Shown here: in pieces, positions 1 through 64,000 of the stretch
Position numbering within the stretch: position 1 is the stretch's first letter
Layout of the letters: each line of letters begins with the position of its first letter
Sequence record: NC_028957.1
Reading direction: 5' to 3' (one strand)
Source: Escherichia phage vB_EcoM_VR26
DNA: 64,000 bases
Position numbers and translations under genes: made by a program
Notes under the pieces: model-generated
The model's input: only the letters and a program-made list of their open reading frames with translations
Database searches by the model: none
Told to the model about the DNA's origin: nothing

Positions 1-2235
1 TTATTCCTTATTGGCCGCTTCCACGGCCTTCATAATTTGAGCAACGTTCTGTACTTGTTCAGTTGACATGGCGTTACGGTTATATAAAAAGTGTGAAACA
101 ATTGGGTGATTCTTTTCAAATTCAAAAACCATTTTATCGCTTGTTACTGAAGCGTTTTTGGTCAGGTCGTCATAAATCTTATTACAAAGGACCAGAGTTT
201 CCTGCATGGTCTTATCAACTGTTCCACTGTTATATGCGTTATAAGCAAAGAACTTATTGAACTGCATTAGTTCGGCATAATCAGTGTTCACATCTTTCTG
301 AACATCTTTTGCATAAAAATACTTGAACATAAAATTCAATTCTGCATATTCAGACAGGATAGGAATATAATAACGCGAACGGCTTGAAGCGGCAATGTAC
401 TGGTCTGCATCAACCAAATCAATCAATTCCACATAACGATTGACTGCAGCTTCAATCAGGCAATCACATTGCGCCAGCTTGGTAACCTTTTTCTGAAGCT
501 GTGGACGAATAACACAGAATTCATTGATTTCCAACAGATTCGCCAGTTTGCACAATGTCTGGGTCCCGAAGTTCGTAACGCCATATTCCTGATTCAACGG
601 GGAAATACTATTGCGGTTAATGAATACAGCATAACCATCGATTTCCTCTGCATCAGCTGCACACGTAAATTCTTCCACAGCCTGCCATCTACCATTAGTT
701 TTAGTCCAACGAATCACGGATGGAGTCTTTGACTTAACACGCTCTTTCGGGTTAGCAACCGGAATCCAGTCTTTTACAAGGGCAGTCAGTTCAGACGTGC
801 GATAGATATTAACTGTATCGCCTTTAAATCGTTCCTGAAGTTGAACCATCAAGCGTGTCTGAATTTCACTGGTCGGGTCAACAAACAATAGACTACTGCC
901 CTGTACTGTTGGAACTTTACCAGATGCTTTGAGCTTTTTGGCTTTCGCACTGGTGTCATACAGCATTGAACTGATGCCCCGAATCATCGCAATTCGCCCT
1001 TTAGCATCGTCAATAACAATGTTCAAGGTATTATTCTGAATACCAAACATGCTCGTCAGACTTGCAGTATTCGTGTTCGAGCTTGAGTTACGCAGACGTT
1101 TCAGACGGGTAGTGGTATAGATATCATAGACAACCCCGGCATTAATCAGGTCTTTGTCCAGCTCGAACATTTCGTACATCTGGTTAAAAGTTAATTGCGA
1201 TTTTGTAAATTTTGTATCAGCATTACGAGCTTTCAAAAAATTACGAGCTTCATAACTCAGACTCTGCAATTCGCGATACGTATGACGAATACATTCTGAT
1301 TCCTGCCATTTCTTACAATCATCTTCCATGACTTTCTTATCAAGGGTTTCAATACGCTCAACGATATTTGCGACCGTACGTTTGTCCAGTGATAATGCTT
1401 CGCGAGAAGGTGCGATATCCAGCGAACCCATCGGGAACTTAATAAAGACGACATCATTTTTGGCAGTCATCCAGGTTTTCTTTGTATAACCATCGGCAAT
1501 CGGATAAACAATGCCACCGTAAATTGCGTAAAGACCATAACGCTCTGGGCTGCTATAATCAATACGCTTTGGAGCATAATAATCATCGAATTCCGGGAAG
1601 TAATTAATTTCGTTAACGCCTTGCACATCAGCCAGACCAGCAAACGGACGCATGATATATGCAATCTCATGACGGAACTTGCCGAAATCATTACTATCGA
1701 CCGGAACAACAACTTCAATCCCTGTACGGTCACCAGGTTTCATTGGTTCGCTGAAGGTTGGCTTAATCTGTGGACCATCACCATCCATATAAGCGACATA
1801 ACCATTAACTTGACCATCATGATATGAAATCAAACTGAAAGTTTCCGTATAACTAAACGGAGATTTAGACCCCAGACCAAAGCCACCGATAAAATCGTTT
1901 GATTCGGCTTTAGATGATGCAAAGAAACTGTTATACAGACCTGGAGTATTTTCATCACCACGAATCTGGAAATCGCTCATACCTGGACCAAAGTCACGAC
2001 ATACAAAACGTGGGTCCAGTTCGCCAGGAGCTTGAACAATGAATTTATCCTGACAACCATTGAGCATATGAGCATCAATCATATTAGTAATCAGCTCACG
2101 AACAACCGCACGCACCTTATTTGTGTAAAGGTCACTGGTCAAAATCTTAAATACTTTTGGTGAGGCCTGGATTGTAAATGCAGATGCCTTTGCGCCATTA
2201 CCAAGGATTGTTTCTTTTTCAGTTTCTAAAATCAT
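1..2235 (-). CDS. rIIA: rIIA protein (N-terminal GHKL/Bergerat-fold ATPase domain)
   Basis: 744-aa ORF; N-terminus MILETEKETILGNG matches recalled T4 rIIA; GHKL-like motifs ELITNMIDAH, GFGLGSKS; lies next to topoisomerase gene as in T4. Confidence 0.88.
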   Translation of the reverse strand: MILETEKETILGNGAKASAFTIQASPKVFKILTSDLYTNKVRAVVRELITNMIDAHMLNGCQDKFIVQAPGELDPRFVCRDFGPGMSDFQIRGDENTPGLYNSFFASSKAESNDFIGGFGLGSKSPFSYTETFSLISYHDGQVNGYVAYMDGDGPQIKPTFSEPMKPGDRTGIEVVVPVDSNDFGKFRHEIAYIMRPFAGLADVQGVNEINYFPEFDDYYAPKRIDYSSPERYGLYAIYGGIVYPIADGYTKKTWMTAKNDVVFIKFPMGSLDIAPSREALSLDKRTVANIVERIETLDKKVMEDDCKKWQESECIRHTYRELQSLSYEARNFLKARNADTKFTKSQLTFNQMYEMFELDKDLINAGVVYDIYTTTRLKRLRNSSSNTNTASLTSMFGIQNNTLNIVIDDAKGRIAMIRGISSMLYDTSAKAKKLKASGKVPTVQGSSLLFVDPTSEIQTRLMVQLQERFKGDTVNIYRTSELTALVKDWIPVANPKERVKSKTPSVIRWTKTNGRWQAVEEFTCAADAEEIDGYAVFINRNSISPLNQEYGVTNFGTQTLCKLANLLEINEFCVIRPQLQKKVTKLAQCDCLIEAAVNRYVELIDLVDADQYIAASSRSRYYIPILSEYAELNFMFKYFYAKDVQKDVNTDYAELMQFNKFFAYNAYNSGTVDKTMQETLVLCNKIYDDLTKNASVTSDKMVFEFEKNHPIVSHFLYNRNAMSTEQVQNVAQIMKAVEAANKE

Positions 2236-2242
2236 GTTTTTC

Positions 2243-2446
2243 TCACTTTATATTACGTTTGAATAAGTCTGCAACTTCAAGAAGTTCATCCTTTGTTGCG
2301 GTGTCTGAAGCTATTTTAATACGGATTTCTTTGAAGCGTTCTTTAAACTCTTCCGCTTCTCTTATATCAAAAAACCGTTGGATAACACGGTATTCTTTAT
2401 GAACGACCTTGTCAAACAGCTCCAGATTCACTTTGAAGTTTGTCAT
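2243..2446 (-). CDS. hypothetical small protein (rIIA.1 position)
   Basis: ATG at 2444-2446 with GGAGA SD upstream; track start at 2452 is a TTG. Confidence 0.45.
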   Translation of the reverse strand: MTNFKVNLELFDKVVHKEYRVIQRFFDIREAEEFKERFKEIRIKIASDTATKDELLEVADLFKRNIK

Positions 2447-2711
2447 TTCCAATCTCCTGCAATATTTTTCTCATACTACGCATGGTAGCTTTATGTTCTT
2501 GGTCATGGTATATCAATGCAAGGAGTGCTTCAATTCGCTCCTCTGGGACCTTCTGACCATCCTTTATGCTCATGGCTGATGTTCTTACAGCCAACAAGTA
2601 ACTTCGCTTCCTGTCGCTATCTGGGAGCTCCTGTACCTTACGAAGACCAGCTTCCATAATGCATCGCGCGACATTCTGCAGATTAACTAAACTTCCGTCA
2701 GACATAATCAT
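2412..2711 (-). CDS. hypothetical protein
   Basis: 99-aa ORF; GAGGTGA SD 5 nt upstream of ATG at 2711; preceded by terminator and TGTACA promoter. Confidence 0.5.
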   Translation of the reverse strand: MIMSDGSLVNLQNVARCIMEAGLRKVQELPDSDRKRSYLLAVRTSAMSIKDGQKVPEERIEALLALIYHDQEHKATMRSMRKILQEIGNDKLQSESGAV

Positions 2712-2728
2712 ATTTTCACCTCAAGGAC

Positions 2729-2757
2729 ATCTTAACACAATTTTTGTGGCTTGTACA
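2729..2757 (-). promoter_or_regulatory. early promoter (TGTACA -35-like, 17 nt, TAAGAT -10)
   Basis: Same element pair recurs at 12359..12387. Confidence 0.45.
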
Positions 2758-2761
2758 TAAT

Positions 2762-2784
2762 AAAAAAGGACCCGAAGGTCCTTT
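2762..2784 (-). terminator. rho-independent terminator (UUCG tetraloop)
   Basis: aggacc-cgaa-ggtcct hairpin flanked by A-run on plus strand, giving a U-tract on the minus-strand transcript. Confidence 0.55.
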
Positions 2785-2981
2785 GGTTACTCAACTTTAT
2801 AGACTTGCCCATACGCGGTATAGTATTCACCATCCCAGGTCTCACACATAATGGTGACAAAGGATGCAAACAAGGGTTTAGTATCGGCCCACAGATAACC
2901 GTATTCGCCATTTGACAACGTAACCCACCACTTTTTCATGGACTTCTCCTATAAGACGGGAGAATATTCTCCCACATCTAT

Positions 2982-4820
2982 TTATAGCGTCGCATTCATC
3001 CAATCTTTACGTGGTTTTGATTCTTTACCGAAAAGCATTTCAAACAGGTCTTTCCAGTTTTCAGGTAATTGAACAACTTCGAATACCGGTTCGAGTAATA
3101 CTCGTTTGTACTCGGAATCTTCCAGAGAACCCAGCCCCTTGATATATCTGATGGTATGCTTCGGAAGTTTATCCTTAGCTTCTTCATAATCGGGAAGAGA
3201 ATAGAACCATTCTTGTTTATCTTTGAGCTGTGCAATAATAACAGGAGTTTTCACAAAGCGAATACGTCCTTCATGGAACAGCTCCGGCCAGTTACTGAAA
3301 AATGCCAATAACGATGGATAGATACTACCGACACCATCCACATCCGCATCTGTCATGATAGCGATATTTCGGTAATTCATATTCTCGGCTGGTTGTCCAA
3401 TCGTTAATCCAGTAATCGCACACACATCAAAGGCTTCTGCGTTTTTCATAACTTCAACAGCTTTCAGACCCCATGTGTTTTTGAACTTACCGCGCAACGG
3501 ATAAGCGCCTTGCAATTCACGGTCACGAACCTTGATAAACGGACCCGTTGCAGAATCCCCTTCGGTCAGGAACAAAGTCGTTTCCAGCTTGTCATTGCCC
3601 CATTCGTTGGCCTTGATATGTTTCTGTACCTTGGCCTTTGAAGCTTTCTTATTCGCCTTAGTCTCTGCTGCTTTCTCTGCAGCCAATTTACGAGCCAATG
3701 CAGCTTCAATAATGGGCATCAGAATAGCTTCTGATTTTAACAACGAACCCGCCAACTTTTTGCCATCAACCTGGATATGTGATTTAATTTCGCCAGCCGG
3801 AGAAGTCAATCGTTCCTTGGTCTGGGAATCAAATCGCATATTTTTCATATTGCGAATAAACATCAACAACGTAATACATTCTTTAACGCGTGCTTTGGTT
3901 ACTTCAATTTTATACTTGCGTTTAATTGCTGGGATTAATACATCACACATTTCATCCATAACACATTCAATATGGTGACCACCATTTTTTGTGTGGATGT
4001 TGTTGACGTAAGTCAGATGTCTAAATCCATCAGGTGACCGACCGAGTGCAATTGAGCAATTATCTTGTTCCTGGATAATGATTTCATCATCATATTGTTT
4101 AGCAAACTTTTTAAACTGACCTTGTACCTTTTTACCATTGAATTTGAATTCAATATCAGGATAAACAACAGCAAGAGTCTGCAGACGGTCAAGAGTAATA
4201 TCCAGATAAATTTTATCAAAACTGTTCATTTCAAAATGGCTAAAGTCTGGAATAAACTCAACCTTGGTGCCATTGGATTTGGTCGGTTTGGTTTTCCATG
4301 ATACATTATCGGCGTTATTTGAACAACTTACACGAAGCTCATTTTTACCGTCAGATGTGGTCCCCGTAAAAAGGATTGAAAAAATATTAGTAAGACTTGA
4401 ACCCACACCATTTTGGCCACCGGTCACACGTTCTTTGTCATCACCGAAATTCCCGCCCGCTTTGGTTTTCGTCCATGCCGCTACGGGCCCAGGTAATTCT
4501 TCACCTTCTGGTGTTACGACAACAGCTTGTGGAATACCGCGGCCATTATCTTCAACAGTAACTTTGCTATCAGTCAGAGAAATATCAACAGAAATTTTAT
4601 TTGCAAATTTGAAATTTGTACGTATGGCTTCATCGACCGAGTTGTCAATAATCTCATCAATCAGTTTTAATACACCCGCCACATAAGATACTTTAGTATA
4701 TTCACCAAATAAAAATCTTTCGTATTCTTCATATGAAACACTTCCTATGTACATTCCCGGACGTTTCAAACAATGGTCTTTATCTGAAAGCAGTTCAATT
4801 TTATTTTCAATCATAATCAA
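2982..4820 (-). CDS. 39: DNA topoisomerase II large subunit (GyrB-like ATPase + Toprim), uninterrupted 39/60 form
   Basis: 612 aa; GHKL motifs IDNSVDE and VEDNGRGIP; Toprim motif LTEGDSA; no gene-60-type interruption. Confidence 0.9.
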   Translation of the reverse strand: MIMIENKIELLSDKDHCLKRPGMYIGSVSYEEYERFLFGEYTKVSYVAGVLKLIDEIIDNSVDEAIRTNFKFANKISVDISLTDSKVTVEDNGRGIPQAVVVTPEGEELPGPVAAWTKTKAGGNFGDDKERVTGGQNGVGSSLTNIFSILFTGTTSDGKNELRVSCSNNADNVSWKTKPTKSNGTKVEFIPDFSHFEMNSFDKIYLDITLDRLQTLAVVYPDIEFKFNGKKVQGQFKKFAKQYDDEIIIQEQDNCSIALGRSPDGFRHLTYVNNIHTKNGGHHIECVMDEMCDVLIPAIKRKYKIEVTKARVKECITLLMFIRNMKNMRFDSQTKERLTSPAGEIKSHIQVDGKKLAGSLLKSEAILMPIIEAALARKLAAEKAAETKANKKASKAKVQKHIKANEWGNDKLETTLFLTEGDSATGPFIKVRDRELQGAYPLRGKFKNTWGLKAVEVMKNAEAFDVCAITGLTIGQPAENMNYRNIAIMTDADVDGVGSIYPSLLAFFSNWPELFHEGRIRFVKTPVIIAQLKDKQEWFYSLPDYEEAKDKLPKHTIRYIKGLGSLEDSEYKRVLLEPVFEVVQLPENWKDLFEMLFGKESKPRKDWMNATL

Positions 4821-5579
4821 TTATTCCTTACTTTGTTTCAAGTATTCTATCGCAGTTTCTAATGAAGCAATATTGTCTTTAAACATTCCTAGTCCTATGT
4901 TGCATTTTGAACATAAAATACCTCGGACTTTACCAGTCGAGTGACAATGGTCTACATTGAACCAAGTGCTTTTTGATAAAGAAGTCGAATTGTTTGTTAG
5001 TTTTATTTTACAAATTTCGCAGTATGGTGTATCCTCAATTAACTTCAGAACATCCCGTCTTTTCATCTTTATAGAATGACTGTATGATAAGTCCAGCAAT
5101 TTGGTATCCCTTGCCTTTTGACAACAAGAATCCGAACAATATTTTTGAGTCCTATTTGTTGCAGTATACTCAATAGCACACACAGGACAAATACGCTCTT
5201 CCTTGAATATTCCACCACCCTGGCATTTAACTGAACAAAATTCATGGTAACCGGTCGCGAATGTATGATAATTAACAGGCTTACCACACTTACACAGGAC
5301 TTTCCCTTTTATATCATGTAAAATACGATAACAGACCTCGTTATACGGATGTTGTTCTCTTTTACCTCCCTGACATTCCAGTGCTTCTGCTCTAAAGGCA
5401 TTTGCTTCCTCAGGATGTTTTTCCCAAAATTTCTTTGCAAATTCTAAATCATTTTTAAATAAATTTCCGTTTAGTCTATTCGGATTTTTAGTTAAAAGAT
5501 TTTCTTCAATAAATTGTTTTAAGTTCATGGAGGTATTATAAGTCACATATTTTAAAGCAAAAAGGCCCGAAGGCCTCAT
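4821..5579 (-). CDS. Cys-rich zinc-finger protein with C-terminal endonuclease VII-like nuclease motif
   Basis: C-terminal VDHCHSTGKVRGILCSKCNIGLG parallels gp49 motif DHDHELNGPKAGKVRGLLCNLCNG; several CxxC pairs; AT-rich; start ambiguous (ATGA-coupled ATG at 5579 inside hairpin, or ATG at 5528). Confidence 0.6.
   Translation of the reverse strand: MRPSGLFALKYVTYNTSMNLKQFIEENLLTKNPNRLNGNLFKNDLEFAKKFWEKHPEEANAFRAEALECQGGKREQHPYNEVCYRILHDIKGKVLCKCGKPVNYHTFATGYHEFCSVKCQGGGIFKEERICPVCAIEYTATNRTQKYCSDSCCQKARDTKLLDLSYSHSIKMKRRDVLKLIEDTPYCEICKIKLTNNSTSLSKSTWFNVDHCHSTGKVRGILCSKCNIGLGMFKDNIASLETAIEYLKQSKE
5556..5577 (-). terminator. rho-independent terminator-like hairpin (UUCG tetraloop)
   Basis: aggcc-cgaa-ggcct with adjacent A-run; overlaps stop of 5576..5836 and first codons of 4821..5579. 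Confidence 0.45.
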
Positions 5580-5836
5580 TCAAATCGGATGGTTGAATTC
5601 TTGAACAACAATCCAGAACAAACAGTTCCTTCAACTTTCTTACCAGTTGGACCCACTGCTATAAAACCAGTATGCTGGAAATCATCTTTGGAGCATCCAA
5701 ACCAGTTATATCCGGTGATTTGGATTTGCTCATTGCCGTTTGCATCTAATACACGAACGGCATTATCTGCGTCAGTACAACCAGCCAATGAAACAGCCAA
5801 AACCAGCGCGGCAATAGAACGATTAATATATTTCAT
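5576..5836 (-). CDS. small lipoprotein
   Basis: 86 aa; signal peptide with lipobox LAGC; stop overlaps next start (ATGA). Confidence 0.6.
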   Translation of the reverse strand: MKYINRSIAALVLAVSLAGCTDADNAVRVLDANGNEQIQITGYNWFGCSKDDFQHTGFIAVGPTGKKVEGTVCSGLLFKNSTIRFE

Positions 5837-6023
5837 ATTTCCTCATTTAAGCAGGTCGTAAAACCCGCCATTAACATGTTTAGGGGCCGAGACTAGCCGA
5901 ACAGCCAGCCGATGGCAATCAGGGCAAACATCATTATCTCTTTCAGAGATTTTCTTGATTTTTTCGTATTCTTTTGCGCAGTCTTTGGATTGACATTTGT
6001 AATCATAAAGTGGCATCTCTAAA

Positions 6024-6383
6024 TTATTCCTTAAAGTGTGCTTTCAACATCTGGAAAACTGACCAGGCTTCTTCATTATTACTAATGGTGATTTTAGTCA
6101 ATGGGAATGCAGTGATTTCTGGAGCTTCAGTTTCTTCATCGCCGTCATCTTTTTCTTCTTCAAAGAAATGGAATTCCTCTTCTGTTATGAATAGACTCTC
6201 CATCCCGCCGGTTGACAATTCTATTTTATACACATCGCCACCTTCAATTTTGACTGGTCTAAACCCTTCGCCATTGATTATAGCATCAGCTATATTATCA
6301 TTATCCGTGCATAACAAACGGAATCTACTTTCAGAAGCATTGTCTTTAAAATAATACCATTTATCAGTTTCAAATTTAGACAT
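6024..6383 (-). CDS. hypothetical acidic protein
   Basis: ATG at 6381-6383 (MSKFETDKW) with AAGGAG SD; track start further upstream is an over-extension. Confidence 0.45.
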   Translation of the reverse strand: MSKFETDKWYYFKDNASESRFRLLCTDNDNIADAIINGEGFRPVKIEGGDVYKIELSTGGMESLFITEEEFHFFEEEKDDGDEETEAPEITAFPLTKITISNNEEAWSVFQMLKAHFKE

Positions 6384-6600
6384 TATAAGTCTCCTTCCAA
6401 AAATCTGTACCATCTTCTGACTCTTCGCGGAACAAAGCATAGCTTGGTAGCTGTGCGTCTTTATTTTCATACACATAAATGATATCAGTTGTGCAAAGAA
6501 ACTCATTGATGTTTTTCTTAACAATCACTTTATCACTTTCAGCGGTGTCCCAAAACTCTTCAGCAGTCAGGGAAGTGGTCACACAATCTTCATTGAACAT
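6376..6600 (-). CDS. hypothetical protein
   Basis: 74-aa ORF with ATG start; promoter-like leader with inverted repeat upstream. Confidence 0.45.
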   Translation of the reverse strand: MFNEDCVTTSLTAEEFWDTAESDKVIVKKNINEFLCTTDIIYVYENKDAQLPSYALFREESEDGTDFWKETYNV

Positions 6601-6650
6601 AATATTCTCCTCATTGATAGGGCAAAATTACCCTATCATTATTTTATAAT

Positions 6651-7142
6651 TTAAGCAAAATGAATATCAGCATACTCAACGATAAAGCTTTCAGGAATTA
6701 CCTTAAAGGTACCAAGGAACACAATATTATACAGTTTAACCCCCTCTTCAACCCATTGGTCTGTGATATAACCAGACATACTAGTGGTTTCATAAGTCGG
6801 ACCATACTTGCAAATGTATTCAAATGGCTTAGGCGAAACAAAAAAGACACCTTTACCTAATTTCCATTTAAAATCAACCCCAACATGAGACTGGTCAATG
6901 GTTTCAACTTCTTCAACTACAGGAGCAATGTATCCAGTGAATTCAGTTGATTCCAGGAATTTAGGATGCACGTAAGCGAATTGAGTTTCAGTCTGACCAT
7001 TTTTAGGAATGATGCGCACTTTAACTTCTTTAATTCCGCCTACTAAATTAGTACGAATACCGACAACCTCAACAAAACGTCCAGCAGCTCTTGAACGAGA
7101 TTTTTTGGATACACGAACGATTTCGCCAGCTTCAACTTTCAT
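6651..7142 (-). CDS. MotB-like protein (by size and position)
   Basis: 163 aa; perfect TATAAT and TGTACA promoter upstream; C-terminal domain paralogous to 7220..7972. Confidence 0.45.
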   Translation of the reverse strand: MKVEAGEIVRVSKKSRSRAAGRFVEVVGIRTNLVGGIKEVKVRIIPKNGQTETQFAYVHPKFLESTEFTGYIAPVVEEVETIDQSHVGVDFKWKLGKGVFFVSPKPFEYICKYGPTYETTSMSGYITDQWVEEGVKLYNIVFLGTFKVIPESFIVEYADIHFA

Positions 7143-7184
7143 AATTTTCTCTCTTGGTTAATAAGTTTATTCTCCAGTGGGACC

Positions 7185-7213
7185 ATTATACTCTGGCCCC
7201 AAGAGTTTGTACA
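7185..7213 (-). promoter_or_regulatory. early promoter (TGTACA, 17 nt, TATAAT)
   Basis: Perfect TATAAT at 7185-7190; GTGTACA at 7208-7213; upstream of 6651..7142. Confidence 0.55.
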
Positions 7214-7219
7214 CTAAAC

Positions 7220-7972
7220 TTAATTAAAAATTTCAACAGCCATGGAACGCGGGACAACAGTAAATTCACCAGCATGGACGACGTTCAGGAGTTCAACACC
7301 ATCTTCAATCCACTGGTCTGTTACCCAACCACAAATGGAACTATTAAATGGACGTTTGATTTGAACTGGTTTGCACAGCAAGTCAACAGGGTCACCCAGT
7401 TCGCTAACTTCTTTCAACAGTACAGATTCACGCGGGTAAAGGATAGCTTCAAGATGCTCGTCTGATTCATTGACTGCAGTAAATTCAAAGATGTTTAAGT
7501 GAGTGCTGTACTTAACTGTTTTTACAGTAAATGGAGCAAAGCCAAAAATACCTTTCAGCACCCGCCAACCGGCATTCAATGCATTAGTATTATCAAAATC
7601 ACCATATCCAACAAGTTGATAGGTTTTGTCAACTTTGATAGGAGCTTCTTCAACTTCTTTGAAGAGCTCAATCTCAGCTTCATAAACCATAATTTTTTCT
7701 ACTTCATTAGTATCCAGGCGGCGGGCATGCAAAATATATGCTTTATCAAACCAGTTACTTTTTACAAAAGTTTCAACAACAAATTCGCCTTCACCTAAAG
7801 CATCAGTCAGAGTATTATACCCAGAAATCATAGCTGCGTTTTGAATAATAGGTTCAATCAGACGATAAGTTTTGTTAGTTTCGATAGTCATATTTTGTTT
7901 CTCAAGTTTTAATTGTTTAATTGGGCGAACATACATGCTTGTGATATCAAAGTCAATAATTTCTGGTTTCAT
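7220..7972 (-). CDS. hypothetical protein with MotB-like C-terminal domain
   Basis: 250 aa; C-terminus GWVTDQWIEDGVELLNVVHAGEFTVVP aligns with GYITDQWVEEGVKLYNIVFLGTFKVIP of 6651..7142. Confidence 0.5.
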   Translation of the reverse strand: MKPEIIDFDITSMYVRPIKQLKLEKQNMTIETNKTYRLIEPIIQNAAMISGYNTLTDALGEGEFVVETFVKSNWFDKAYILHARRLDTNEVEKIMVYEAEIELFKEVEEAPIKVDKTYQLVGYGDFDNTNALNAGWRVLKGIFGFAPFTVKTVKYSTHLNIFEFTAVNESDEHLEAILYPRESVLLKEVSELGDPVDLLCKPVQIKRPFNSSICGWVTDQWIEDGVELLNVVHAGEFTVVPRSMAVEIFN

Positions 7973-8229
7973 TATGCCACCTCGTTGAACATCGCCAGTT
8001 GATTGGGTTGTACAACCATAATTTCACGACGACCTTTTGCGTTTGACACGTTCAGGTAGATGCCTTTGTTCATGTCTGTTTCTTTATCATATACTGCAAC
8101 TTTATTGACAGTAAAGATTTTACCACGAATATTTGTAAATGCACATTCAAACGCTTTGGTCAGACCTGCTTCAGCAGCTTGAATAGCAGACATTTCATAT
8201 TGTTGGCCAATTTTAAAAGAAGTAATCAT
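7972..8229 (-). CDS. hypothetical protein
   Basis: True ATG at 8227-8229 (MITSFKIG) after GAGGAAA SD; track N-terminal extension is translated leader. Confidence 0.5.
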   Translation of the reverse strand: MITSFKIGQQYEMSAIQAAEAGLTKAFECAFTNIRGKIFTVNKVAVYDKETDMNKGIYLNVSNAKGRREIMVVQPNQLAMFNEVA

Positions 8230-8260
8230 TTTGTTTTCCTCATCAGTAGTTGATGAGATG

Positions 8261-8289
8261 ATTATGTCTCTTTCCATTGGCCTTGTACA
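8261..8289 (-). promoter_or_regulatory. early promoter (TGTACA, 17 nt, CATAAT) with ATCAACTACTGATGAGG leader
   Basis: Leader motif 8239-8258 precedes true ATG at 8227-8229. Confidence 0.5.
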
Positions 8290-8296
8290 CTACTTT

Positions 8297-8980
8297 TTAT
8301 CGTTTTTTCGGTAAAGATAACGGGTCTGCATCTTCTTCGGCAGGAACTTCATCTAAACCAAGAGCATAGCGCTGGGCGTACTTCAACATAAGAATATCTT
8401 TCGCACAATCATGCACACTATCGTGCGCTACAAATCCACCCAAAGTCCCCTTCGGTAACGGAGTTTCACACATCTTACGGACGAGTGACAGTGCTTCGAT
8501 TGCTGTTCGGATATCTCGCTGGTTCCAGAATACAACCGGTTCCAGGTCATAGGTATTCAATTCACGCTCAGGGATACCCTCATTACGCTGCAGGTCGCGA
8601 ATAAGGTCGACAAACAACGGGAAGTCAAAAGACATTCCACGACACCACATAAGGCTTTCGTATTTGTTAATTCCATTACCCTTCAGATAATCAATCGCTT
8701 GTTGGATGCCAGTCAGGGTATCGACATCATTTGCAGTTGGCGCCAGGTTAACACGAGCTTCTGGAGATTGTTTTTTCCACCAACCCATGGTTGTTGTGTC
8801 AAACAGACGTTTACCTTTCTGGTATTCTAGGCTGAACTTAATGCGTTTACCGCGATTAACCAGGGTTTCGAATGATTCCACAATAGCAGGGTCAGATTCA
8901 AATGTAATCAGAGCCAGGTCAATAACGGCTCCCTTCGAGCCGTTTCCCAGAGTTTCAAAGTCAATAATAGCATCAATCAT
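8297..8980 (-). CDS. dexA: exonuclease A (DnaQ-like 3'-5' exonuclease)
   Basis: 227 aa; N-terminal IIDFETLG exonuclease motif; size and position match T4 DexA. Confidence 0.82.
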   Translation of the reverse strand: MIDAIIDFETLGNGSKGAVIDLALITFESDPAIVESFETLVNRGKRIKFSLEYQKGKRLFDTTTMGWWKKQSPEARVNLAPTANDVDTLTGIQQAIDYLKGNGINKYESLMWCRGMSFDFPLFVDLIRDLQRNEGIPERELNTYDLEPVVFWNQRDIRTAIEALSLVRKMCETPLPKGTLGGFVAHDSVHDCAKDILMLKYAQRYALGLDEVPAEEDADPLSLPKKR

Positions 8981-9212
8981 CGCACATCTCTTTTAATTTC
9001 TGAATTTCACCAGCAACATAGTCAGAGATAAAAATCCCGGGCTCTTCATTGTTAAAATATTCAATCGCAGCCATACGTTTCTGGATAAGACTCAGTTCCA
9101 GTAAAACGTAATTGCCCTGTTGGACGATAGTCGGATTATCTTCGTAAAATTCAACGGCATCATGAATACCGTAGATAAGATTATCTAAATCTTCTTTATA
9201 TACCTTATACAT
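8973..9212 (-). CDS. hypothetical protein
   Basis: 79-aa ORF overlapping neighbouring genes by 8 nt on each side. Confidence 0.45.
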   Translation of the reverse strand: MYKVYKEDLDNLIYGIHDAVEFYEDNPTIVQQGNYVLLELSLIQKRMAAIEYFNNEEPGIFISDYVAGEIQKLKEMCDD

Positions 9213-10533
9213 AATATGCGTCGTACCTCGCTCGTGTGATTCCTACATAAGCCAACTGGCTCGCTAATGAAGCTTCAGCCATATGGATGCATGGAGTATA
9301 GATGAATGCTTTGTTTACTGAAACACCCTGTGCCTTGTGGATTGTACTGACTGGAAGAGCACGAACTTTCAAGAAGGTCCGGCGTGCTTTCCAGAAGTCT
9401 TTCCACTCTGGACGTTTACCAGCAGCTTTCATCTGTTTGTATGTATCAGCAACTTTCGCCAGATATGCCTGGAATTTTGGTTGCTGGTCTTCTGGTAAAA
9501 CTTTGATACGGTCAACCTGATATTCTTCATCTTCATCAATTGACTCAACTTCCAGGTCCCAGTAATTAATTACCAACTGGTGCGATTCCCCTTTACAACG
9601 GAGAATGGTGGAAGTGTATTTGCAATCCTTGATACGAACCAACTGACCATTATTAAAAATGGTTTCGCTGAATTTCTTACCTTCAAATTCCAGCTCTTTC
9701 ATATGTGGCTCTTGCATAACCAGGACTTCATACGGTAAAAATGCTTTATCCGTTTCATAGAGCTTGCGACGAATAATATTATTCAGTTTTTCAACTGATT
9801 TATTCGTGTACGCATACATCCTATTTTCCATCAACATATCAGCATCTTTTACATGACTGAAATAGTTTACCATGAAATCCTTTAAAGCGGTTTGTGAGGT
9901 GAAACCTTGTACACCATGACCTTCATACATGCAATCACGGAACCAACCACCATTACGAATTTCTGTCGCCACTTCAATGATAGGAGCATTGCTTCGCATG
10001 ACCTCAGTCAGATGAATCTGTTTGAACTTAGGATGCGTAAAGAATGGACTTATCTTTTGCTGTGTGCTTCCTGGGTCAACTGGCTGCAGCTGGTGCATAT
10101 CACCAATCCCAAGAATGGTACACCACTCTGGAACAGAGTTGCAAATAATCTTAAACAGAGACCCGTCATACATACTTGCTTCATCACAAATCAGAACATT
10201 ACATTTTGACATATCAGGCATTTCGCGCTGTTCAAAAATGTTTTGGTCTTCATATGTGGTCGGGTTAATCTTCAGGATGCTATGGATTGTATTCGCTGTT
10301 TGGCCAGACAATTTGGATAAAACCTTTTTTGCCTGGTGAGTTGGTGCAGCAAGCACAATTCCCAAAACTCCATTACGTACCAGGTGGTCAATGACAAATT
10401 TTGTCAGAGTAGTCTTACCTGTACCAGCTGGACCATTCAGAGTGATACATTCCCCTGAACGTCGCTGAATAGCTTGGGTGATATAATCAAAAGCTTCTTT
10501 TTGTCCTGTGTTCAAGTCTTCAAATTTAATCAT
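9205..10533 (-). CDS. dda: Dda DNA helicase (SF1B)
   Basis: 442 aa; Walker A GPAGTGKTTL; N-terminus resembles recalled T4 Dda. Confidence 0.9.
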   Translation of the reverse strand: MIKFEDLNTGQKEAFDYITQAIQRRSGECITLNGPAGTGKTTLTKFVIDHLVRNGVLGIVLAAPTHQAKKVLSKLSGQTANTIHSILKINPTTYEDQNIFEQREMPDMSKCNVLICDEASMYDGSLFKIICNSVPEWCTILGIGDMHQLQPVDPGSTQQKISPFFTHPKFKQIHLTEVMRSNAPIIEVATEIRNGGWFRDCMYEGHGVQGFTSQTALKDFMVNYFSHVKDADMLMENRMYAYTNKSVEKLNNIIRRKLYETDKAFLPYEVLVMQEPHMKELEFEGKKFSETIFNNGQLVRIKDCKYTSTILRCKGESHQLVINYWDLEVESIDEDEEYQVDRIKVLPEDQQPKFQAYLAKVADTYKQMKAAGKRPEWKDFWKARRTFLKVRALPVSTIHKAQGVSVNKAFIYTPCIHMAEASLASQLAYVGITRARYDAYYV

Positions 10534-10829
10534 GCCAATTTTACTCGCTTAACATATAAAGTATCTAAAACCAATTTCAGTTCTCTTGCACGGTCTTCTG
10601 TAGGGAACACAGTTTTGGTTTCCCGCTTATCAAACCACCATTTTCTTGGAATGTACAAAGTTTCAATACGTCCCATACTTAAATATCTTTTTGTGGTGTA
10701 TGAATAGTTGGCAAGTTCATAATCCGCGGCGAACTTTGTGGTATACAAGGTAACCTTCCCATCATACTCCAATGGATGTTCAAATCCATCCTTATCTTTG
10801 TAAACCAATACATAAGCGTAGTACATCAC
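10530..10829 (-). CDS. hypothetical protein
   Basis: 99-aa ORF, operon frame. Confidence 0.45.
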   Translation of the reverse strand: MMYYAYVLVYKDKDGFEHPLEYDGKVTLYTTKFAADYELANYSYTTKRYLSMGRIETLYIPRKWWFDKRETKTVFPTEDRARELKLVLDTLYVKRVKLA

Positions 10830-10830
10830 A

Positions 10831-11577
10831 TTAACCTCTAATCAGTTTAAAAATTGACGCGTTCAAAGGCAGACCACGTTTCAGTTTTAATTTACCAATA
10901 AAACCAATCTTCTCAAAACGCTCAAGACCTTGAATGATTTTATCATAGCAATCAAAAAGCGTTTCAGCATTAGTTAATTTCTTGGTAACTTTCCAGTCAT
11001 TACCCTTGAGCAGGACATTCAATTTAGTAAGCTCATGACCTTCTGCAATACGGGAACCATCAATGCGAGCCTTCAGAGCAACCATTTTTAATTGGTTTTC
11101 TTTTGACTGCTCTGATTTACTCATTTGGGCATAATGCTTAACGCGATTCTCACGTTTGTGCTGGATGTTCTTTATATGGTTGTATGACTTTTTAATCTGT
11201 TCCCATTTCTCTGAAGTCAGATTTAACTTTTCAATCTTCTTGGCAGATGGGCGAGCAATTTTTACAGCAACATCATCACGACGTTGTTTAAGCTCACCCA
11301 GGGACCAATCAGAACGCATGGTATTATATTTCTTTTTAACAGGAATAACATTACCCTTGATATAACCAATATCATTGTTAAAACGTTCTAATGATAACTT
11401 CTCGTCTTCAATAGAGTTATTAAATGCTTCACCGGAATAAGCACAAACTTTTTGGTCAAGAATGTTAACCAAGTAATTGAAATCTAGGTTAAAGTCCTTA
11501 CCACGGCGTTTAGCAGAAGCTTGAGTGTGTTCCAGGCGACGTTTAACTTTCAGCGTTTTGGTTTTTGATAAAGTCAT
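10831..11577 (-). CDS. hypothetical basic protein (srd position)
   Basis: 248 aa; Lys/Arg-rich; lies between dda and the ADP-ribosyltransferases where T4 has srd; no motif recognised. Confidence 0.4.
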   Translation of the reverse strand: MTLSKTKTLKVKRRLEHTQASAKRRGKDFNLDFNYLVNILDQKVCAYSGEAFNNSIEDEKLSLERFNNDIGYIKGNVIPVKKKYNTMRSDWSLGELKQRRDDVAVKIARPSAKKIEKLNLTSEKWEQIKKSYNHIKNIQHKRENRVKHYAQMSKSEQSKENQLKMVALKARIDGSRIAEGHELTKLNVLLKGNDWKVTKKLTNAETLFDCYDKIIQGLERFEKIGFIGKLKLKRGLPLNASIFKLIRG

Positions 11578-11624
11578 GATATTTTTCTCATCTTACGGAC
11601 GATTAAATAACTCAGTATGGAATC

Positions 11625-11652
11625 ATTATACACTATTCATCTTTTATGTACA
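11625..11652 (-). promoter_or_regulatory. early promoter (TGTACA, TATAAT) with CCATACTGAGTTA leader
   Basis: Upstream of 10831..11577. Confidence 0.5.
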
Positions 11653-11712
11653 CTACTTTTTCGCCTTTAACGCTTTTATTTTTACTGTGTATAATGGTTC
11701 TAAGGTCTTTGG

Positions 11713-12327
11713 TTAATTCAAAACAGTTAAATGCCAAACAGTATACAGGTCATTCAATGGGTGTTTCTCAATCAAATCTACGCGAAGCGTAGTCCCAGCG
11801 GGAAACATAAACTCATCCTCATCATTAACCAGGTGTAAGTTTGACTTCCTGGTTGCTTCTGGATATGCACCATTGAACTCTTCAGGAGGAGCACCGCAAA
11901 TCATTTTAAAGATTGCTTCCTGATAGTTATACGCATAAGGTGCATTGTTTATGCAGAAAATATTCCTTGTACCATAGAAGCTATATGATGCGAAATTTCT
12001 TGCAACCTGCCAGTCCCTGGAAAAACTCATCACACGATTGAACTCAATTGTTGCACCAACATATCTTAAATCTTCCAGGTATTCCATGGTTTTCTTTGAT
12101 ATACCACGGAACAATGCTGCAGGCGGTGCAGTGTTCAGATTGTTGCGGATAATCCTGGTTAAGTCTTCTTGAATCAGGTCGGGTTTATTTTCCATACACT
12201 GCCAGAGTACCGATTGCTCATTATCTGTATAAATGGTATCAATCTCTGCTTGACATTGGTCACGAAAAGACTCGCTAGAAGCGGCAGTATCAATAATTCC
12301 ATTCAAAACGTCATCAGTGTACAGCAT
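11713..12327 (-). CDS. ADP-ribosyltransferase (ModA/ModB family)
   Basis: R-S-E type elements (LFRGIS, SFS, acidic NDEDEF); true ATG at 12325-12327 (MLYTDD); upstream track residues are translated leader. Confidence 0.7.
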   Translation of the reverse strand: MLYTDDVLNGIIDTAASSESFRDQCQAEIDTIYTDNEQSVLWQCMENKPDLIQEDLTRIIRNNLNTAPPAALFRGISKKTMEYLEDLRYVGATIEFNRVMSFSRDWQVARNFASYSFYGTRNIFCINNAPYAYNYQEAIFKMICGAPPEEFNGAYPEATRKSNLHLVNDEDEFMFPAGTTLRVDLIEKHPLNDLYTVWHLTVLN

Positions 12328-12358
12328 TTTATTATCCTCATCAGTAGTTGATAGGAAC

Positions 12359-12387
12359 ATCTTAACATGTCTTATTATTCTTGTACA
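12359..12387 (-). promoter_or_regulatory. early promoter (TGTACA, 17 nt, TAAGAT) with ATCAACTACTGATGAGG leader
   Basis: Inside 3' end of 12375..12932; drives 11713..12327. Confidence 0.45.
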
Positions 12388-12932
12388 CAGTCAAGAACAT
12401 AATAATCACCAACAAATCCAGCATCAACTATCACGAATTTCTGGTCAACTGGAACAAACCATTCAAGCTCAGAATCAATCATGTCCATATATTCTTCACG
12501 CCTTAACGTTGCTGCCTGTGCGGAACCAGATGCAGTATTGAAGAATTCCAGCGGAACGTCAAGCGCGAGCTTACGCATCGCATCATGATAACAAAAAGCC
12601 TCGGTCTGATTTAATCTGACAATAGTCCTTGTCACATATTCCATTGCAGCAAAATCCCTGGCAATACCATAGTCTTCTGTAAAGGAAGTTATTCTTCCAA
12701 ATTCAAAAGGTTGCATTAATTCTTTTGCTTCATCTAACAACTCAATCTCTTGATGGGTAACCCCGCGATACAAGACTGTATCAGGTACAGATAACCTTGA
12801 CTTGATGATTGAGTTGACGTTTGAATGCAAGGTTTTGTCAACCTTTGATGTGCGACATTCAAACAATGAAGCTATCTCCATTTCGCTAAATTTTAACTGG
12901 TTGGGTTCGGTATCAGATTTGATGATGTTCAT
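12375..12932 (-). CDS. ADP-ribosyltransferase (ModA/ModB family)
   Basis: 185 aa; LYRGV, SFTEDYGIARDF and EEYMD motifs; paralogous to 11713..12327. Confidence 0.7.
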   Translation of the reverse strand: MNIIKSDTEPNQLKFSEMEIASLFECRTSKVDKTLHSNVNSIIKSRLSVPDTVLYRGVTHQEIELLDEAKELMQPFEFGRITSFTEDYGIARDFAAMEYVTRTIVRLNQTEAFCYHDAMRKLALDVPLEFFNTASGSAQAATLRREEYMDMIDSELEWFVPVDQKFVIVDAGFVGDYYVLDCVQE

Positions 12933-12988
12933 AATGGCCTCTCTGTTGTAAGAAAGACCATTATGTCATTAGGAGGGGAGTAAGTAAA

Positions 12989-13243
12989 CTACTTAAATAC
13001 TCCAAGTGGGACGCCGAAGATAGCGATGTCTGCGGCCATGCCAATTGGGGATTGACATGATGAGTAAGAACTTTTCGATTCTGTTGGTCGTTTGGCTTTA
13101 ATTGTCTCGGATTCAATCTTAAGCCTTTGCACACGATTAATTTTTTGTTGCTCGATTTCCTTATGAGCGTGTTTACGGTCGATATCCTGCGCCGATGTGG
13201 GAATATTTGTTAACCAGTTCATCATTTCCCCCATGGAGCCCAC
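12989..13243 (-). CDS. hypothetical protein
   Basis: 84-aa ORF. Confidence 0.35.
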   Translation of the reverse strand: MGSMGEMMNWLTNIPTSAQDIDRKHAHKEIEQQKINRVQRLKIESETIKAKRPTESKSSYSSCQSPIGMAADIAIFGVPLGVFK

Positions 13244-13397
13244 GGAGGTGGGTCGTCGTAATATGAGGCCAGGTCGCGTAGAACTTCCACTGGGAGACTA
13301 AAACCGTGCTTCTGTATAATCGCATCAAGTTCGTCAACTAGGTCCACACGGGCTTCTGTGTGAGCTTTAGGCTCTTCAAAAAGTTCAAATAAATCCA

Positions 13398-13886
13398 TTA
13401 GTAGCCACCGATAGGACCGTAACCATACATACGAGCACGTACCTTAGTATCATGCAGGGCATCTTCTGTTAAAGTAAAGCGCAAGCCGATATCAAAGTGT
13501 TCCCAAATCTGACGTTCGACTTCGGCAAGGTCTTCGGTAGTGGAAATCAGATAAGTGCGACCTCGAAGACGCTCATTGGCCATTTTATCCCTATCTTTAT
13601 AGAAAATATCTGCGGTTCCTTCGGCGTAAGGGTCTGGATGGCGATAACCTTTGATATGTAGGGCTTCAGACACGCTAAAAGGACAACCTTCGACAACATC
13701 AACGTTTTTTCTATGAAATACCTTCATCATGATGTTTTCGGGCAACTTAATATCTTTTAATCTTGTTTCCAACTCAGTAACCGAATTCGTGCCATTATAA
13801 ACCATGATAAGACAAGCTGTTGCATCGTAAGGTCGTGTTTGTCCGGCAGAATCACGGACATAGAATTCTAATTCATATACTTTCAT
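13398..13886 (-). CDS. hypothetical protein
   Basis: 162-aa ORF. Confidence 0.45.
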
Positions 13887-14028
13887 AATGTTTTCCTCTT
13901 ACCGACTAATGGACCATCAGGAACTTTATTTTCCTTGATGTACTTTTCGTTTTCTTCCATCATTTTACTGCCAATTTTCAAAAGCAAATCCAGTGCTTCT
14001 TTTGCCCGACGTTCAGCATCTTCTTGAG

Positions 14029-14223
14029 TCATGATTTATCTCCGTAGATATCACGCATCAGTTTAAGGGCTGCTCGTTCAGTCTTCTTTTCCTGCATGTC
14101 TTTAAGCCCATTAGCAGCCCATTCTTCGGCTTCACGTTGCATTTCTTCTTCGGCCCGGGCTACCCAGGAATCATCAATTCCTGGAGTAACTAACCAATCT
14201 TTAAGCCAACTTGTAATTCTCAT
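14029..14223 (-). CDS. hypothetical protein
   Basis: 64-aa ORF. Confidence 0.35.
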
Positions 14224-14562
14224 TTAATCACACGAGCTGGAAGACGAATCGCAGCTTCCTGAATCATAGGATGAATAAGACGAATCACCAGTCCACGAAC
14301 TAACTGCAGCCGCAGTCACCACAATCGAAGTAGTATCGATATGACTTGTACGGCGAGCATCCAGATGTTCTTTTAACTTTTTAGAATTCAACGGCAATGC
14401 ACCTACGCCAACATTACCAGCTTTTTCTGGCTGACGAATAACTTCTTCCATCATACCATCACCCATGTAAACATATTCTCTTAGTTTAACATCCGATGGC
14501 GCAATAGGAACTACACCTTCACCTGGTTTAGTCTTGAATAAATTCTTGAGCCAATTAATCAT
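14224..14562 (-). CDS. hypothetical protein, Ser-rich C-terminus
   Basis: 112-aa ORF. Confidence 0.4.
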   Translation of the reverse strand: MINWLKNLFKTKPGEGVVPIAPSDVKLREYVYMGDGMMEEVIRQPEKAGNVGVGALPLNSKKLKEHLDARRTSHIDTTSIVVTAAAVSSWTGDSSYSSYDSGSCDSSSSSCD

Positions 14563-14756
14563 AGGAAACCTCGTTTAAATTCAACTTTACCATCATCACA
14601 ACGGATTTCAATATTGAATTCTAAAGAATCATCATCGTGCATCATGAATGAATGTACGATAACCTCATCAAACACACCCAGACCATACTTAAAATGGACA
14701 TCATGAGCAATAACTTCATCTAAAGCTTTGTTTGGTTTAATCCAATGGTTTAACAT
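14559..14756 (-). CDS. hypothetical protein
   Basis: 65 aa; GAGGAG SD; extended -10 and MotA-box-like element upstream. Confidence 0.45.
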   Translation of the reverse strand: MLNHWIKPNKALDEVIAHDVHFKYGLGVFDEVIVHSFMMHDDDSLEFNIEIRCDDGKVEFKRGFL

Positions 14757-14781
14757 AGTATTCTCCTCTGTAATTGAAATA

Positions 14782-14808
14782 ATTATACCATCTCTATTAA
14801 AAGCAAAA
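14782..14808 (-). promoter_or_regulatory. middle-promoter-like element (MotA-box-like TTTGCTTTTA + extended -10 TGGTATAAT)
   Basis: TGCTT box (14801-14805) separated by 13 nt from TATAAT (14782-14787), upstream of 14559..14756. Confidence 0.4.
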
Positions 14809-14830
14809 AAGGGAACCCGAAGGTTCCCTT
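14800..14830 (-). terminator. rho-independent terminator after soc
   Basis: gggaacc-cgaa-ggttccc hairpin 3 nt after soc stop, followed by U6 on transcript. Confidence 0.6.
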
Positions 14831-14833
14831 TAA

Positions 14834-15067
14834 TTAAACAATAGCAGTCGGCGTAAACATTGCCTCGTTTTTGGTCTTCCAGTCAGCAGCATCAGTGACC
14901 ACAGTTGAGTAGGCCGCTACCGCCGAAGGGAAAGTCTGATAATGAGCATTAGCAATACGATGCGCATTAGAATAGATTTCAAACGGAACTGAAACCTCGG
15001 TACCTTTAACTTCTTTACCTTCACCAGCTGCATGCGTAAAGGTTTTGATATTAACGAAACCACCCAT
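14834..15067 (-). CDS. soc: small outer capsid protein Soc
   Basis: 77 aa; motifs VNIKTF and HYQTFPSAVAAYSTV match recalled T4 Soc; TATAAATA late promoter 30 nt upstream. Confidence 0.85.
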   Translation of the reverse strand: MGGFVNIKTFTHAAGEGKEVKGTEVSVPFEIYSNAHRIANAHYQTFPSAVAAYSTVVTDAADWKTKNEAMFTPTAIV

Positions 15068-15097
15068 AATAACTCCTTTGTTGTTTAATTACAGGTG

Positions 15098-15105
15098 TAT
15101 TTATA
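15098..15105 (-). promoter_or_regulatory. late promoter TATAAATA upstream of soc
   Basis: Plus-strand tatttata = TATAAATA on coding strand, 30 nt upstream of soc ATG; leader carries AAGGAG SD. Confidence 0.6.
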
Positions 15106-15131
15106 TCGGTTTTTATTTGTCTTTAAACAAT

Positions 15132-15818
15132 TTAAATGCCTCTAAATTCATATATTAAAAGTTTAAGTGCACTAGGGGTTGTTTCGTATTTCCCTTTAAG
15201 TGCTTTAACCACGGCAGTTGCCCCACCGGGTTTACCTAATGAAAGCCAAATCTGATAGATTTCACTTTTCAACGGTTCATGCCAATGGGCAGCGGTTCTT
15301 TGAGCTTTAGATGTGGCTTCTGATACGATTTTATTTCCACCATTTGCGTAAAACTCATTCATTGCTTCTGATTGTCTGGATTTGCGTTCAGGCCTATTTT
15401 GAGCGGTGCTTTGAGCTTCCTTCATTTTGGCTTTGGTTTTTGGTTTGTTTAAACGCAATGTTTGGGCCAACTTCATTTCGTCCGTCCATTCGTATCCTTC
15501 ACCACCCTGTCCACCGGGTAAAATATTAATACAATTTGAACCATGTTTAGAATTTAATAATGATATTATATATCTTTCATGTTCAAACATCATTTCCCGA
15601 TTCTGGTGACCTACAAACCAACGAATTTTATATTTGACCCCATATTTTTTATAGATATTCCAAAGTATTTTTCCAGAGCCAGGATATCGGTCTTTATTTG
15701 GGTCTAATACATTGGTCTCATGTTTACCACCATACCAAAAAACGCCTTTCGGCGTTTTAACTTTAATTATATAAGTTCTATAAAATTTTGCCTTAATAGC
15801 CATGGTCCTGGCGCTCAA
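15132..15818 (-). CDS. GIY-YIG homing endonuclease (SegF-like)
   Basis: 228 aa; N-terminal YIIKVKTPKGVFWYGGKH GIY-YIG-like; basic C-terminus; lies between soc and 56 where T4 has segF. Confidence 0.6.
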   Translation of the reverse strand: MSARTMAIKAKFYRTYIIKVKTPKGVFWYGGKHETNVLDPNKDRYPGSGKILWNIYKKYGVKYKIRWFVGHQNREMMFEHERYIISLLNSKHGSNCINILPGGQGGEGYEWTDEMKLAQTLRLNKPKTKAKMKEAQSTAQNRPERKSRQSEAMNEFYANGGNKIVSEATSKAQRTAAHWHEPLKSEIYQIWLSLGKPGGATAVVKALKGKYETTPSALKLLIYEFRGI

Positions 15819-16311
15819 AGTTGGCTTTATTTTTCAGATAATAAAGCTTGAATATTTCTTCTGCTGACATATTAAGACCAATAGCCATGTTGAATACAAA
15901 GTGCATAATGTCAATTAGTTCAAATTTAATTTCAAGCTGGTCTTCAGGAGACATTTCTGAAATTGGTTTAGATTGAGCTTCGGTATAACGAGCTTTCCAT
16001 TTTTTCCACACAGCAGACGCGTCTTTCTCACCTTTAGACATTTCACCGAGAGAGGTCAGAAGCTCACGGAATTCGTCATCAATACAATCTTTTTGTTCGC
16101 GCATCCAGGCAACAACATCACCCGCGGTGGACAGTTTATCTGGATGATAGCAATATTCTCGGTCATTAGCCAAACGAACCTGCAATGATTTCTGCATATC
16201 AAGCATTACTTGCAGTGGGTCTTTATCTTCGTGAATCAGAGCATTAAAATATGCTTCTTCGGCTTTGTCAACACCAGCAATCAGTTGTGAACATTCATTA
16301 AAATGTGCCAT
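15793..16311 (-). CDS. 56: dCTP pyrophosphatase (MazG-like)
   Basis: 172 aa; N-terminus MAHFNEC and overall sequence match recalled T4 gp56. Confidence 0.9.
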   Translation of the reverse strand: MAHFNECSQLIAGVDKAEEAYFNALIHEDKDPLQVMLDMQKSLQVRLANDREYCYHPDKLSTAGDVVAWMREQKDCIDDEFRELLTSLGEMSKGEKDASAVWKKWKARYTEAQSKPISEMSPEDQLEIKFELIDIMHFVFNMAIGLNMSAEEIFKLYYLKNKANFERQDHGY

Positions 16312-16393
16312 TATTTTTCCTTATCAATTCATGTTGTTTGTATGTTAATTATATCATATTGAGTTGAAGCATAAATAAAAGAAAGGAGGATGT

Positions 16394-16591
16394 ATGCTAA
16401 AACTATCTAGTCTAATTCAAGCCATTAAAGGCAGTCGTAAGCGAACGATTCTGGCCCTTTCGATACTCTGTTCAGTTCTTTTATGGAACTTCATTGTCGC
16501 CCCTATTGCATTGGCACATGGTGTTATATTACCAGTCGTCGCGCTCGAATCAGTTGTAGATGTTTCACTGGCATTAATCGGCCTTGTATAG
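16394..16591 (+). CDS. small hydrophobic membrane protein
   Basis: 65 aa; strong SD AAGGAGGA before ATG at 16394; plus strand, convergent with gene 61. Confidence 0.55.
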   Translation: MLKLSSLIQAIKGSRKRTILALSILCSVLLWNFIVAPIALAHGVILPVVALESVVDVSLALIGLV

Positions 16592-16599
16592 GTGGAACT

Positions 16600-16800
16600 A
16601 TGGGAACATTATTCTATCAGATATGGAAATTAACCAGTAAGAAAGACAAGAAGCTTATCATGGGATTTTTAGCTCTTGATATTTTCCTGTGGAACTTACT
16701 GGTTGTACCTATCGCCGCAACACAAGGGGTACACTTACCCCAGGTCACAATGGGGCATATCCATTCCATCATCGGTTACTTTACCGGAATCCCTTCCTAA
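16600..16800 (+). CDS. small hydrophobic membrane protein (paralog of 16394..16591)
   Basis: 66 aa from ATG at 16600 with AGGTGGA SD; LWNLLVVPIAATQGVHLP aligns with LWNFIVAPIALAHGVILP. Confidence 0.55.
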   Translation: MGTLFYQIWKLTSKKDKKLIMGFLALDIFLWNLLVVPIAATQGVHLPQVTMGHIHSIIGYFTGIPS

Positions 16801-17825
16801 ACTTTTGCGTACTTCGAAAGTCGCATTCTTGCCATCAACCCTTGTGCAACGTTATCAGCCATATATGATTCGATTTGTTCAGGGGTTGCCCCTTCTGATT
16901 TAACCATCTCATTTATGTCTTTTGTGTGCCACGGCGCATTATCCCAGAACATAACGGCTTCACCAGCCTCAACGAGTTTCTTCATACGTTTAATCGTATC
17001 AGGATGTCTTGGCTCGTTGTCCATTACCCATACTCTGGTTTCAGCATAAGGAACCGCTTCCAATGACAATGTGCCGCCAGTTATCGCAATGCTGTTAGGG
17101 ATAAACAAACTATCAATCGGACCTTCCATTACCCACACGCGCTTACGCTCATCAATCTTGTCTACCCCGTAGACTTTGGAAGCTTCTGGGTGAGCTTTGA
17201 TGGTGATATATTTTTGTGGTGCATCTTTGCGAAGAGCTCGTCCTTGGAAAGATTCGATTTCTTTTTTGCCGTTGAAGATAGGAATAACCAAGCGTGGTTC
17301 ATTCGTTTCATTCTTATACGTCCCAGGATTAACGGAGTTAACTAATGCAGGCCATTTGTTTGTAAACCATAGCCGGTCCCAAACACCAGCCGGAATACAC
17401 CGACTTTTTACATACTTAACTATCGGATGCGCTTCTGGTAAAGTATCGAGTCTTTCACAAAAAGCAAGCTGCTCGATAACCGGAGTTTTTTCTGGTTCTT
17501 TCGGAGTTTCGGTGACTTCATTGCGTTGTCGACCAAAGGCATTCTCCTTGTACTTCTCGACCATATATTCCCGGTGTAAATCTGGCTCAAACTCTTTTAT
17601 GTATTTGCTTATATGCGTGGAGTAGTCACAGTTAAAACACTTCACATAAACCGCACCATCTGCTGGATTGGTATACGCCCAGAATCGAGCCTTATGTGAA
17701 TCCTTCTGGGAGTCGCCACAAACTTTACATCTGCAGTTTGCCTTAAATGTGCTCCCGGTGACTTCTCTATAACGTGGTTGATACGATAAAGCTCTGACCG
17801 CAAATTCTTTATCAATATATGACAT
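16797..17825 (-). CDS. 61: DNA primase
   Basis: 342 aa; N-terminal zinc ribbon CRCKVCGD...CFNCDY; size matches T4 gp61. Confidence 0.9.
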   Translation of the reverse strand: MSYIDKEFAVRALSYQPRYREVTGSTFKANCRCKVCGDSQKDSHKARFWAYTNPADGAVYVKCFNCDYSTHISKYIKEFEPDLHREYMVEKYKENAFGRQRNEVTETPKEPEKTPVIEQLAFCERLDTLPEAHPIVKYVKSRCIPAGVWDRLWFTNKWPALVNSVNPGTYKNETNEPRLVIPIFNGKKEIESFQGRALRKDAPQKYITIKAHPEASKVYGVDKIDERKRVWVMEGPIDSLFIPNSIAITGGTLSLEAVPYAETRVWVMDNEPRHPDTIKRMKKLVEAGEAVMFWDNAPWHTKDINEMVKSEGATPEQIESYMADNVAQGLMARMRLSKYAKV

Positions 17826-18044
17826 AGTTTCCTCATTTCAATGGTCCCAGAGGACCATTATACTGTAGGTTTATCGTCTTTGTTCTTACGCTTTTTTGAT
17901 GGGATTTGTTCAGGACCTTTATTGACAACTGTCCCGGAAGTGGTACCTGTTGCGATATTAGTTGGGTTTCCGCCAGCGTCACCAGCAACCATATCTTCGT
18001 TGATAAAATCTTTGAATGTTTTCATAACACCCCCTTTCCGCTAT

Positions 18045-18236
18045 TTATACAACGAAGATGGCTTTATCACCATTTGCATCAGTCACTTCATAAGTGTCTT
18101 CATGATACAACGGAATAATCCAGGTAACACCATCATCAGCAATAACATGGATTGCTTCTTGGTCTTGCGACACGATTTCATATTCTTCAAAAATCTCGAA
18201 TACGGAAATCTTAGAGCCCGTACACATTGCACTCAT
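18045..18236 (-). CDS. hypothetical small protein
   Basis: 63-aa ORF. Confidence 0.4.
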   Translation of the reverse strand: MSAMCTGSKISVFEIFEEYEIVSQDQEAIHVIADDGVTWIIPLYHEDTYEVTDANGDKAIFVV

Positions 18237-18432
18237 ATTGTTCCCTTCTTTTAATCAGTTGGCGATGCGCCTTTTTAAGTTTACGAATCTGACGTTTAGT
18301 TGGTCGTGCAACGTAAGCTTGTGTAGTTACTCGTCCGAAAACTCCATACTTGGGAGACGGAGTATCAATGAAGACTTCCCATTGACAAGAGTAGCTATAT
18401 GTTGCTTTAGAAAATTGAGTTAAAACAAACAT
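18211..18432 (-). CDS. hypothetical basic protein
   Basis: 73-aa ORF. Confidence 0.4.
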   Translation of the reverse strand: MFVLTQFSKATYSYSCQWEVFIDTPSPKYGVFGRVTTQAYVARPTKRQIRKLKKAHRQLIKRREQYECNVYGL

Positions 18433-18433
18433 A

Positions 18434-18871
18434 TTAATCTCGCTTCATAAAGGCATTAAAAATTTGGTCGTCAACTGAATAAACGGGGTTTTCCAGAATT
18501 TTCAAAAGACTGTTTTTGATGTACTTACCAGGAATACCCATATTAACGACATCATTATTCAATTCATTGTCTGGATTGATGTCTTTAAATTCAAACCCTT
18601 CAAACTCAACCTTGTCTGGAATACCATCAGCGAAAAAATAAACCAATTGGTGCATTGTATTGCATGAAAATAATTTAGACTTGACTGCAATAAGTTCTTT
18701 CCAATGGTTTAATTCTTTGTTAAGAAGTTTATGAGCAAACGTAATTCTATCATCACTATCAACAAGAAAATAACCCAGATATTGAATCTCGTCGCTCCAA
18801 AACACCCTGTAGGCCTGTGCATTTGGATTTTTACAACGAAGTTTTTTGATAACCAAATTTCTGTTAATCAT
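18434..18871 (-). CDS. hypothetical protein
   Basis: ATG at 18869-18871 (MINRNL) with AGGTGA SD, 1 nt after sp stop; track start overlaps sp and is rejected. Confidence 0.45.
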   Translation of the reverse strand: MINRNLVIKKLRCKNPNAQAYRVFWSDEIQYLGYFLVDSDDRITFAHKLLNKELNHWKELIAVKSKLFSCNTMHQLVYFFADGIPDKVEFEGFEFKDINPDNELNNDVVNMGIPGKYIKNSLLKILENPVYSVDDQIFNAFMKRD

Positions 18872-18872
18872 T

Positions 18873-19166
18873 TTATTCACCTGTAACTTCTTTGACGATG
18901 TTTTCATTTTCAAAGTTAGGGTCACAATACAACACGTAATTATACTGCATAACCCCACCAGATGCCAACTGGTCAGATACTTCTTTGACCTTGTTTGGTT
19001 GGTCACGTTTAGTGATGTTCATGATGTCCGCGTAAATCTGGTGCTCAACTGCTTCCTGGTCAGCGGTCATTGACCACTCGCATAAGTCTTTATCATAACC
19101 AGCAGTAACTGGAGCTGCGTGACACGAAGCGAGGACTAAGATTGCTGCGATAGATAACTTTTTCAT
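18873..19166 (-). CDS. sp: Spackle periplasmic protein
   Basis: 97 aa; signal peptide; GYDKDLCEWSMTADQ and GGVMQYNYVLYCD match recalled T4 Sp. Confidence 0.85.
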   Translation of the reverse strand: MKKLSIAAILVLASCHAAPVTAGYDKDLCEWSMTADQEAVEHQIYADIMNITKRDQPNKVKEVSDQLASGGVMQYNYVLYCDPNFENENIVKEVTGE

Positions 19167-19224
19167 TTGAATCTCCTTAGTAGTTGATAGGGATAATATA
19201 CTGCATTATCCCCTTGTTGTACAC

Positions 19225-19791
19225 TTATTTTTCGTTTAAACGAATTTTTTGTTGATGTTGCTTTGCTGCAATAATATATTTTGCTTTTTCTAATGCCAAT
19301 TGTTTTTCAGTTCCATCCATCACCATAAAGTAAATCTGCCCAGCAACAGTTTGTGGAATTGTGCTTGGTAAATTATCTAAAAAAACTTTTATATTTTTTT
19401 GATGAATTTCATAAGCATTAAAACATTTTTTATAATTTATATAATAAGGGTGTACACCCCAAAATAATATTTTGTTTCCATGTATTGTGTGTTGCTTCAT
19501 TTCAACAGAAACTGGATAATCATTAATTATTATCCGTTTAGATACCAATTTATCAAATGAATATTCCCATTGTTCGGATGTAATTATATTTCCATTTAAT
19601 TTTACAATTTTATCACTTTTTTCAACTATATAATTACCACACACATATTTTGAGTAACCAGGCCTTGAAAATTTTATTGTTTCTTCCGACAATAATTCTG
19701 CTTTTTGCATATAACTATCATATGTACTAATAGAATATGCAGGTTTGGCAAGGCCGCACAATGCAAAAGCAATAATGAATAATTTTTTCAT
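19225..19791 (-). CDS. secreted protein, unknown function
   Basis: 188 aa; N-terminal signal peptide MKKLFIIAFALCGLAKPAYS; markedly AT-rich. Confidence 0.5.
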   Translation of the reverse strand: MKKLFIIAFALCGLAKPAYSISTYDSYMQKAELLSEETIKFSRPGYSKYVCGNYIVEKSDKIVKLNGNIITSEQWEYSFDKLVSKRIIINDYPVSVEMKQHTIHGNKILFWGVHPYYINYKKCFNAYEIHQKNIKVFLDNLPSTIPQTVAGQIYFMVMDGTEKQLALEKAKYIIAAKQHQQKIRLNEK

Positions 19792-20082
19792 TTAGATTTC
19801 CTCACAAAAGGCCCATTCAGCGTGATAAACTGTTGCGCCAGGGGTTGCATTCATTTGAACCAAGTCTACAGGTGAAATCACACGATATAGCTTAGGTTCT
19901 CCTCCAATTGAACGTGCTGCACGTCCAGCATAAATCTTCGCCAAACCAATGTCTTCAGTAAAGAAAACACGATTTAGATTTTTCTTACGACCAGTTTCTG
20001 ACAGGACTCCAGTTTCTTCTGGAGGACAAAGCATGTTATTGATATTTGCCAGGCTGCATGACCCATGATAGAAAGTTTTCAT
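19792..20082 (-). CDS. hypothetical protein
   Basis: 96 aa; TATAAT and TGTACA promoter upstream. Confidence 0.45.
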   Translation of the reverse strand: MKTFYHGSCSLANINNMLCPPEETGVLSETGRKKNLNRVFFTEDIGLAKIYAGRAARSIGGEPKLYRVISPVDLVQMNATPGATVYHAEWAFCEEI

Positions 20083-20108
20083 TTTATTCTCCAGTAGTTG
20101 ATAGGGTC

Positions 20109-20146
20109 ATTATACTATAAAGAAAAAGGGGTGTACACCCCTTTTA
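20109..20146 (-). promoter_or_regulatory. early promoter whose -35 TGTACA lies in terminator palindrome GGGGTGTACACCCC
   Basis: TATAAT 20109-20114; TGTACA 20132-20137; palindrome 20128-20141 followed by U-run. Confidence 0.5.
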
Positions 20147-20150
20147 TCAC

Positions 20151-20453
20151 TTATGCCAACTCATAATTGTGCATTGTCAGACAACGAATTTTTCCAGTAG
20201 TTGGGTGCATAACAGTCACACTAATTGTGCAATCATCACACACGTTAACAAAAGGTTCCGCGATAACAAATACTTCACCGCCTGCCAACAGATACTCACG
20301 AAGGCTTGAGCGAACCGCTGAAGGGTGAACATCGCTTTTGAGCTTTATTAATTTACCGGTTTGAATGCCAGATGCGATAAGAGCAGCACAGGTTTCATCA
20401 CGGCGAGCGAATTGTCCAAAGTAGTAACGATTCATGTCGGTTTGATTAAACAT
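20151..20453 (-). CDS. hypothetical protein
   Basis: 100 aa; AGGAAA SD; promoter cassette upstream. Confidence 0.45.
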   Translation of the reverse strand: MFNQTDMNRYYFGQFARRDETCAALIASGIQTGKLIKLKSDVHPSAVRSSLREYLLAGGEVFVIAEPFVNVCDDCTISVTVMHPTTGKIRCLTMHNYELA

Positions 20454-20504
20454 ATGGTTTTCCTTTTTAGTGGGTTGGTTTATTGTGTAACTCAGTATGG
20501 AATC

Positions 20505-20533
20505 ATTATGCCCTAGTAGAATTCAGTTGTACA
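20505..20533 (-). promoter_or_regulatory. early promoter (TGTACA, 17 nt, CATAAT) with CCATACTGAGTTAC leader
   Basis: Immediately after gene 41 terminator; upstream of 20151..20453. Confidence 0.5.
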
Positions 20534-20540
20534 CCCTTTT

Positions 20541-20569
20541 TAAAATAAAAAAGGACCCGAAGGTCCTTG
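20541..20569 (-). terminator. rho-independent terminator after gene 41
   Basis: aggacc-cgaa-ggtcct directly after gene 41 stop, followed by U-run. Confidence 0.6.
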
Positions 20570-22009
20570 TTAGAATTTCATCTGCGCCGCGAGGTCGTCC
20601 AGGTCGCTCCTGTTGACCCTGGTTTGTCTATTCATTTCAGCCTGACGATTCATCTCACCAGTGGCTTCTTTCACCGTAGGGCCTTGTTTAGGAGCTGAAT
20701 CATCATCAACCTCATACCAGCGCTGATTACCTTTCTTAACACCCATCTTGAATTTATTATAGTAGTTCTTATCGCCATAACGAGACTTAAGCTGTTTGAT
20801 TAACTGCAGTCCCATTTGAGCGAATTCTTCGGTCTCAACAACACCCAACATAAAGTCGGCCGTGTGAGCAATACCAAAGGATTCTGCGATGTCAGCCATG
20901 TCAATCTCAGCTGCAACGTTTGCACCCCTGGTTGTCTGTGCTGCAGTCCACAGGACCACATTTTTCTCGACCGCCAGACCACGAAGTTCTTCTGCAACCA
21001 TCTTAATCAGGCCGTAACTGTTTTCGGTAAACGTTTTCAGTCTTGAGCTTGCACAGATTGCCAGGTAGTCAACAATAATCACATCCGGCACAAATCCTTG
21101 CTTCAGTTTGTACTCGTTCAGTAATGCACGGAACGTATCCGCATGAGCACCACCAGTTGGATATTGTTTTATCTTCAGAGTTCCAAGAGTCCCGGAAGCG
21201 CGCCATTTTTCCATCTTACTTTTGTATTCTGCCCATGATATATGACCTTCATCAATATCATCCAGAGATACATCCAGCAAGTTGGCATCAATACGTTTGG
21301 CACATACTTCTTCAGCCATTTCCATGCTTATATAAAGAACGTTATGACCAGTCTGAAGATAGTCAGCCGCTAACGAACAAAGTCCCAGAGATTTGCCGAC
21401 GTTTGTTCCGGCCAGTAAAACGTTCTCTGTTCCATACTCAACTCCACCCTTCGTGATTTTATTCAGGATGTTAATACGGAACGGAACTTTCTTCGATTTG
21501 TTTAGATAAGTCTGGAATCGAGCTTCGTAATCGTTTAACCAGTCATGACCCAGAGCAGAGTCAAAACAAATAGACAATGCATCGCGCATGATGTCAGGAA
21601 TAGCACCAATATCCGGGATTCGTTTATCACGTTTATCTTTCGGAAGTTCGGCATTACTCTGAATTTCGATAATCCTGGATGTTGCATTGAACATCGCAGA
21701 CTTCTGCACATACTTCTCGGTTTCTTTGACCAGCCATTCCTGGTCTTCTGGAGTATCAACCAGGACTCCTAAGAGTTTCTTTGTACCTTCGTATTCAACT
21801 TCAGAAAGGTCAGAACCGTCGAGTGCGATATCAAGTGCAGTCTTAGTTGGAACTGCTTGATATTCTTTTACATGTTCATTAATCGTATTAAAAAGGGTCT
21901 TCGCAGGACCCTTTTCAAAATATGTGTTATTCAGATATGGCCAGACTTTAACAAAATATTCCTTGTTAAAGAGTAGCTGGGATAAAATAGTTTCTACCAC
22001 TTCCACCAC
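20570..22009 (-). CDS. 41: replicative DNA helicase (DnaB-like)
   Basis: 479 aa; Walker A AGTNVGKS; N-terminus MVEVVETILSQLLF resembles recalled T4 gp41. Confidence 0.9.
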   Translation of the reverse strand: MVEVVETILSQLLFNKEYFVKVWPYLNNTYFEKGPAKTLFNTINEHVKEYQAVPTKTALDIALDGSDLSEVEYEGTKKLLGVLVDTPEDQEWLVKETEKYVQKSAMFNATSRIIEIQSNAELPKDKRDKRIPDIGAIPDIMRDALSICFDSALGHDWLNDYEARFQTYLNKSKKVPFRINILNKITKGGVEYGTENVLLAGTNVGKSLGLCSLAADYLQTGHNVLYISMEMAEEVCAKRIDANLLDVSLDDIDEGHISWAEYKSKMEKWRASGTLGTLKIKQYPTGGAHADTFRALLNEYKLKQGFVPDVIIVDYLAICASSRLKTFTENSYGLIKMVAEELRGLAVEKNVVLWTAAQTTRGANVAAEIDMADIAESFGIAHTADFMLGVVETEEFAQMGLQLIKQLKSRYGDKNYYNKFKMGVKKGNQRWYEVDDDSAPKQGPTVKEATGEMNRQAEMNRQTRVNRSDLDDLAAQMKF

Positions 22010-22338
22010 CTCTTTTTCATTTTAATCTTATCAATTTCATCTTGTATTTGCATTGTAACACACTTTTCTACATGCACTGCAAGCTCCGCTTTGCGGTCTT
22101 CAGAAGGGGTGCCGAAATCAACTGAAACTTTTCCAGATGGTTCAATTTTAATTCCGGTTACGTACACAATGTGACTGGACCCATCGGGAAGTGATAACAG
22201 AATTTCCTGTCGTACAGTTCCCATGGATTGCCGGATAATCTCCAAACTTTTTTCGTAGTAAGGTACAGAAGGAGCCTTAGCTCCCTCCGCATCTTTCTCG
22301 AAATTATCTAAATCAGATAAATCGATATCACTCATCAA
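21994..22338 (-). CDS. gp40-like protein (by position between uvsX and 41)
   Basis: 114-aa ORF in T4 gene-40 position. Confidence 0.5.
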   Translation of the reverse strand: MMSDIDLSDLDNFEKDAEGAKAPSVPYYEKSLEIIRQSMGTVRQEILLSLPDGSSHIVYVTGIKIEPSGKVSVDFGTPSEDRKAELAVHVEKCVTMQIQDEIDKIKMKKRWWKW

Positions 22339-23506
22339 GGTCTTCCATCATATCTAAATCGTTTTCGATGTCTGCCGCAGATGGTTTTGATTTGCCTTCT
22401 GGTGCAGAATATTTTTCAACTTTCGAACTAATAAGCTCATCAACTTCGGCATCAACAACAGCATTGCTATCGATTGCACCCAGCTGGTAATGGCGTTTGA
22501 TTGCATCACGGAAAGGTTCGTGCTTGAACAGTGGGCCCCAGAATTCGGTGCAGTTAGTATCTTTTGCGCGCCATGATTTTTCTTCGCGGACCATTTCACC
22601 GGTCTCAACATCAAGATATTCACGGTTATACCAACCAACTTTCGGCTTCACCACAAATCCGATTTCCATTGCCATATCAAGCAGGCCGGAATACGGGTCA
22701 ATACCACCATCGAATTTTACATCAATGAAGAATTTACTTTTCTCTTTGACCATGCGAGATTTTTCGGCGTTCAGTACAAATTGGAAACCTTCAAGCTCTT
22801 TACCGGTTTCTTTAATCTGGCGTTTACCGATAATGAATACGGTGTCCGCAGAATACATAACACCAGTACCACCGGTCATAACTGTTTTGCTGTACATCTC
22901 AATCGTCTCGATTGTATGGTTAACCGCGACACAAGGAATATCCTTGATACTAAAGAACGGGGTTACAATACGGAACAGAGATTTCAGGGATTTAGCGCGA
23001 GTCATATCGCCGACGACTTTTTCGTTCAATGCATCTTCTGTTTCTTTTTTCGATGCCATGTTACCGATTGAGTCAATAAAGATAATGACTTTTTCGCCAC
23101 GCTCAATTGCTTCAAGCTGGTTAACCATATCAACTTTCAATTGTTCAACCGACTGGATTGGTGTGTGGATAACACGTTCCGGGTCTACTTTCATTGCACG
23201 AAGATATGCTTCTGTGATACCAAATTCTGAATCATAGAACAAACAGATTGCTTCGGGGTATTTGTTCATATATGCAGAGACCATCGTTAAACCCATATTG
23301 GATTTAAAGTGTTTTGACGGACCAGCAAAAATAGTCAAACCTGACTGCATACCACCATCTAGTGCACCGCTGATTGCAATGTTCAGCATCGGGATTTTTG
23401 TACGAACTACATCTTTATCATTAAAGAACTTGGACTTGGTAAGAGTCGCGGTCATTTTGGATGTAGAAGCTTTAATCAAACGGGATTTCAAATCTGCAAT
23501 AGACAT
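22328..23506 (-). CDS. uvsX: UvsX recombinase (RecA-like)
   Basis: 392 aa; long conserved stretches match recalled T4 UvsX (FAGPSKHFKS, YDSEFGIT). Confidence 0.9.
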   Translation of the reverse strand: MSIADLKSRLIKASTSKMTATLTKSKFFNDKDVVRTKIPMLNIAISGALDGGMQSGLTIFAGPSKHFKSNMGLTMVSAYMNKYPEAICLFYDSEFGITEAYLRAMKVDPERVIHTPIQSVEQLKVDMVNQLEAIERGEKVIIFIDSIGNMASKKETEDALNEKVVGDMTRAKSLKSLFRIVTPFFSIKDIPCVAVNHTIETIEMYSKTVMTGGTGVMYSADTVFIIGKRQIKETGKELEGFQFVLNAEKSRMVKEKSKFFIDVKFDGGIDPYSGLLDMAMEIGFVVKPKVGWYNREYLDVETGEMVREEKSWRAKDTNCTEFWGPLFKHEPFRDAIKRHYQLGAIDSNAVVDAEVDELISSKVEKYSAPEGKSKPSAADIENDLDMMEDLDE

Positions 23507-23747
23507 TCATTTTTTCCATAGGCACCATTATATTTTTCTCACAGGTTTAAGATAGGATAATTATATCACTGTATTTTTAGAGCAATTAACGATTGAATCC
23601 ACGATTAATTGCACGTTCAACAATCTTCCGGGTCTGACGTTTGTCCCACCAGTACATAAAGCCAATACCAAATGCAGACAACAGCCATAGACTAATCAAT
23701 AGCATACCAATCATAATATTTTTCTCTCGGTTGTTTAGAAATTAATG

Positions 23748-24251
23748 TTAGTTAATACCTTGACGAGCTTTCTCTTTAGCTACACATTTATTAATATAGC
23801 TCAGACGGTTTTGAGCAGAACGCTGATACATATCGCGATACTCATTAGCCTTAGGAGAACCTGTCTCTGCTGCCTGATAAGCTTCCGCACGCATGATGTT
23901 TATCTGCATATTGATGTATGACATGCAAACCTGTGAAATCTGGTTAACAGTATCCAGGTCATTTTGTCGCTTGGTTTCTGCTTCCAGTTTGGCAATGATT
24001 TCGTCATGCTTCGCAGCTTGTTCGCGTTTGTACTCAATTTCACGTTGAGCATATTTTGCGCAATTGTTTCCACATTGATTATTGGCGCGTTTGTAGATAA
24101 GTCCAGTGCCACCTTTGAAATCAAAGGAACCATTATGCACCTGACGGTCTGCAGCAATTCGCGCTTTACCAATCTCACTGGCATTAACTACATCACCCTG
24201 GTAAGCACAACCAGATAGCAGCATAACAGCTGCGATAGCTAACTTTTTCAT
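23748..24251 (-). CDS. lipoprotein, unknown function
   Basis: ATG at 24249-24251 (MKKLAIAAVMLLSGC) with AGGAAA SD; lipobox LSGC; occupies T4 beta-gt/42 locus. Confidence 0.5.
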   Translation of the reverse strand: MKKLAIAAVMLLSGCAYQGDVVNASEIGKARIAADRQVHNGSFDFKGGTGLIYKRANNQCGNNCAKYAQREIEYKREQAAKHDEIIAKLEAETKRQNDLDTVNQISQVCMSYINMQINIMRAEAYQAAETGSPKANEYRDMYQRSAQNRLSYINKCVAKEKARQGIN

Positions 24252-24399
24252 TTTATTTCCTAATTGAAACATTCATAACGGGCTTGGAGCCCCAAAAATA
24301 CCCAACCCAAAATTAAAGTTGGAATCATATGCGGAGTCATTATTGCCCAATAGATTGACATACAAAAAAATGCAATCAGTACAATAATTGTAATTATCT

Positions 24400-24642
24400 T
24401 CATTTGGTTTCCTTGATGATAATTACTTGTGCGTTTGATTTACGTTCAGCAACGAGTGCCCAGATAAATGCAATAAACCATCCAACCATTGTCCAACCTA
24501 ACAGAAGGTTAACAAAGAAGATTCCGCAATTACTTTTGGTACCACGCAGTAGCGCGATAATCCACGGCAGAAAATATGCCAATGCGGCCAAGAATAAAGA
24601 ACCAGCGCCAAGAACAAAAGTACCCGCAATTATTGTTTCCAT
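24400..24642 (-). CDS. Imm-like small membrane protein
   Basis: 80 aa, two hydrophobic segments; directly upstream of gene 43 as T4 imm. Confidence 0.55.
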   Translation of the reverse strand: METIIAGTFVLGAGSLFLAALAYFLPWIIALLRGTKSNCGIFFVNLLLGWTMVGWFIAFIWALVAERKSNAQVIIIKETK

Positions 24643-24719
24643 TTTAATATCCTCAAGTTTGTCTAGTCATCAGTAGTTGATGAAAGAATAATACGGCAAT
24701 CCATTGCCGTTGTAAACAC

Positions 24720-27434
24720 TTAAAAGTCAAACATATCAAAAAGAGTTGCTTTCTTTTCGTAATCAACCTTAGCAGCTTCAGAGAAACCTGTCAATGGCTT
24801 AACAAAAGTCTTCTGGAACAGTGTGTTGTAGTCCATCCATTGCAAGACCTGGTCGCGGATTTCAATCGGGAGTTCAATCCCTGATGGCCATGCAATCACA
24901 GTTTCACCAAACGGGTTACCGACTTTAAGAGGAAGCACATACACTTTTTCCCCTTCCATGATTTGCGGAACAGTCTTCAGACCTTTAGTTGCACGCATAT
25001 AAGCGAGCACACCTTTGATATGAGCCGGGCACTTAAATCCAGGGAAACCACCTTCGTTATATTTCTGGATGTTGTTAACCGATGATACACCCGCGATGGT
25101 CATGTAGTTAAGCTCATTAAATTCCTTGTTGAATTCCTTGAAGTATGTCTGCAGAGATTCTTCGCCTTCTTGCAACATACGACGGATACATTCTTTCAGG
25201 GCTTTCTGACATGCCTTTGGAGTACTCGACTTTTGAGTTTCCAGACCCATGATTTTTAGTTTCGGAACAGCATATCGTGTGCCTTCCATATCATACACAT
25301 TCAGGGCATAACGCTTCTTCGCTGTCCAGAAACCACCAACACCCTTAGAACCCAGCGGAGGACATGCAATAGCTTCACGGTCCATAAACATAAGGTGCTG
25401 TTTGTTGTTCATGTATTCAGCCAGTTCACGGAAAGCTTTATCGATTGCCGGTTCCAGACGGTCTTTTGCAAACTTGTCCATGAAGTCAACCAGGTGGTTT
25501 GTATCACGGAATTTAGATTCGCCACCAACCTTTTTAATCAGGTTATCGCACTGGATATAAATGGAGTCAGTATCACCATAGAATACGTAAGTCCCACCAC
25601 TTGTACCACAAACACCATCAAAGTATTCGTTAACTTTACGTTCAATCCACTGCAATGCTAACTGTCCGAAAGATGTAATCGCAGTTGCATTTCGCAGGTC
25701 AAAGTAACGGAACCAGATATTGCCCAGAGCACCATAACAGCTATTGATAAGCAGTTTACGGTTAATCTGTGCGGTCATACCAGCAACTTCTTCCATCTGT
25801 GCTTTATACAGCATACCGTTCAGGACGGTTTGATTCAGACCATGTAAGGTTGTTTTCATATTGTCATCAAAGTCATGACGATAATCAACTTCTGGTTCGG
25901 TTGTGCCGGTTCCTGGATTACTCAGAGCTTCCTTAATCAGTTCACCATTACGTTGGGCAGCAAGCATATAACCTTTGTGTTCTTTTCGTTGATTAAAAAC
26001 TTTCTCAACTTCTGTCGGAATAATACCCGCAACATCTTTAAAATACATCATACCATTTGGCGCACAACTAAATGCATCAGATGGACGGTCAGCAGTTCCT
26101 GCGATGTATTCGTGCATCTGGGCTGGTGCAAATGACCCGGCAATCGTTTCTGGACTGATGTTAATCTGTCGGATGATGCTCGGATACAGAGATGTTAAGT
26201 CACAGCTCATTACATATTTGTATGCGTTCGGAATCGGTTCCTTAACAAATGCACCAGGGAACGATTGACGAACATGTGATTTGGTTTCCGGGATAACCTT
26301 GTTTTGAGTCTTCAGACTGTTAAAGATAATCGCATCCCAAGTTTTGATTGGGCTGAATACAGACTGAATCTGCATCTTTGCATAATAACCCATCGATTGG
26401 CTCAGGTTAATGAACTGTCGCTTACGGTCAATCTGTACAACACGATAAACGTCAATGATGTTATAGCTGATGTAACGTTGGTGATTGGATTCACGCAGTT
26501 TAGAAATCGGGCCATCATACGGGAGTTTACCAACACCCAGCTCAGATTCCGCAACATAGTCCAACGAGTAAGATGGTTGGTTTGTGAAGCTGAACTTTTT
26601 GTACAGGTCCAGATAATCCAGAACAGAGATACCCAGAATCTGAATGATTTCTTGTTCTTCACCAAAGCCGTTGTTAATGACCTTAACTTTTGTACGACGA
26701 TGTGGGCTCAGACGTTTTGCTGTAGCTTCACCAAATACATTTTTAAGGCGGTTGTAGATATATGGAATATCAAATTTCTCGATGTTCCAACCAGTTAACA
26801 TAACCGGAGTTTTCTCGTTCCAGAATACCAAATACTGCTGGAGCATTTCTTCTTCTGAATCGAAAGCCATATAAACAATTTTTTCCAGGATTTCACTCGG
26901 GACTTCATCACCACCATCTTCCTGCAGCTTAGCAGCAATATCAATAGACCATTGCTCCACAGTAGCGTATGGTGAGCCCAAAAGGTCAAAGACATAGAAT
27001 TTATCGTCTACCGAATCATAGTGCGTCAGGGCATCAATAGGGTGACGTGCTTCAGACGGCTCAGGGAACCCATCAGGAGATGTCACCTCGATATCGAAGT
27101 TAGCCACACGGATTTTACTTGAATCGTATTTGATTTCATGTGGGTAACGGTCGCTCAGGTATGCGAGTTTGAAATCGTCCATACCCATAGCTTCGAGGCC
27201 CATATCGTTCATGCGCTTCATCCATTGCGAAGCATCACGCATGGAATCAAACTCTTTTTTCACACAGCCTTTATTATAGATGTCTGAATATTTTGTTGCT
27301 TGGCCTTCACGAGCGTGCATAAAGAGACAAGGAGTATATGGAATTTCACGGGTTCGCTCATTACCATTCTTGTCAATATAACGTTCGTGAAGATTATCGC
27401 CGATTTGTTCGATAGTTAAATAAAATTCTTGCAT
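24720..27434 (-). CDS. 43: DNA polymerase (family B)
   Basis: 904 aa; collinear with recalled T4 gp43 (FDIE exo motif, YGDTDS polymerase motif). Confidence 0.92.
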   Translation of the reverse strand: MQEFYLTIEQIGDNLHERYIDKNGNERTREIPYTPCLFMHAREGQATKYSDIYNKGCVKKEFDSMRDASQWMKRMNDMGLEAMGMDDFKLAYLSDRYPHEIKYDSSKIRVANFDIEVTSPDGFPEPSEARHPIDALTHYDSVDDKFYVFDLLGSPYATVEQWSIDIAAKLQEDGGDEVPSEILEKIVYMAFDSEEEMLQQYLVFWNEKTPVMLTGWNIEKFDIPYIYNRLKNVFGEATAKRLSPHRRTKVKVINNGFGEEQEIIQILGISVLDYLDLYKKFSFTNQPSYSLDYVAESELGVGKLPYDGPISKLRESNHQRYISYNIIDVYRVVQIDRKRQFINLSQSMGYYAKMQIQSVFSPIKTWDAIIFNSLKTQNKVIPETKSHVRQSFPGAFVKEPIPNAYKYVMSCDLTSLYPSIIRQINISPETIAGSFAPAQMHEYIAGTADRPSDAFSCAPNGMMYFKDVAGIIPTEVEKVFNQRKEHKGYMLAAQRNGELIKEALSNPGTGTTEPEVDYRHDFDDNMKTTLHGLNQTVLNGMLYKAQMEEVAGMTAQINRKLLINSCYGALGNIWFRYFDLRNATAITSFGQLALQWIERKVNEYFDGVCGTSGGTYVFYGDTDSIYIQCDNLIKKVGGESKFRDTNHLVDFMDKFAKDRLEPAIDKAFRELAEYMNNKQHLMFMDREAIACPPLGSKGVGGFWTAKKRYALNVYDMEGTRYAVPKLKIMGLETQKSSTPKACQKALKECIRRMLQEGEESLQTYFKEFNKEFNELNYMTIAGVSSVNNIQKYNEGGFPGFKCPAHIKGVLAYMRATKGLKTVPQIMEGEKVYVLPLKVGNPFGETVIAWPSGIELPIEIRDQVLQWMDYNTLFQKTFVKPLTGFSEAAKVDYEKKATLFDMFDF

Positions 27435-27487
27435 TTGGTTTCCTTTATAGTCGAGTGATTGACTTTTGTTTGTATGGCTATTATACT

Positions 27488-27510
27488 ACAAAAGGGACCG
27501 AAGTCCCTTA
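27488..27510 (-). terminator. hairpin between regA and gene 43 (terminator or translational operator)
   Basis: aagggac-cgaa-gtccctt; weak U-tract; about 55 nt upstream of gene 43 ATG. Confidence 0.4.
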
Positions 27511-27520
27511 ACGCTTTAAA

Positions 27521-27889
27521 TCAATTACCAATTGTGTATTTGGCTACGAGTTTCCAATCATCTTTTTGTTTGAAGGAGATAACACGGAAGTTGTTTGTTA
27601 CTGCGAACAATTCATTATGCTCTTCTTCTTTGATAGCGATTAAGCCCCAGTCTTCGAGCAGTTGGGCGATGGAATCACGGCGCTGATAATCTTCGCCATC
27701 AATATCCACCTGGCGACCATCCATGCGCAGCATTTCTTTGAAGTGAACAATATAGTAACGACCTTGCTTCTGGAGGATGTGGCAGCTCTGGTACAGCACA
27801 CGGTCTTTATTATTCGCGATGCCCATACGGGTCAGAGTTTCTTTAACTTTCAGGAAGTCTTCAGGTTGCTTTAATGTAATTTCAATCAT
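27521..27889 (-). CDS. regA: translational repressor RegA
   Basis: 122 aa, near-identical to recalled T4 RegA. Confidence 0.9.
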   Translation of the reverse strand: MIEITLKQPEDFLKVKETLTRMGIANNKDRVLYQSCHILQKQGRYYIVHFKEMLRMDGRQVDIDGEDYQRRDSIAQLLEDWGLIAIKEEEHNELFAVTNNFRVISFKQKDDWKLVAKYTIGN

Positions 27890-27890
27890 T

Positions 27891-28469
27891 TTACCATTCC
27901 AATATTTGTTTTTTAATTTCTTTTTGTTCTTTCACATTACTGGTAACGGTCTTTAAGAATTCATCCGTTACCAGACCTTTTGTCTTTTTCAAAACATCTT
28001 TAAGACTGCCTTTAACTTTCAATGTTTCCATATACATCAAAGCATCATCTGCATTAATTGTATAATATTTCATTAGAAGCTTAATCACTAGCTGGACGTT
28101 GACCGCATCGGGTTCAGCCTTTGCCCATTTGCCATATCGCTTACCTTGCGGGACCGCGTGCAACAGATAATTATAATGCTGCTGGTCTGTTAACCCGGCA
28201 CCGATTAAGTTCATCACATTGACCTGCATAATACAATCAACATGTTGGCTCAGAGCATTGTCCAACCAAAATTTATTATAGTTTTCCGATTGAATCAAGC
28301 ACCGAGGCTTTTTACTCACGGTGACATCATTAAGAATTGCAAACAATTCATTTTCGGCTTTCTCTTTGTATGAATCGGACAATTCCTGAATTTTGTTAAA
28401 GTCGCGTGATTTCCACGCAACCTCATGTTCGTTTAATTGAACGTCATCATCAAAGAGACTTACAGCCAT
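27891..28469 (-). CDS. 62: clamp loader small subunit
   Basis: 192 aa; similar to recalled T4 gp62; overlaps gene 44 by 10 nt. Confidence 0.85.
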   Translation of the reverse strand: MAVSLFDDDVQLNEHEVAWKSRDFNKIQELSDSYKEKAENELFAILNDVTVSKKPRCLIQSENYNKFWLDNALSQHVDCIMQVNVMNLIGAGLTDQQHYNYLLHAVPQGKRYGKWAKAEPDAVNVQLVIKLLMKYYTINADDALMYMETLKVKGSLKDVLKKTKGLVTDEFLKTVTSNVKEQKEIKKQILEW

Positions 28470-29419
28470 TTCATTTCCCCAGCCAGTTGAGCAAACAAGT
28501 AGGTCAGGTGAACTTCGGTGTTCGCCGCCAGCCCGTGATACTGATTGTTCTCACCCACAATTTCATACATACGGATGATGCTTGCACCGGTCAGTTTGCC
28601 GTACATTTCATCAGCGAGCTTGGCAATGAAGTTTGAATAATCATTTGCAAATTTCGGCGCCAGACCACGAAGAACTTTAAAGTTACGGTCTTTAAGGGCA
28701 TCAATCACATCATCGATTGGAGTGCGATTATTTGTCACGATACTTAAGATACCAGAATCGATAACACCCTTCGCAGAGTAACGGTCAAGCTCGTTAATTG
28801 TCTTACGCAAGTCCGGGAAGTTATGCTTAACCAGGGCAGCAACAACTTTCAGGTCTTCGATTTCAACACCTTCGTTCTTACAGATAGCCACTGAACGATG
28901 AATCATCTGCTTAAGCATGGAGGTACGGTCTTCATCGGTTGACTCACCGAATTTAATCACACGACAACGGGACTGTAATGGAGTGATGATACCATCGATG
29001 TTGTTCGCGGTCATAATGATAGAACAGTTACTTGAATAAGCTTCCATGAAACTACGAAGATGTCGCTGGGATTCCGCCAGACCCGCCCGGTCAAACTCAT
29101 CGATAACGATTACCTTACGGCGCCCTTCGATTGATTTGGATGATGCAAAGCGAGTCAATTCATTACGCACAAAGTCAATTCGGCAATCGGAGCCGTTAAC
29201 AAACAGCATATCAGAATTCGTATCCGCGCACATAGCTTTCGCAACTGTTGTCTTACCAGTGCCAGGGGAACTACTGACCAGAATCAAGTTAGGAATCAAA
29301 CCTTTTTTAACAATCGCCTCTAACGTTTCTTTATCATGAGCCGGTAGAATACACTCTGATAATGTACCTGGGCGGTATTTTTGTTCCCACATGAATTCTT
29401 TGTCATTAACCGTTAACAT
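28460..29419 (-). CDS. 44: clamp loader ATPase subunit
   Basis: 319 aa; Walker A SPGTGKTT; close to recalled T4 gp44. Confidence 0.9.
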   Translation of the reverse strand: MLTVNDKEFMWEQKYRPGTLSECILPAHDKETLEAIVKKGLIPNLILVSSSPGTGKTTVAKAMCADTNSDMLFVNGSDCRIDFVRNELTRFASSKSIEGRRKVIVIDEFDRAGLAESQRHLRSFMEAYSSNCSIIMTANNIDGIITPLQSRCRVIKFGESTDEDRTSMLKQMIHRSVAICKNEGVEIEDLKVVAALVKHNFPDLRKTINELDRYSAKGVIDSGILSIVTNNRTPIDDVIDALKDRNFKVLRGLAPKFANDYSNFIAKLADEMYGKLTGASIIRMYEIVGENNQYHGLAANTEVHLTYLFAQLAGEMKWL

Positions 29420-29452
29420 ATATTTTCCTCATTAGTTTCTACTCAATACTCC

Positions 29453-29470
29453 ATGGGGCCGAAGCCCCAT
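29453..29470 (-). promoter_or_regulatory. stable hairpin between genes 45 and 44 without U-tract
   Basis: atggggc-cgaa-gccccat 4 nt after gene 45 stop, followed by leader/SD of gene 44. Confidence 0.4.
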
Positions 29471-29473
29471 TTA

Positions 29474-30169
29474 TTAATCTTGGAATTCGTGGCTAGAGCC
29501 TTGTTCCATTGCAATCACATAACTTGCTTGTGTGCCTTCAAACTTCGTAGCAAATTTATCATCTTTCGCCCAAAGCATAACACGGTAATCAGCCGGAATC
29601 ATTTTCATGTTCAGTTTGTTAATGATAAATTTAAACGCTGCATCGCCTTCGTAATCACCACACACTAGGGAATACAATGGGCGCGCTAATTCTTTATCTT
29701 CGAGCTGGTTATAACCATGGATAACAATCTTACCATCTTTGTTGGTGATAGCAAAAGTATCCAGAGACAAACCGCCAGCCACACGCAGAAGCTGCTGCAG
29801 GTCACTACCTTTCAGGTCAAAGATAACCTTAGCTACCGGGAAAGGAATCTTCTTAGCAGGGAACACGATAGTGCTCGGGTCAGCTGCAGGCCAGTGAATC
29901 GTTGAACGTTGGTCTTTGATAATGATGTTTGATGCATCTTCAGCCAGAGATACTTCAGCTTGGTCAGTTACCAGGCCCAGGATACTTAAGAAGCCGTTCA
30001 GGTCATAAATTGCAGCTTCAAAGTCAATTGTATCATTGATTTCAGATTCACCATATGACGCTCCAGTTACGGAACGAGTCAGGATGGTATTACCTGGTTT
30101 AAGCATAATGCCAGAGTAGATGGAGGTGAAGTTTTTCAGAACTGCGATGGTGTCACGACTAAATTTCAT
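29474..30169 (-). CDS. 45: sliding clamp
   Basis: 231 aa; collinear with recalled T4 gp45. Confidence 0.9.
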   Translation of the reverse strand: MKFSRDTIAVLKNFTSIYSGIMLKPGNTILTRSVTGASYGESEINDTIDFEAAIYDLNGFLSILGLVTDQAEVSLAEDASNIIIKDQRSTIHWPAADPSTIVFPAKKIPFPVAKVIFDLKGSDLQQLLRVAGGLSLDTFAITNKDGKIVIHGYNQLEDKELARPLYSLVCGDYEGDAAFKFIINKLNMKMIPADYRVMLWAKDDKFATKFEGTQASYVIAMEQGSSHEFQD

Positions 30170-31053
30170 TTCATTTTCCTATTAACATAATAATTTGACC
30201 AGGACCGGATTGCACCCTGATAATTTTCATCATTAAACCCATGTTCAATGGCGTGTTTTCTAAACGTAATATACCCCGGTTGTCCTAAAGCATTCCACAA
30301 TGTTTTAAGTTCATCTTCATACTGCAACCAGGTTCCCCTTGCTTTGGATTTCCTAAATTTTTCTTTAAATTCAGGACTAGCATTTCTTTCAGTTGCTCGT
30401 TTTGAAGCCTTTATTCTATTATCTGAATTATTCCAATATTCAGTAATTGATTTTAAATATTTTTCGTATACTTCAGATGTATTCATTATAGCTTTGAATT
30501 TTAAAGCATACTCGGCATCTTTATAACGATTTTTGACTTCAATAGACCTTGCTTGTCGAGCTTCGGCAGTCCAATATTCTTTTTGAAAGTCTTTAATTGC
30601 TTGAATGTGCTTATCCGAAATTGAGCAATCTTTACGAACACCAACATAATCAGATGTAAGTTCGGATGGATGCAATTTAACAACTTTACCTGTTTTCAAG
30701 TTTCGGTATGGAGCATATCCAGGAGCATCATACCGGCTTTGGTCGTGAGCATACGTTTTATTAAAGTACTTCTCATTGGTTACAGCTTTAACTGACATTT
30801 GAAAAATATTTTCTATTTTTCTTGGGTCCTGCTTTGTTTCCCCAATGATAGTAACGATATAGTCGCCGCTATCAATCAATTCATTATACAACTTAGTGTA
30901 TTTTGAATTCGGCGAACCTGTATAAATTTTATTATTTTTGTCGAGAATATTTTGACCGTTAAATGTCGCATCAACCTTTGAACCAATATAATAACAAGGG
31001 AATTCGTTATTTTGTTCCCTTGTTATAAAGGTTATTTTATAAATCAAATTCAC
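30166..31053 (-). CDS. GIY-YIG homing endonuclease (Seg-like)
   Basis: 295 aa; N-terminal IYKITFI...YYIGS GIY-YIG motif; AT-rich; stop overlaps gene 45 start (ATGA). Confidence 0.6.
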   Translation of the reverse strand: MNLIYKITFITREQNNEFPCYYIGSKVDATFNGQNILDKNNKIYTGSPNSKYTKLYNELIDSGDYIVTIIGETKQDPRKIENIFQMSVKAVTNEKYFNKTYAHDQSRYDAPGYAPYRNLKTGKVVKLHPSELTSDYVGVRKDCSISDKHIQAIKDFQKEYWTAEARQARSIEVKNRYKDAEYALKFKAIMNTSEVYEKYLKSITEYWNNSDNRIKASKRATERNASPEFKEKFRKSKARGTWLQYEDELKTLWNALGQPGYITFRKHAIEHGFNDENYQGAIRSWSNYYVNRKMK

Positions 31054-31475
31054 GCAACAACTGCCATTTGTTTGCGGATAGCTTCCGGAAGAGATTCAAT
31101 ATACTCTGGAAGTTGCGCAGCAATAATAGAACCAGCTTGGACCAGGTGGTCATCGAAGTCAACACAGTAATCATCTTCGAGACGTTCGGAGCCGTCACGG
31201 TCGATAACCAGTTTAGCACCAGCTGCCAGAGATTCGGTGTAATGACGTTGCATCAGTTCAATCCACTTATCAGATACATCAGTATCGATAACACCATACA
31301 GCATAAATTTAACTTCTTGAGGAAGTGATTTCAGACGGGTAGCCGATACTTCATCACATGCCAGGACCCAGGATTTACGGATGCGGTTTTGGTTATGTGG
31401 GTTAGCGTCAGTGCGGATGGTTTTAACTTGGATATCTTTAGCAGTTACGTTGTTCATAATATTCTCTCTATTCAA
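31050..31475 (-). CDS. hypothetical protein (rpbA position)
   Basis: 141-aa ORF between 45 and 46; synteny only. Confidence 0.4.
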   Translation of the reverse strand: MNRENIMNNVTAKDIQVKTIRTDANPHNQNRIRKSWVLACDEVSATRLKSLPQEVKFMLYGVIDTDVSDKWIELMQRHYTESLAAGAKLVIDRDGSERLEDDYCVDFDDHLVQAGSIIAAQLPEYIESLPEAIRKQMAVVA

Positions 31476-31480
31476 TTCAA

Positions 31481-31732
31481 TTAATCAAAGTATTCATATG
31501 CGAACCAGGCTTTGTGTCTGTTCGCGATTATTTTAACATATTCTTCACCGAAAGCGTTTTGCAAGTCACGTTCAGTAACTAGGTGTTCATCTTTCGAAAA
31601 GGTATTAACTAACACATATCGTTTAATTTCGGGGACAGCTAGTAAATGCTGCCCGGTTAAGAAGTCAGCCATAGCAGCCTCTATTATAACATCCTTGTTT
31701 AAAGCATTATTCCATAACAGTGAATCGACCAA
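31481..31732 (-). CDS. hypothetical protein
   Basis: 83-aa ORF. Confidence 0.4.
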   Translation of the reverse strand: MVDSLLWNNALNKDVIIEAAMADFLTGQHLLAVPEIKRYVLVNTFSKDEHLVTERDLQNAFGEEYVKIIANRHKAWFAYEYFD

Positions 31733-33401
31733 CTTTTTTCATCTGGAGATGTTGCCCGTATGCTTCCGGGTCATGGTCTCGGTGACTGATAATAAAGATG
31801 TTGGTGTCTTCCAATTTGTTCAGGATGGTAGCAATTGCTTTAACACCCTCTACATCAGTAGCTGAATCGAAAACTTCGTCCAGAATCAATGTGTTGATAT
31901 TGACACCAGATACTTTTGCAGCAATATCACGCCATGTAAACAGCAATGCAATATCGATACGAGCTTTTTCACCCTGGCTAAATGATGCATAGCTAAAGTC
32001 TTCACGCCCACGAGATTTAATCGTTTCGTTGAATTCTTCATCAAGCGTAAAACTATAATCAGCTTCCATAACTTTCAGATAAGCATTAATTTGCTTATTA
32101 AAGATAGGAATATATTTCTTAATAATCGCGCCTTTGATTCCAGAATCTTTCAACATATCCGTTAAGATACCACGTTGATATTTTTCCATAACAAGGTTTG
32201 ATTTCTGTTTGACTATTTTATCAAGCTGGTCTTGAAGCGTTTTAATATCATCGGCATGGTCAATGAATTCAGACTTAGCTTGTTCAATTAACGTCTTAAC
32301 CTTTTTAGCTTTATCCACAGTCTGGATTAACGTTTGTTTCTTAGTTTGAATCTCTTGAGCTATTGTACGTTGGTTTTGTCTTGCTTCAGCGTACGCATCA
32401 AATCGTTCCTGAATGGAGGCCTGGAGAGCTTTATGGCTATCAGACTCACGATTATACTCTTCAATCTTTGTCTCAATCCTGGGGACTATGGAGTCTCCTG
32501 GCGACAATTGACTCAAACACGTTTGGCAACAACCGCCTTTCTCGTACAAACCGATTACCTTACGGAAGCTATCGATTTTCGATTTAATCAGGAACGATTC
32601 TTGCTTGACTTTCGTCAGTTCCTGTTCAGGGTCTTCACCCAAAATAATCTCGGTCAATCTTGTCGTTGCTTCATCAATCGTTGATTTGATATCACGAGCT
32701 TCTGAAGCCAAATCATCATACATCGTTTGCAGTCGTAGCAGATTATCACCGGATAATTTTTTCTGCTTTTCAACGTTGTCCTGGTAGATTTTAATCTGTT
32801 GCACAACACCATCATGCTGAACGTCAATCACCTGGATTTGACTGTTGACTTCACGGATAAGAGATTTGTTGAGCTTATCCATATCAGCCAGTACAGAAAC
32901 CTCTAGCAGGTCTTCGACGAGTTTTCTTCTTGCAGGAGTGGATAGGCCCATGAAAGGGGTATATCCAGCTGTGCCGAGTACGACAATCTGTTTGAAACTG
33001 GCGTATGACATTCCGATAAGCTGTTCAAATTCTGCTTGGAAGTCTTTACTGCTGGCAGATTCATCAAGACGTTCACCGCCACAAGAGATTTCAAAAACAT
33101 TGGGTTTTTGCCCACGTTTGATATAGTATTCTTTGCCATCATATTCCATCCACAATTCAACGAGCATATCTTTTTTGTTGCTCGAGTTAATCAACTGCCC
33201 TTTCTTAACATCACGAAAAGGCTTACCAAACAATGCAAATGTAACGGCTTCAAGGAAGGTTGATTTACCTGCACCGTTCTTACCGGTCACCAGAGTTTTC
33301 TGGACCTTATCGAGTTGAACCGTAATTGCTTGTGCTCCAACTGACATAATATTTTTATAGATAACTTTCTTTAGCTTAAAAGTCTTCATCGTAATAAGCA
33401 T
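31707..33401 (-). CDS. 46: recombination nuclease ATPase subunit (Rad50/SbcC-like)
   Basis: 564 aa; Walker A GKNGAGKST; collinear with recalled T4 gp46. Confidence 0.9.
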   Translation of the reverse strand: MLITMKTFKLKKVIYKNIMSVGAQAITVQLDKVQKTLVTGKNGAGKSTFLEAVTFALFGKPFRDVKKGQLINSSNKKDMLVELWMEYDGKEYYIKRGQKPNVFEISCGGERLDESASSKDFQAEFEQLIGMSYASFKQIVVLGTAGYTPFMGLSTPARRKLVEDLLEVSVLADMDKLNKSLIREVNSQIQVIDVQHDGVVQQIKIYQDNVEKQKKLSGDNLLRLQTMYDDLASEARDIKSTIDEATTRLTEIILGEDPEQELTKVKQESFLIKSKIDSFRKVIGLYEKGGCCQTCLSQLSPGDSIVPRIETKIEEYNRESDSHKALQASIQERFDAYAEARQNQRTIAQEIQTKKQTLIQTVDKAKKVKTLIEQAKSEFIDHADDIKTLQDQLDKIVKQKSNLVMEKYQRGILTDMLKDSGIKGAIIKKYIPIFNKQINAYLKVMEADYSFTLDEEFNETIKSRGREDFSYASFSQGEKARIDIALLFTWRDIAAKVSGVNINTLILDEVFDSATDVEGVKAIATILNKLEDTNIFIISHRDHDPEAYGQHLQMKKVGRFTVME

Positions 33402-33639
33402 CCTTGATGCAAGATTCTGCCATATGAATTAATGTCTCTGGTGTATCATCTTCCATTACATTAAAGCTAAATTCTACAGCCCAATCAGTGACTACATAGA
33501 CTTTGATAAGTTGACCGGTTTCCCGGTCAGTAATGGCTTCAAACCAATACTTAATAGTATTCGGTTGGTTATCATCGTCAACCACATCACATTCGCGGAT
33601 ATGTTCAAGACCCGCTTCATTAAAATCATAAAGTCTCAC
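33376..33639 (-). CDS. hypothetical protein (46.1 position)
   Basis: 87-aa ORF between 46 and 47. Confidence 0.45.
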   Translation of the reverse strand: MRLYDFNEAGLEHIRECDVVDDDNQPNTIKYWFEAITDRETGQLIKVYVVTDWAVEFSFNVMEDDTPETLIHMAESCIKDAYYDEDF

Positions 33640-34655
33640 GGTTGCACCTCAAGGTATAATTTGTTGGCCAATGCTTTAAGAGCTTTTGATTCTTTTTCAT
33701 TGGCATCAGGTAATGCATCGATATATTCTGCCATCATATCCGTTAAGCGTTTTATGTCTAGCTCTTCATCAGCATCTGTTGTGTCTACACTATTGTCAAC
33801 CTTATTGACAATACGCAAGTCATGCACGCGCTTTTCTAATTCAGATTCAAACTTGGTCAGTTCTTTATCGACTTTTTCTACAATAACACGGACTGATAAG
33901 TCTTTGAAGTCGTCGTAGTTAATAGTTTCGTTTGGATAGAAAATCTTCCGATGCCAGGTGGTTTCATTTGGAATAAATTTCATCTCTTCGGTTTCTGTAT
34001 CGAATTCCCAGAACCCGCGAGGGTCGTTCTCATCGCCTGCTGTTAATGTCCATGGTGTACCGATGTACTTAACGTTTGCAGCTTCTGAAATGGTATGGAA
34101 GTGTCCAGACCAAACTTGCTTGTACTTCTTAAGGAAATCAGGCTCAAGCCCGTGTGATTTCAATCCTTTATAGAAATAAAACCCGGTTAATTCCCAGTGA
34201 CCAATGCAATATTCAGCACCAGAAGTTTTGATGTGTTGATGAATGTCAGTTGCGTTCTCATCGCACATCCATGGAATCATATCGATGGATACACCATCAA
34301 AATCAACAGTTGTTGGCTTATCGTAGATTTTAACATGGTCATACTTATTCAGGAGTTCGGTGATAGCGTTAGGATGAATCTTATTCTTTAGATTCATGTC
34401 ATGGTTCCCGATTATCGTGTGCAGAGTAATTCCTGCTTCACGAAGGAGTTCCATAATCTCACGGCTGAATTCCATCGTCTTATGCGTCACGGCCTTACGG
34501 ACATCAAAGATATCACCGTATTGAATCCAGACTTTAATTCCATTCGCCTTAGAATATGCAATCGCCTGTAAAATACCATCGCGTTGAATGTTTTGAGCCC
34601 ATGGGTCGTCAGCTTTGACACCCAAGTGCCAATCACCTAAATTTAAAATTTTCAT
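33636..34655 (-). CDS. 47: recombination nuclease subunit (Mre11/SbcD-like)
   Basis: 339 aa; phosphoesterase motifs DWHLG, GNHD, GHWE. Confidence 0.9.
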   Translation of the reverse strand: MKILNLGDWHLGVKADDPWAQNIQRDGILQAIAYSKANGIKVWIQYGDIFDVRKAVTHKTMEFSREIMELLREAGITLHTIIGNHDMNLKNKIHPNAITELLNKYDHVKIYDKPTTVDFDGVSIDMIPWMCDENATDIHQHIKTSGAEYCIGHWELTGFYFYKGLKSHGLEPDFLKKYKQVWSGHFHTISEAANVKYIGTPWTLTAGDENDPRGFWEFDTETEEMKFIPNETTWHRKIFYPNETINYDDFKDLSVRVIVEKVDKELTKFESELEKRVHDLRIVNKVDNSVDTTDADEELDIKRLTDMMAEYIDALPDANEKESKALKALANKLYLEVQP

Positions 34656-34696
34656 ATACTCTCCTCAGTTGGTTCATTTTATCATCCCGATTATAA

Positions 34697-34725
34697 AGCA
34701 AAAAAGGAAGCACTAGGCTTCCTTT
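34697..34725 (-). terminator. rho-independent terminator upstream of gene 47
   Basis: aggaagc-actag-gcttcct hairpin with A-run on plus strand. Confidence 0.45.
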
Positions 34726-34972
34726 CCAATTAATACACCGTACAGAGGTTCATGAGAAGACTTGAACTTGATGGGCTTATAGGTAATAGTACCTTCATTT
34801 TCTGCTTTAATACGAGCGGCTTCAAATTGAAGCATCATCTCATTTTTGTCAGATTTAATCTTATCAAAATCCGTCGAACTCGTCATTCATACGCCCTCTT
34901 AAACCTTTTCGTATTCGTCGTTCAATCTATTAAAAATCCGGATGTTCGTCATTCATTAACCTTCTCCAAATC

Positions 34973-35176
34973 CTACCATCGCATCCACCACTTCTTAAGC
35001 TGATGTGAATCTACCCAAACCTTGACTACAGGCTCAATCTGAAAAATACCATCAGACTGACGGCCAATCATTTTGTATTCGGTTTCGGTCTGCTTAATAC
35101 AGATATTACCATATGAGCGAAGTCTGAAAGCGGCTCCAACAAGAAGCCGTTTAAAAGGTTTATTTACTAATGCCAT
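34973..35176 (-). CDS. hypothetical small protein
   Basis: 67-aa ORF in the interval where T4 has alpha-gt. Confidence 0.3.
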   Translation of the reverse strand: MALVNKPFKRLLVGAAFRLRSYGNICIKQTETEYKMIGRQSDGIFQIEPVVKVWVDSHQLKKWWMRW

Positions 35177-35471
35177 TTACGATTTCCCAAATTTGCTTGC
35201 GAGTAGTTTCCCACATCAACTTAATCAGGTCTTCCGTAACTGGTTGGCGGTAAATTCCACGCAGTTTAACTAAAGCATATTTGTATGCTTCAAAATTGTT
35301 TTCCAGCACTGCCCCTTGAGCATGCTTATTCAGTCGTTCAATTTCACGAGCATTCTTTTTCAGAATCTTTGCTGCCTGGCTGGTAGCTTCGAGTGCGTTC
35401 GCTTCTTCGAGACGTTCCTGTGCTTCTTCAATCTGCTTATCGGTCAGTTGAGAAATATCTGGAGCTTGCAT
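35160..35471 (-). CDS. hypothetical protein
   Basis: 103-aa ORF. Confidence 0.45.
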   Translation of the reverse strand: MQAPDISQLTDKQIEEAQERLEEANALEATSQAAKILKKNAREIERLNKHAQGAVLENNFEAYKYALVKLRGIYRQPVTEDLIKLMWETTRKQIWEIVNGISK

Positions 35472-35472
35472 A

Positions 35473-35724
35473 TTAATCCTTGGGAGTTAACTCAATTGTA
35501 AAATATAGATTAGCATTATCCACATGATAACGGTAATCAACGTTATTATCCGGTGAAGTAAATTCCAGATTCCGGACGTTTAAAGGGTCGATATCAATTG
35601 GAAGACCTTTTATGTCTCGCAGATAAAGTTTAATGAAATATGGGAGCGCTGTAAAGTCTTCCTCGATTTTATCTAAAAAATCGGTAATATCAAATTGATG
35701 TTCCATATAAAAAATCCAAATCAC
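35473..35724 (-). CDS. hypothetical protein
   Basis: 83-aa ORF. Confidence 0.4.
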
Positions 35725-36247
35725 CTTCTTTATCTTTGGCGCTCTTATCAGACCCTGGCGCTTTAACTAAGGAGGATTCGTACTGTGTCATTTTGTCATA
35801 GATGTCCTGGATAAATGTTTCGTCAGCCAGAGCCACCATATCGTCGTCACGTGAATCATACACGTTATGGACGAAGTAGCTATATTTCTTTGCCATTTCT
35901 TTACGTTCTTTTTTGATACGCTGAACGAAAGCATTGAAGCAAGCCATTGTTATGTAAGCATGTGGATTATCGTATTTTGTTTCGTCGAAGTTATGAAGAC
36001 CTTTTATTGCGGCCTCAATTCCGTCCGCTATCATTTCCTGCTTCCAAGATTGGGTATATCCTGAAAAGTTGAAACGTTTAGACAGACCTTCGGCTATAAG
36101 CATAATCGCCAGACCAATAACATCGTTCTGGCGAATAATTTTATTTGGGTCGGTATTTGCATTCAGCTTCTGTTTCCACTCCGAAATAGCTTTCAGAAGC
36201 TCTTTATTATTTACATAGTTATTCTTGGTTAATTTAATTTCGTTCAT
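35690..36247 (-). CDS. 55: late-transcription sigma factor
   Basis: 185 aa; long conserved block matches recalled T4 gp55. Confidence 0.88.
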
Positions 36248-36295
36248 ATCGCCTCACTTAGTATATGAATATTATATCATCCTTGATACAAAGCG

Positions 36296-36562
36296 TTAGC
36301 GAAGTAAACAGTAAGCCTGGAAGACCTTCTCCATAATTGCCTTAAATTCGTGGATGTCAATATAAGGGATAACCTCAGCATCACTAATGAATTCCATCAG
36401 CCGGTCATGCTCTTCACGATAATAAGCTTCATTCAGCTTGCTGATATGAGATTCCCAGGAGCCATACCCTTCTGCACGTGGGAAGAATGTTATTTTCATG
36501 AATTCATCCACCCAAAACGTTCCCAGGTCCTGGACGGATATCATTGTATGATTGATGTGCAT
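36296..36562 (-). CDS. hypothetical protein
   Basis: 88-aa ORF. Confidence 0.4.
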   Translation of the reverse strand: MHINHTMISVQDLGTFWVDEFMKITFFPRAEGYGSWESHISKLNEAYYREEHDRLMEFISDAEVIPYIDIHEFKAIMEKVFQAYCLLR

Positions 36563-36828
36563 CAGTGCACCAATTGGGCAGCTTCTAAAACATCATCAAG
36601 CTTATCAAACTGGTCAACATAATCAATCCCGCCAACTTCATCTTTGGCATACAACCAATACTGCTTGAATTCGTATTCAATAATAAAGTGGTCGCCTTCA
36701 ATCTGGAGGGCACCAACATCATTAAATTGAACTGCATAACCCGTAAAGCGGATATCATTCAGGAGTTCTTCTTTCATAGTAATCATTTCCAGGTTTTTCT
36801 CATAATGAGAGAGTTTAATTTTAATCAT
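36562..36828 (-). CDS. hypothetical protein
   Basis: 88-aa ORF. Confidence 0.4.
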   Translation of the reverse strand: MIKIKLSHYEKNLEMITMKEELLNDIRFTGYAVQFNDVGALQIEGDHFIIEYEFKQYWLYAKDEVGGIDYVDQFDKLDDVLEAAQLVH

Positions 36829-37169
36829 TTCGCGCCCTTAACAATTTTCAGGTCAACAAAACCTTTCTTACGCTGGGAATTCATGCGCTTGATGGCTTTG
36901 TCAGAAACTTCTTTGTTTTCACGTGGGAGCGGCAGACCAAACGCTACTACATCAAATTCATTCAGGATATACTGGACAAGGCTTTCACGAATACGCGCTT
37001 TACCCATTGTCTGACCTTCTGCAATAATCAACTTCTGTACATCACCTTCCCACTGGTCCAGAATCTCAGGAGTAACGAAACCAGATTTCATCAGAGTGTT
37101 AACTTTAGCAAATGCGAAATTAGCGATGGTGTTAGTGATAGATGCAGTCATGATATATTCCTCAGTCAA
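36825..37169 (-). CDS. hypothetical protein
   Basis: 114-aa ORF. Confidence 0.45.
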   Translation of the reverse strand: MTEEYIMTASITNTIANFAFAKVNTLMKSGFVTPEILDQWEGDVQKLIIAEGQTMGKARIRESLVQYILNEFDVVAFGLPLPRENKEVSDKAIKRMNSQRKKGFVDLKIVKGAK

Positions 37170-37223
37170 TTAAATTAAAATTTTATTATCCTTGGGGTCA
37201 TTATACCATGACCCCGTTGGTTT

Positions 37224-37421
37224 TTACTGCGCTTTAGCACCTTTCCAGCCTTCGTACATCAATGCGGCCGATAATAATATTGTCCCTGCACATTTTGAAT
37301 AATAGAGATTCCAAAACCAGTTCAGAAAAACTTCATCATCAATACCTTGAGCTATCATATTTTCAAAGAACTGACGACGAGATTCAGCAATTCGCTGTGA
37401 TAATTTAGATTCAGGATTCAT
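37224..37421 (-). CDS. hypothetical small protein
   Basis: 65-aa ORF. Confidence 0.35.
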   Translation of the reverse strand: MNPESKLSQRIAESRRQFFENMIAQGIDDEVFLNWFWNLYYSKCAGTILLSAALMYEGWKGAKAQ

Positions 37422-37646
37422 TTAAATTTTCCAGTTACCGTTTTCATCAATAAATTTAATCCAGTCATTTACTGACCACTTAGTTGTATCGCCTTTTGGA
37501 GCAGAATTTAAAGTGTATAATCCTTGTTTAAAAAGCATTCGTTTAATATTCATGTTTTCCTCAGCTGTAACGATAACATTCGTTTGATTTACGCTTTGCA
37601 ACACGGTGAGAAGTATTATAATCCAAATCATCCTCAACGTATACAT
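37422..37646 (-). CDS. hypothetical small protein
   Basis: 74-aa ORF; overlaps 37561..37878, so one of the two starts is wrong. Confidence 0.3.
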   Translation of the reverse strand: MYTLRMIWIIILLTVLQSVNQTNVIVTAEENMNIKRMLFKQGLYTLNSAPKGDTTKWSVNDWIKFIDENGNWKI

Positions 37647-37878
37647 CTTTTTTCAACTGACGAACTTCTTTACGCAGTTGACGATTCATCTCATTCTTAA
37701 CTTCTGAATCAACACCACGCATACGCTTCCATTTGTCGGAACGGAAGATATTTTCGTTCAAAGTTTCTTCTGATACACCATCAGGCGCTTTACGTCTAGC
37801 TATGCAATTAAAATCTTTAGAAGACAAATCTTTACGACGAATAGTTTTACCCATAGTTACCTCAGCAGTTAGCGTCAA
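37561..37878 (-). CDS. hypothetical basic protein
   Basis: 105-aa ORF; start uncertain. Confidence 0.35.
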   Translation of the reverse strand: MTLTAEVTMGKTIRRKDLSSKDFNCIARRKAPDGVSEETLNENIFRSDKWKRMRGVDSEVKNEMNRQLRKEVRQLKKDVYVEDDLDYNTSHRVAKRKSNECYRYS

Positions 37879-38137
37879 TAAGATTTTTGATATACTGGAT
37901 ATCTTTGATACCCAAATCCAACTTAAGGTCTTCCAGACGTTCGCCCAGGGACAAAAAGGTTACATGCTTCCAATTTTTTATTGGGCAACAATAAGTCTTA
38001 GGACCATTTGCAATTTCAATATTCTTATCAGCGATGGTGAGAAAAATCAGACGCTCATCATCCAGATTAAGGGTAATGATATTTTTCATTGCGTGTAATT
38101 TAAGGCTCATGATTTGATTTCCTCTGCTACTGCACAA
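37862..38137 (-). CDS. hypothetical protein
   Basis: 91-aa ORF. Confidence 0.4.
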   Translation of the reverse strand: MCSSRGNQIMSLKLHAMKNIITLNLDDERLIFLTIADKNIEIANGPKTYCCPIKNWKHVTFLSLGERLEDLKLDLGIKDIQYIKNLIDANC

Positions 38138-38289
38138 AACACGCTACGGTCACACACCATCTGTGGGGCATCAGGCCAATTCAAAGGTTGATACCATACA
38201 TCCAGACTTGATATTTTAGTTACTTGAACAGGATAGCCATTTACAGAATAATACCGGTCAACTTTAATTTCTTTATCTTGAACAACCAT
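38107..38289 (-). CDS. hypothetical small protein
   Basis: 60 aa; ATG directly after conserved leader CATCAACTACTGATGAGGAAAAC. Confidence 0.5.
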   Translation of the reverse strand: MVVQDKEIKVDRYYSVNGYPVQVTKISSLDVWYQPLNWPDAPQMVCDRSVFCAVAEEIKS

Positions 38290-38320
38290 TTTGTTTTCCT
38301 CATCAGTAGTTGATGGGATA

Positions 38321-38360
38321 ATGATACATCATTCAAAGGGGCTTGTACACCCCTTTTTAA
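38321..38360 (-). promoter_or_regulatory. early promoter with TGTACA in hairpin loop, ATCAACTACTGATGAGG leader
   Basis: aaagggg-cttgtacac-cccttttt hairpin 38335-38360 after nrdH-like stop; leader runs into ATG at 38289. Confidence 0.5.
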
Positions 38361-38674
38361 TCTTCAATTAAGTCCTGGTCATACCCCAAGGATATCAGTT
38401 TTGTTTTAAAGGCAGGAATATTGGTCATTTTTTCATCATTGACAAAAATCACCGGGTAACGAATGTTAAGGGTAGGATATCCAGCACGCTTAGCCAGAGA
38501 CACGATTAAAGGCCTGTCATAAGCGATTTCAGAGCCTTGTTTGTTAAGGACTGAATAGAATGTATAGGGAAGGTTTAAGGAGCCCAGAAGGCTCCTGATG
38601 TGCATACAACCAGGGCATCGACCGACTTCTTCGGGAATGCCATAGATTTCAATTTTAGTCGAGTTTTGGCCCAC
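38357..38674 (-). CDS. glutaredoxin/thioredoxin-fold protein (NrdH-like)
   Basis: 105 aa; redox motif CPGC near N-terminus. Confidence 0.55.
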   Translation of the reverse strand: MGQNSTKIEIYGIPEEVGRCPGCMHIRSLLGSLNLPYTFYSVLNKQGSEIAYDRPLIVSLAKRAGYPTLNIRYPVIFVNDEKMTNIPAFKTKLISLGYDQDLIED

Positions 38675-38954
38675 AGGAAATTACTCCTTGGTAGTTCCAG
38701 GTTTTAATAACTTCTTCATCACTGGTAGTTTCATACGGAATGTAAACCTGTACAAGGAAACCAGTGTCATCGAAAGAGAAATAAACTGTCGGTTTGATTC
38801 CATGAATCTCGGATTGGGCATAGATATCTTTAAGGTCTTCTTCCTTATCAGCAAAGAATTCCGGGTTCAGGTCACAGTCATGGAAGTACCATTCATCACC
38901 GAACTTGTCCCACGCGGTCCAATTAGTAGCTACATATTCTTCAAAACGTTTCAT
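38655..38954 (-). CDS. hypothetical acidic protein
   Basis: 99-aa ORF. Confidence 0.4.
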   Translation of the reverse strand: MKRFEEYVATNWTAWDKFGDEWYFHDCDLNPEFFADKEEDLKDIYAQSEIHGIKPTVYFSFDDTGFLVQVYIPYETTSDEEVIKTWNYQGVISCGPKLD

Positions 38955-39166
38955 TCTTTCACCTTCATCATTTTAGCAATAACACTATGGACAGCCTGGA
39001 TTCGTTTGTCGAACTCAGAGCTTTCGAGGCCAGGATTGGTGCTCAACCAACCAATGATAACAAACAGCAAACCAAACGGGATAGCCAGAATAAGCAGACA
39101 AACGATGAACAACACAAGCGTTATGTTTGCCAGAATATCTGCTGCTGCATTACGAAAATTATTCAT
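38951..39166 (-). CDS. small membrane protein
   Basis: 71 aa with one long hydrophobic segment. Confidence 0.4.
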   Translation of the reverse strand: MNNFRNAAADILANITLVLFIVCLLILAIPFGLLFVIIGWLSTNPGLESSEFDKRIQAVHSVIAKMMKVKE

Positions 39167-39287
39167 AGAATAGCCCAGGTATTATTAACAACAAATAACC
39201 ATAGAGAAGGATATTCTACACCCATGCGGCGGATAATATCATTCATAGATTCAGCTAAAGCATAAAATGTGTAGCCATAAAAATTAA

Positions 39288-39761
39288 TCATTTGAGCGAT
39301 TTCCTCAGTTGTTTTTTAAATGAAGCTTGTAGTTTAGGCTTCGTATCAGATTCATTATAAGTCATACCGTTCAAAAGCATTTCCTGAATCATTTCTTCTT
39401 TTCCCAGGCGACCAAACTCTTTGGCTTTGTCTGTCACAAAATTGGGGTGAATATTGTTTTCGGTATAATCAGATTTCAGATAGACAAGCAAACTCTCTAA
39501 CCATTCCAGGTAGTCAACATCGCGACCTTTCAGACCCGAGCGGCTGAACTTATGCTTCATTTGTCCTTCTGTTCCATTGCACAGATTGCATAGTAACCCA
39601 CGAACCTTACCGGCTTTTGGCCCGTTCAATTCGTGGTCATGGTCAAGATGGTTGGCCTGAACATCGGAGTCCAAATCACGGTGGCAAATTGGACACTTAC
39701 CAGCTTGTGCATCATAAAGTTTTTGTTTTTCTTCTTTGTATAATTTGCCAGTCAACAACAT
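39288..39761 (-). CDS. 49: recombination endonuclease VII
   Basis: 157 aa; nearly collinear with recalled T4 gp49, including HLDHDHELNGPKAGKVRGLLCNLCNG. Confidence 0.92.
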   Translation of the reverse strand: MLLTGKLYKEEKQKLYDAQAGKCPICHRDLDSDVQANHLDHDHELNGPKAGKVRGLLCNLCNGTEGQMKHKFSRSGLKGRDVDYLEWLESLLVYLKSDYTENNIHPNFVTDKAKEFGRLGKEEMIQEMLLNGMTYNESDTKPKLQASFKKQLRKSLK

Positions 39762-39972
39762 AATAAACCCTTACCATTATTAGATAAGGGTATTTATTAA
39801 ATATTATAGAACGAGCGATGCAACCGTTTAAATTGACGAATCATCTTTTTGGTAGGACGAGTATACAATCCCACACAGGTGGCCATAAACTGGTCAGTAG
39901 GACTTCCCTTGATAAAAAGTTTCCAGACCTTACCACCATTTAACTTTTCAGTATAGACTAATTCAGTTTTCA

Positions 39973-40242
39973 TTAAACAATCCTAAAACAAGGGTATTCA
40001 CATTCAACGTTACCATTATCAATTATCATATACTCTGTGATACAAGTCCATGACCCTTCAATTTCTATGGTATCAAAAAGGTATTCATCTGTTTCAACAA
40101 CGTCCCAAACATTACATTTAACATCAGGGTCAAAACGTTGTCTTAACGCCTGGATAACATCGCCATTTTTAAATCCTGTGTCTTGAAGCTCTTTCATAAA
40201 ACCTGATTGAGCAGCATGAATATTAACAATTTCTAAAAACAT
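39973..40242 (-). CDS. hypothetical protein
   Basis: 89-aa ORF. Confidence 0.4.
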   Translation of the reverse strand: MFLEIVNIHAAQSGFMKELQDTGFKNGDVIQALRQRFDPDVKCNVWDVVETDEYLFDTIEIEGSWTCITEYMIIDNGNVECEYPCFRIV

Positions 40243-40433
40243 TAAAAGGCCTCATCAGAATAGCGAAGTTGAGCTTCAAGCCAATGAATATAATCTGCTG
40301 CGGCAAAAATTAAAGCCGATTCTTCATCGGGTAACTTACGAGAATCCGACAGCTCGTAAAGAGAATGTTCAATTAAACGACCTTTATGTCGACCTACTTC
40401 AATTTTGGTACTCATACCCAAACTCCATATCAA
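40242..40433 (-). CDS. hypothetical small protein
   Basis: 63-aa ORF. Confidence 0.35.
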   Translation of the reverse strand: MIWSLGMSTKIEVGRHKGRLIEHSLYELSDSRKLPDEESALIFAAADYIHWLEAQLRYSDEAF

Positions 40434-40531
40434 TTAAATCATTGTTTGAAGGTTCATTATACTCTATTTCGGAATCGTTGTAAACCGGTTCCTCTGGCTC
40501 GACAGTTTCCCATCGAGCGGTATACCATGGC

Positions 40532-40840
40532 TTAACGGTCACACCAATAACTACTTACTTCAAAATCAGGCTCACCGTCGTCCCAATACCAAGGACCAAC
40601 CGGATGCCAATCGCCATGCTTATCTTCTTCATATTCTTCAGATTCAAGCCCGACATATTGCCATTGGACTTCATAAGCAGTGCCACCAATTACAACCGTG
40701 TTTTCGCCGTACGGGTTAGCAACAGCAAAGTCAATACCTTCTTCTTTCGCCAGGGCTACCATGTATTCATAGAGTTTATATTCCAGGTCGTCTTCTGTAC
40801 CGTCACCTAGAAAAATGGTCTGTTCGTTTAATTCAATCAT
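40532..40840 (-). CDS. hypothetical acidic protein
   Basis: 102-aa ORF. Confidence 0.4.
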   Translation of the reverse strand: MIELNEQTIFLGDGTEDDLEYKLYEYMVALAKEEGIDFAVANPYGENTVVIGGTAYEVQWQYVGLESEEYEEDKHGDWHPVGPWYWDDGEPDFEVSSYWCDR

Positions 40841-41025
40841 AATTCCACCATAAATTCAAATAGCTGGTCACGTACACAAGTATCAGTCCAACCCCATTCG
40901 TTGGCTTCTTCTTTTAACCAATCCGGGAGATTTGCCAATACGGTTTCTTTACTAGGCGCAGGAGTATCAAACTCTCTTGCAAACTCTCTTGCGCAGGTTT
41001 CATAAGCTGTATCAAATTCGGTCAT
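40837..41025 (-). CDS. hypothetical small protein
   Basis: 62-aa ORF. Confidence 0.35.
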   Translation of the reverse strand: MTEFDTAYETCAREFAREFDTPAPSKETVLANLPDWLKEEANEWGWTDTCVRDQLFEFMVEL

Positions 41026-41185
41026 TTAAAGTTCCAGAATGAAGCACCAACCAGAAATAAAGGCCAACAAATCATAGACGTCAGCCACCAACAAAAATCA
41101 CCTGCACCAAAATCATCTAATTTAGCTAGGGTCTTAGCATACCCAATACCAATGATAATATACAAAACACCCAACATTAATTCAA

Positions 41186-41449
41186 TCATTTGAAATATTC
41201 TCGCAGTTCAGTGAATCCGCCAATATGACTTCCGTCAGGAGCAAACACTTGTGGCATAGTCAAACCAATTTGAGATTCGCGACCAAGTGCAGCCAGGAGT
41301 TGAGCAATCTTCTCATCATCAAACACACCTTTTTCTGGCATGACGTTGATGAATTCGTAAGGTTGTTTTTTAACATCCAAAAAACGTTTTACATTATCGC
41401 AGAATACACAGCGATGGATAGATGAATCATAACCATATACTTTAAACAT
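41186..41449 (-). CDS. nrdC: thioredoxin
   Basis: 87 aa, near-identical to recalled T4 NrdC (MFKVYGYDS, CVFC, GGFTELREYFK). Confidence 0.9.
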   Translation of the reverse strand: MFKVYGYDSSIHRCVFCDNVKRFLDVKKQPYEFINVMPEKGVFDDEKIAQLLAALGRESQIGLTMPQVFAPDGSHIGGFTELREYFK

Positions 41450-41450
41450 A

Positions 41451-41708
41451 TTATTCCTTAATTCCTAATACTTGTTTGAAGGTCTCAGTATAATCGGAGT
41501 ATTGACCGGTTTGTTCTTTATGTTTGTCCATAATATCATAAACTTCTGAACGCATATTATTATACGAACGGGTTAAAGCGGATTTCAATACTGAATAACT
41601 ATCCGGAAATTTACCGTGTTCTTTATAATAGGCCAGAGTTAATTCACGGACCGCCTTATCAGCAGTCTCAAGATATTCTTTACGCTTTGCCATTTTCTTC
41701 TCGCTCAA
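41451..41708 (-). CDS. hypothetical protein
   Basis: 85-aa ORF. Confidence 0.4.
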
Positions 41709-41901
41709 ATTTGTGTTTACAATGACGGCATTTATATTGAAGCGGAGAGCTACGCCAATAAGTCAATTGGACCTGTTCAGTTCCGCATTCAGGGCAGTTC
41801 GGAACATTCTTAGAAGCTTGTTCACGTCGTTCGACAATTTTAATAATTTGGTTCCAATCAGGAATAGTTTCTGCAATGTCTTCTCTTAAACGTTGTTTCA
41901 T
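41680..41901 (-). CDS. zinc-ribbon protein
   Basis: 73 aa; CPECG...CRHCKH four-Cys ribbon. Confidence 0.45.
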
Positions 41902-42875
41902 TTCAACAGCTCCAGAGCCTGTTCCAGTTTATCCAGACGATTGGTTGATTCTTCCCAGAGCTTTTTAGCTTTAGTGTAGGCCTCAGTTAAGATTTTATTA
42001 TGTTCAAGAGCTTCCGAGTAAGCCTTTTCTAAGGCGATAACTTCAGGGCGTACATTATCAGGAACATTATTAATGGCTTCAGCCCATTTAACTTCTTGCG
42101 GTGCATTCATAATTTCCTCACTTTTCTTTTTATAGATTTCTGCATCAGTTGGTTGCTTTGCACATTTAACTTCGCGCAGTGTCACCACAATTTTATAACC
42201 TTTCCAACCATGAGAACTGGTGATAGGGTCAACTTTAATTTTTTCAACAGTGTGCATATAATTAAGTGCACACTGCAGCTGATGAGTGAGCGTGCACGCA
42301 ACATCAAGATACTTTTTGATATTTTCAGGCGTAGCCTCTGGAGTATAGAACTCACGCTTAACTGTAATAATTACCTGATTTTCACCAGAATCTTTAACCT
42401 TTACCATGTGCTCAGCCAGATGGTAGATAGTGCGAAAATCCCCACCCATCAATTTTGTTGCTGATTTTATGATAGACATTTTGTTATTTCTGAATTCACG
42501 TGACCAACTGTTTGCGAATTCAGAAACAGTATAGCCTTGTTTATCAAGATAGTATTTTTCAACATCACCAAACCAATGATATCCAATTGTACCTTTACCA
42601 CGTCTGGATTCAACACCAAACTTATTAAGAAGGTCTTTATTAACCAGGTATGCCAGGACTCTGGAACCTTTAAAAGTTTTCTTGATATCATCATTACCTG
42701 CGCGATTCGCAATAGCCGCGATGTCTTTCTCAAAGTGACAGGATGCAATAATCGTCGAGTCAATCTGATTTAACCAGGAATTGATAATTGAAAGGATAGC
42801 CGATTCACCTATTAATGGTTTTACTTTTGTATCGATAGTGGTGTTAAAGGCCTGAATATATTCGTTACGTGTCAT
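41898..42875 (-). CDS. hypothetical protein, coiled-coil C-terminus
   Basis: 325-aa ORF; no recognised motif. Confidence 0.5.
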   Translation of the reverse strand: MTRNEYIQAFNTTIDTKVKPLIGESAILSIINSWLNQIDSTIIASCHFEKDIAAIANRAGNDDIKKTFKGSRVLAYLVNKDLLNKFGVESRRGKGTIGYHWFGDVEKYYLDKQGYTVSEFANSWSREFRNNKMSIIKSATKLMGGDFRTIYHLAEHMVKVKDSGENQVIITVKREFYTPEATPENIKKYLDVACTLTHQLQCALNYMHTVEKIKVDPITSSHGWKGYKIVVTLREVKCAKQPTDAEIYKKKSEEIMNAPQEVKWAEAINNVPDNVRPEVIALEKAYSEALEHNKILTEAYTKAKKLWEESTNRLDKLEQALELLK

Positions 42876-42932
42876 AGTGTTCTCCTCATAAAGTAGGAAT
42901 CATTATATTCCCTCCATCCTTGGAAGTAAACA

Positions 42933-43868
42933 TTATTTTAATGCTTTGATTGCAGCTTGCAATTTATTGCGTTGCTTTTCCATGTTCTTGATGCGATTCA
43001 GAACATCCTGGATACCCTTCTTCTCATCTTCAATCAGACCATTTAAGCGGTTGACTGATTCCTTGATAGCATCCGCATGATAGCTCTCAATAGGCTTCAT
43101 CGCAGGGTTAAAGATTTCAATAGAGCTGGCTGGCTTCATTGACGGGTTAAAGCCGGCTGGCTGGATTTTCCACTGATACGTATTTTTAACGTCCAGGGGT
43201 GAAATAGATGGTGATGTATATTGACCTGCAAATGCTGGGCCATATGATGCAGTAGGGATACGTTCCATTTCTGGTTCCTTTTTCTCTTGATAAGGTGCAT
43301 AAGACAAAAGATATTCCTTTGTCAGTTTAATATCGATAGTTACGGTTTTAAGGAATTTTTCCGTTTGGTGGATATAATTTGTATCTTCATCAAACGTGTA
43401 CGATTCAACAGCATGGCGCATATAAAACAGCGCAATACCCATAACCTCTTTAAAGTTATGACAAAGAGCAACATCGCCCTTGGTGGTTGGTTTGAACTTA
43501 ATCTGTACACCATCATTCTTGATATTGATAATCAAGTTGTCAGAGTTAAAATTATAGTTCTTGATGTTAACCGGAGCTTTGCGAATACGAAATCCGCCGG
43601 CCAGAATTTCCTTGATACTCTTACGAACCGTGGCACCAAACAAAAACGCTGGGCGGCGGCAGTAATCATTCAGAGAGTTAATTCTTACAATACGTTGGCC
43701 ATACCCCTGGGTAGCAGAACCTGATTTGATTTTGCCAAAGTTAACCAAAGAATTCATTGCGATAAGACGAGTCACACGACCGTCATGTGGTTCATAACTA
43801 CTAGCATATTCAGCGCGAGTTTTAATTTTCATATCATAGTCCAAATAATTTTTCATAAAATTTAGCAA
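42933..43868 (-). CDS. hypothetical protein, coiled-coil C-terminus
   Basis: 311-aa ORF; no recognised motif. Confidence 0.5.
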   Translation of the reverse strand: MLNFMKNYLDYDMKIKTRAEYASSYEPHDGRVTRLIAMNSLVNFGKIKSGSATQGYGQRIVRINSLNDYCRRPAFLFGATVRKSIKEILAGGFRIRKAPVNIKNYNFNSDNLIINIKNDGVQIKFKPTTKGDVALCHNFKEVMGIALFYMRHAVESYTFDEDTNYIHQTEKFLKTVTIDIKLTKEYLLSYAPYQEKKEPEMERIPTASYGPAFAGQYTSPSISPLDVKNTYQWKIQPAGFNPSMKPASSIEIFNPAMKPIESYHADAIKESVNRLNGLIEDEKKGIQDVLNRIKNMEKQRNKLQAAIKALK

Positions 43869-44049
43869 TAGGCCAAAACACCATCATAATTGCCCAAACA
43901 AACCAAAGCAGAGGCCATACTAGTGTAATGAATACTGCATCATAACTTGACTCAATTTCGACTGGATTCCAATCACCAGATTTATGAATGAGTATGGTCG
44001 TTATGAATCCTAATACAAAGTAAAGGAAAATAAAACCTACTATTTCCAT
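43834..44049 (-). CDS. small membrane protein
   Basis: 71 aa, two hydrophobic segments. Confidence 0.4.
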   Translation of the reverse strand: MEIVGFIFLYFVLGFITTILIHKSGDWNPVEIESSYDAVFITLVWPLLWFVWAIMMVFWPIAKFYEKLFGL

Positions 44050-44133
44050 ATTAACCTACAATATTTGAGAATATAAGCCACAAAATACCTGTGGCAACGA
44101 ATACATAACCGAGAACGGCGAGCCATTCCATCA

Positions 44134-44982
44134 TTAATCCTTAAGCAACTCAATAACGTTCATCAGTTTCTGACGTTCAGCTTTCGCTGCATTGTTCAGT
44201 CCTGACAGACGGAAAATTTCATCATCTTGCTGCTGGATGGTGATGTTAAGCTCTTCAATCTGTTTAGTGAAAAGCTCAATTTGCTCTGAATATTTTTCAT
44301 TGCTTCGCACTGGAACAGGTTCCATTTTAGGAGCTTGCTCTGAAGGACTATCAACTACAACTCGGTCTTTAATTTGACATAATTTAATACGCTGGACGCC
44401 TCCAGTTTTAACATCATAAAATACAAGAATTCCATGGGTCTCTAGTTCAGACAAAGCCAAACGGAGGTGGAATTTCCAGTTTTCGTATTGACATCCGCTA
44501 AAAGAAGAAATACTGTATTCGCCTTCATTTTGACCTTTAATAACATTAAATAGTTTGTAATCTAAAGAATTATTGGTTTTAAAGGTCATTTGTTTATCTT
44601 GACCGCTTGCTAAACGAGCACCTAATGCCAATAAACGGCGTTGGTTAGTATGAAGGTCTTTGACCACTTCATCAAATGTCATGGTGCTAATCGCACGACC
44701 ATAAAGGTCATAACCTTTATTATAATTTTTAAGTAAAATTTTGGCATTAGCACGAGACAACATACCTGAACGTTGAAGAGATTTCATGACTCGGTCTTCT
44801 AATGTAAGCAAGCCCGTTGTTTTATTAAAGATTTTAGTGAATTCAGCAGAATTAGTACAAACATTGAACTTATTCCACATCATATATAGAACATTTAAAA
44901 CAACATCTTTAGTGCTTGGAATACTGTTAAATTTAACAACTTTTTTAACTTCAGAACGAATTTCATTAATTGCTTGTGACAT
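44134..44982 (-). CDS. hypothetical protein, coiled-coil C-terminus
   Basis: 282-aa ORF; no recognised motif. Confidence 0.5.
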   Translation of the reverse strand: MSQAINEIRSEVKKVVKFNSIPSTKDVVLNVLYMMWNKFNVCTNSAEFTKIFNKTTGLLTLEDRVMKSLQRSGMLSRANAKILLKNYNKGYDLYGRAISTMTFDEVVKDLHTNQRRLLALGARLASGQDKQMTFKTNNSLDYKLFNVIKGQNEGEYSISSFSGCQYENWKFHLRLALSELETHGILVFYDVKTGGVQRIKLCQIKDRVVVDSPSEQAPKMEPVPVRSNEKYSEQIELFTKQIEELNITIQQQDDEIFRLSGLNNAAKAERQKLMNVIELLKD

Positions 44983-45045
44983 ATTATTTTCCTCAATAGA
45001 TTAATCAAAGGTCAGAACCATTATACCATCCTTGGGATAAAGCGT

Positions 45046-45570
45046 TTATGCGTGAACCGTCTTTAAACGCTCTTCAAATTTCAGAAGGAGTACCTGGCGC
45101 TCTGCTCTTTGTTTGGTATAGGTTTCAATACGCTCTGAAGTGAGATTGTATTGTTCATTAACTGATTCCCGCATGAATTCAGGAATCTCTTTACATGCTT
45201 TGATTTCATTGAACTTATCAAGCACTGCTTGTTGTTCAGCAATCAGACCATCATAATATTGGATATCTGATTTGATGTTCTGTACATCAGATTCAGTTGG
45301 CATATTTTTCTTTGCTCTTGCCGCTTGATACTCAGCATTAGTCTCTCTTGACCAGAACAAAGAGCGGTTTTTGTTAGTGTTTTTATACACATCAACAATA
45401 CCAACTGAATCAACAGTCACAATCCAGTTCCAGGCGTTTTTATAAGTTTGACCACCTGATACTGTAATCTCACCTGCACAAGCAACATCATTAAAGAACT
45501 TGCTTTGTGCTTCTGATTTAAAATTACCATTATTGTAATTAATCAGATTAAAGATTGATTTGACTTCCAT
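45046..45570 (-). CDS. hypothetical protein
   Basis: 174 aa; GGGAGAA SD; promoter with inverted repeat upstream. Confidence 0.5.
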   Translation of the reverse strand: MEVKSIFNLINYNNGNFKSEAQSKFFNDVACAGEITVSGGQTYKNAWNWIVTVDSVGIVDVYKNTNKNRSLFWSRETNAEYQAARAKKNMPTESDVQNIKSDIQYYDGLIAEQQAVLDKFNEIKACKEIPEFMRESVNEQYNLTSERIETYTKQRAERQVLLLKFEERLKTVHA

Positions 45571-45596
45571 TTTATTCTCCCGTTTGTTTGGTAACT

Positions 45597-45637
45597 CAGT
45601 ATAGGAACATTATGTCACGCTCCCATACTGGTGTACA
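45597..45637 (-). promoter_or_regulatory. early promoter with 10-bp inverted repeat bracketing the -10
   Basis: TGTACA 45632-45637; -10 45609-45614; arms cagtatagga (45597-45606) and tcccatactg (45621-45630), one mismatch. Confidence 0.5.
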
Positions 45638-45640
45638 CAT

Positions 45641-45943
45641 TTAATTAAAAGTTCTTTCAGTATTTTCACCACTGAACCAGGCGCTCTTAACAGCTTGCTG
45701 TGCGCGATGAATCTGTTCAGCCATATAAACACCAAGGGCCTCTGCCTTTCTTGTCCTGTGGGCTTCTGCGGCGACCATTTGCAGCTTATCCATCATGATA
45801 AGAGCTTTACATTTCTCCTTCAGAGCATAACGTTTCTTCTCTTCTGGAGGTTTGACCATTCCTCTTAACTTGTGCATTTTCAACTTAAAATGGTCAGCAG
45901 ATTTAAGACATGCATCAATCATGTCAATTTCATACTTTTTCAT
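45641..45943 (-). CDS. hypothetical protein
   Basis: 100-aa ORF. Confidence 0.45.
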   Translation of the reverse strand: MKKYEIDMIDACLKSADHFKLKMHKLRGMVKPPEEKKRYALKEKCKALIMMDKLQMVAAEAHRTRKAEALGVYMAEQIHRAQQAVKSAWFSGENTERTFN

Positions 45944-45949
45944 AATTCC

Positions 45950-46156
45950 TCACTTGCGACGACGTTTTGGTAATGGTTTAGGGAAGAACATTGCTTTACC
46001 TGCAGGGGTCAAAGTCACACGCAAAGCATTACCAATACCAAGGGATGATTTAACCAGACCTTTGGCTTTTAACTCACCAAATGCTTGGCGTTGTTCAGGG
46101 TCACGTGTGTTAACCATCAGACCTTTTTCACCAGCAGCTTTGATTAATTCTAACAT
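45950..46156 (-). CDS. hypothetical basic small protein
   Basis: 68 aa; basic C-terminus KPLPKRRRK; promoter with inverted repeat upstream. Confidence 0.45.
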   Translation of the reverse strand: MLELIKAAGEKGLMVNTRDPEQRQAFGELKAKGLVKSSLGIGNALRVTLTPAGKAMFFPKPLPKRRRK

Positions 46157-46184
46157 TTTATTCTCCAGTTTTTATTTGGTAACT

Positions 46185-46225
46185 CAGTATGGGAACATTA
46201 TACGTCTATCCCATACTGATGTACA
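46185..46225 (-). promoter_or_regulatory. early promoter with perfect 10-bp inverted repeat bracketing the -10
   Basis: TGTACA 46220-46225; TATAAT 46197-46202; arms cagtatggga (46185-46194) and tcccatactg (46209-46218). Confidence 0.5.
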
Positions 46226-46461
46226 TCTATTTTATATAATTTTTAATATCAATTCTACCCTGGTAGTGCTTGGCGGTTTCCTTCATCTTTTCTACGTCAA
46301 TACCAACAATAACCTCACATGATTGACTTCCATGATGGTGTTTAAAATGTTCAATCGCTTCCTCTCGCGTTTGTTTGGATACGCGCGGTCTCATATGATT
46401 CATAAGGGCTCCTTAGTAAAAATTCATTATGCATCAACAGAGACAAGTTTGTATACCTTTA

Positions 46462-46493
46462 AAATAAAAAAAAAAGGACCCCGAAGGGTCCTT
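46462..46493 (-). terminator. rho-independent terminator (UUCG tetraloop, long U-tract)
   Basis: aaggaccc-cgaa-gggtcctt preceded on plus strand by A14. Confidence 0.6.
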
Positions 46494-46687
46494 AGATTGC
46501 ACTCCAAAAATTATGGAATCTTATAGTATTGATAGCCCAGTTAACAAAACGCCTGGTTTGTTTGGAAGTTGGTTTACACGTGTACTTAATGTTGATTCGT
46601 CTGCCAGTTTCCCGACAGACTGCTTCGAGATACCAGCGCCGACCTTTATTGGGTCTTCCATATGATAAGAAGACCTTCATTTCTTCA

Positions 46688-47698
46688 TTAACGATAATAG
46701 GAATTGTGGTTGTCAAGATATACCTCTTCAACAAACTTGTCCCAGAACTTCATGTCTACCTTATCAGGCATACCGTTCTTGGCCGCCCAGACGGCATTGG
46801 TTTCGACTTCATCGACGATTGCTTCAAGTTCAGCTTGTACATCTTTAAAAGCGTGTAGGCCTTGTTTGATTTCAAGGATAAATGGAGCCGTACGTAAAGG
46901 ATATTGAAGGTCACCGGTCATATAAATTTCCTTCAGCTGATATCCAGCTCGATAAGCATGACTCAATGCTTTCCAGTCAATACCTTCATTCGCTTCGGCC
47001 TTACGAGCGCGTTCACCATATTCGGCATCAAGTTTATTCAGAGATTGCTTAAGCTCGATTAATGACAAAGTAGTTTGGTATTTGCGACCGAGAACAGTAT
47101 AAAACGTTTGAGGACCGGTTTTCTCATGGTTATGGAACACCCATTCGCAAAATTCGTTCTCTGGAAGACGATGCTTAATATCTTCAACTTTAGTACGACG
47201 TTGTTTAGTCGTACCATCTTCTTGGTAGTCAACCCACTGTTCAGGAATCTGGTTAACAATTGCCAGTACACCACGTAAAGCAGCCAGTCTAGAACCTTTA
47301 ACACCATATTTTGAAGCTTGCTTACGGACATACCCCAAATATGCTTTCATGTTGGTCGTATAGAACCGTGAACGGTTGTCTTGGATAAATTTCCATACAT
47401 CTGGTAAATCGGATTTGACTACCAGGTTAGCCGGAGTGTGAATCATGTCCAGAGCAACAGTTTCACCTTCAGCCGCCAGTTTAAAGAAATATTTCAGGCT
47501 ATAAAGCTCGTGGTCAACATCGTCTTTAGTGTTTTTGGATGCCGTGTTATTCGTGTTCAAGTTTGTATGATTCATAGCCGTACCTAACAGAATGTCACGT
47601 GGGTGTGGAACAAAGATTTCCTTAAAATCGACATCAGATTCAGGAGTACTTGTTCCATAAAGATGTGAGCCAAAATAGCCCTTCATAACTGTTCTCAT
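46688..47698 (-). CDS. nucleotidyltransferase-fold protein (Pol-beta superfamily)
   Basis: 336 aa; N-terminal FGSHLYGTSTPESDVDF fits the G[SG]-x9-13-D-x-[DE] pattern; later acidic VALDMIH. Confidence 0.5.
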   Translation of the reverse strand: MRTVMKGYFGSHLYGTSTPESDVDFKEIFVPHPRDILLGTAMNHTNLNTNNTASKNTKDDVDHELYSLKYFFKLAAEGETVALDMIHTPANLVVKSDLPDVWKFIQDNRSRFYTTNMKAYLGYVRKQASKYGVKGSRLAALRGVLAIVNQIPEQWVDYQEDGTTKQRRTKVEDIKHRLPENEFCEWVFHNHEKTGPQTFYTVLGRKYQTTLSLIELKQSLNKLDAEYGERARKAEANEGIDWKALSHAYRAGYQLKEIYMTGDLQYPLRTAPFILEIKQGLHAFKDVQAELEAIVDEVETNAVWAAKNGMPDKVDMKFWDKFVEEVYLDNHNSYYR

Positions 47699-48501
47699 TA
47701 TTCGCCTCTTTCATAGTCTTCAATAAATTGCATAATTAAACGTTGATAGTTAGATTTACGGTATCCTAATTTACTAATATGAGTACCAAAAGCTCCACGC
47801 TTAGGCCTATTTAATTTAACCCATAAAGAATAAAGCAAATCATAATCTTGCCAATGTTTTCCTATTCTTTGCTTTGCTTTAGAAGCGTCGGACTGCCTCT
47901 TTTTAGTCTCTGGATTATTTAGAGATTTCTTAACAGCATTTGAATGTCTTTCTCTAACACCCGGGCGTTTAAATGCTTCTTTAACAGATTTAGAAATTTT
48001 CTCTTTAACTTCAGGACGGTTTTGAGCTTCTATTTGAGCCGCCGACATTTTATCTTTTATTTCGGATAGACTCATAGTTATAGAACGTTTATTTCTATAC
48101 TCTTTGGTCTTCCATAGTTCTTTCATCGTATTTGAATGAATTTCTGAAAATTTTTCTCTAACTAATTGGTAGCCCCTAGAAGTTAGTTTAAGATTTCTTC
48201 CTAGAGAATCCTCGCCGAAGTTATAAAATGACCACCAGGCATAAATTAATCCAGAAGAATCAGAATGAATTCTGGCTAGAAGCCAGTGTGCTATAAAATG
48301 TTCTCTGGCCGTCAGCAGAACTAAATTATTAGGTTCATCACTCCCACCAATACATGATGGGAGTATATGATGGGACTCTGTATAAAAATTTAATTTGGAT
48401 TTGTCTAATCCTCTGAATTTACCTCTTTGGATTAGACTATCATAAAGCTTTGTATAATTCATTATTATTTTGTTTTGTCCTCGAAGTGAATTACCGGACA
48501 C
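47698..48501 (-). CDS. HNH homing endonuclease (Mob-like)
   Basis: 267 aa; HNH core ESHHILPSCIGGSDEPNNLVLLTAREHFIAH; repeated basic C-terminal modules; AT-rich. Confidence 0.7.
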   Translation of the reverse strand: MSGNSLRGQNKIIMNYTKLYDSLIQRGKFRGLDKSKLNFYTESHHILPSCIGGSDEPNNLVLLTAREHFIAHWLLARIHSDSSGLIYAWWSFYNFGEDSLGRNLKLTSRGYQLVREKFSEIHSNTMKELWKTKEYRNKRSITMSLSEIKDKMSAAQIEAQNRPEVKEKISKSVKEAFKRPGVRERHSNAVKKSLNNPETKKRQSDASKAKQRIGKHWQDYDLLYSLWVKLNRPKRGAFGTHISKLGYRKSNYQRLIMQFIEDYERGE

Positions 48502-48920
48502 ATCTTAGATTTACGAGCTTTAATGTATTGGACGACAAGGTTTTCTTTAATTTCCTTTCCTTCACGCTCAGCTTTAATTCGTTTCCATTCTTTTTCTTCT
48601 TTATGTAAATCGTACCAGGTCCATAAATTCATTAGACCATACATTAAACCAAATGCTACCGCCAGAATAAGAGCCAGTGTAGATAGCCCCAAAATAAAAC
48701 CTAACCCCAAACCAACAGGAGTACTTAATACAAAGAACTGCTCCAATACACCAGCACCTGCAACAGTTAAGGCGAAAATAGTACTACCTGCAACCACAGA
48801 AAAAACAAAACAGGCCCATACAATTTTCCAGAAGTAAGCACACAATGAGTGTGGTCGAGAATGACGGTCATAAAAACGGTCGTGTAATTTAGCGTGCCAA
48901 GCGTTTGTATTGATAATCAT
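48465..48920 (-). CDS. membrane protein
   Basis: 151 aa with hydrophobic segments and charged C-terminal tail. Confidence 0.45.
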   Translation of the reverse strand: MIINTNAWHAKLHDRFYDRHSRPHSLCAYFWKIVWACFVFSVVAGSTIFALTVAGAGVLEQFFVLSTPVGLGLGFILGLSTLALILAVAFGLMYGLMNLWTWYDLHKEEKEWKRIKAEREGKEIKENLVVQYIKARKSKMCPVIHFEDKTK

Positions 48921-48929
48921 AATAATTCC

Positions 48930-49484
48930 TTATGCGTTCATAGTTGGGATAACAGTGTTCAGGTATTTTACCAGAACTTTTAATTCGTCTTTAGCGAATA
49001 CTACTTCAGCTTCACCATCGTGGGTCTGGATGATAGATAACATATCGCGACCTTGATGTTGGCAGACACTGAATTCAGTATTATAATCACCTTCTTCATC
49101 ACCTTCAAAGGTTTCGCTTGAATGCATAATAGCATCACAACCAGGGATTTTCCACTCGAGCTCAGGTACGCACTCTTCTTGGAAGAGTTTAAAAATTTTC
49201 TCTAAAAATTCTGAACGGTTTTTAATGGATAAACAAGCCCATTCGGTTTCCAGATTAAAGCCATTTTCACCTCGATACAACCAAGCCACAACTTCATCGT
49301 TAATTTTAAAGACACGATTATTAGTTCGAATATACTGCTCTGCATCAATAACAGACAACTCGTACAGGTTCTGAATATCTTGAATGGTCAAAACGACTGT
49401 ATCATCTTCTTGTTTAAGCACGATTGCATTATCAATTACATCAGCAGTCAGGTCACCAAACAACCCAGATTTTTCAATAATCAT
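48930..49484 (-). CDS. hypothetical acidic protein
   Basis: 184-aa ORF. Confidence 0.45.
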   Translation of the reverse strand: MIIEKSGLFGDLTADVIDNAIVLKQEDDTVVLTIQDIQNLYELSVIDAEQYIRTNNRVFKINDEVVAWLYRGENGFNLETEWACLSIKNRSEFLEKIFKLFQEECVPELEWKIPGCDAIMHSSETFEGDEEGDYNTEFSVCQHQGRDMLSIIQTHDGEAEVVFAKDELKVLVKYLNTVIPTMNA

Positions 49485-49496
49485 TTTAATTTCCTC

Positions 49497-49787
49497 TTAA
49501 CGGTTATGTTTTAAAATACTATAAAGAGCTTCTACTTGGCTTGCATCCAGGTAAATAACATCATCATCTTGCTCAATGGAAATCCCACCGGTATTTCCTT
49601 CAACGAAATTACATTCACACACTTCAATTGTCCTGTACACATCACCAGTCGGATGCTCAGGTTCCAGAACAATAATACCATTTTCAGAATTACCACTAGG
49701 GTCATATAACATTACAGTTTCCTCGCTAACCATGAAAAGAATAAACCAATTAAAACAGGCCCTACAGCCATTATTAACCAAGCCCAA
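49497..49787 (-). CDS. hypothetical protein
   Basis: 96-aa ORF. Confidence 0.4.
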   Translation of the reverse strand: MGLVNNGCRACFNWFILFMVSEETVMLYDPSGNSENGIIVLEPEHPTGDVYRTIEVCECNFVEGNTGGISIEQDDDVIYLDASQVEALYSILKHNR

Positions 49788-49803
49788 GGTTCAAGATAGT
49801 AAA

Positions 49804-50061
49804 TCATCTCATGCTCCTGTGCCAACAGTTACGTGGCTCACGTTTAAAAACTTTATCATGCATTGATTGACAACCAACACAATATATCACACCTTTAATC
49901 GCTTGTCTCCGCGCTTCAGGAATTTTTTCGTCGCAGTCAAAACAGAATTCAGCAGACTCCCTTTCAACTGCAACCTGTGCTCTCGCATGGGTGATAGCGG
50001 CTTGTACAACCGCTTCCATCTCTAACTGTTCAGCGCCATCTTTTGCAAATCCAACAGCCAT
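49804..50061 (-). CDS. TraR/DksA-type C4 zinc-finger protein
   Basis: 85 aa; CFDC...(17)...CVGC four-Cys finger. Confidence 0.5.
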   Translation of the reverse strand: MAVGFAKDGAEQLEMEAVVQAAITHARAQVAVERESAEFCFDCDEKIPEARRQAIKGVIYCVGCQSMHDKVFKREPRNCWHRSMR

Positions 50062-50243
50062 TATGCTTTCAACTCGTTTAGATAAGCGACTAATTTTTCT
50101 TTAGAACCATTTAAATCACGTTTGCACTGCTCTATCCCAGAATATGAATATCCTTCGCAATGTTCAACAGCTAGTTCATATGAGTCAATTTCAATATCGC
50201 GAGCGAGTTTAATAATTTTTTCAATTTGTTCTAAAGTAATCAT
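50061..50243 (-). CDS. hypothetical small protein
   Basis: 60-aa ORF. Confidence 0.35.
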   Translation of the reverse strand: MITLEQIEKIIKLARDIEIDSYELAVEHCEGYSYSGIEQCKRDLNGSKEKLVAYLNELKA

Positions 50244-50246
50244 ATG

Positions 50247-50483
50247 TCACCAGTATTTGTTAATGGTAGAAATTAATTCTTGGACTTGAGTATTTTTCAG
50301 TTTACACCCGCAACTTTTTAATGTTTCTTTAAAAAGCTCAACATCTTTAAGCTGTTCCTTTTCCAGGCGGATTCTGTATCCCCTGTAATCAGCAAATATA
50401 CTTCTGTCATCAAATATCTTAATTTCAAGAATATGATTGTTGGTTTCATATTCCAATGAAACCATAGTATTTGTAAGTTTCAT
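50247..50483 (-). CDS. hypothetical small protein
   Basis: 78-aa ORF. Confidence 0.4.
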   Translation of the reverse strand: MKLTNTMVSLEYETNNHILEIKIFDDRSIFADYRGYRIRLEKEQLKDVELFKETLKSCGCKLKNTQVQELISTINKYW

Positions 50484-50686
50484 TATTCCACCACATATGA
50501 TAATGAGAAAATTGCTGATGAAAGATGAGTGGCATCTTCTTCACACAGTTCAAATGGAGCTTTCTGCAAGAGCTCAACCACTTCTTCATCAGTGGCACTG
50601 TCCATAAAGATTGCATAATCATTAAGATAGATAACAACCTCATCACCAGTATTAACTGCATCAATCTTGATGTTCTTAATTCTCAT
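50483..50686 (-). CDS. hypothetical small protein
   Basis: True ATG at 50684-50686 (MRIKNIK) after leader; track GTG start at 50767 reads through the promoter. Confidence 0.45.
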   Translation of the reverse strand: MRIKNIKIDAVNTGDEVVIYLNDYAIFMDSATDEEVVELLQKAPFELCEEDATHLSSAIFSLSYVVE

Positions 50687-50754
50687 TGTATTCTCCTCAG
50701 TAGTTGATGGGATAATAGTACACCCTTTTGATGAGGATGTAAACCCCCTAAATG

Positions 50755-50784
50755 AAAAAAGGTCCACCCGAAGGCAGACCTTTT
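50755..50784 (-). terminator. rho-independent terminator
   Basis: ggtc...cgaa...gacc imperfect hairpin plus A6 run, directly after stop of 50788..51171. Confidence 0.5.
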
Positions 50785-50787
50785 GAA

Positions 50788-51171
50788 TTACTCTAATGTT
50801 AACAGGTACTTGGTTTGAAAGAAAACGCCAACGATATCGTCCAGAGTCGATTGAATAGCCTTTGGTACAACTTTATAGACTCTTTCAGAGCTTTTAATCA
50901 TTTCATCTAAAAACAAAATTGTATCTTTCGGCAAGTCCGAGGCGGACGGTAATGCAGCTTTGTATTGTTTCCCGCTGTAACCTAACCATTGTTCACTGAA
51001 CTGGTCGAGTGGACCTTGGATTTCTGTGAAGTAGAAATCATAAGCTTTATGGCGGGCATAACTTTTGGTTTCAAGATGGGCAGATTTAAAATAAGCCAAA
51101 GAGACTAATAGCCACCCAATGTATGAATCCACCTCAGACCCACGACCTGTTACGAAATCATCGAATTTCAT
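50788..51171 (-). CDS. hypothetical protein
   Basis: 127-aa ORF followed by terminator hairpin. Confidence 0.45.
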   Translation of the reverse strand: MKFDDFVTGRGSEVDSYIGWLLVSLAYFKSAHLETKSYARHKAYDFYFTEIQGPLDQFSEQWLGYSGKQYKAALPSASDLPKDTILFLDEMIKSSERVYKVVPKAIQSTLDDIVGVFFQTKYLLTLE

Positions 51172-51502
51172 CTTCCAATTTTACCTTCATTAATTTAGCG
51201 TATTCGACTGCAGCAGCCCGGCCATCAATTTGACATGTGATTTCATTTACACATTGACTCTTATTGTTCCATTCAGTTTTAATAAAAGCCCAAAATTGTT
51301 CGGACTGCTCGACGCTGGGTTCTTTGAATTGCGAATAGATTTGCATCGCACTATCTGCGTACTGGGTAAATTTACCATCTGTAGCAGAGGACAGATTTGG
51401 GCCTAAACAGCCCATTAGTAATAGACTTAGAGAAAGTCCTCGAATAAGGTCCATAAAGGACTCCTTATTGTTGGTCATGATTACGCTTTGCAGCCTTAAC
51501 AT
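51158..51502 (-). CDS. putative secreted protein or lipoprotein
   Basis: 114 aa; hydrophobic N-terminal segment LSLLLMGCLG. Confidence 0.4.
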   Translation of the reverse strand: MLRLQSVIMTNNKESFMDLIRGLSLSLLLMGCLGPNLSSATDGKFTQYADSAMQIYSQFKEPSVEQSEQFWAFIKTEWNNKSQCVNEITCQIDGRAAAVEYAKLMKVKLEDEIR

Positions 51503-51528
51503 AGCGGAATACTAGTTAGTATCTGTAT

Positions 51529-51804
51529 TTATAATCTTTTAAACTTGAAACAATATATTGCAAATAAATCAGAAAAATGTCTATCAACCCATATTCTTTG
51601 CACTGGACTAGTAACAGTCAGCATATAATGTGCTTTTTGTAAATTTATTCCATTTTTATTCGGGCATTCTTTATTAACAGAATGGTACGTGCTTGCTACT
51701 ATTTCAATTTCCCTTTCATATCTCTCGCTATCTGTTTGCGTGGGGATAAATGCAATTCCAGCAATAACAAAAATAGAGATATAAGTCCAAATCTTATATA
51801 TCAT
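51529..51804 (-). CDS. small membrane protein
   Basis: 91 aa with N-terminal hydrophobic segment. Confidence 0.4.
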   Translation of the reverse strand: MIYKIWTYISIFVIAGIAFIPTQTDSERYEREIEIVASTYHSVNKECPNKNGINLQKAHYMLTVTSPVQRIWVDRHFSDLFAIYCFKFKRL

Positions 51805-51811
51805 AAGGACC

Positions 51812-52384
51812 TCAGCTTGTCAATTCGAGCCAATGTTTCCTGCATAAAGATACGTACGATTCATTCCCACCGACTAACACTTGCTCGCCGTCCTTTACAG
51901 CAGCACCGTCGATTACTCGAGCGGTCATGGTTGCTTTCCGGCCGCAATGGCAGACGCCCTTTAATTCAACCAGTTTATCCGAAATAGCCAGAAGTCTGGC
52001 TGAACCGGGAAATAATTGACCCCGAAAATCTGTTCTTAACCCGTAACACATAACGGGGATATTGTAATTATCAACCACTCGTGCTAACTGGTCAATTTGC
52101 TCTGGTAACAAAAATTGAGCTTCATCAACCAGGACACAATGGATATCCTTTTGAGACTCGGCCCATTTATAGAATTCAAACAGGTTCATGTCGGCCGTTA
52201 CCAGGTTTGCTTCCTGGCTAATACCAATACGTGATTTAATTTCAGATTCCGAGTCCCGATTATCAATAACAGGTTTTAGCAAAAGCACACTCATTCCACG
52301 CTCTTTATAGGAATAAGCTGCAGTCAGCAATGAAGCTGTTTTGCCTGCATTCATTGCTGCGTAATGATAAATTAAACTCGCCAT
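51812..52384 (-). CDS. tk: thymidine kinase
   Basis: 190 aa; P-loop AAMNAGKT and C-terminal zinc ribbon CHCG...C..H. Confidence 0.9.
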   Translation of the reverse strand: MASLIYHYAAMNAGKTASLLTAAYSYKERGMSVLLLKPVIDNRDSESEIKSRIGISQEANLVTADMNLFEFYKWAESQKDIHCVLVDEAQFLLPEQIDQLARVVDNYNIPVMCYGLRTDFRGQLFPGSARLLAISDKLVELKGVCHCGRKATMTARVIDGAAVKDGEQVLVGGNESYVSLCRKHWLELTS

Positions 52385-52393
52385 ATCACCTTC

Positions 52394-52597
52394 TTAAAGA
52401 GTATTCACATAAGCAATTAATTCGTTTTCTTTCTCATCAAACTGTTCAGCGATTTTTTCGTAATCTTCGGCGCTCACAGGACCCCATTCATCGTATGATT
52501 GCATTCCAGAATTCTCTTCTAGAAGCTCATGGATAAGCTCAAACAATTTATCTTTTTGTTCTTTACTTAGGCTCATAACCATTGCACCTTTAAACAA
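52394..52597 (-). CDS. hypothetical acidic small protein
   Basis: 67-aa ORF. Confidence 0.4.
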   Translation of the reverse strand: MFKGAMVMSLSKEQKDKLFELIHELLEENSGMQSYDEWGPVSAEDYEKIAEQFDEKENELIAYVNTL

Positions 52598-52791
52598 TAT
52601 TCATCTACGTGTTGGACACGTTTGTTTTTGTCAATAAAAGTATATTCAACATACTCGCCGATATACCACTTATCTACATTGTGCGGACTTTTTATAGGAC
52701 ACTTGGTTGCCCGTGTTTCGGACCAGTGTCGAATAATTGTAGCTTTGTTTTTAGGGTCAAATGGGTGTGGATAATGTGCTTTCATAATCAA
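52573..52791 (-). CDS. hypothetical small protein
   Basis: 72-aa ORF. Confidence 0.4.
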   Translation of the reverse strand: MIMKAHYPHPFDPKNKATIIRHWSETRATKCPIKSPHNVDKWYIGEYVEYTFIDKNKRVQHVDEYCLKVQWL

Positions 52792-53236
52792 CTACCACCA
52801 AATCAATATCAGGAGTAAACATATCAATTAACCGGGAAACCTTATCCCAATCACCACCTGCAATACCACATCCAATCCTGGGAATATAAATCACAGGCTT
52901 GAACAAAAGGGATTCTGCTTGTCGATTTAATTCTATCATACAATTTACTAAAGCGCCATAATCCAGATTTGGACCCGGTTCATACTGGGTATAAAGGTTA
53001 TAGCACATACCAAATCCAGTTGGCTTATGTTTAAAAACGATAGACATATCACCGAGTTTTTCTCGGGAACCGTATTCAGTTGATGTTTTATCCATTTCTA
53101 AAATTTTTGGGTAAGCCTTTGCCAGTTGGCCAGCAACGCCTGACCCCATTGTATGGAAACAATTACAGCCATGAGCTATGATGTTTCCTTCAAGAAAGAG
53201 GGCGACAATATCGCCCTTAATATAGTTAACAATCAT
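52757..53236 (-). CDS. macro-domain protein (ADP-ribose binding/processing fold)
   Basis: 159 aa; glycine-rich motifs HGCNCFHTMGSGVAGQL and IGCGIAGGDW typical of macro domains. Confidence 0.55.
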   Translation of the reverse strand: MIVNYIKGDIVALFLEGNIIAHGCNCFHTMGSGVAGQLAKAYPKILEMDKTSTEYGSREKLGDMSIVFKHKPTGFGMCYNLYTQYEPGPNLDYGALVNCMIELNRQAESLLFKPVIYIPRIGCGIAGGDWDKVSRLIDMFTPDIDLVVVDYESTLSTPI

Positions 53237-53592
53237 TTAGAGTTCAATCCTCTGTTATAGGAATCGACTAACCTGTCAACCATACTGGTGCAGGCCGCTT
53301 TATATTTGGCACTCGACAGAATACAATCCATTTCAAATAGTTTCTTTTCATATTTGTTGGATAAAATACTCTTTTTCATAAGAGTGTGTTCAACATCATT
53401 TTGACCGTCTTTATATGCAGCAGTGAGTTTGGCACTGAACTGGATTACACAATCCACATTGCTTGATGCGCAATAATCTTTGGCCGTCCTCGTTGCATAT
53501 TCTATGATGCTATTATTATCATCGCTCTGTACTGAAGCTATTCCTCCCGTGCTGAATACTAACCCTATGGCTAAAGTTATGACTCTTACCAT
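53233..53592 (-). CDS. putative secreted protein
   Basis: 119 aa; N-terminal signal-like segment. Confidence 0.4.
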   Translation of the reverse strand: MVRVITLAIGLVFSTGGIASVQSDDNNSIIEYATRTAKDYCASSNVDCVIQFSAKLTAAYKDGQNDVEHTLMKKSILSNKYEKKLFEMDCILSSAKYKAACTSMVDRLVDSYNRGLNSK

Positions 53593-54135
53593 TTAATCCA
53601 CCGTTTTTAATAGGCCTCGTGATTTTAAGTAGTTAGCTTTTTCTAGGACTTGCGAAGCATACGTATTTCCAGCTTTCACATTCCACCCTGCGTTATATGA
53701 TGATAGTGTTTTTCTTATGTCCCCCTTGTGGATGTTCAACCAGTATGAAAGCTCAATATAAGCCCAGCGTGCACTGTTCTCTCTCTTGCTTATCATCTTG
53801 ATTATTTCTTTATCTGTCATTGTCCACCCAACCTGTTTTACGCGCTCGCGCACGGTTGGAAGATAATTTTGGAATATACCATATGCATGATGCTTATCTT
53901 TATTTAATCCTGTATTAACGCCAGCAGATGATTCCTGCCAGGTTAAACCAGCCATGATATATCCCAAACCATTATGTTGGTGCGGATTTTCTTTGTACTT
54001 ACCATTTTTCTGGAACTGTTCTCCAAACGCATAAGCATATTGGAGGTTCTCCATTTGTTCATTACTGAAAGTAGGCTCTACGCTATGGGCAGACATACTA
54101 ACTGTCAATAGTAAAGTGGCTATTACTTTTTTCAT
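53593..54135 (-). CDS. periplasmic lytic transglycosylase-like protein
   Basis: 180 aa; signal peptide; ES...GIFQ...YNAG motif order typical of Slt-type domains. Confidence 0.55.
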   Translation of the reverse strand: MKKVIATLLLTVSMSAHSVEPTFSNEQMENLQYAYAFGEQFQKNGKYKENPHQHNGLGYIMAGLTWQESSAGVNTGLNKDKHHAYGIFQNYLPTVRERVKQVGWTMTDKEIIKMISKRENSARWAYIELSYWLNIHKGDIRKTLSSYNAGWNVKAGNTYASQVLEKANYLKSRGLLKTVD

Positions 54136-54145
54136 GAATTCCCCA

Positions 54146-54604
54146 TTAGATATAAATCACTTTTGTGCTAATTTTTCCTTCCAGACGATTAGAGTTAACA
54201 AACGCCATACGACAACACATGGTTGGAGACTTCCCAGGAAGAGCTGGGTTAACTGTCATTCCTAACCATAAGTTCTTGTCTGTGATTTCCAGACGAAGTG
54301 GACGGTAGTTCACATTCGGGTCAATTTGTGCTTCAACTTCCGGGAGTGGTTTCATCTCCAGGAATTCAACAATTTCTTTTACATGTGGTGTGATTTTTCC
54401 AAACAAGTCAAAAACATATTGTTCGTCAATTTCACGTTGGATTGCACGGTCCAACAGGTGTGGACTGTACTTAATGAAGAATGCTTCAAGGCCTGCTTCT
54501 TTACAAGCCTTGTTGATAGCATTATTAATTTTGAGGAACTCCGTTTCAAAAATACGACGAAGTTTATTGCGGCGAATGTAAACACTTGAATCGATAGTAG
54601 TCAT
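54146..54604 (-). CDS. regB: endoribonuclease RegB
   Basis: True ATG at 54602-54604 (MTTIDSSVYIRRNKLRR) with AAGGAGA SD; collinear with recalled T4 RegB. Confidence 0.85.
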   Translation of the reverse strand: MTTIDSSVYIRRNKLRRIFETEFLKINNAINKACKEAGLEAFFIKYSPHLLDRAIQREIDEQYVFDLFGKITPHVKEIVEFLEMKPLPEVEAQIDPNVNYRPLRLEITDKNLWLGMTVNPALPGKSPTMCCRMAFVNSNRLEGKISTKVIYI

Positions 54605-54631
54605 GATTATCTCCTTTTGTTTGATGGGATA

Positions 54632-54660
54632 ATCATAACTCATTTCAACCTGCTTGTACA
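54632..54660 (-). promoter_or_regulatory. early promoter upstream of regB
   Basis: TGTACA 54655-54660, 17-nt spacer, TATGAT -10; leader with AAGGAGA SD. Confidence 0.45.
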
Positions 54661-55008
54661 CTATTCTTTAAAACGAATTAGCTTATTTAATGACTGTGAG
54701 ACTTCAGCACGAACAGCGTGTAAATTCTTAAGCTGTTCAAGGCGTTGCTCGTAGTAAGCAATTTCATCTTCTTCAAGACAGTCGTTTGAATCTTCTTTAA
54801 GATAGTTCCCGTAGTCCTGAAAGGCCTTACGAATAACTTCCTGGAAATCGTCTAGACTTTGAATTTTTGGCTGTTTCGGTGTGAATCCAAACGGATTGGA
54901 ATCATTTATGCGGCGATGAGAAGCGGTTGATAACTCATAACCAAAACCAGAATTAATCTGCGCCATTAGTATTTTTCCTCGGATCGAAATACTGCACGAC
55001 ATGCCCAC
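54661..55008 (-). CDS. hypothetical protein
   Basis: 115-aa ORF. Confidence 0.4.
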
Positions 55009-55286
55009 ATGCTGGCTTCTTTTAGATGTTGCTTAGCATACTTAAGAGCCTGCACTGCATCCATATCTTCTTTGGTTTGTTGCTCTGTTTCATTTTCTTT
55101 CAAGATATATGCTTCTTCAATCAGAGCATCAAACATCAATCCAAGACGGACTTCTGCATCTTTAATAGCGTTCACTTTACCGATTTTATCGTCGGTGTGC
55201 GGCTTGTAACCTTTGATATCTTCAATCATTTCACTTCCTCGCCAGTTGCGATATCGTATTCTACCAAACGAAGGCCATCGGTCCAA
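54966..55286 (-). CDS. hypothetical protein
   Basis: 106-aa ORF; start uncertain. Confidence 0.35.
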
Positions 55287-55459
55287 CCCTGAACGGAGAT
55301 ATAAGTGCTAGGATAAACCAGTTCTTTACCGTTCCACTGACCACCGTCCCAAACTTCCAGAAAGTCTTGTTCACCCGGACCATTAAACCATTCAACGAAT
55401 CTTTTCAAGGCTGCATCAGAGCCTTCAATCGTCAGTTTAGACATATTTTTTCCAGTCAC
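55226..55459 (-). CDS. hypothetical small protein
   Basis: 77-aa ORF. Confidence 0.35.
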   Translation of the reverse strand: MTGKNMSKLTIEGSDAALKRFVEWFNGPGEQDFLEVWDGGQWNGKELVYPSTYISVQGWTDGLRLVEYDIATGEEVK

Positions 55460-55733
55460 TAATTAATCGCACATCCTGGTCATACGTCAGGAGGCTACGA
55501 GTTATAATACCCTTACATGGTCCAGAAATAAATTCCAGAGTAAAGTAAGGAACCAACTTCATCAAGCGAATACTCGGAGCAGTGCAACGAAATCTGGACC
55601 CAATAAAAGGTCCAGACAAAAACACGTACTCAAAGAAATTTGCTTTATTAAAGATTTCAAAATTCTTTACGAAATCTTCAGACCTAACCTTTGGAATAAA
55701 ATAGATTTGGTCAAAAAGCTCTTCATGAGTCAT
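55437..55733 (-). CDS. hypothetical protein
   Basis: 98-aa ORF. Confidence 0.4.
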   Translation of the reverse strand: MTHEELFDQIYFIPKVRSEDFVKNFEIFNKANFFEYVFLSGPFIGSRFRCTAPSIRLMKLVPYFTLEFISGPCKGIITRSLLTYDQDVRLISDWKKYV

Positions 55734-56260
55734 TATTGCATTCCTATCACAAAGAATAGCGGTAAAGGCTTAGCGCCTTGACACATAAATTTATTCATCA
55801 TTACCTGATAAGCTTCATAGAACTTATCCATCGCTGGAAGTCGCATGGGCTCTTCGATAATAATCAATAATCGAGTAACAGATAATCCACGATACTTATG
55901 GAAGTTATCTTCGTCTAAAAATGAACGAACGGTATCATAGGCGATAAATCCAGGGCGTTCTACTTGAAGATGTGGTTGTGCCTTAGAAACCTGTTTTATT
56001 ACATTACAGATTTCTCGTGAGCGATGTGAAGAACTCGACATAACAATCACATCATTACCCTTAGAAACCCAATCTGCTGCAAACTGCGCAAGGGCACTTG
56101 TTTTACCTGTTTGACGACCACCGTCAAGTCGAAGAGTACCAAACTCTTGCATTCTTGAAGCAGGTTCATACCAGGTGTATTGGTCTGAATCTAAGCGTTC
56201 AATGGCGCGTTCAGCGAAGGCGTGCATTAAGGTTAGATAAATTGGAGTTAAAAATTTCAT
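55733..56260 (-). CDS. P-loop NTPase-like protein
   Basis: 175 aa; Walker A-like GGRQTGKTSAL; hydrophobic IIIEEP resembling Walker B. Confidence 0.45.
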   Translation of the reverse strand: MKFLTPIYLTLMHAFAERAIERLDSDQYTWYEPASRMQEFGTLRLDGGRQTGKTSALAQFAADWVSKGNDVIVMSSSSHRSREICNVIKQVSKAQPHLQVERPGFIAYDTVRSFLDEDNFHKYRGLSVTRLLIIIEEPMRLPAMDKFYEAYQVMMNKFMCQGAKPLPLFFVIGMQ

Positions 56261-56421
56261 AGTTGTCTCTTAGTTGTAGGGCCATTCCTTGGCACATTAA
56301 TTCGTCCATGTATCCGAATGTAAACCCCTTACCGCACTCGGGCTCGACCTTATTACAGGTAGGGAAAGGTCCATCACTCAGAGGACACGACGTTCATGAG
56401 GAGAGGGTCGGTTTGCCTTTA

Positions 56422-56724
56422 TTAAAAAGAACCAGAGCCTTTAATTGTGTTCTGGCGACCTTTATTTTCTACTTCAGAATGGTCGATTTCGTATGCTTGT
56501 GCTACGCCAAAGGCCTTTTTAACTTTAGCTAAAGAACCTTTAGATGTAACAATATTAAAAGTATTGCCTTTGGTAAAATCAACCAAATCCACTTGCACCC
56601 CTTGTTTACCGAGGCTTGCTACAATAGCATCAACATATTGTTGGTCTAAATTGCCTTGAACCCCAATTTGAAATGCTTTAGGAACTTTAGCAGATTCAGT
56701 AATAAATTCTTGATATGTTTTCAT
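56422..56724 (-). CDS. capsid internal protein (IP family)
   Basis: 100 aa; N-terminal capsid-targeting sequence MKTYQEFITES. Confidence 0.7.
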   Translation of the reverse strand: MKTYQEFITESAKVPKAFQIGVQGNLDQQYVDAIVASLGKQGVQVDLVDFTKGNTFNIVTSKGSLAKVKKAFGVAQAYEIDHSEVENKGRQNTIKGSGSF

Positions 56725-56737
56725 ATTGTTTCTTTAA

Positions 56738-57052
56738 TTAAGCTTTAGGGAAATCGCGCAAAAACGCATCATAAAGTTTATTACCAATGCGACGGAATGC
56801 TTTTGCCGCATGAACGTTATCTGGGTTTGCAATTTTAATCTGCATTACATGACTACCAGCCCATGATTTAGCTTCGTCATAATAACCTTTAATTTCTTTA
56901 ATAGTCTTGCGTTTTCCACCAGGACCATCGACAGTAATTTTCCACGAACCAGTGCTTGTTTCACTTGGTGGGGTTAACTGTTCAATCCAGACATAACCAC
57001 CTTCAACACGTTGTTGAGTAGATTCAGTAATAAATTCTTGATAAGTTTTCAT
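56738..57052 (-). CDS. capsid internal protein (IP family)
   Basis: Starts at internal ATG 57050-57052 giving MKTYQEFITES; track N-terminal 13 residues are leader. Confidence 0.7.
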   Translation of the reverse strand: MKTYQEFITESTQQRVEGGYVWIEQLTPPSETSTGSWKITVDGPGGKRKTIKEIKGYYDEAKSWAGSHVMQIKIANPDNVHAAKAFRRIGNKLYDAFLRDFPKA

Positions 57053-57100
57053 TTTATATTCCATTGTTTGGTTGATAAAATCATTATACAACCTTTTTAG

Positions 57101-57517
57101 TTAAGCGTACACAGCTTTCCCATAGTATTTGTACCAGGTAGGCTTTTGAGAAATTTTCTCATTCAGTCTGGATTGACTGATTTCAATTGACCAGATTGAT
57201 GGTTGATAATCATTCTTCCATTCATCAGGAATATCATTTAAATCTTGGGTAGAAATATCTTTTATATTAAACCCTCGCTTTAAACATTCAGCAATAAGTT
57301 CTTGATGACGGTTTTTAAGGAACAAAAGCTTATCATAAAAGAAGGTGACATGACCAGTTCCTAAAAGAAAAGATGATGGGATTTTAAAGTCAGACACCTT
57401 TTTACCATTTTGCACATGCTTACGAACAGCACCAAACACGCGAGGAAGCTCACGATATTCAGCCATAAGGTGTTGGTCGGCAAGTTCAGATACCAGGGTT
57501 AAATTAATGCGAGTCAT
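57101..57517 (-). CDS. denV: endonuclease V (pyrimidine-dimer DNA glycosylase)
   Basis: 138 aa, near-identical to recalled T4 DenV. Confidence 0.92.
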
Positions 57518-57572
57518 GTTTGTTCTCCGTAGTTGATAGGGTCATTATAACCCTATCGTTTGGAGATGTAAA

Positions 57573-58061
57573 CTAATAAGCGTCAAAAGTTCCAGTACGG
57601 AAAGTTTCAATAACTCGTTTGGCCCGGTTTGGAGTCTGGACTTTATACCATCTTGAGTCAGCCAGTTCCTTAGCAGCAGCTTCCCATGATTTAGCCTTGA
57701 GCAATCGCAGCCCCTTAGGAAAACCAGCAACACCAGCTACACCCATTTGGAATACCATATTAATGAGTGCACAACGACGAACTTCATCCAGTACATCATA
57801 AACAGGCTTTAAGACAGGATGTTTCAAGATTCCGGCTTTAGCTTTTTCGACCGAACGGTTAAACAATGTTTCGGCTTCGTGCTGGGTTATACGACCATTA
57901 CAGATACGACCCATGAGCTTGTCGAGCTCAGCACGAGCAACATCTTTCGATGGGTTCTTAGTTATCAATTGCCCGATACCAATGGTCCAATAACCTTCGG
58001 TATCTTTATACAAATCCAACTTACAACCTTCATCTATGCGTAACATTTCGAATATATTCAT
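57573..58061 (-). CDS. e: lysozyme (endolysin)
   Basis: 162 aa; [12 protein letters not shown], catalytic E11/D20/T26 context and [12 protein letters not shown] match recalled T4 lysozyme. Confidence 0.92.
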
Positions 58062-58085
58062 AATACCCCCTTATATAGGGGTATT
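58062..58085 (-). promoter_or_regulatory. RNA hairpin sequestering the lysozyme (e) ribosome-binding site
   Basis: 8-bp stem aatacccc/ggggtatt with 8-nt loop ending exactly at the e ATG; the SD-like AAGGGGG lies within the stem. Confidence 0.5.
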
Positions 58086-58087
58086 TA

Positions 58088-58549
58088 TTATCCGAAAATT
58101 TGAGTCAAAACCTTGTACATCGATTTACCCATTACGTATTGCCATTGACTCGGTTTAATCAGAGCAAATGCATCAAACTCTGGGACCAAACTACCATCCG
58201 GGAATGTATGATATGCGGAGCATTTACTATGTCTGAATTGCTCATGCTCGACCGGGACCGTGTACAAAAACAGGTGAAGGTTTTTGTTATCTGAATAACG
58301 GAACTCGCCTAGGTCTTTTAAGAATGCCGGGTCATACTGGGTAAAGCCTGTTTCTTCTTCGCATTCACGTATAGCCGCTTCAATCGGGGATTCACCGGCT
58401 TCAACATGACCCTTAGGGATATCCCATTTATGTGCAGGCATACCCGGTTTGCGAGAACCAGTCACGCGACCCATGAATAGCTCTTTATCTTCAGTCATGA
58501 AAATAATACCAGCAGATAATTCTTTCACCACGTTTTTCTTACTCATCAT
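58088..58549 (-). CDS. nudE: Nudix hydrolase
   Basis: Nudix box GHVEAGESPIEAAIRECEEETG; likely start MMSKKN at 58547-58549 (153 aa). Confidence 0.8.
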   Translation of the reverse strand: MMSKKNVVKELSAGIIFMTEDKELFMGRVTGSRKPGMPAHKWDIPKGHVEAGESPIEAAIRECEEETGFTQYDPAFLKDLGEFRYSDNKNLHLFLYTVPVEHEQFRHSKCSAYHTFPDGSLVPEFDAFALIKPSQWQYVMGKSMYKVLTQIFG

Positions 58550-58775
58550 CACGTTCCCACGATTTTTTAAAGATTTCAGCCATAATAATTTCAATACGTG
58601 TTTCTGTTGATGGCGATTCACTACTAGAAGTTTGAACTCTGTATTCAGAAATCGGGCGGAACAAGTCCAGGTCAATTTCTAAATCATCTTTGATTTCAAC
58701 TTCGGGCGTACCTTTATCATAGGAATACAGGTAAGAATCACATGACTCTGATTTAATATAAATTGCAATACTCAT
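58539..58775 (-). CDS. hypothetical acidic small protein
   Basis: 78-aa ORF. Confidence 0.4.
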   Translation of the reverse strand: MSIAIYIKSESCDSYLYSYDKGTPEVEIKDDLEIDLDLFRPISEYRVQTSSSESPSTETRIEIIMAEIFKKSWERDDE

Positions 58776-59353
58776 TTACGGCATTCCTCAATAAAAGAGT
58801 TTAATGTATTTTTCTTTGTAACATCATCATATACCTTTTTAACTTTAGAAATACGAAAAGGTACTTCAATAACAGAGGTCCATAAAAATGATGCGATAAG
58901 TCCTGAGATAGCCGCAGACATAGCTGACGCGAATACAGAAATAGGCAGGTCATTATCTGTTGTCAGGAAAAAACCCAGGATTGGAAAAAACAGTATCCCC
59001 ATCCAAACATAGAACCTGGAGCACACCAACTTGTCATATTCATCGCTCCATGTACGAAAACCATATTTTTCACTATAACAAATCAATGGGTCAGGTGTTT
59101 GTTCTTTATGCGGTTCTGGTTGCCAACCTTTAACGATGTGCTTCATTTTATATTCCTCAATTAAAAGCTCTTTCATATGCCGGTTACAATGCGACCAATC
59201 AACGTTTTCCACCTTGATTCCTTCATCACCATCATCAAGGTTTGCCCAATATCTTTTGGTAATCATAAATTCATCTCTTGGAACTGGAATACCTGCACAT
59301 CCTTGTGGACCTTTCATATCACCCATGCAACCGGGTTCATACATCATTACCAT
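58772..59353 (-). CDS. membrane protein with C-terminal FIEECRK tail
   Basis: 193 aa; hydrophobic segments; C-terminal tail resembles 63255..63608 and 63595..63978. Confidence 0.45.
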   Translation of the reverse strand: MVMMYEPGCMGDMKGPQGCAGIPVPRDEFMITKRYWANLDDGDEGIKVENVDWSHCNRHMKELLIEEYKMKHIVKGWQPEPHKEQTPDPLICYSEKYGFRTWSDEYDKLVCSRFYVWMGILFFPILGFFLTTDNDLPISVFASAMSAAISGLIASFLWTSVIEVPFRISKVKKVYDDVTKKNTLNSFIEECRK

Positions 59354-60033
59354 CCCTCCATAGGGAATTCTAGATATACTTGGGCATTAACGCGGATTTC
59401 ATTGGTAATATTTTTAACACGGTCAGTGTTACGAGATACACGACCAAACCAACGCCAGCCATTGCGCACTGTCTGGGAACCAGTATGCCAGGTATGACAA
59501 TTAAACTGCAGGAGTGTGCGGTCAGGAGCTTCCCATTGCTCTAATTCACCTGATTCAATTTTAGTCAGAACTTCTTTATGCCATTGGCGATAAATCAATT
59601 CACCTTCCGGGATTTCACTAAAGGTAGCTTCGCCTGTAGCAAAATGGGTAGGACACACATCAGCGTTAACAAGACCAAGAATGTGTTCAGACATATAGCG
59701 AGGATTGTCATAATCTGGTTGACCCGCAGTAATAAAATGTTGTCCAGTTGGAATGGGTGGACGCGGAACATCATCATGATGATAGCCAGGGATAGCTGGA
59801 TACCAACCCGGCATTAACATATGCACACGTGAATCAAACACAACATGTTGATTAGTCCAATCAATTGGGAGATTGGCAATAAAGCTACGAGTGATTGGGC
59901 CACCATTATCCCAAGCAAAACTCAAATCACAGTTAAAGAACATTGGTTCATTTTTGATTTGGTCATTTTGTACGTTATGTGCAAAACCACCTACTGCACG
60001 AGCTTGACTATTAAAAGTTTTAGGACCGTTCAT
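59347..60033 (-). CDS. hypothetical protein
   Basis: 228 aa, His/Trp-rich; no recognised motif. Confidence 0.45.
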   Translation of the reverse strand: MNGPKTFNSQARAVGGFAHNVQNDQIKNEPMFFNCDLSFAWDNGGPITRSFIANLPIDWTNQHVVFDSRVHMLMPGWYPAIPGYHHDDVPRPPIPTGQHFITAGQPDYDNPRYMSEHILGLVNADVCPTHFATGEATFSEIPEGELIYRQWHKEVLTKIESGELEQWEAPDRTLLQFNCHTWHTGSQTVRNGWRWFGRVSRNTDRVKNITNEIRVNAQVYLEFPMEGW

Positions 60034-60092
60034 AATATTTTCCTCATTGATTGTGGGACCATTATGTCATAGCCCCATTTGGTTGTACACAC

Positions 60093-60743
60093 TTATTTTT
60101 GTCTATTATAATATTTCAATTCAGCGGCGCGACGTCTTTCCATTGCTTCGTCACGAGAATCACCATAGTAAAGTTGGATTTCTTTATGATTAACAGTAAT
60201 ATATGATATCCATTTACCTCTGTCTTTTCTAAACTTGACACCTGTAATTGGACCAGGTGAATCTTTTCGGGTATCCTGGTCAAATGACTGTATTGATGAT
60301 GAAGCCCATTCGCAAGTTTCTTTACTGTATAGCTTACATGAATTTATCCGATTAATGCTTGTACCTGCTGGACGAATACCCATATCTTCAACAAAATTCA
60401 AATAACCAGTTTTTCCCTTTGGTAGCCACCTATCACATATTTGTACACCAGCGCCACCATACTGCTTCCAACGATGATGGTTAGGATTTGTACACCTTTC
60501 AATCATGGCAGCATACGATGAATATGTAGGTTTGTCAGAAATAAATGAATAATGATATTTCTGACAGCCGCATGATTTGGTTTTACCTGATTTTATACGA
60601 GCGGCGGCTGTGACAAACTCTTTACCACAATGACAAATACAATTCCATTTAGTAGAAACTCCAGCGGTTTTATATGCTACCGAAACAAATTTGATTCCAT
60701 TAATAATTTTACCAGTCAAATCTTCTAATGGTCTTCCCATCAT
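60093..60743 (-). CDS. zinc-finger/AP2-like DNA-binding protein (homing-endonuclease-like)
   Basis: 216 aa; N-terminal CICHCG...CGC; central NPNHHRWKQYGGAGVQICDRW; C-terminal AP2-like segment. Confidence 0.45.
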   Translation of the reverse strand: MMGRPLEDLTGKIINGIKFVSVAYKTAGVSTKWNCICHCGKEFVTAAARIKSGKTKSCGCQKYHYSFISDKPTYSSYAAMIERCTNPNHHRWKQYGGAGVQICDRWLPKGKTGYLNFVEDMGIRPAGTSINRINSCKLYSKETCEWASSSIQSFDQDTRKDSPGPITGVKFRKDRGKWISYITVNHKEIQLYYGDSRDEAMERRRAAELKYYNRQK

Positions 60744-61705
60744 TCATCCTTTTTGAATGGTTTAATTAAATGCTGGTTAGCCTTAAAACGTTTAATATAA
60801 TCGTCATGACCTAAAGCATTATACATACTTATAATTTTACCATAATTTTCATATGCGAAGGTGCGGAACCATCCAGAAGTAATGGAGGTGCAGACTTTTT
60901 CCAGAGCCATATGGAAGCTATGGCTTGCAGGGATAATAAAATCATTAGGAACCTGTGAACGCTCCAGAGCGAGTACACATGCTTCTTCATAAACCCCTGC
61001 CAGTTTAATAACATCAGGGAGTGCTTCAAATTTTTCGCGTGAGGTCATGACTTCTGAATCATCCTTCATATAGAACTTATATGCGGGCTTATCAGCAAGC
61101 GCCACGGCCTCGTGGATGGAGTCATGGTCAAGGGTATAGATTGTATCATTAAAGAAAGTTTTCTTGCCCACGTCTAGTTTAGGGTGGCTATATGACAGTG
61201 TTTCTGCCTGGCGTTGTTGCATAATTTTCTGCAGTTCATCATTAAGAACAACACCCTTATTGCGAAGGTAATTAATATGACTCATGGTCTTCAGGAAGAA
61301 TGGATTGTTCTTCAGGTAACGATGAGATAATTTAATTGCCAGACAAATATCAGGAGTCGCCCAGTAAAAACCTGTAAGACGGTCCTTTTTAATATGATTT
61401 TCAGCATATTTCAGGAGACGATAACTTGAGGTGAAATCTTCGTCTTGAAGCTCGCCAGTAATTTCTCGTACGTTGGTCAGGGCACGGACAATATAAGCTT
61501 CAAAATAGGTTTCTTTGCCATTGTACATACATTTAAAAGCTTGGACATCAGGGTTATCCACAGGAACATGAGCACCGAACATACGTGCTTTAAAGTGGTT
61601 CCATGAGCCTTGGTCGGCAATGAAATCCCAATCAGAGTTTTCAATTTTCTGACTTTCAATCAGACCAGCGTTATGTAATGCACGAGAACCAATAACTAAC
61701 ATCAT
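60740..61705 (-). CDS. hypothetical protein
   Basis: 321-aa ORF; no recognised motif. Confidence 0.45.
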   Translation of the reverse strand: MMLVIGSRALHNAGLIESQKIENSDWDFIADQGSWNHFKARMFGAHVPVDNPDVQAFKCMYNGKETYFEAYIVRALTNVREITGELQDEDFTSSYRLLKYAENHIKKDRLTGFYWATPDICLAIKLSHRYLKNNPFFLKTMSHINYLRNKGVVLNDELQKIMQQRQAETLSYSHPKLDVGKKTFFNDTIYTLDHDSIHEAVALADKPAYKFYMKDDSEVMTSREKFEALPDVIKLAGVYEEACVLALERSQVPNDFIIPASHSFHMALEKVCTSITSGWFRTFAYENYGKIISMYNALGHDDYIKRFKANQHLIKPFKKDE

Positions 61706-61989
61706 AATATTTTCCTCATTAGTAAAGACGAGTTACTTCATATTTTCCAAGTGCCGATTTTTTCGCTTCAATTCGTGAGGCAGCAAGATTGGCGGCCTCT
61801 AGTGAAGAAAATTGAACCACTTGAGAAGTATTCTGTCTTACTCCACCTTGCGGGTGAGTGACAAAAACAATAAGAACATTATACATAATATTTTCCTCAT
61901 TAGTTGACGAGATAATGATACTACGTTTCTTTAGGCTTGTACACTAAATTTCTGCACATAAGTCCTCCTATCACATCCTTGTGATAATT

Positions 61990-62223
61990 TTAGCAGCTAC
62001 TCGGATACCAGATTTTACCATCGGCACGAGCAACGAAGGTACGACCAGCTTCTTCACCATAACAAGAGCTGTTCAACCAGTCTTCAAGACGGACTTCGCC
62101 GTCATAATCATCAAGCTCAACACCAAAATCTTGAGCAGAAGCCATATCTTTTACTTTCTTATACAGTGCAGCCAGTTCAAGGGCGGCTTTTTCTAATTCA
62201 GCATGTTCAACAGCAGTAGTCAT
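61990..62223 (-). CDS. small protein of the C-terminal SS-C paralog family (copy 5)
   Basis: 77 aa ending ...KIWYPSSC; GGTGA SD. Confidence 0.55.
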   Translation of the reverse strand: MTTAVEHAELEKAALELAALYKKVKDMASAQDFGVELDDYDGEVRLEDWLNSSCYGEEAGRTFVARADGKIWYPSSC

Positions 62224-62232
62224 TTTATCACC

Positions 62233-62460
62233 TTAGCAAGACATAGAGGAGTTAAACCAGAAACCTTTACCATCTGGGATACCGTAATCACCACGAATCC
62301 AGTCATACTCTTCGTATTCTGGACAACCCGCGGGAATATATCGTTGAAGACTGTCAGCATATACATGAAAGTATTCACCAGTTTTATCGGCCAGTTGTTC
62401 ACCTTCACAGATTAGTGCACGGATTTGGTCTTCAATTTCTTTAACAGTTTTAGCAGTCAT
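62233..62460 (-). CDS. small protein of the C-terminal SS-C paralog family (copy 4)
   Basis: 75 aa ending ...GFWFNSSMSC. Confidence 0.55.
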   Translation of the reverse strand: MTAKTVKEIEDQIRALICEGEQLADKTGEYFHVYADSLQRYIPAGCPEYEEYDWIRGDYGIPDGKGFWFNSSMSC

Positions 62461-62469
62461 TTTATTTCC

Positions 62470-62667
62470 TTAGCATTCGTAAGAGGAGGACACCCAAGAG
62501 GTACCACTAATAGTAATACAGCCATTATAAAGCGTGATATGTCGTTCTAGGTCACGCTGACCATCAATATAGATATCAGCTTCTTCACGTTCTTCTTTAC
62601 AAATCTGGATAACGTTTTCAATAGCTGCCGCGGCAGTACGGATTGCACAATCTAATTCACGAGACAT
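62470..62667 (-). CDS. small protein of the C-terminal SS-C paralog family (copy 3)
   Basis: 65 aa ending ...SWVSSSYEC; GGAAA SD. Confidence 0.55.
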   Translation of the reverse strand: MSRELDCAIRTAAAAIENVIQICKEEREEADIYIDGQRDLERHITLYNGCITISGTSWVSSSYEC

Positions 62668-62676
62668 AATAGTTCC

Positions 62677-62958
62677 TTAACATTCAGAAGAGGAGGACAC
62701 CCAACCGCCTTTTTCCAGGCTGGTAGTGTAATCATGTTGGTTTACAATAGCCCATTCAGGATGACCATGTTCTTCCCAATGAGCAAGGTCAGCTTTCAGG
62801 GCGCCAGGAGAATAATAGTCACCGCCCATACCGCGAGCAGGGTATATATTAAAATGAGTCTCATATTTGTCTGCAATTTCCTCGGCACGACGAATAGCTT
62901 TATGGATGTCATTTACTGCGTTAGCCAGTTCTTTATTTTTACGGTAATCATTCATCAT
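62677..62958 (-). CDS. small protein of the C-terminal SS-C paralog family (copy 2)
   Basis: 93 aa ending ...GGWVSSSSEC. Confidence 0.55.
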   Translation of the reverse strand: MMNDYRKNKELANAVNDIHKAIRRAEEIADKYETHFNIYPARGMGGDYYSPGALKADLAHWEEHGHPEWAIVNQHDYTTSLEKGGWVSSSSEC

Positions 62959-62967
62959 AGCGTTTCC

Positions 62968-63258
62968 TTAGCACATTGCCGAAGAGGAGACCCAAGCACC
63001 AACTGTAACGACACCGTTTTCAACTTCACCGCCGCTGTTTTCAATTTCATCTTTAAACCACTGGGAGCATTCATAACCGACAGGATAATATGTACGGCCC
63101 GAACCATAATCACCGGTACCAAATTGGATACCATATTCATCTGCGATTTCTTCACAGTGTTTTTCAATTTCAGAGGTCTTATTTAGAAGAGAATAGATAG
63201 CTTTTTCTGCAGATTTCTCATCATAATACTTGGGGATAGCAATTTCAATTTTATTCAT
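62968..63258 (-). CDS. small protein of the C-terminal SS-C paralog family (copy 1)
   Basis: 96 aa ending ...GAWVSSSAMC; start overlaps upstream stop (ATGA). Confidence 0.55.
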   Translation of the reverse strand: MNKIEIAIPKYYDEKSAEKAIYSLLNKTSEIEKHCEEIADEYGIQFGTGDYGSGRTYYPVGYECSQWFKDEIENSGGEVENGVVTVGAWVSSSAMC

Positions 63259-63608
63259 GATTTACATTCCTTAATAAAGGTTTCAAGGTCATTACGTTTT
63301 GTTTTGTCTAGGAACTTATTATACTCAGCCATTGCTGAAGCGTATCTCTTCCGACTAGGAGCATTCACGGCATTTGTGTGGCAAATATCATACACAACAG
63401 GGATAAAATAAGACACAACAGCCGGAGCGATTATCATAAAGAAACCCATCTCAATGGGCATCACTCCCTCGATTGCAGCCATAACCGTGGTCATTACCAG
63501 ACCAACCAAGCCGCCAAGCATGGCGGTGACAATCCCTAATAATAAATTGGCACCAATATCATATTCAGCCAATTGATAAACATGTGATGCAAGACTAGGC
63601 CGTTCCAT
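63255..63608 (-). CDS. two-pass membrane protein with C-terminal FIKECKS tail
   Basis: ATG at 63606-63608 (MERPSLASH) with AAGGAGG SD; two hydrophobic segments. Confidence 0.5.
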   Translation of the reverse strand: MERPSLASHVYQLAEYDIGANLLLGIVTAMLGGLVGLVMTTVMAAIEGVMPIEMGFFMIIAPAVVSYFIPVVYDICHTNAVNAPSRKRYASAMAEYNKFLDKTKRNDLETFIKECKS

Positions 63609-63978
63609 TACGAACCTCCTTAATAAATTCTTCGGCACATTTAATTTTGTGCTCTTCTTGCAGGGAAACACATTTTTGTTCCCACTCTTTAACTCGTCCA
63701 CGATATCCTTTATTCATATGATTTTGATGCCACACGTTTATCAATAACATGCTCAGGACTGTAATAAAAGGTGCTGCAATTATTAGTGACCAGGCGACTC
63801 CAACACTAATGATATTCATATCCCCACAAAGCACCATCATTATAACCCCAACGATGCACATGGACAGAGCTCCAAACGCAGGCATAAGGTCTTTATCAAT
63901 CTTGTCTGCATATACAAATTTTTCTGGTTTACTTGGCAGATATAGCGTTCGCATTTTGAACCTCTTTAGCGTATTCAC
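63595..63978 (-). CDS. two-pass membrane protein with C-terminal FIKEV tail (paralog)
   Basis: 127-aa ORF; start near window edge uncertain; same architecture as 63255..63608. Confidence 0.45.
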   Translation of the reverse strand: MNTLKRFKMRTLYLPSKPEKFVYADKIDKDLMPAFGALSMCIVGVIMMVLCGDMNIISVGVAWSLIIAAPFITVLSMLLINVWHQNHMNKGYRGRVKEWEQKCVSLQEEHKIKCAEEFIKEVRNGTA

Positions 63979-64000
63979 GACATTCAGTAATAAAACGATT

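Follow-up and report, generated by a model that had tools for sequence, protein, structure and literature searches.

Roughly 1000 T4-like phages of enterobacteria keep an early gene for a catalytically intact-looking copy of the TerL ATPase core, and this copy is able to trigger a host immune receptor. What could such a copy be for? The question arises again in Escherichia phage vB_EcoM_VR26 (NC_028957.1), of which we analyzed a stretch of 64,000 nucleotides, referred to here as the window. An earlier note, made from the letters of this DNA alone, had drawn attention to ORF 55733-56260, which lies in the interval between regB and the genes for internal proteins and whose product carries a Walker A-like GGRQTGKTSAL and a hydrophobic stretch ending in acidic residues, LLIIIEEP. 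It had suggested that such a protein could be a kinase or an ATPase regulator of host processes. The translation reads exactly as quoted there, with the two motifs at residues 47-54 and 131-138, and the position in the interval is borne out by the ORFs of the window and by synteny with phages JS10 and T4.

The product matches PHROG 1488, a family listed with 'unknown function', from end to end (its residues 1-175 cover positions 1-177 of the 177 in the profile, E 7.1e-69), and shares 38.5% identity with T4 Vs.8 over residues 3-175. Megablast combined with an annotation look-up placed the window in a T4-like phage of the Dhakavirus type, with VR5, VR7 and JS10 as relatives, and in the JS10 annotation the same frame is named vs.8. 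Mapping of the neighboring genes by tblastn demonstrated that the gene order around vs.8 matches the annotations of both JS10 and T4. The gene also has the position typical of the Vs.8 family: it is found in the early region, between the denV and internal-protein genes on one side and regB on the other, directly upstream of vs.7 and overlapping it. On balance, we judge that ORF 55733-56260 is probably the Dhakavirus ortholog of vs.8 and encodes a non-essential early accessory protein that consists solely of the nucleotide-binding core of a T4-type TerL ATPase.

The gene as such, which the earlier note did not recognize as T4 vs.8, is already known. It has carried its name since the annotation of the T4 genome, and both the terminase-ATPase likeness of its product and the activation of Avs2 were published in 2026. 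What is new here is the arginine at the finger position, the exact point of truncation, the coupling and co-occurrence of vs.8 and vs.7, the probable misannotation of the T4 N-terminus and the apparent frameshift in T2. Another vs.8 in a T4-like genome is routine by itself; three details sharpen the puzzle: a near-invariant arginine occupies the trans-finger position, the lid and any second domain are missing, and vs.8 is tightly coupled to vs.7.

Table 1. The vs.8 gene, its conserved elements and the genes next to it, in window coordinates
Feature	Position	Strand	Details
vs.3	54661-54966		present in T4, absent from JS10
vs.4 (Acb2 anti-CBASS sponge)	54966-55229		Pfam PF24729 Acb2_Tad1_hairpin, E 6e-18
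vs.5-like	55226-55444		
vs.7	55437-55733	-	98 aa; PHROG 2049, E 1e-41
vs.8 CDS	55733-56260	-	175 aa + stop, ATG start; stand-alone ATPase core of the terminase type (ASCE, P-loop)
C-terminal strand and tip, P167-LFFVIGM-Q175	55736-55762	-	last core strand; strand 168-172 in model
Walker B strand L131-L-I-I-I-E136, catalytic glutamate E137, P138	55847-55870	-	strand 131-136 in model
R124-G125, aligned to gp17 R245-G246	55886-55891	-	alpha2-beta3 position of the P74-26 TerL trans arginine finger
Walker A/P-loop G47-G-R-Q-T-G-K-T54, including terminase-type arginine R49	56099-56122	-	decoded from sequence
N-terminal conserved helix, residues 1-23 (MKyLTPxYLTLMHAFxDRA)	56192-56260	-	helix 5-23 in model

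Motifs, fold and terminase relationship

The conservation of Vs.8 was evaluated in an alignment of 43 homologs with identities of 38-93%. Outside the N-terminal helix, D46, G48, R49, G52, K53, G125, E137, P167, F170, G173 and Q175 are invariant throughout, and Q50 and R124 are conserved in at least 90% of the sequences. Such invariance across 43 homologs places the Walker motifs far beyond chance. The P-loop follows the Walker A pattern GxxxxGK[ST] as G47-GRQTGK-T54, in which G48, G52 and K53 never vary, and the second motif has the makeup of a Walker B strand with a catalytic glutamate, position 136 being D or E and E137 being invariant. Among close relatives, vs.8 shares 95.1% of its nucleotides and 98.9% of its residues with phage VR5, and 91.3% and 94.9%, respectively, with JS10. 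Most nucleotide changes are therefore synonymous and point to coding constraint, and by this measure vs.8 is a real gene under purifying selection.

The two ends of the protein are conserved as well. In the N-terminal helix, M12 and F15 are invariant and L4, T5, Y8, L9, L11, A14 and A19 are conserved in at least 90% of the homologs. This helix lies outside the region that can be aligned confidently to terminases and has no confident counterpart there, and it is a candidate surface for a partner or for oligomerization. At the other end, three residues follow the last core strand before the chain stops, and its terminal G-x-Q is invariant. Going by strand order only, the C-terminal strand would sit at the position of motif III of helicases and terminases; hhalign gave no confident alignment of the terminal GMQ with the (S/T)TPxG coupling motif of TerL.

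Structure prediction, which the earlier note had named as the way to refute a P-loop fold, returned a confident one. An AlphaFold2 model built from the 43-sequence alignment (mean pLDDT 89.3, pTM 0.88) consists of two N-terminal helices followed by five strands that alternate with helices, with the P-loop placed after strand 42-45. This corresponds to the parallel alpha/beta core of the ASCE class in its RecA-like form. Taken by itself, the model places Vs.8 as 'ASCE, RecA-like', with a small margin over helicases. A Foldseek search against the PDB gave weak and mixed matches that included noise such as HGPRT, and we did not use it for the terminase case. Sequence searches of PDB chains with Vs.8 and with the family profile found nothing significant (best E 0.7-1.2), and PADLOC gave no meaningful match for Vs.8.

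Profile comparisons were more telling. The earlier note had proposed HHpred, and a profile-profile comparison with hhalign linked the Vs.8 family to the T4-type terminases. Against gp17 alone (610 aa, the gp17 sequence used being 100% identical to T4 records), the family profile aligned with an E-value of 1e-5. Against a TerL profile of seven T4-type terminases, from T4, VR25, RB43, 44RR, S-PM2, Rhizobium LG08 and Vibrio D531, it reached 96.5% probability, an E-value of 7.3e-10 and a score of 67.6, with Vs.8 residues 48-155 covering gp17 161-274. In the control comparisons, none of the other ORFs of the window with at least 100 codons scored above 33 with this profile, the P-loop proteins resembling gp41, UvsX, Dda and Tk included. 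An additional hhalign match, to ORF 20151-20453 (E 4e-5 over 50 columns), was rejected as spurious, its GIQTGKL not being a Walker A motif, and it advises caution with hhalign E-values obtained for single sequences. The Pfam family Terminase_6N (PF03237) is matched by 15 of the 43 homologs at E-values of 0.01 or below (best 2.4e-6); VR26 Vs.8 itself stays below its gathering threshold, with 13.7 versus 22 bits.

Within the alignment, the residues that characterize the TerL core are in register, including the arginine of the P-loop and an Arg-Gly pair ahead of Walker B. GGRQTGKT pairs with LSRQLGKT of gp17 (S161-T167), whose P-loop arginine is R162, and IIIEE pairs with IYIDE (M251-IYID255-E256), in which D255 precedes the catalytic E256. 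R124-G125, whose arginine lies 13 residues ahead of E137, pairs with gp17 R245-G246, and this RG is invariant in all seven T4-type TerL sequences. In this context, Xu et al. identified R139 as the trans arginine finger of the P74-26 TerL and also found an arginine for T4 (PMC5727402); from this statement we take gp17 R245 to be the arginine meant. R124 of Vs.8 may thus act as an arginine finger, as judged from its aligned position. At the second candidate finger position, between alpha3 and beta4 (R158 in D6E, R146 in phi29), Vs.8 has no conserved arginine.

The alignment also defines what Vs.8 lacks. The gp17 N-terminal part of about 120 residues, the lid subdomain and the nuclease domain have no equivalent, and the adenine-binding DYQ motif could not be aligned with confidence. 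Because the chain ends at residue 175, without the lid and the RNase H-like nuclease domain, Vs.8 is not a terminase. The tandem of two RecA-like domains of SF1/SF2 helicases is likewise not found in it, and the sequence profiles favor terminases. Vs.8 is accordingly a paralog of the terminase ATPase, and neither a terminase nor a helicase nor a kinase. It is expected to bind Mg-ATP like the terminase ATPase core. Hydrolysis, if there is any, would take place only in an oligomer or together with a partner, because the monomer has neither a cis arginine finger nor a lid.

Locus, expression and distribution

The earlier note had placed the frame in a group of five small uncharacterized ORFs between 54661 and 56260. 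The group itself stands. The label does not, since its members are vs.3, vs.4, a vs.5-like gene, vs.7 and vs.8, and vs.4 is Acb2. More generally, the neighborhood of vs.8 holds counter-defense and takeover genes, namely Acb2/vs.4, the internal proteins and RegB.

Within this group, vs.8 is most closely tied to vs.7. The stop codon of vs.8 and the ATG of vs.7 share one base (TAATG, 55731-55735), and the two genes also adjoin each other in JS10 and T4. vs.7 was found in 932 phage records, whose breakdown by host is almost that of the 1016 records with vs.8: for vs.7 and vs.8, respectively, there are 548 and 549 Escherichia records, 79 and 79 from Shigella, 40 and 40 from Enterobacteria, 14 and 15 from Citrobacter, and 137 and 162 from Klebsiella. 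This co-occurrence suggests that vs.8 and vs.7 form a two-gene unit in the enterobacterial clade. The pairing appears limited to that clade, because distant homologs of Vs.8 (P0073, P0072) are found in other early-region contexts that lack vs.7. For Vs.7, four close homologs were retrieved, and its AlphaFold2 model, with a pLDDT of 45.7, is unusable.

Expression data are available for T4. There, vs.8 (P13318) and vs.7 (P13317) are early at both the RNA and the protein level (Wolfram-Schauerte et al., PMC9697503, supplementary tables), so that a terminase look-alike is present long before the late terminase. In VR26, the late promoter TATAAATA is absent from window positions 51534-64000 and none lies upstream of vs.8; the nearest copy is at 51526-51533. 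The 161-nt spacer upstream of the gene (56261-56421) contains no sigma-70 promoter or terminator according to our scans, has no Rfam match, folds with a z-score of -0.09 and shows no MotA box by eye. It includes a GTTTAC hexamer, without a convincing -10 element. Probably vs.8 is read from promoters further upstream.

According to tblastn, the records with vs.8 all belong to T4-like phages of enterobacteria. A T4-type TerL occurs in about 2600 records, compared with the 1016 for vs.8, which identifies vs.8 as an accessory gene. When the family HMM was run against 1.84 billion cluster representatives, it retrieved only 65 relatives, nearly all of them stand-alone proteins of 140-185 residues; one (P0105) is a genuine large terminase of 468 residues. 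In a distant branch of this wider family, the Walker A lysine is replaced by histidine and the catalytic glutamate is lost; the contigs of this branch are too short to reveal neighboring genes. Closer to T4, two observations concern individual copies. In T2, vs.8 is split by two frameshifts, as seen in one record, and this phage may serve as a natural control. The annotation of T4 Vs.8 contains about 37 extra N-terminal residues, the conserved start aligning with M38, and in the T2 copy a stop codon interrupts the region of this extension. Comparison of these reading frames suggests that the extension is probably not translated and that the T4 N-terminus is misannotated.

Avs2 recognition and the native role

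The only experimental handle on Vs.8 comes from the study of bacterial immunity. Evans et al. screened EcAvs2 with AlphaFold 3 against all proteins of T4 and PhiC120 (Nat Commun 2026, PMC13601566), the latter being a Mosigvirus. From this screen they picked vs.8, described as an uncharacterized ATPase-like activator of EcAvs2. Co-expression of vs.8 and EcAvs2 was toxic, and a model with an ipTM of 0.84 placed Vs.8 in the terminase pocket of EcAvs2 with a bridging ATP. The authors described sequence homology of Vs.8 to the T4 terminase's ATPase domain, including Walker A and B, together with high structural similarity, and retrieved T4-like terminases by PSI-BLAST from Vs.8. They put forward the idea that such activators are anti-defense proteins which Avs2 has learned to recognize (PMC13601566). 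Our profile comparisons reproduce the terminase relationship independently, for an ortholog of 38% identity from another genus. By orthology with the T4 and Mosigvirus proteins, the Dhakavirus Vs.8 may also be recognized by EcAvs2, although at 38.5% identity this property may not carry over.

By the mechanism published for the T4 and Mosigvirus proteins, extended here by orthology, Vs.8 would look like an ATP-loaded ATPase domain of a terminase and, because of this look, would fit the sensor pocket of EcAvs2 and switch the receptor on when both are co-expressed. Our preferred reading of the native role, tentative and unproven, is that of an early terminase mimic in conflict with host immunity that senses terminases. 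Such a mimic could occupy sensors that need both terminase domains, and Avs2 could be a receptor which has come to use the mimic as its trigger. Vs.7, overlapping and co-occurring, would be the likeliest partner. In its most specific form, in which Vs.8, probably with Vs.7, is a dedicated early counter-defense protein, this proposal is rather unlikely to hold in full: an ATP-loaded decoy of the TerL ATPase would be made minutes before the terminase and would saturate or mis-assemble Avs1, Avs3, Upx or other receptors that need the two-domain terminase, and EcAvs2 would have evolved to use the decoy as a trigger. If this were true, Vs.8 would be the first decoy made by a phage for a conserved pattern, structural or enzymatic, that is sensed by bacterial NLR-like sensors.

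Several observations favor a role as a mimic, namely the likeness to the surface that is sensed, the early timing, the accessory distribution and the neighborhood of Acb2 and internal proteins. Against it counts that the sole experimental phenotype is activation of defense, whereas a decoy should have the reverse effect. Moreover, the catalytic glutamate and Arg-Gly are strictly conserved, and this is at least as compatible with a working enzyme as with a passive mimic.

This working enzyme would be an oligomeric ATPase with an early job of its own, for example a ring or filament motor or an ATP switch on DNA, RNA or a host protein, maybe together with Vs.7, and its recognition by Avs2 would be an accident of shared terminase ancestry. 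We regard this as a possible account that nevertheless falls on the unlikely side. Lys53, Glu137 and Arg124, which are invariant or nearly so in the 43 homologs, are exactly those on which trans-activated hydrolysis in rings of terminases depends, and isolated TerL ATPase domains such as that of D6E form active pentamers in vitro (PMC5727402). The overlap of stop and start codons and the co-occurrence of vs.8 and vs.7 would suit a two-protein unit, and early expression beside denV and other nucleic-acid enzymes would suit an enzymatic task. However, Vs.8 has no lid subdomain, which in terminases couples hydrolysis to movement, no second RecA-like domain as in helicases and no confidently conserved adenine-binding Q motif, and a conserved basic channel loop was not identified in it. 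In the distant branch with histidine for lysine and no glutamate, hydrolysis does not seem essential to the role of the fold, and in T2 the gene looks dispensable.

Alternatively, Vs.8 might modulate the phage's own packaging motor, co-assembling with gp17 or binding gp16 or the portal and delaying or tuning packaging, or it might poison the motor of a co-infecting relative. The homology covers exactly the part of gp17 that contains the subunit interface and the active site, and the trans-finger position is kept. We nevertheless consider a packaging role quite improbable, given that T4 makes Vs.8 early but its terminase, portal and proheads late, and that many T4-like phages with the same terminase have no vs.8. 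In the domain organization of gp17, the regions that bind portal and gp16 are among those absent from Vs.8, and to our knowledge the vs.8 region has never been linked to a packaging phenotype.

Vs.8 could also be seen as what is left of a duplicated terminase gene that has lost its function and is decaying: it is a fragment of a larger protein family, is absent from many T4-like phages and appears frameshifted in one T2 record. Such decay is strongly disfavored by the reading frame, which about 1000 phage genomes keep at full length, down to 38% identity and with sharply conserved motifs, by the mostly synonymous changes among close relatives noted above for VR5, by the detection of the protein in T4-infected cells (PMC9697503) and by the compact and confident model. 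Of the two ideas in the earlier note, an ATPase regulator of host processes may still prove right. The other, a kinase, here taken as a small kinase for nucleotides or proteins within the kinase-GTPase class and backed only by the Walker A motif, the small size and weak sub-threshold matches to generic P-loop Pfam families, is effectively refuted, as Vs.8 lacks the hallmarks of P-loop kinases: its Walker B strand is followed by an invariant catalytic glutamate, its model contains no LID or substrate-binding insertion, and its hhalign score is 23.5 against the thymidine kinase of the window versus 67.6 against TerL.

Comparison with known systems

Set against SF1/SF2 helicases such as Mfd, RecD2, Dda and the DEAD-box proteins, Vs.8 is a single-domain protein without a second RecA-like domain, motifs IV-VI or a cis arginine finger. 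Ksap1 and Ksap2 also activate Avs2 and are small proteins other than terminases (Bechon et al. 2024, PMC11564622; PMC13601566), the former being a protein of 74 aa from siphoviruses (Dhillonvirus). They have no sequence relationship to Vs.8, which in contrast to both displays detectable terminase homology and intact Walker motifs.

With the ATPase domain of T4-type TerL (N-terminal subdomain I of gp17; Pfam Terminase_6N; PDB 2o0h), Vs.8 shares the ASCE fold, the RQxGKT motif, Walker B and the glutamate, as well as a conserved Arg-Gly that precedes the catalytic residue by 11-13 positions. Unlike gp17, it has 175 instead of 610 residues and is devoid of the N-terminal region with the DYQ motif, of the lid (NsubII), of the nuclease and of the portal-binding region. 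It ends on GMQ in place of the (S/T)TPxG coupling motif, and its expression is early and not late.

The closest known counterpart is T4 Vs.8 (UniProt P13318; PHROG 1488). The VR26 protein belongs to a Dhakavirus and not to a Tequatrovirus or Mosigvirus, and it differs from the T4 protein at more than 60% of its residues. Both proteins nevertheless have the Walker A and B motifs and the C-terminal FFVIGMQ end in common, and in both genomes the gene is embedded in the same order, from the internal-protein/denV side through vs.8, the overlapping vs.7 and vs.4 to regB.

Relatives and look-alikes of Vs.8

Among the proteins retrieved by the profile search with the Vs.8 family are small stand-alone relatives that form a distant branch (P0076, P0084, P0093, P0101, P0104, P0106 and P0107; loci L006-L008). 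The Arg-Gly motif is retained in these proteins, as is the aspartate of Walker B. Their Walker A reads RRSGH[ST], replacing RQxGK[ST], and the end of their Walker B reads hhhD-C/V/G-A, replacing hhhDEP. Judged from these motifs, the ATPase site of the branch looks degenerate. Within the window, an hhalign comparison of the Vs.8 profile with an ORF near the gp41-like helicase gene gave E 4e-5 over 50 columns, running through GIQTGKL and the hydrophobic strand that follows; this short match is probably spurious.

The large-terminase genes of Campylobacter phage CP20 (L015) and Escherichia phage AV101 (L016) carry a long insertion right behind the Walker A RQxGK, which in CP20 occupies the place of the expected lysine. 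The insertion looks like an intein, and because of it both sequences were excluded from the terminase profile.

Integrity and start of vs.8 in T2 and T4

In Escherichia phage T2 (PV648363.1; L017, locus 475-1118), vs.8 is split across three reading frames, so that two frameshifts have to be assumed. Apart from these breaks, the gene is 92-99% identical to T4 Vs.8. The disruption may stem from a faulty assembly, or T2 may carry vs.8 as a natural pseudogene; should the frameshifts be genuine, this phage amounts to a naturally occurring vs.8 knock-out. The T2 sequence also bears on the annotated start in T4. There, Vs.8 is annotated with 216-219 aa and begins about 37 codons 5' of the conserved MxxLTxxYL start (L002, OL964735.1, 3381-3491), and the T2 stretch matching this N-terminal extension contains a stop codon (L017, 475-585). 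The real start of T4 Vs.8 is probably M38, giving a protein of about 180 residues.

Genes and spacer flanking vs.8

Features of the window discussed in this part
Feature	Position	Strand	Size	Remarks
ORF	20151-20453	-	100 aa	PHROG 17014 (unknown function); just downstream of gp41-like helicase gene
vs.3-like ORF	54661-54966	-	101 aa	T4 vs.3, 71% identity; PHROG 2037
vs.4	54966-55229	-		Pfam PF24729 Acb2_Tad1_hairpin, E 6.2e-18
Spacer	56261-56421		161 nt	between internal-protein gene and vs.8
Small ORF	56422-56724	-		adjacent to next ORF
Small ORF	56738-57052	-		

The earlier note had described the five small ORFs ending with vs.8 as uncharacterised, a description that does not hold for vs.4. 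This gene, 65% identical to the T4 copy, is by its sequence homologous to Acb2, which blocks CBASS by acting as a sponge for cyclic oligonucleotides; a known anti-defence gene thus lies inside the cluster. In the neighbouring vs.3-like ORF, the PHROG match covers only the last 71 residues. The matching interval of the close relative JS10 lacks vs.3, and regB directly follows vs.4 there; this looks like a small accessory-gene indel between close relatives. The window has no counterpart of the T4 vs.6 (GrcA-like) gene.

On the other side of vs.8, both small ORFs start with MKTYQEFITES, the kind of leader that typically directs T4 internal proteins to the capsid. Their family matches differ: PHROG 2667 (internal head protein) for one, PHROG 3966 (unknown) for the other. 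The two ORFs, located between denV and vs.8, probably encode two distinct injected internal proteins. The spacer has a G+C content of 0.45-0.47, somewhat above the flanking DNA, and scanning it revealed neither a promoter nor a terminator; it gave no Rfam hit, and its folding energy is unremarkable. In T4, the equivalent gap from denV to vs.8 measures only about 27 nt, compared with 161 nt in the window.

Follow-up and report, generated by a model that had tools for sequence, protein, structure and literature searches.

The capsid-targeting leader shared by two tandem internal-protein genes of a VR7-like T4-type phage is also a point of cassette recombination

Internal proteins have long been described as a diverse set with only the targeting sequence in common (PMC3012670), and reports count at least 10 of them (PMC12373910). 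For incorporation into the head the N-terminal 10 residues of T4 IPIII suffice; residues 4 and 7 of the T4 leader are the main determinants of targeting, residues 8 and 10 those of processing, and gp21 cuts after Glu in the motif L/I-x-E (PMC9026906). T4 Ip1, Ip2 and Ip3 are inhibitors of GmrSD type IV restriction enzymes, with a different enzyme for each and no cross-protection among them (PMC12373910). The closest known systems to the pair of genes described here are ip10 and ip7 of Escherichia phage vB_EcoM_VR7 (Gaprivervirus, Tevenvirinae), ip7 of T2 and Ip10 of phage Pol.

The window, by which we mean the whole 64,000-nucleotide stretch of Escherichia phage vB_EcoM_VR26 (NC_028957.1) that was analysed, contains these two genes and their leaders at the following positions:

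56738..57052, minus strand: ip10 gene, an ORF for a 104-aa precursor counted from the conserved ATG; predicted mature form 94 aa, 10.5 kDa, pI 9.6
57023..57052, minus strand: capsid targeting sequence of ip10, codons 1-10 (MKTYQEFITE), with predicted gp21 cleavage after Glu10
56422..56724, minus strand: ip7 gene, an ORF for a 100-aa precursor; predicted mature form 90 aa, 9.6 kDa, pI 9.3
56695..56724, minus strand: capsid targeting sequence of ip7, codons 1-10 (MKTYQEFITE)

On the minus strand the gene order is nudE, e, denV, ip10, ip7, vs.8, so that the pair sits between denV and vs.8, near e and nudE, in one of the two variable internal-protein loci of the T4-type genome. The corresponding order in T4 is e-ipIII-ipII-denV-vs.8, whereas that of the window is e-denV-ip10-ip7-vs.8; a location adjoining e and denV is common to both. 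T2 differs in carrying ip7 at the other internal-protein locus, near 57B.

The window locus is 98.7% identical to that of VR7, whose annotation names the genes ip10 and ip7. The first ORF encodes a protein 100% identical to VR7 Ip10, and the product of the second is 97% identical to Ip7 of both VR7 and SP18 and 45.6% identical to that of T2 (E 1e-13). Ip7 matches phrog_2667, 'internal head protein' (2.8e-42), and Ip10 matches phrog_3966 (1.8e-32); the two families comprise 282 phage records, T2 ip7 among them, and 188 phage records, respectively, and neither protein has a family in Pfam or NCBIfam. Judged by their sequences, the ORFs are orthologues of ip10 and ip7, which are annotated as internal head protein genes in VR7-like (Gaprivervirus) T4-type phages. 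The original prediction, made from the DNA letters, had called them tandem internal-protein genes, and the orthology with VR7 ip10 and ip7 and with T2 ip7, together with the PHROG 2667 match, bears this out. That identity is already known, being annotated in near-identical phages, and is ordinary for the T4-type group.

Both ORFs begin with MKTYQEFITES and lie where the original prediction had placed them. The two window leaders are identical to MKTYQEFIAE of T4 IPII and IPIII at 9 of 10 positions, A9T being the sole change; Y4, F7, I8 and E10 are kept, with aromatic residues at positions 4 and 7, and I8-T9-E10 in each provides the L/I-x-E motif, followed by Ser. The functional targeting sequence of T4 is 10 residues long, and by analogy the mature proteins would start at Ser11, leaving that residue outside the tag; other leader-bearing ORFs have Ser, Ala, Thr, Asn or Gln at position 11. 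AF2 models Ip7 with residues 1-12 disordered. Genes for gp21, gp22, gp67, gp68 and gp23 are present in VR7, the nearest relative; gp21 and gp22 of the window phage lie beyond the 64-kb window. The predicted packaging of the ip10 and ip7 products into the capsid, their cleavage after Glu10 and their injection are well supported by homology. The searchable literature yielded nothing usable on virion proteomics of Ip7 or Ip10, VR7 or JS98, and no experiments on Ip7 or Ip10 (virion, cleavage or target). A second I-x-E triplet, I-K-E at residues 51-53 of Ip10 (56894-56902, minus strand), also fits the gp21 rule; in the model it falls within a strand and may be inaccessible.

Beyond the leader the two proteins diverge completely, as had been predicted: BLASTP aligns residues 1-13 only, and hhalign aligns 15 leader columns only. 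Remote homology of the Ip10 and Ip7 bodies was rejected on the same grounds, since hhalign extended to nothing other than leader columns. The comparison with T4 that the original prediction had proposed gave a divided answer, in that the leaders match IPII and IPIII but the bodies show no similarity by BLASTP; this comparison was with IPII and IPIII. The mature bodies of IPII and IPIII are thus unrelated in sequence to those of the window, although what surrounds them is shared: the 10-residue targeting sequence with its I-x-E gp21 motif and a small basic mature protein, the size of about 10 kDa and pI of 9.3-9.6 resembling IPII in particular.

Structure prediction produced a confident compact alpha/beta model for Ip10 (AF2, pLDDT 84) and a model of moderate confidence for Ip7 (pLDDT 68.6) with a beta-alpha-beta-beta-alpha-beta fold; the two predicted folds are unlike each other. 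Foldseek with the Ip7 model returned only generic ferredoxin/ACT-like matches in the PDB, at E 0.01 or worse; the Ip10 model had no counterpart among PDB folds and matched nothing but its own family in BFVD; the best PDB E-values across both models were 0.01-0.05. A sequence-profile search of the PDB with both proteins gave nothing below E 0.49. Pooled pN/pS across Gaprivervirus was 0.03 for ip10 and 0.06 for ip7, indicating strong purifying selection, and because of these values we regard both as real, constrained proteins.

At the DNA level the leaders form a direct repeat of 42 nt, the copies of which are 90% identical:

56686..56727: direct repeat copy 1, leader-coding DNA of ip7
57014..57055: direct repeat copy 2, leader-coding DNA of ip10

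Across the leader-coding DNA itself, 32 of 33 nt are identical between ip10 and ip7. The probability of at least 10 identical codons out of 11 is about 0.004 if the peptide had been encoded twice independently with the codon usage of the window, and the nucleotide identity of the leaders therefore exceeds what a common peptide alone explains. One could suppose that the pair arose by local tandem duplication, after which the bodies diverged while selection kept the leader, with no exchange of cassettes; such an origin would suit two neighbouring genes that share an orientation and are alike in length. We nevertheless hold it to be very improbable. Leader DNA that is nearly identical in front of bodies that have no similarity points to recombination or conversion rather than to ancient divergence; the predicted folds of Ip10 and Ip7 differ, as far as the models can be trusted; each body has its own widespread family in other genera, T2 ip7 even lying at the other locus; and the leader is the site of the deletion junctions mapped below.

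Eleven Gaprivervirus-type loci were compared for their cassettes, with ip10 denoted A, the ORF127c-type gene B and ip7 C. VR7 has a third cassette, ORF127c, between ip10 and ip7, which is absent from the window. The arrangements were:

ABC: VR7, SP18, TH41, TH54
AC: window, TH40
BC: ECML-359, P479
AB: UPEC01
C only: vB_YenM_P8

When leaders and upstream DNA were aligned, the junctions of the AC, BC and C-only forms fell in the leader or in the next 7 nt; the mapping covered these three forms. In P479 the upstream region of A is fused to B, and in P8 the A upstream region with an A/B-type leader is fused to the body of C. In both the window and TH40 the upstream region of B is fused to C, although the two differ in where the switch occurs: that of TH40 is within TATCAAGAATTTAT, and that of the window is past ATTACTGAATCT, within GCTAAAG, which leaves an additional codon:

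56692..56694, minus strand: extra Ser11 codon (TCT) in ip7, absent from 12 of 12 aligned homologues and from the Gaprivervirus ip7 genes examined

Relative to VR7, then, the ip7 of the window has gained a Ser at position 11, and its leader and upstream DNA are those of the ORF127c type. Ser11 of ip7 is a recombination scar from a neighbouring leader, that of either the ORF127c-type gene or ip10, making this a hybrid leader. An exact look-up found no record in public assemblies of a protein identical to the hybrid Ip7 of the window. We considered the deletions in the window and in TH40 as two independent events, but did not find this secure, since an upstream variant is common to both; a single deletion followed by leader-to-leader conversion and two independent deletions are equally likely.

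The same leader was found in front of at least 20 unrelated cargo clusters, in a small sample consisting of 28 viral contigs plus references. In VR7 a second internal-protein locus adjoins 57B, at 67.9-69.5 kb and past the end of the window, with five leader-bearing genes (ORF156c, ip9, ORF154c, ORF153c and ip6), one of which, ORF154c, is a paralogue of the ORF127c-type cassette. Given these five genes, a phage of the VR7 type would have about 7-8 internal proteins.

Together these data show the leader, by homology a targeting tag, to be also a recombination point, between copies of which cassettes are lost and presumably gained. The original prediction had proposed a site of host-range adaptation, with divergent cargo behind a fixed targeting sequence. 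The pairing of a tag with divergent cargo is the established view (PMC3012670, PMC9026906, PMC12373910) and holds here; divergence in place does not, the bodies being conserved. Because the bodies are under strong purifying selection, adaptation would proceed by gain, loss and exchange of cassettes and not by divergence in situ.

The freedom with which cassettes come and go also bears on what the proteins do. It may be that they are packaged but, as abundant basic proteins, serve mainly in head assembly, or in neutralising or organising the packaged DNA, and do not act in the infected cell: both mature proteins are basic (pI 9.3-9.6), and in T4 polyheads build up in IPIII-minus mutants and in triple-IP mutants, gp22 is recovered together with the internal proteins on purification, and about 300 copies of each are present per head (PMC9026906). 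A structural requirement would not, however, yield ABC, AC, BC, AB and C-only forms within one genus; cassette B, their neighbour, encodes a protein that is not basic (pI 6.2); and all three T4 internal proteins have specific anti-restriction targets (PMC12373910). We consider a mainly structural role unlikely.

Expression signals were also sought around the pair. No T4-type late promoter, TATAAATA, is present between 55 and 59 kb, a scan for the sigma-70 consensus gave fewer matches than in shuffled sequence, and Rfam had no match on the ip10-ip7 locus. One candidate was picked out by reading the sequence:

57083..57088, minus strand: possible -10 element TATAAT; the ip10 start follows 30 nt downstream, and GCTT lies 14 nt before the element

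This TATAAT, which the consensus scan missed, might serve ip10 as a -10 element, a weak inference; the timing of ip10 and ip7 expression is likewise inferred. Upstream of denV there is a strong early-type promoter, TTTACA-17-TATAAT (11/12; 57544-57572, minus strand), whose -10 element lies within a hairpin of 7 bp, GATAGGG...CCCTATC, and T4 has the same arrangement; we take this to resemble the 'promoter-early stem-loop' cassettes of T4-type hyperplastic regions.

The lack of a late promoter consensus upstream of the ORFs would fit a reading in which the common N-terminus simply reflects a conserved translation-initiation region, the proteins being small, early and cytoplasmic and never packaged. 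We give this the least credence of all the explanations weighed here, if only slightly less than tandem duplication: T4 ipII and ipIII have early-type promoters and no adjacent TATAAATA, yet their products are virion proteins, and the same 10 residues suffice to package foreign proteins in T4 (PMC9026906, PMC3012670).

We reasoned instead that ip10 and ip7 are, with good probability, cassettes of the variable e-side locus encoding packaged, cleaved and injected proteins of presumed anti-defence function, with the leader as portable homology. Homology with T4 IPIII suggests that residues 1-10 of each precursor, MKTYQEFITE, would bind the gp22 scaffolding core of the prohead, and that the prohead protease gp21 would then cut after Glu10 in the I-x-E motif. 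The product, basic and of about 10 kDa, would remain with the DNA inside the head, and its copies would probably be many. The mature protein would enter the cell together with the DNA, where each would most likely bind and block one specific host defence nuclease, by analogy with Ip1, Ip2 and Ip3. Near-identical leader DNA would meanwhile act as portable homology, recombination between leaders dropping, and presumably adding, cassettes; the window phage would be one outcome, with an ip10-ip7 arrangement that lacks the middle cassette of VR7 and has a hybrid leader on ip7.

On the T4 precedent, Ip7 and Ip10 would most likely each neutralise one host defence protein. With T4 Ip1 (IPI*), Ip2 and Ip3 the window pair shares the delivery device and the presence of several unrelated cargoes per phage; it differs in that no similarity of sequence or fold was found, the direct sequence comparison covering IPII and IPIII. 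Silas et al. (PMC12373910) mention neither Ip7 nor Ip10.

A caveat to this analogy concerns the DNA of the phage itself. The test against modification-dependent restriction systems that the original prediction had proposed builds on the glucosyl-hmC chemistry of T4. Searches of the window by tblastn with T4 queries gave no match to gp42 or beta-gt, though the syntenic uvsX-imm-43 interval is within it, and their place is taken by another gene:

23748-24272, minus strand: 174-aa lipoprotein-like ORF (MKKLAIAAVMLLSGC...), occupying the uvsX-imm interval at the T4 gene 42/beta-gt position

VR7 has the same arrangement, 42, a-gt and b-gt all being absent from the part examined, 21.5-41 kb. The window does encode the gp56 dCTPase (15796-16311), 80% identical to that of T4. 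For Gaprivervirus, two papers report no known hmC synthase and the retention of dCTPase, denA, denB and alc, and suggest some other modified base (PMC8056088, PMC12115623). Glucosyl-hmC, the substrate of the enzymes that the GmrSD-inhibitor class blocks, accordingly has no genes at the T4 gene 42/beta-gt position, and because gene 42 and beta-gt are missing from the window and Gaprivervirus has no known hmC synthase, the glucosyl-hmC/GmrSD scenario is not simply transferable. The lack of a known hmC synthase with retention of dCTPase, denA, denB and alc suggests that Gaprivervirus DNA probably carries some other cytosine modification. A more speculative proposal, which we regard as doubtful, is that Ip7, Ip10 or both inhibit a nuclease class recognising the Gaprivervirus modification, or a defence unrelated to modification; if true, these would be new anti-defence specificities delivered by a known leader.

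Two other elements of the window are less ordinary than ip10 and ip7: a leader-bearing gp23 mimic, gp61.1, and a strongly conserved element downstream of ip7. Their positions are:

17858..18025, minus strand: gp61.1, 55 aa
56261..56421, sense on the minus strand: ip7-vs.8 spacer, 161 nt, unannotated

The gp61.1 protein begins with MKTFKDFINE, a leader-like sequence with F4, F7, I8 and E10 that is in the range of genuine leaders (compare MKTFKEFINE of T2 Ip7), and its later part aligns with residues 55-91 of gp23, a segment that spans the gp23 maturation cleavage site (BLASTP against VR7 gp23, E 8e-09). It is conserved in about 1,400 phage records, some annotated 'major capsid domain-containing protein'. 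On these resemblances gp61.1 could be an unrecognised gp21 substrate or a capsid-targeted, packaged peptide.

The spacer has a GC content of 49%, against 39% for the window, and is found at 80-90% nucleotide identity in about 1,000 records from at least seven Tevenvirinae genera, with vs.8 directly following in every case. About 40 nt of it, the core ACCTGTAATAAGGTCGAGCCCAAGTGCGGTAA, are shared with rV5-like Vequintavirus and with EcoPhCCP1, a 44-kb phage. The spacer had no match in Rfam, in a tRNA scan or in the E. coli genome, neither single-sequence folding nor two RNAalifold runs led to an assignment or revealed covariation, and it has no conserved reading frame. In the annotation of T4 the spacer forms the first 41 codons of vs.8 (219 aa; T4 piece 1790-1913, window 56150-56425), a frame that is not conserved in other phages and that the window could match only with two frameshifts. 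The annotated start of T4 vs.8 is probably wrong, the true start being Met42 (MRTFLTGPYLSLMNAF), equivalent to that of the 175-aa vs.8 of the window. The 5' end of vs.8 exists in two allele types that cross genus boundaries, TH40 carrying the T4/NBG1 type.

As elements, ip10 and ip7 add no new kind, both being already annotated in near-identical phages; what this analysis adds is a clear case from nature in which cassettes have been lost through recombination inside the targeting leader. A warning comes with it, namely that the T4 model of glucosyl-hmC and GmrSD may not hold for Gaprivervirus. Of all phage proteins the internal ones enter the cell first, and each of the three in T4 is now known to disarm specific restriction enzymes; the cassette content of a phage helps to predict its host range, for example when phages are chosen for therapy.

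Follow-up and report, generated by a model that had tools for sequence, protein, structure and literature searches.

Does the short leader of the lysozyme gene in this phage keep the gene translationally silent on early transcripts and release it on late ones, as the leader of gene e does in T4? A preliminary description of the window, by which we mean the whole stretch of 64,000 nucleotides that was analysed, had raised this possibility from a hairpin next to the lysozyme start codon, stating that T4 gene e is reported to be silenced early by such a structure and activated when late transcripts start inside it. This statement on T4 agrees with section 29 of a review (PMC3014915): inhibitory structures are described there at the initiation regions of T4 e, soc, 49 and I-TevI, and long early transcripts that run into e form the structure and are translated poorly. 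The same section predicts leaders of this kind for related phages, in each case with the late promoter in the 5′ strand, and the conservation of the T4 e mechanism was reviewed in 2010 (PMC3014915 section 29, Fig. 5).

All genes around the e leader are oriented on the minus strand, with nudE upstream and denV downstream of e. The order nudE-e is the same in T4 and VR7, and e lies downstream of a same-strand prereplicative gene. The identity of e is clear: its product aligns with T4 lysozyme from the PDB over the full length (residues 1-162, E 4e-70), begins with an N-terminus, MNIFEML, that is identical in T4 lysozyme, and matches the Pfam family Phage_lysozyme (PF00959), and the orthologous gene in VR7, 98% identical in DNA, is annotated as e. 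The upstream gene ends in tandem stops (TAA at 58090..58088 and TAA at 58087..58085), and the gap of 26 nt between nudE and e is occupied by the hairpin, on the minus strand. Over 1.4 kb around the leader, the DNA shares 98% identity with Escherichia phage vB_EcoM_VR7 and 90-97% with other Gapriverviruses, e.g., SP18 and RZ, where the genes are annotated as nudE, e and denV. From this sequence identity and the annotation shared with VR7, SP18 and RZ we conclude that the window comes from a T4-like phage of the VR7/SP18 type (Gaprivervirus). It also encodes homologues of the late sigma factor gp55 and of the sliding clamp gp45, found with PHROGs after an NCBIfam search of the gp55, gp45, regB and mod candidates had given no match. 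The place that gp33 occupies in T4 falls outside the window. The coordinates of all features of the locus are collected in Table 1.

Table 1. Features of the e locus and of the late transcription genes; positions are those of the window.
Feature	Position	Strand	Basis
e, soluble lysozyme (endolysin), 162 aa, T4 lysozyme orthologue	57573..58061	-	ORF; PDB T4 lysozyme; Pfam PF00959; VR7 annotation
nudE (Nudix hydrolase), upstream of e	58088..58549	-	Pfam NUDIX 1.9e-16; VR7, RZ, SP18 annotation
AUG start of e, directly 3′ of stem	58059..58061	-	ORF, sequence
Hairpin 3′ arm GGGGGUAUU; Shine-Dalgarno UAAGGGGGU at 58073..58065	58062..58070	-	fold; SD:anti-SD duplex
Loop AUAUAA; 58076 = predicted late +1, 6th base past box	58071..58076	-	fold; box numbering -13..-6 (PMC2988020)
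Hairpin 5′ arm AAUACCCCU, with anti-SD-like CCCC	58077..58085	-	fold
Putative late-promoter box AATAAATA (T4 consensus TATAAATA with A at -13)	58082..58089	-	octamer search; T4 site list
Predicted outer helix, 5′ strand UUUCGGAUA, last nudE codons	58089..58097	-	MFE and centroid, 71-140 nt contexts
Predicted outer helix, 3′ strand UAUUCGAAA, e codons 3-6	58046..58054	-	predicted fold
64-nt substitution-free island, centred on leader	58039..58102	-	alignment, 10 Gaprivervirus genomes
gp55 late sigma homologue	35690..36247		PHROGs phrog_234, 3.7e-68
gp45 sliding clamp	29474..30169		PHROGs phrog_223, 3.1e-77

The leader RNA, read from the minus strand, is ggaUAAUAAAUACCCCUAUAUAAGGGGGUAUUAUG. RNAfold predicts a stem of 9 bp (58085..58077 with 58070..58062), in which AAUACCCC/GGGGUAUU make up eight Watson-Crick pairs and a U-G pair closes the loop; the 8-bp stem of the preliminary description is thus correct for the Watson-Crick pairs and becomes 9 bp once the closing U-G is counted. 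The start codon does follow immediately on the hairpin that holds the Shine-Dalgarno-like sequence, as had been claimed, since the 3′ arm ends at 58062 and the AUG occupies 58061..58059. The further claim, that the 3′ arm holds the only purine-rich stretch of this kind, is also borne out: UAAGGGGGU is the sole SD-like purine stretch in the 26-nt gap, and it forms nine pairs (one of them G-U) with the 3′ end of 16S rRNA at -12.7 kcal/mol, compared with -11.6 kcal/mol for T4 e. It is a true and strong Shine-Dalgarno sequence.

The hairpin has a folding energy of -13.1 kcal/mol over the 29 nt of the original observation, and -13 kcal/mol or better is reached by 0.4% of 32-nt segments of the same strand. 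In a 71-nt context the energy is -18.4 kcal/mol (z = -2.99), which one of 200 shuffles equalled. For the 31-nt leader alone the result of dinucleotide shuffling is marginal (z = -1.85, 8 of 200 as good), because the shuffles keep the C and G runs. A more direct measure of occlusion is the cost of unfolding the initiation region, defined as the ensemble free energy of forcing positions -13..+3 to be single-stranded. By this measure the stretch from SD to AUG ranks fourth of the 113 putative minus-strand gene starts, for which the median is 5.0 kcal/mol and the standard deviation 3.4. An Rfam scan of 56000..60000 with E up to 1 gave no covariance-model match. As to an intrinsic (rho-independent) terminator, only the plus-strand mirror image was flagged; there is no minus-strand call, because there is no U-run.

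A switch of the T4 kind needs a late promoter, an element that the preliminary description did not point out and that is present as AATAAATA. The T4 late promoter is an 8-bp box, TATAAATA, at -13 to -6, and 32 of the 50 listed T4 late sites match it perfectly, while nine have A at -13, which is the commonest variant (PMC2988020). Within the box lie the first four bases of the hairpin 5′ arm, and it also overlaps the nudE stop codon. Late transcription is predicted to start near 58076, at the first base of the loop, so that the late mRNA would lack the whole 5′ arm (nine of nine stem pairs absent) and would have a leader of 15 nt. As far as the sequence goes, the late promoter is therefore placed such that late RNA would start past the 5′ arm.

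The effect that this placement would have on initiation can be put in numbers. For e of the window, the unfolding cost is 14.8 kcal/mol on read-through (early) RNA and 2.5 kcal/mol on RNA from the predicted late +1; the corresponding values for T4 e, calculated for the upstream late promoter, are 16.2 and 3.9 kcal/mol, and the drop from early to late is 12.3 kcal/mol in both. The preliminary description had asked whether the predicted folding energy might be too weak to occlude the site, and because the unfolding cost matches that of T4, it is not. Across 27 distinct T4-type e contexts with the same box-plus-hairpin layout the early cost has a mean of 15.2 kcal/mol (range 12.1-18.7) and the late cost a mean of 5.0 kcal/mol, which equals the median gene start in the window.

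Two features of the promoter suggest that it might initiate late RNA weakly. Directly after AATAAATA come the bases CCCC, at a place where an A+T-rich segment is usual in T4 late promoters (PMC2988020), and a second late box is missing from the loop of the e hairpin, where TATATAAG matches at five of eight positions. Upstream, between 58.06 and 60.6 kb, there is no MotA-box middle promoter (TGCTTNA), so that read-through before the late phase would have to come from early promoters further upstream, e.g., the one in the stem-loop at 60084..60053.

We consider it likely that the e leader is a temporal translation switch of the T4 gene e type, with the late promoter in the hairpin, here in a Gaprivervirus genome. 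By analogy with T4 we infer early read-through, promoter activity of the box, the point at which late RNA starts and the consequence for translation, and the sequence of events would be as follows. Before late transcription, RNA from nudE and the genes upstream would run through the 26-nt gap into e. On this read-through RNA AAUACCCCU would pair with GGGGGUAUU, locking the SD in the 9-bp hairpin that abuts the AUG, and the predicted outer helix between the nudE 3′ end and e codons 3-6 would add to the locking. With the SD locked in the hairpin, we propose, the 30S subunit could not bind and lysozyme would not be made from early RNA. Activity of the late sigma factor (the gp55 homologue), together with gp33 and the gp45 clamp, would then direct RNA polymerase to AATAAATA (58089..58082), and transcription would begin about 6 nt beyond it, on the first base of the loop (~58076; template context AATAAATACCCC). 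Because the 15-nt leader of this late RNA would lack the 5′ arm, UAAGGGGGU would be free and e would be translated.

The same hairpin might instead act through the ribosomes that translate nudE. In such a scheme e would depend on ribosomes that finish nudE and open the stem, and this translational coupling would set a low ratio of e to NudE early; we think it improbable, though it is the best of the alternatives. The tandem stops TAATAA end 2 nt before the 5′ arm, or overlap it, while the T4 stop lies further away, by 8 nt, so that coupling is more favoured by the geometry of the window than by that of T4. The helicase activity of the ribosome unwinds mRNA about 4 nt ahead of the A-site codon. 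A ribosome terminating at the nudE stop, 2 nt from the stem, would thus open the outer pairs, and some coupling could occur early, but only about two A-U pairs would come apart, and the 7-bp GC-rich core that contains the SD would stay closed. Moreover, the invariant late box and the poor translation of T4 early RNA, as described in section 29 of PMC3014915, fit a promoter switch, and coupling does not account for an ATAAATA that is invariant also in leaders where it lies outside the stem.

The last point comes from a comparison of e loci taken from IMG/VR, metagenomes and GenBank phages, which yielded 19 distinct T4-type leaders, including the T4, JS98/JS10, VR5, CC31, Pectobacterium PM2, Serratia CHI14 and Salmonella STML-198 types. 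The suggestion that the T4 logic is conserved here despite divergence finds support in the alignment of the leader with that of T4 (UAUAAAUACCUUC..GGAGGUAUUAUG), which has the same box, arm positions and SD-AUG spacing. Throughout the set ATAAATAC is invariant (19/19), even where it is outside the stem, and a start 6 nt past the box strips between 5 and 12 stem pairs from every leader (19/19). The 18 leaders that were folded all have an SD-sequestering hairpin with the SD in the 3′ arm, with energies from -8.7 to -16.6 kcal/mol and z from -1.85 to -6.5. The registers of the stems differ: in T4, JS98 and the window the extension is on the outer side (AAUA with UAUU), whereas the PM2, CC31 and RB69-like groups have none there and extend inward instead (UAU with AUA). 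In these latter groups ATAAATA is unpaired yet invariant, which argues for a constraint from the promoter and not from the stem.

Among the 19 distinct leaders, the e late box has T at -13 in four, A in 11 and G in four. T at -13 is thus scarce in e leaders compared with the 32 of 50 T4 late sites that are perfect, and the preference for other bases may reflect selection for a weaker lysozyme promoter, or phylogenetic sampling.

The window clade also differs within the SD itself: a core of GGGGG replaces GGAGG, and C takes the place of U in the opposite arm; U-A is the pair found at this position in all 18 other leader types. As read from the alignment, the step from GGAGG to GGGGG with U to C opposite is a compensated change, and it is a single evolutionary event. 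A one-register covariance model of the 19 leaders, with 43 hits realigned, had 71% of cells paired and two pairs with double changes. Covariation in this fixed-register alignment of 43 hits was not significant, the score being reached by 128 of 500 shuffles, because the clades use different stem registers that the model does not shift. For this reason we rely on the folds of the individual sequences, and the comparative support is that SD pairing has repeatedly been kept by different means; it is not classical covariation. Within the window the leader model matched the e leader only and not gene 49, and a degenerate DNA pattern for the N-terminus, run against IMG/VR, as well as a scan of metagenomes, brought almost no new leader types.

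Against this background, two remaining explanations can be judged, both of which we regard as very improbable. The first takes the hairpin mainly as an attenuator or terminator, or as a stabiliser of the RNA 3′ end, for the early nudE unit, with occlusion of the SD as incidental. A stable GC-cored hairpin right after a stop codon would suit such a role, the tail UAUUAUGAAUAUAUU is fairly U-rich, and the palindrome scores as terminator-like on the plus strand. However, no plus-strand genes are present at the site to be terminated, several relatives have no U-rich tail (GGAGGUCCUAUG), and in every relative it is the 3′ arm that provides the following gene with its SD. The second, that the structure has no translational role and is a by-product of chance complementarity between promoter and SD or a PeSL-like recombination or module-junction cassette, appeals to the promoter-in-stem-loop cassettes common in the window and proposed to serve module shuffling (PMC2839356, PMC4122927), to the weakness of the formal covariation and to an invariant island that could mark a recombination junction, but it is hard to reconcile with clades that keep the SD paired by different extensions (outer AAUA/UAUU or inner UAU/AUA), with the compensation of GGAGG to GGGGG, with a site that is syntenic (nudE-e) and not mobile, and with the T4 experiments, summarized in section 29 of PMC3014915, in which the RNA structure forms and inhibits.

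The invariant island deserves separate treatment. In an alignment of 10 Gaprivervirus sequences over 1.4 kb, 388 of 1475 columns are variable (26%, or a mean of 10.8 per 40 columns), and all 40-column segments of this region with zero variable sites fall within 58102..58039. A single difference occurs in the island, a 1-nt loop insertion in TH54 that leaves the stem intact (-12.5 kcal/mol). In 27 GenBank records the 66 nt at 58040..58105 are 100% identical, with flanks that are 90-98% identical to the window. We count this pattern as support for purifying selection on the leader stretch, as far as an alignment can indicate it; alternatively, the island could be a fixed recombination junction. 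Since part of it is coding sequence, the conservation does not come from the hairpin alone.

The limits of the island coincide with those of the predicted outer helix, which has 9 bp and closes around the hairpin and the AUG; the hairpin itself persists in contexts of 71-140 nt. Covariation cannot be assessed for the outer helix because the segment is invariant in the clade. From the predicted folds one might propose that the switch of the VR7/SP18 clade is a larger, two-tier element within the island, in which an outer helix encloses the AUG around the SD hairpin, although we hold this to be rather unlikely. If it forms, the outer helix could be a clade-specific reinforcement of early silencing, and it may make up for the closeness of the nudE stop, at 2 nt from the stem, or for the lost stem extension in which the AUG of T4 is paired.

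The window as a whole shows how rare the promoter sequence is. There are two copies of AATAAATA in the 64 kb, the other being at 39798..39791, where a hairpin ahead of the endonuclease VII gene masks the SD in an analogous way. The octamer NATAAATA occurs 7 times against about 22.6 expected, and all but one of these occurrences are on the coding strand, ahead of gene starts, among them sites before soc (14834..15067) and before gene 49. Counting both strands of the window, TATAAATA is found 4 times (5.2 expected) and VATAAATA 3 times (17.5 expected). The depletion of NATAAATA suggests selection against spurious late promoters. On the minus strand of 55000..58100, the interval from the e leader to the internal head protein genes (ip10-like, 56738..57091; ip7-like, 56422..56724) contains neither a consensus late box nor one with A(-13), the sole candidate being TACAAATA at 57133..57126. 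With AATAAATA as the one good late box from 58.1 down to 55 kb, late mRNA for these downstream genes may come from it as well.

Several other hairpins of the window are of interest in their own right. Gene 49 (39288..39761, minus strand) has the same architecture at 39761..39798 (AATAAATACCCUUAucuaauaaugGUAAGGGUUUAUUAUG), where the 5′ arm includes the late box and the 3′ arm the SD; its leader hairpin is homologous to that of T4 gene 49, has a folding energy of -12.1 to -12.7 kcal/mol and an unfolding cost of 14.1 kcal/mol, and ranks 5 of 113. The start of the regB homologue (54146..54604, minus strand) is buried in a hairpin at 54604..54640 (gauuaucccaucaaacaaaaGGAGauaaucAUG) with an unfolding cost of 16.8 kcal/mol (rank 2 of 113), and its SD contains GGAG, the cleavage motif of RegB. 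The strongest occlusion of any gene start in the window, 18.8 kcal/mol, is found for a ModA/ModB-like ADP-ribosylase gene (12375..12932, minus strand), which has a hairpin of -15.4 kcal/mol at 12932..12963 (UAAUGGUCUUUCUuacaacAGAGAGGCCAUUAUG) and no late box nearby. PeSL-like stem-loops with a TATAAT-like -10 in the loop occur, all on the minus strand, at 57557..57526, 60084..60053, 46217..46186, 45629..45598, 37220..37189, 7208..7177 and ~20140..20110. The one at 57557..57526, just past the e stop, contains TTTACA-17-TATAAT (11 of 12 matches) and probably drives denV.

The same layout was seen at more distant lysozyme genes. At the distant lysozyme gene of Cronobacter phage S13 (contig L028, 1440..1500), UCUAAAUA lies within a 14-bp stem opposite GAGGAGG, at -24 kcal/mol. 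Three distant lysozyme contigs (L054, L070 and L051) have C/UAUAAAUA, a box of the NATAAATA type, in the 5′ arm, facing the SD; because sequenced phages include no close relative of these contigs, they are not counted as evidence.

The textbook device by which T4 delays lysozyme, a hairpin that masks the SD and carries a late promoter in its 5′ arm, would thus survive in a diverged genus. We found no published description of a VR7/SP18-type e leader, and the type is not named in section 29 of PMC3014915, so the switch appears not to have been described so far in this genus, while its basic arrangement is already well known from T4. What is new relative to T4 is the single late box, the shorter loop, the compensated GGGGG SD and, possibly, the extra outer helix. 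The arrangement can help to annotate late promoters and the timing of expression in T4-like phages used for therapy, and can serve as a natural example of compensatory mutation for teaching or reporter design. It opens no new question and is an ordinary relative of the T4 gene e arrangement.

Among the known systems, the promoter-early stem-loops (PeSLs) of T4-type phages also have a promoter element in a short, stable intergenic stem-loop, but the element is a sigma-70 -10 box (TATAAT) in the loop, and the downstream SD is not in the 3′ arm; they combine an early promoter or terminator with recombination motifs, and module shuffling has been proposed for them (PMC2839356, PMC4122927). Other known cases are gene 49 (endonuclease VII), soc and I-TevI of T4, where a late promoter in an SD-sequestering hairpin follows the same logic in different genes, according to section 29 of PMC3014915. 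The leader of T4 gene 49 reads AATAAATACCCUUA..UAAGGGUUUAUUAUG and contains the exact 11-mer AATAAATACCC of the e leader of the window; AATAAATACCC and ..UUAUUAUG are common to the e leader and the gene 49 leaders of both T4 and the window. Compared with the e leader, gene 49 has a weak SD (UAAGGG, duplex -5.0 kcal/mol) and a longer loop.

The closest relative is the e leader of T4, whose mechanism has been demonstrated experimentally, reportedly by McPheeters et al. in 1986 (Nucleic Acids Res 14:5813), whereas the leader of the window is known from sequence and folding. T4 has two TATAAATA boxes where the window has one AATAAATA, which sits at the place of the upstream T4 box, while the T4 loop promoter is absent. 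The loop is 8-12 nt in T4 and 6 nt in the window, the nudE stop is 8 nt from the stem in T4 and 2 nt in the window, and the T4 SD GGAGG faces CCUUC whereas the GGGGG of the window has its compensating CCCC. The AUG of T4 is paired in an extension of the stem; that of the window is unpaired there and enclosed by the predicted clade-specific outer helix. The two leaders are alike in other respects: both lie between nudE and e, and both have a NATAAATA box over the 5′ arm AAUACC..., the SD in the 3′ arm ...GGUAUU, and then the AUG.

Follow-up and report, generated by a model that had tools for sequence, protein, structure and literature searches.

Predicted membrane hairpins encoded by the T-even early genes e.2, e.3, and e.4 share a C-terminal tail that is partly dual-coded with downstream ribosome-binding sites

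In phage T4, the genes for lysis are t and e, those for lysis inhibition rI, rIII, and rIV, and those for exclusion imm and sp; we know of no genetic link of e.2, e.3, or e.4 to lysis or exclusion. The hyperplastic regions of T4-type phages are shaped by modular cassette shuffling via promoter/stem-loop "PeSL" cassettes. Class II holins, T4 Imm, and lambdoid SieB resemble the predicted e.2, e.3, and e.4 products in being small, with two transmembrane (TM) segments and a charged cytoplasmic C terminus, but the likeness is one of architecture only, and the e.2 to e.4 products differ from these proteins in lacking any sequence or profile similarity to them, in their early RNA, and in being dispensable in T4. 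T4 RNA for e.2 through e.5 is classed as early, and all four proteins have been detected, e.4 and e.5 as early, e.2 as middle, and e.3 as late proteins (PMC9697503 supplements). CRISPRi-ART knockdown of each of the four genes was scored "Not Fit," that is, without fitness effect (PMC11879866 supplement 15). The main texts of the literature searched contained nothing relevant on e.2 to e.5, and these genes are absent from the HIDEN-SEQ sections that deal with conditionally essential T4 genes. The T4 expression and fitness data are carried over here to the genes of this phage by orthology, at 23 to 33% identity.

The window analyzed is a 64,000-nucleotide stretch of Escherichia phage vB_EcoM_VR26 (NC_028957.1). 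In its segment from 61.7 to 64.0 kb, DNA identity is 97 to 98% with Escherichia phages vB_EcoM_VR20 and VR7, and with Shigella phage SP18 it is 96%; on this sequence evidence, the source is a VR7/VR20/SP18-like T-even coliphage (Straboviridae, Tevenvirinae, Gaprivervirus). Three of its open reading frames, 63595..63954, 63255..63608, and 58772..59353, proved to be orthologues of the T4 early genes e.4, e.3, and e.2, respectively. The e.4 frame, taken as 63595..63978, matched phrog_2604 over its full length (E=8.5e-44); e.3 matched phrog_2330 (E=4.9e-46, residues 1-117 on profile positions 1-122 of 122) and shows 100% identity to the e.3 protein annotated in VR7; and the phrog_2203 match of e.2 (E=1.7e-68) runs from residue 30 to residue 193, taking in N-terminal domain, hairpin, and tail. 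In the e.2 family, 46 relatives carry PF26896 or match the family profile. The assignment of the e.4 family to PF26873 was taken from relatives only. All three genes reside in the denV-e-nudE-e.x block, e.3 in its expected position, overlapping e.4 upstream and inside the nudE-to-e.6 block, and their annotation and gene order are concordant in VR7, SP18, VR20, T4, RB14, JS98, ST0, and Entb_45. They are already annotated in T4, VR7, and SP18 as uncharacterized genes and so are not new. The features discussed below are as follows.

63929..64000, minus strand: 3' end of the e.5-position gene, last 24 codons ...NRFITECREYAKEVQNANAISAK and stop, cut by the window edge (translation)
63961..63967, minus strand: AAAGAGG, Shine-Dalgarno sequence of e.4, within codons A-K-E-V of the e.5-position gene
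63595..63954, minus strand: e.4 orthologue, 119 aa, predicted two-TM hairpin plus tail ...EEFIKEVRNGTA (phrog_2604, SP18 annotation)
63808..63876, minus strand: predicted TM1 of e.4, residues 27-49 (hydropathy and charge analysis)
63724..63795, minus strand: predicted TM2 of e.4, residues 54-77 (hydropathy and charge analysis)
63610..63627, minus strand: tail motif of e.4, FIKEVR, a variant without Cys (sequence)
63255..63608, minus strand: e.3 orthologue, 117 aa, predicted two-TM hairpin plus tail ...NDLETFIKECKS (phrog_2330)
63477..63551, minus strand: predicted TM1 of e.3, residues 20-44 (hydropathy, charge, AlphaFold2)
63387..63455, minus strand: predicted TM2 of e.3, residues 52-74 (hydropathy, charge, AlphaFold2)
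63261..63278, minus strand: tail motif of e.3, FIKECK (sequence)
61990..63258, minus strand: SS-C array, five tandem small paralogues ending W-x-S-S-x-x-C, 3' of e.3 (phrog_899, phrog_4882)
58772..59353, minus strand: e.2 orthologue, with N-terminal domain, predicted two-TM hairpin, and tail ...NTLNSFIEECRK (phrog_2203)
58961..59020, minus strand: predicted TM1 of e.2 (hydropathy, charge, AlphaFold2)
58874..58948, minus strand: predicted TM2 of e.2 (hydropathy, charge, AlphaFold2)
58778..58795, minus strand: tail motif of e.2, FIEECR (sequence)

T4 e.2 to e.4 resemble the window genes in profile match, nudE-to-e.6 position, overlapping arrangement, hairpin architecture, and tail. In contrast to T4, e.2 and e.3 of the window lie about 3.9 kb apart, separated by a 228-aa ORF, an HNH endonuclease, a DUF7277/DUF7275 protein, a 55-aa ORF, and the five SS-C genes; family and structure searches with the neighboring 216-aa ORF matched HNH-endonuclease PHROGs only, and those with the 321-aa ORF matched DUF7275/DUF7277 only. 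The e.2 gene is intact in the window but disrupted in the T4 reference, and the window protein is longer at its N terminus by 29 residues; the window e.4 has no tail Cys, unlike its T4 counterpart (FVKESRC), where the Cys is shifted. By tblastn, e.3 and e.2 range over coliphage-type T-evens, and e.4 is found additionally in Klebsiella phages. A word-indexed homologue search gave, for e.3, only relatives with identities of 72% and above and, for an alignment of the tail, mostly fragments, from which chimeras and newer Pfam accessions of these families emerged.

The three reading frames named in a preliminary description of this DNA are present on the minus strand as first described, but e.4 is better begun at ATG 63954 than at position 63978. 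The ATG start (119 aa) is most likely, in preference to GTG 63978 (127 aa), because AAAGAGG lies 6 nt upstream of it, because the resulting N terminus, MRTLYLPSKP, agrees with that of T4 e.4, MSKPSLYLPSKP (LYLPSKP being common to both), and because the SP18 and VR20 records annotate a 360-nt gene, by the name of e.4 in SP18. For e.2 there are three candidate starts: ATG 59353; ATG 59347, which has the best Shine-Dalgarno spacing and agrees with the VR20 N terminus; and ATG 59266, which is equivalent to the start in T4, RB14, and Mosigvirus.

Consecutive genes interlock closely. The e.5-position gene overlaps e.4 by 26 nt, and e.4 overlaps e.3 by 14 nt (e.4 stop TAG at 63595..63597, e.3 start ATG at 63608..63606). 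As had been noticed earlier, e.3 begins inside e.4 behind AAGGAGG, and its own stop overlaps the start of the first SS-C gene in an ATGA (63255..63258). These Shine-Dalgarno sequences lie in the conserved tails: the K-E-V codons of the e.4 tail are the AAGGAGG of e.3 (63615..63621, 6 nt before its ATG), the K-E codons of the e.3 tail, AAGGAA (63267..63272), precede the first SS-C gene's ATG by 8 nt, and the E-E codons of the e.2 tail, GAGGAA (58787..58792), precede that of a 78-aa downstream ORF by 8 nt, again with an ATGA overlap. Across window e.2, e.3, and e.4 and T4 e.4, the (K/E)-E codons (RAGGAR) thus form the Shine-Dalgarno sequence of the next gene at 5 to 8 nt from its ATG, and part of the conservation of the tail is dual-coded with the downstream ribosome-binding site.

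Hydropathy (Kyte-Doolittle, 19-residue peaks of 1.8 to 2.3) marks two hydrophobic segments in each of e.2, e.3, and e.4, the number first proposed for them, with AlphaFold2 helices as further evidence for e.2 and e.3. The loops between TM1 and TM2 are 4 to 7 residues long with zero K/R, and the C-terminal tails of 33 to 43 residues hold 8 or 9 K/R. Because of this K/R-free loop and K/R-rich tail, the positive-inside rule predicts that all three are inner-membrane helical hairpins, N-in/C-in, with the K/R-rich C-terminal helix in the cytoplasm; the predicted cytoplasmic location draws also on the fact that proteins lacking hydrophobic segments carry the tail. AlphaFold2 modeled e.2 as helices 103-130 and 136-192, the tail prolonging the second helix, with pLDDT mostly 79 to 92 over TM1 and TM2, falling to 73 to 63 in the last 20 residues and below 50 in the N-terminal domain. 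Its model of e.3 (helices 7-46, 53-81, and 84-116) is of low confidence, with a mean pLDDT of 54. With their spacing of i, i+3, i+4, i+7, the hydrophobic tail residues L(-3), F, I/V, and C line the same side of a helix. A membrane-targeting amphipathic helix like those of MinD or FtsA was set aside for the tail, given its acidic residues and modest hydrophobic moment (0.19 to 0.40).

The feature that unifies the e.2 to e.5 set is the tail motif, LxxF[IV]xEC[RK], taken as lying no more than 25 residues from the stop. The tails read exactly as they had been quoted (FIKEVRNGTA in e.4, FIKECKS in e.3, and FIEECRK in e.2), and the view of three related two-pass membrane proteins with a common charged tail holds. 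Pairwise alignment upheld it for two pairs: BLASTP aligned e.4 with e.3 at E=1e-5 over 84 residues (the end of TM1, TM2, and the tail) and e.3 with e.2 at E=2e-4, confined to 17 tail residues, but the e.4/e.2 comparison was not significant (E=0.058). Against 38,880 PHROG profiles, the best non-self matches of each protein were the other families of the set, in alignments spanning TM2 and the tail (e.4 to phrog_2330, 0.0039; e.3 to phrog_2203, 6.9e-4; T4 e.3 to phrog_2604, 0.007). Family alignments built from ten T-even loci and searched as HMMs over the full set of 769 ORFs of 45 residues or more at these loci matched, outside their own family, only other tail families. Profile-profile comparison with hhalign joined e.2 to e.3 (score 44.9, 16 columns, 92% probability), e.3 to e.4 (39.0, 53 columns, 88%), and e.3 to a Mosigvirus 101-aa family (36.9, 18 columns, 87%), against reversed-target controls with scores of at most 19.6 and probabilities of at most 2.2%; the direct e.2-e.4 comparison stayed at control level. 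Of 1,056 six-frame window segments, 2 have the strict motif F[IV]x[ED]C[RK] among their 30 C-terminal residues, against an expectation of 0.045; its carriers in the window are e.2 and e.3, plus the e.5-position fragment, with e.4 having the variant FIKEVR. It is credible from sequence that e.3 and e.4 are paralogues over TM2 plus tail, and the IIAAP motif in TM2 of e.4 aligns with IIAP of e.3. For e.2, the alignments point to a link with e.3 and e.4 through the tail and common architecture; they support homology beyond the tail for e.3 and e.4 only.

The tail extends beyond the membrane proteins. The e.5-position gene is a fourth carrier of the motif at the locus, and its full-length VR20 orthologue (184 aa, L003 9228..9782), which matches phrog_8788, has no hydrophobic segment on inspection by eye and so appears soluble. 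T4 e.5 (phrog_2607, precomputed Pfam PF26876) and the Gaprivervirus/Dhakavirus e.5-position protein (phrog_8788) share a C-terminal F[IV]xECREY; both are encoded directly upstream of e.4 and overlap it, and both differ from the hairpin proteins in having no hydrophobic segments by eye, yet hhalign finds hardly any relationship between the two (59% over 27 columns). In T4 the tails are FVIDCRKIK (e.3), FVKESRCKSQS (e.4), and FVKECREYVK... (e.5), and that of RB14 e.2 is FITECRKLK. Mosigvirus e.2, e.3, and e.5 carry the tail, as does an extra 101-aa two-TM protein (FIKECRGK), and Kanagawavirus has the variants FVKGCRNGRN, FIKNVRRK, and FVDQCRANIK. Since the tail recurs in multiple protein families across loci, the conserved unit is a C-terminal module that occurs in six or more families, of which two are probably soluble. 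F, C, and R of the motif do not vary among 24 e.2-family sequences with identity down to 23%. A tail profile run against 1.84 billion representative proteins returned 15 matches at E<=1e-3, 13 of them these families or their chimeras and the other 2 (proteins of 4589 and 851 aa) spurious-looking; by this search, the motif is detectable nowhere else than in these families.

Individual members come and go. The Dhakaviruses JS98 and vB_EcoM_005 have no e.4, and the flanking sequences meet cleanly at the repeated AARGAGGTTCNNAATG; at the JS98 junction, the sequence is that of the window before e.4 up to AAAGAGGTTCAAAATG and then passes directly into the e.3 reading frame, as recombination between two near-identical initiation regions would produce. 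Natural chimeras include P0079, in which the e.4 N terminus is fused to the e.2 hairpin and tail (e.4::e.2), and P0020, an e.3/e.4 tail hybrid (e.3::e.4). In phiC120, e.3 is reduced to a 34-aa remnant, and T4 reference e.2 is interrupted by an apparent out-of-frame segment. That single members are lost so often speaks against an obligate hetero-complex; the members seem individually expendable, which fits redundancy or diversification better. As in PeSL cassettes, short repeats at gene borders coincide with gain, loss, and fusion. However, the repeat of the e.2 to e.5 joints consists of a coding tail and the initiation region of the next gene, whereas PeSL cassettes are intergenic promoter/stem-loop elements, and promoter scanning and RNA folding found no promoter or hairpin signal.

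One alternative is that the tail is mainly a nucleotide-level initiation or coupling cassette (TTT ATT RAG GAR ... ATG), copied whenever a gene is duplicated or recombined and encoding a functionless peptide. The placement of Shine-Dalgarno sequences in the (K/E)-E codons is what such a cassette would look like, the Dhakavirus deletion of e.4 joins exactly at the repeated initiation region, and the e.4 tails, which bear the start region of e.3, stray furthest from the protein motif. In both e.5 types, however, the motif lies 20 to 40 nt upstream of the next start and 13 to 17 codons before the stop, and the Shine-Dalgarno sequence comes from other codons (A-K-E-V, AAAGAGG), yet F-[IV]-x-E-C-R-E-Y is kept. 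L at -3, F, and I/V are conserved although they lie upstream of the Shine-Dalgarno codons, and synonymous codons vary across families (CGT, CGA, CGC, AGG, and AGA for Arg, TGT and TGC for Cys, and TTT and TTC for Phe) where the residues do not. The variation of synonymous codons around fixed residues and the lack of a Shine-Dalgarno role for the e.5 motif place the selection on F, C, and R of the tail at the amino acid level. We consider a purely nucleotide-level role unlikely and read the tail as a protein element co-opted as a translational joint, or the reverse.

The preliminary description had also placed the membrane genes at the head of the small-gene array and joined them with the SS-C proteins in one translationally coupled module, for example, as anchors with soluble Cys-terminal partners. 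The array is part of the context of the locus, outside the shared-tail family. The membrane genes do not head it: at least one other tail-family gene (63929..64000) lies upstream, overlapping e.4 and continuing past the end of the window, e.6 and more genes lie upstream of the e.5-position gene in VR20, and the promoter signal before e.4/e.3 is not above chance. A scan of 57 to 64 kb for sigma-70 promoters and terminators was likewise at chance level, and the T4 late-promoter box is absent from that interval. In favor of a single module, the ATGA junction between e.3 and the SS-C genes is retained in Gaprivervirus, Dhakavirus, Mosigvirus, and Kanagawavirus loci. Synteny speaks against it, in that T4 and RB14 keep an overlapping e.5-e.4-e.3-e.2 block in which e.3 abuts e.2 and the SS-C array is absent. 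The SS-C family also reaches Aeromonas, Klebsiella, Enterobacter, and Serratia phages, a wider range than that of e.3, for which neither Aeromonas nor Klebsiella is among the ten commonest organism names of tblastn matches, and searches, as distinct from direct comparison of the two kinds, gave no similarity between membrane and SS-C proteins. RNA folding showed four gene junctions to be no more structured than shuffled controls, with z from -1.0 to +0.4; hairpin-enforced coupling was therefore dropped, leaving coupling only a matter of geometry. From the T4/RB14 synteny, the wider SS-C range, and the unstructured junction RNAs, we conclude that e.2 to e.5 and the SS-C genes are neighbors in one long transcription unit, not a functional module, and regard such a module as very improbable. 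Equally improbable is that e.2 to e.4, lying near the endolysin gene e, act in lysis timing as holin- or antiholin-like proteins, or in superinfection exclusion. The architecture would suit a class II holin or small exclusion protein (two TM segments, N-in/C-in, charged C-terminal tail, 117 to 119 aa), e.2 lies two genes upstream of e, and in T4 the e.3 protein falls in the late-accumulating class. Searches with e.2, e.3, and e.4 of Pfam, NCBIfam, PADLOC, and PDB sequences nevertheless returned nothing significant: there were zero matches to PADLOC anti-phage defense profiles and none at E<=1 to the holin, antiholin, or T4 Imm Pfam profiles for any of the three, and the sole named near-miss, Pfam SieB (PF14163), reached 11.8 bits against a 26-bit cutoff (E=0.19). 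Early RNA and the lack of a knockdown defect in T4 argue against an essential lysis role, and the T4 lysis and exclusion loci generally known do not include these genes; on these grounds, a lysis or main superinfection-exclusion role is disfavored.

The best explanation overall, to which we give a probability of about 0.5, combines orthology to the T4 genes, N-in/C-in hairpins, a selected dual-use tail, and a docking surface inferred from it. Its best-supported mechanistic statement is structural: membrane hairpins present a conserved, predicted cytoplasmic helix that is also found on soluble neighbors. The stripe of L..FI..C on one face of that helix would form a common cytoplasmic docking or oligomerization surface, tethered to the inner membrane by the hairpins and borne on a soluble domain by the e.5-type proteins. 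Products of e.2 to e.5 may associate mutually or engage one common partner early in infection, in a dispensable, host-dependent accessory function, such as host takeover or counter-defense, rather than in lysis or main exclusion. The (K/E)-E codons of the tail usually double as the next ribosome-binding site in the overlapping run, and members are gained, lost, and fused at the repeated tail/start joints. The docking or oligomerization surface, with its early host-dependent accessory function, is the more tentative part of this explanation, a putative assignment that we hold with less than even confidence. The e.4 tails without a Cys or with a shifted one (FIKEVR; FVKESRC; FVKEIRC in Mosigvirus) indicate that a Cys-dependent essential function is not common to all members.

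A bolder extension, which we think doubtful, is that the LxxF[IV]xEC[RK] helix is a putative portable docking module whose roughly 25 bp of code serve also as ribosome-binding site and recombination joint. If so, enterobacterial T-evens would graft one helix onto varied membrane anchors and soluble domains, and at the inner membrane the early e.2 to e.5 products would come together or sequester one host factor. Neither a run of four to five consecutive early genes, membrane and soluble, sharing one terminal motif nor a tail motif dual-coded with the start region of the next gene was found in the literature searched. What the shared, dual-coded tail adds to these catalogued genes is a modest insight rather than a new system, and its payoff is likely to be modest too, since they can be dispensed with in the laboratory and are restricted to one phage group. 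If the tail is a docking element, it would nonetheless offer a single handle, as a peptide or point mutant, on early "dark matter" genes of T4, as well as a worked example of dual-coding joints driving cassette turnover in phage hyperplastic regions.

A fourth gene of the window carries the C-terminal tail (LxxF[IV]xEC[RK]) common to e.2, e.3 and e.4. It occupies the e.5 position, overlaps e.4 by 26 nt and is truncated by the window edge, with its full-length form seen in VR20, where, as in T4, e.6 lies directly upstream of the tail-family block:

Window 63929..64000, (-) strand: gene in the e.5 position, truncated, tail …RFITECREY…
VR20 locus (L003) 9228..9782: full-length copy, a soluble protein of 184 aa (phrog_8788)
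VR20 locus 9826..10419 and T4 (L004) 4313..4906: e.6

T4 e.5 and the window protein are alike in position and tail but otherwise barely related. Judged by eye, conservation between T4 and VR20 appears far higher for e.6 than for the tail-family genes, and e.6 resembles a long coiled coil; no significant Pfam match was obtained for it.

Members of the tail family have also been lost and fused. In the Dhakaviruses, e.4 is missing (JS98, L010, ~2330..2430; vB_EcoM_005, L005, ~5940..6040), and the joint is exactly the repeated AARGAGGTTCNNAATG initiation sequence, so that the JS98 e.5-position protein ends in …KEVQNGTA, as in window e.4. Among metagenome and phage proteins, natural hybrids are an e.4 N-terminus joined to the e.2 hairpin and tail (P0079), and an e.3::e.4 hybrid tail (P0020). 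In phiC120, a remnant of e.3 persists:

phiC120 locus (L007) 4989..5090: e.3 remnant, 34 codons

The T4 reference e.2 (L004, NC_000866, 2473..2961), annotated as 102 aa, is an interrupted copy: a stretch of about 26 codons is shifted out of frame and contains two stops, and the frame then resumes, coding for the second transmembrane segment and tail (…NLNNFITECRKLK) within the supposed nudE-e.2 intergenic gap. RB14 e.2 is intact at 162 aa. The T4 interruption could be either a real lesion of the laboratory lineage or a reference error. Public annotations also differ over the e.2 start (495 nt versus 585 nt). An N-terminal extension, weakly conserved except for YEPGCMG, is confined to Gaprivervirus and Dhakavirus, and a candidate start of e.2 is overlapped by the stop of the neighboring 228-aa ORF (TAATG). 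This region of the window, (-) strand throughout, contains the following:

59266..59353: e.2 N-terminal extension, 29 residues
59347..60033: conserved 228-aa protein (phrog_1843, RB69 ORF132c-like)
60093..60743: 216-aa ORF matching HNH endonuclease PHROGs (phrog_374 at 1.8e-59)
60740..61705: conserved 321-aa protein (Pfam DUF7277 and DUF7275)

Neither the 228-aa nor the 321-aa protein had a match in PDB or NCBIfam. The HNH ORF, found in the window, VR7 and vB_EcoM_005 and not at the same spot in VR20 or SP18, looks like an insertion polymorphism of a free-standing homing endonuclease.

Beyond these genes lies the array of SS-C paralogues, named for their conserved ending:

Window 61990..63258, (-) strand: five tandem small paralogues, 65-96 aa

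Several public records name the SS-C ORFs, e.2 and neighbors "tail completion protein," "major capsid protein," "tail sheath monomer" and the like (vB_EcoM_005, NC_055783, 6651..11699; also MW250787 and PP693301). These labels look like annotation-transfer errors, since other records call the orthologous ORFs "hypothetical protein" and no match to a structural-protein family turned up for the copies in the window.

In the SS-C paralogues the W, S-S and C-terminal Cys are invariant (W-x-S-S-x-x-C*). Consecutive genes are 9 nt apart, and at the three joints read in sequence the spacer is TAAGGAAnnnnnATG, so that the stop codon there forms part of the next gene's Shine-Dalgarno sequence. Absent from T4 and RB14, this family (phrog_899 and phrog_4882) also occurs in T4-like phages of Aeromonas, Klebsiella, Enterobacter and Serratia.
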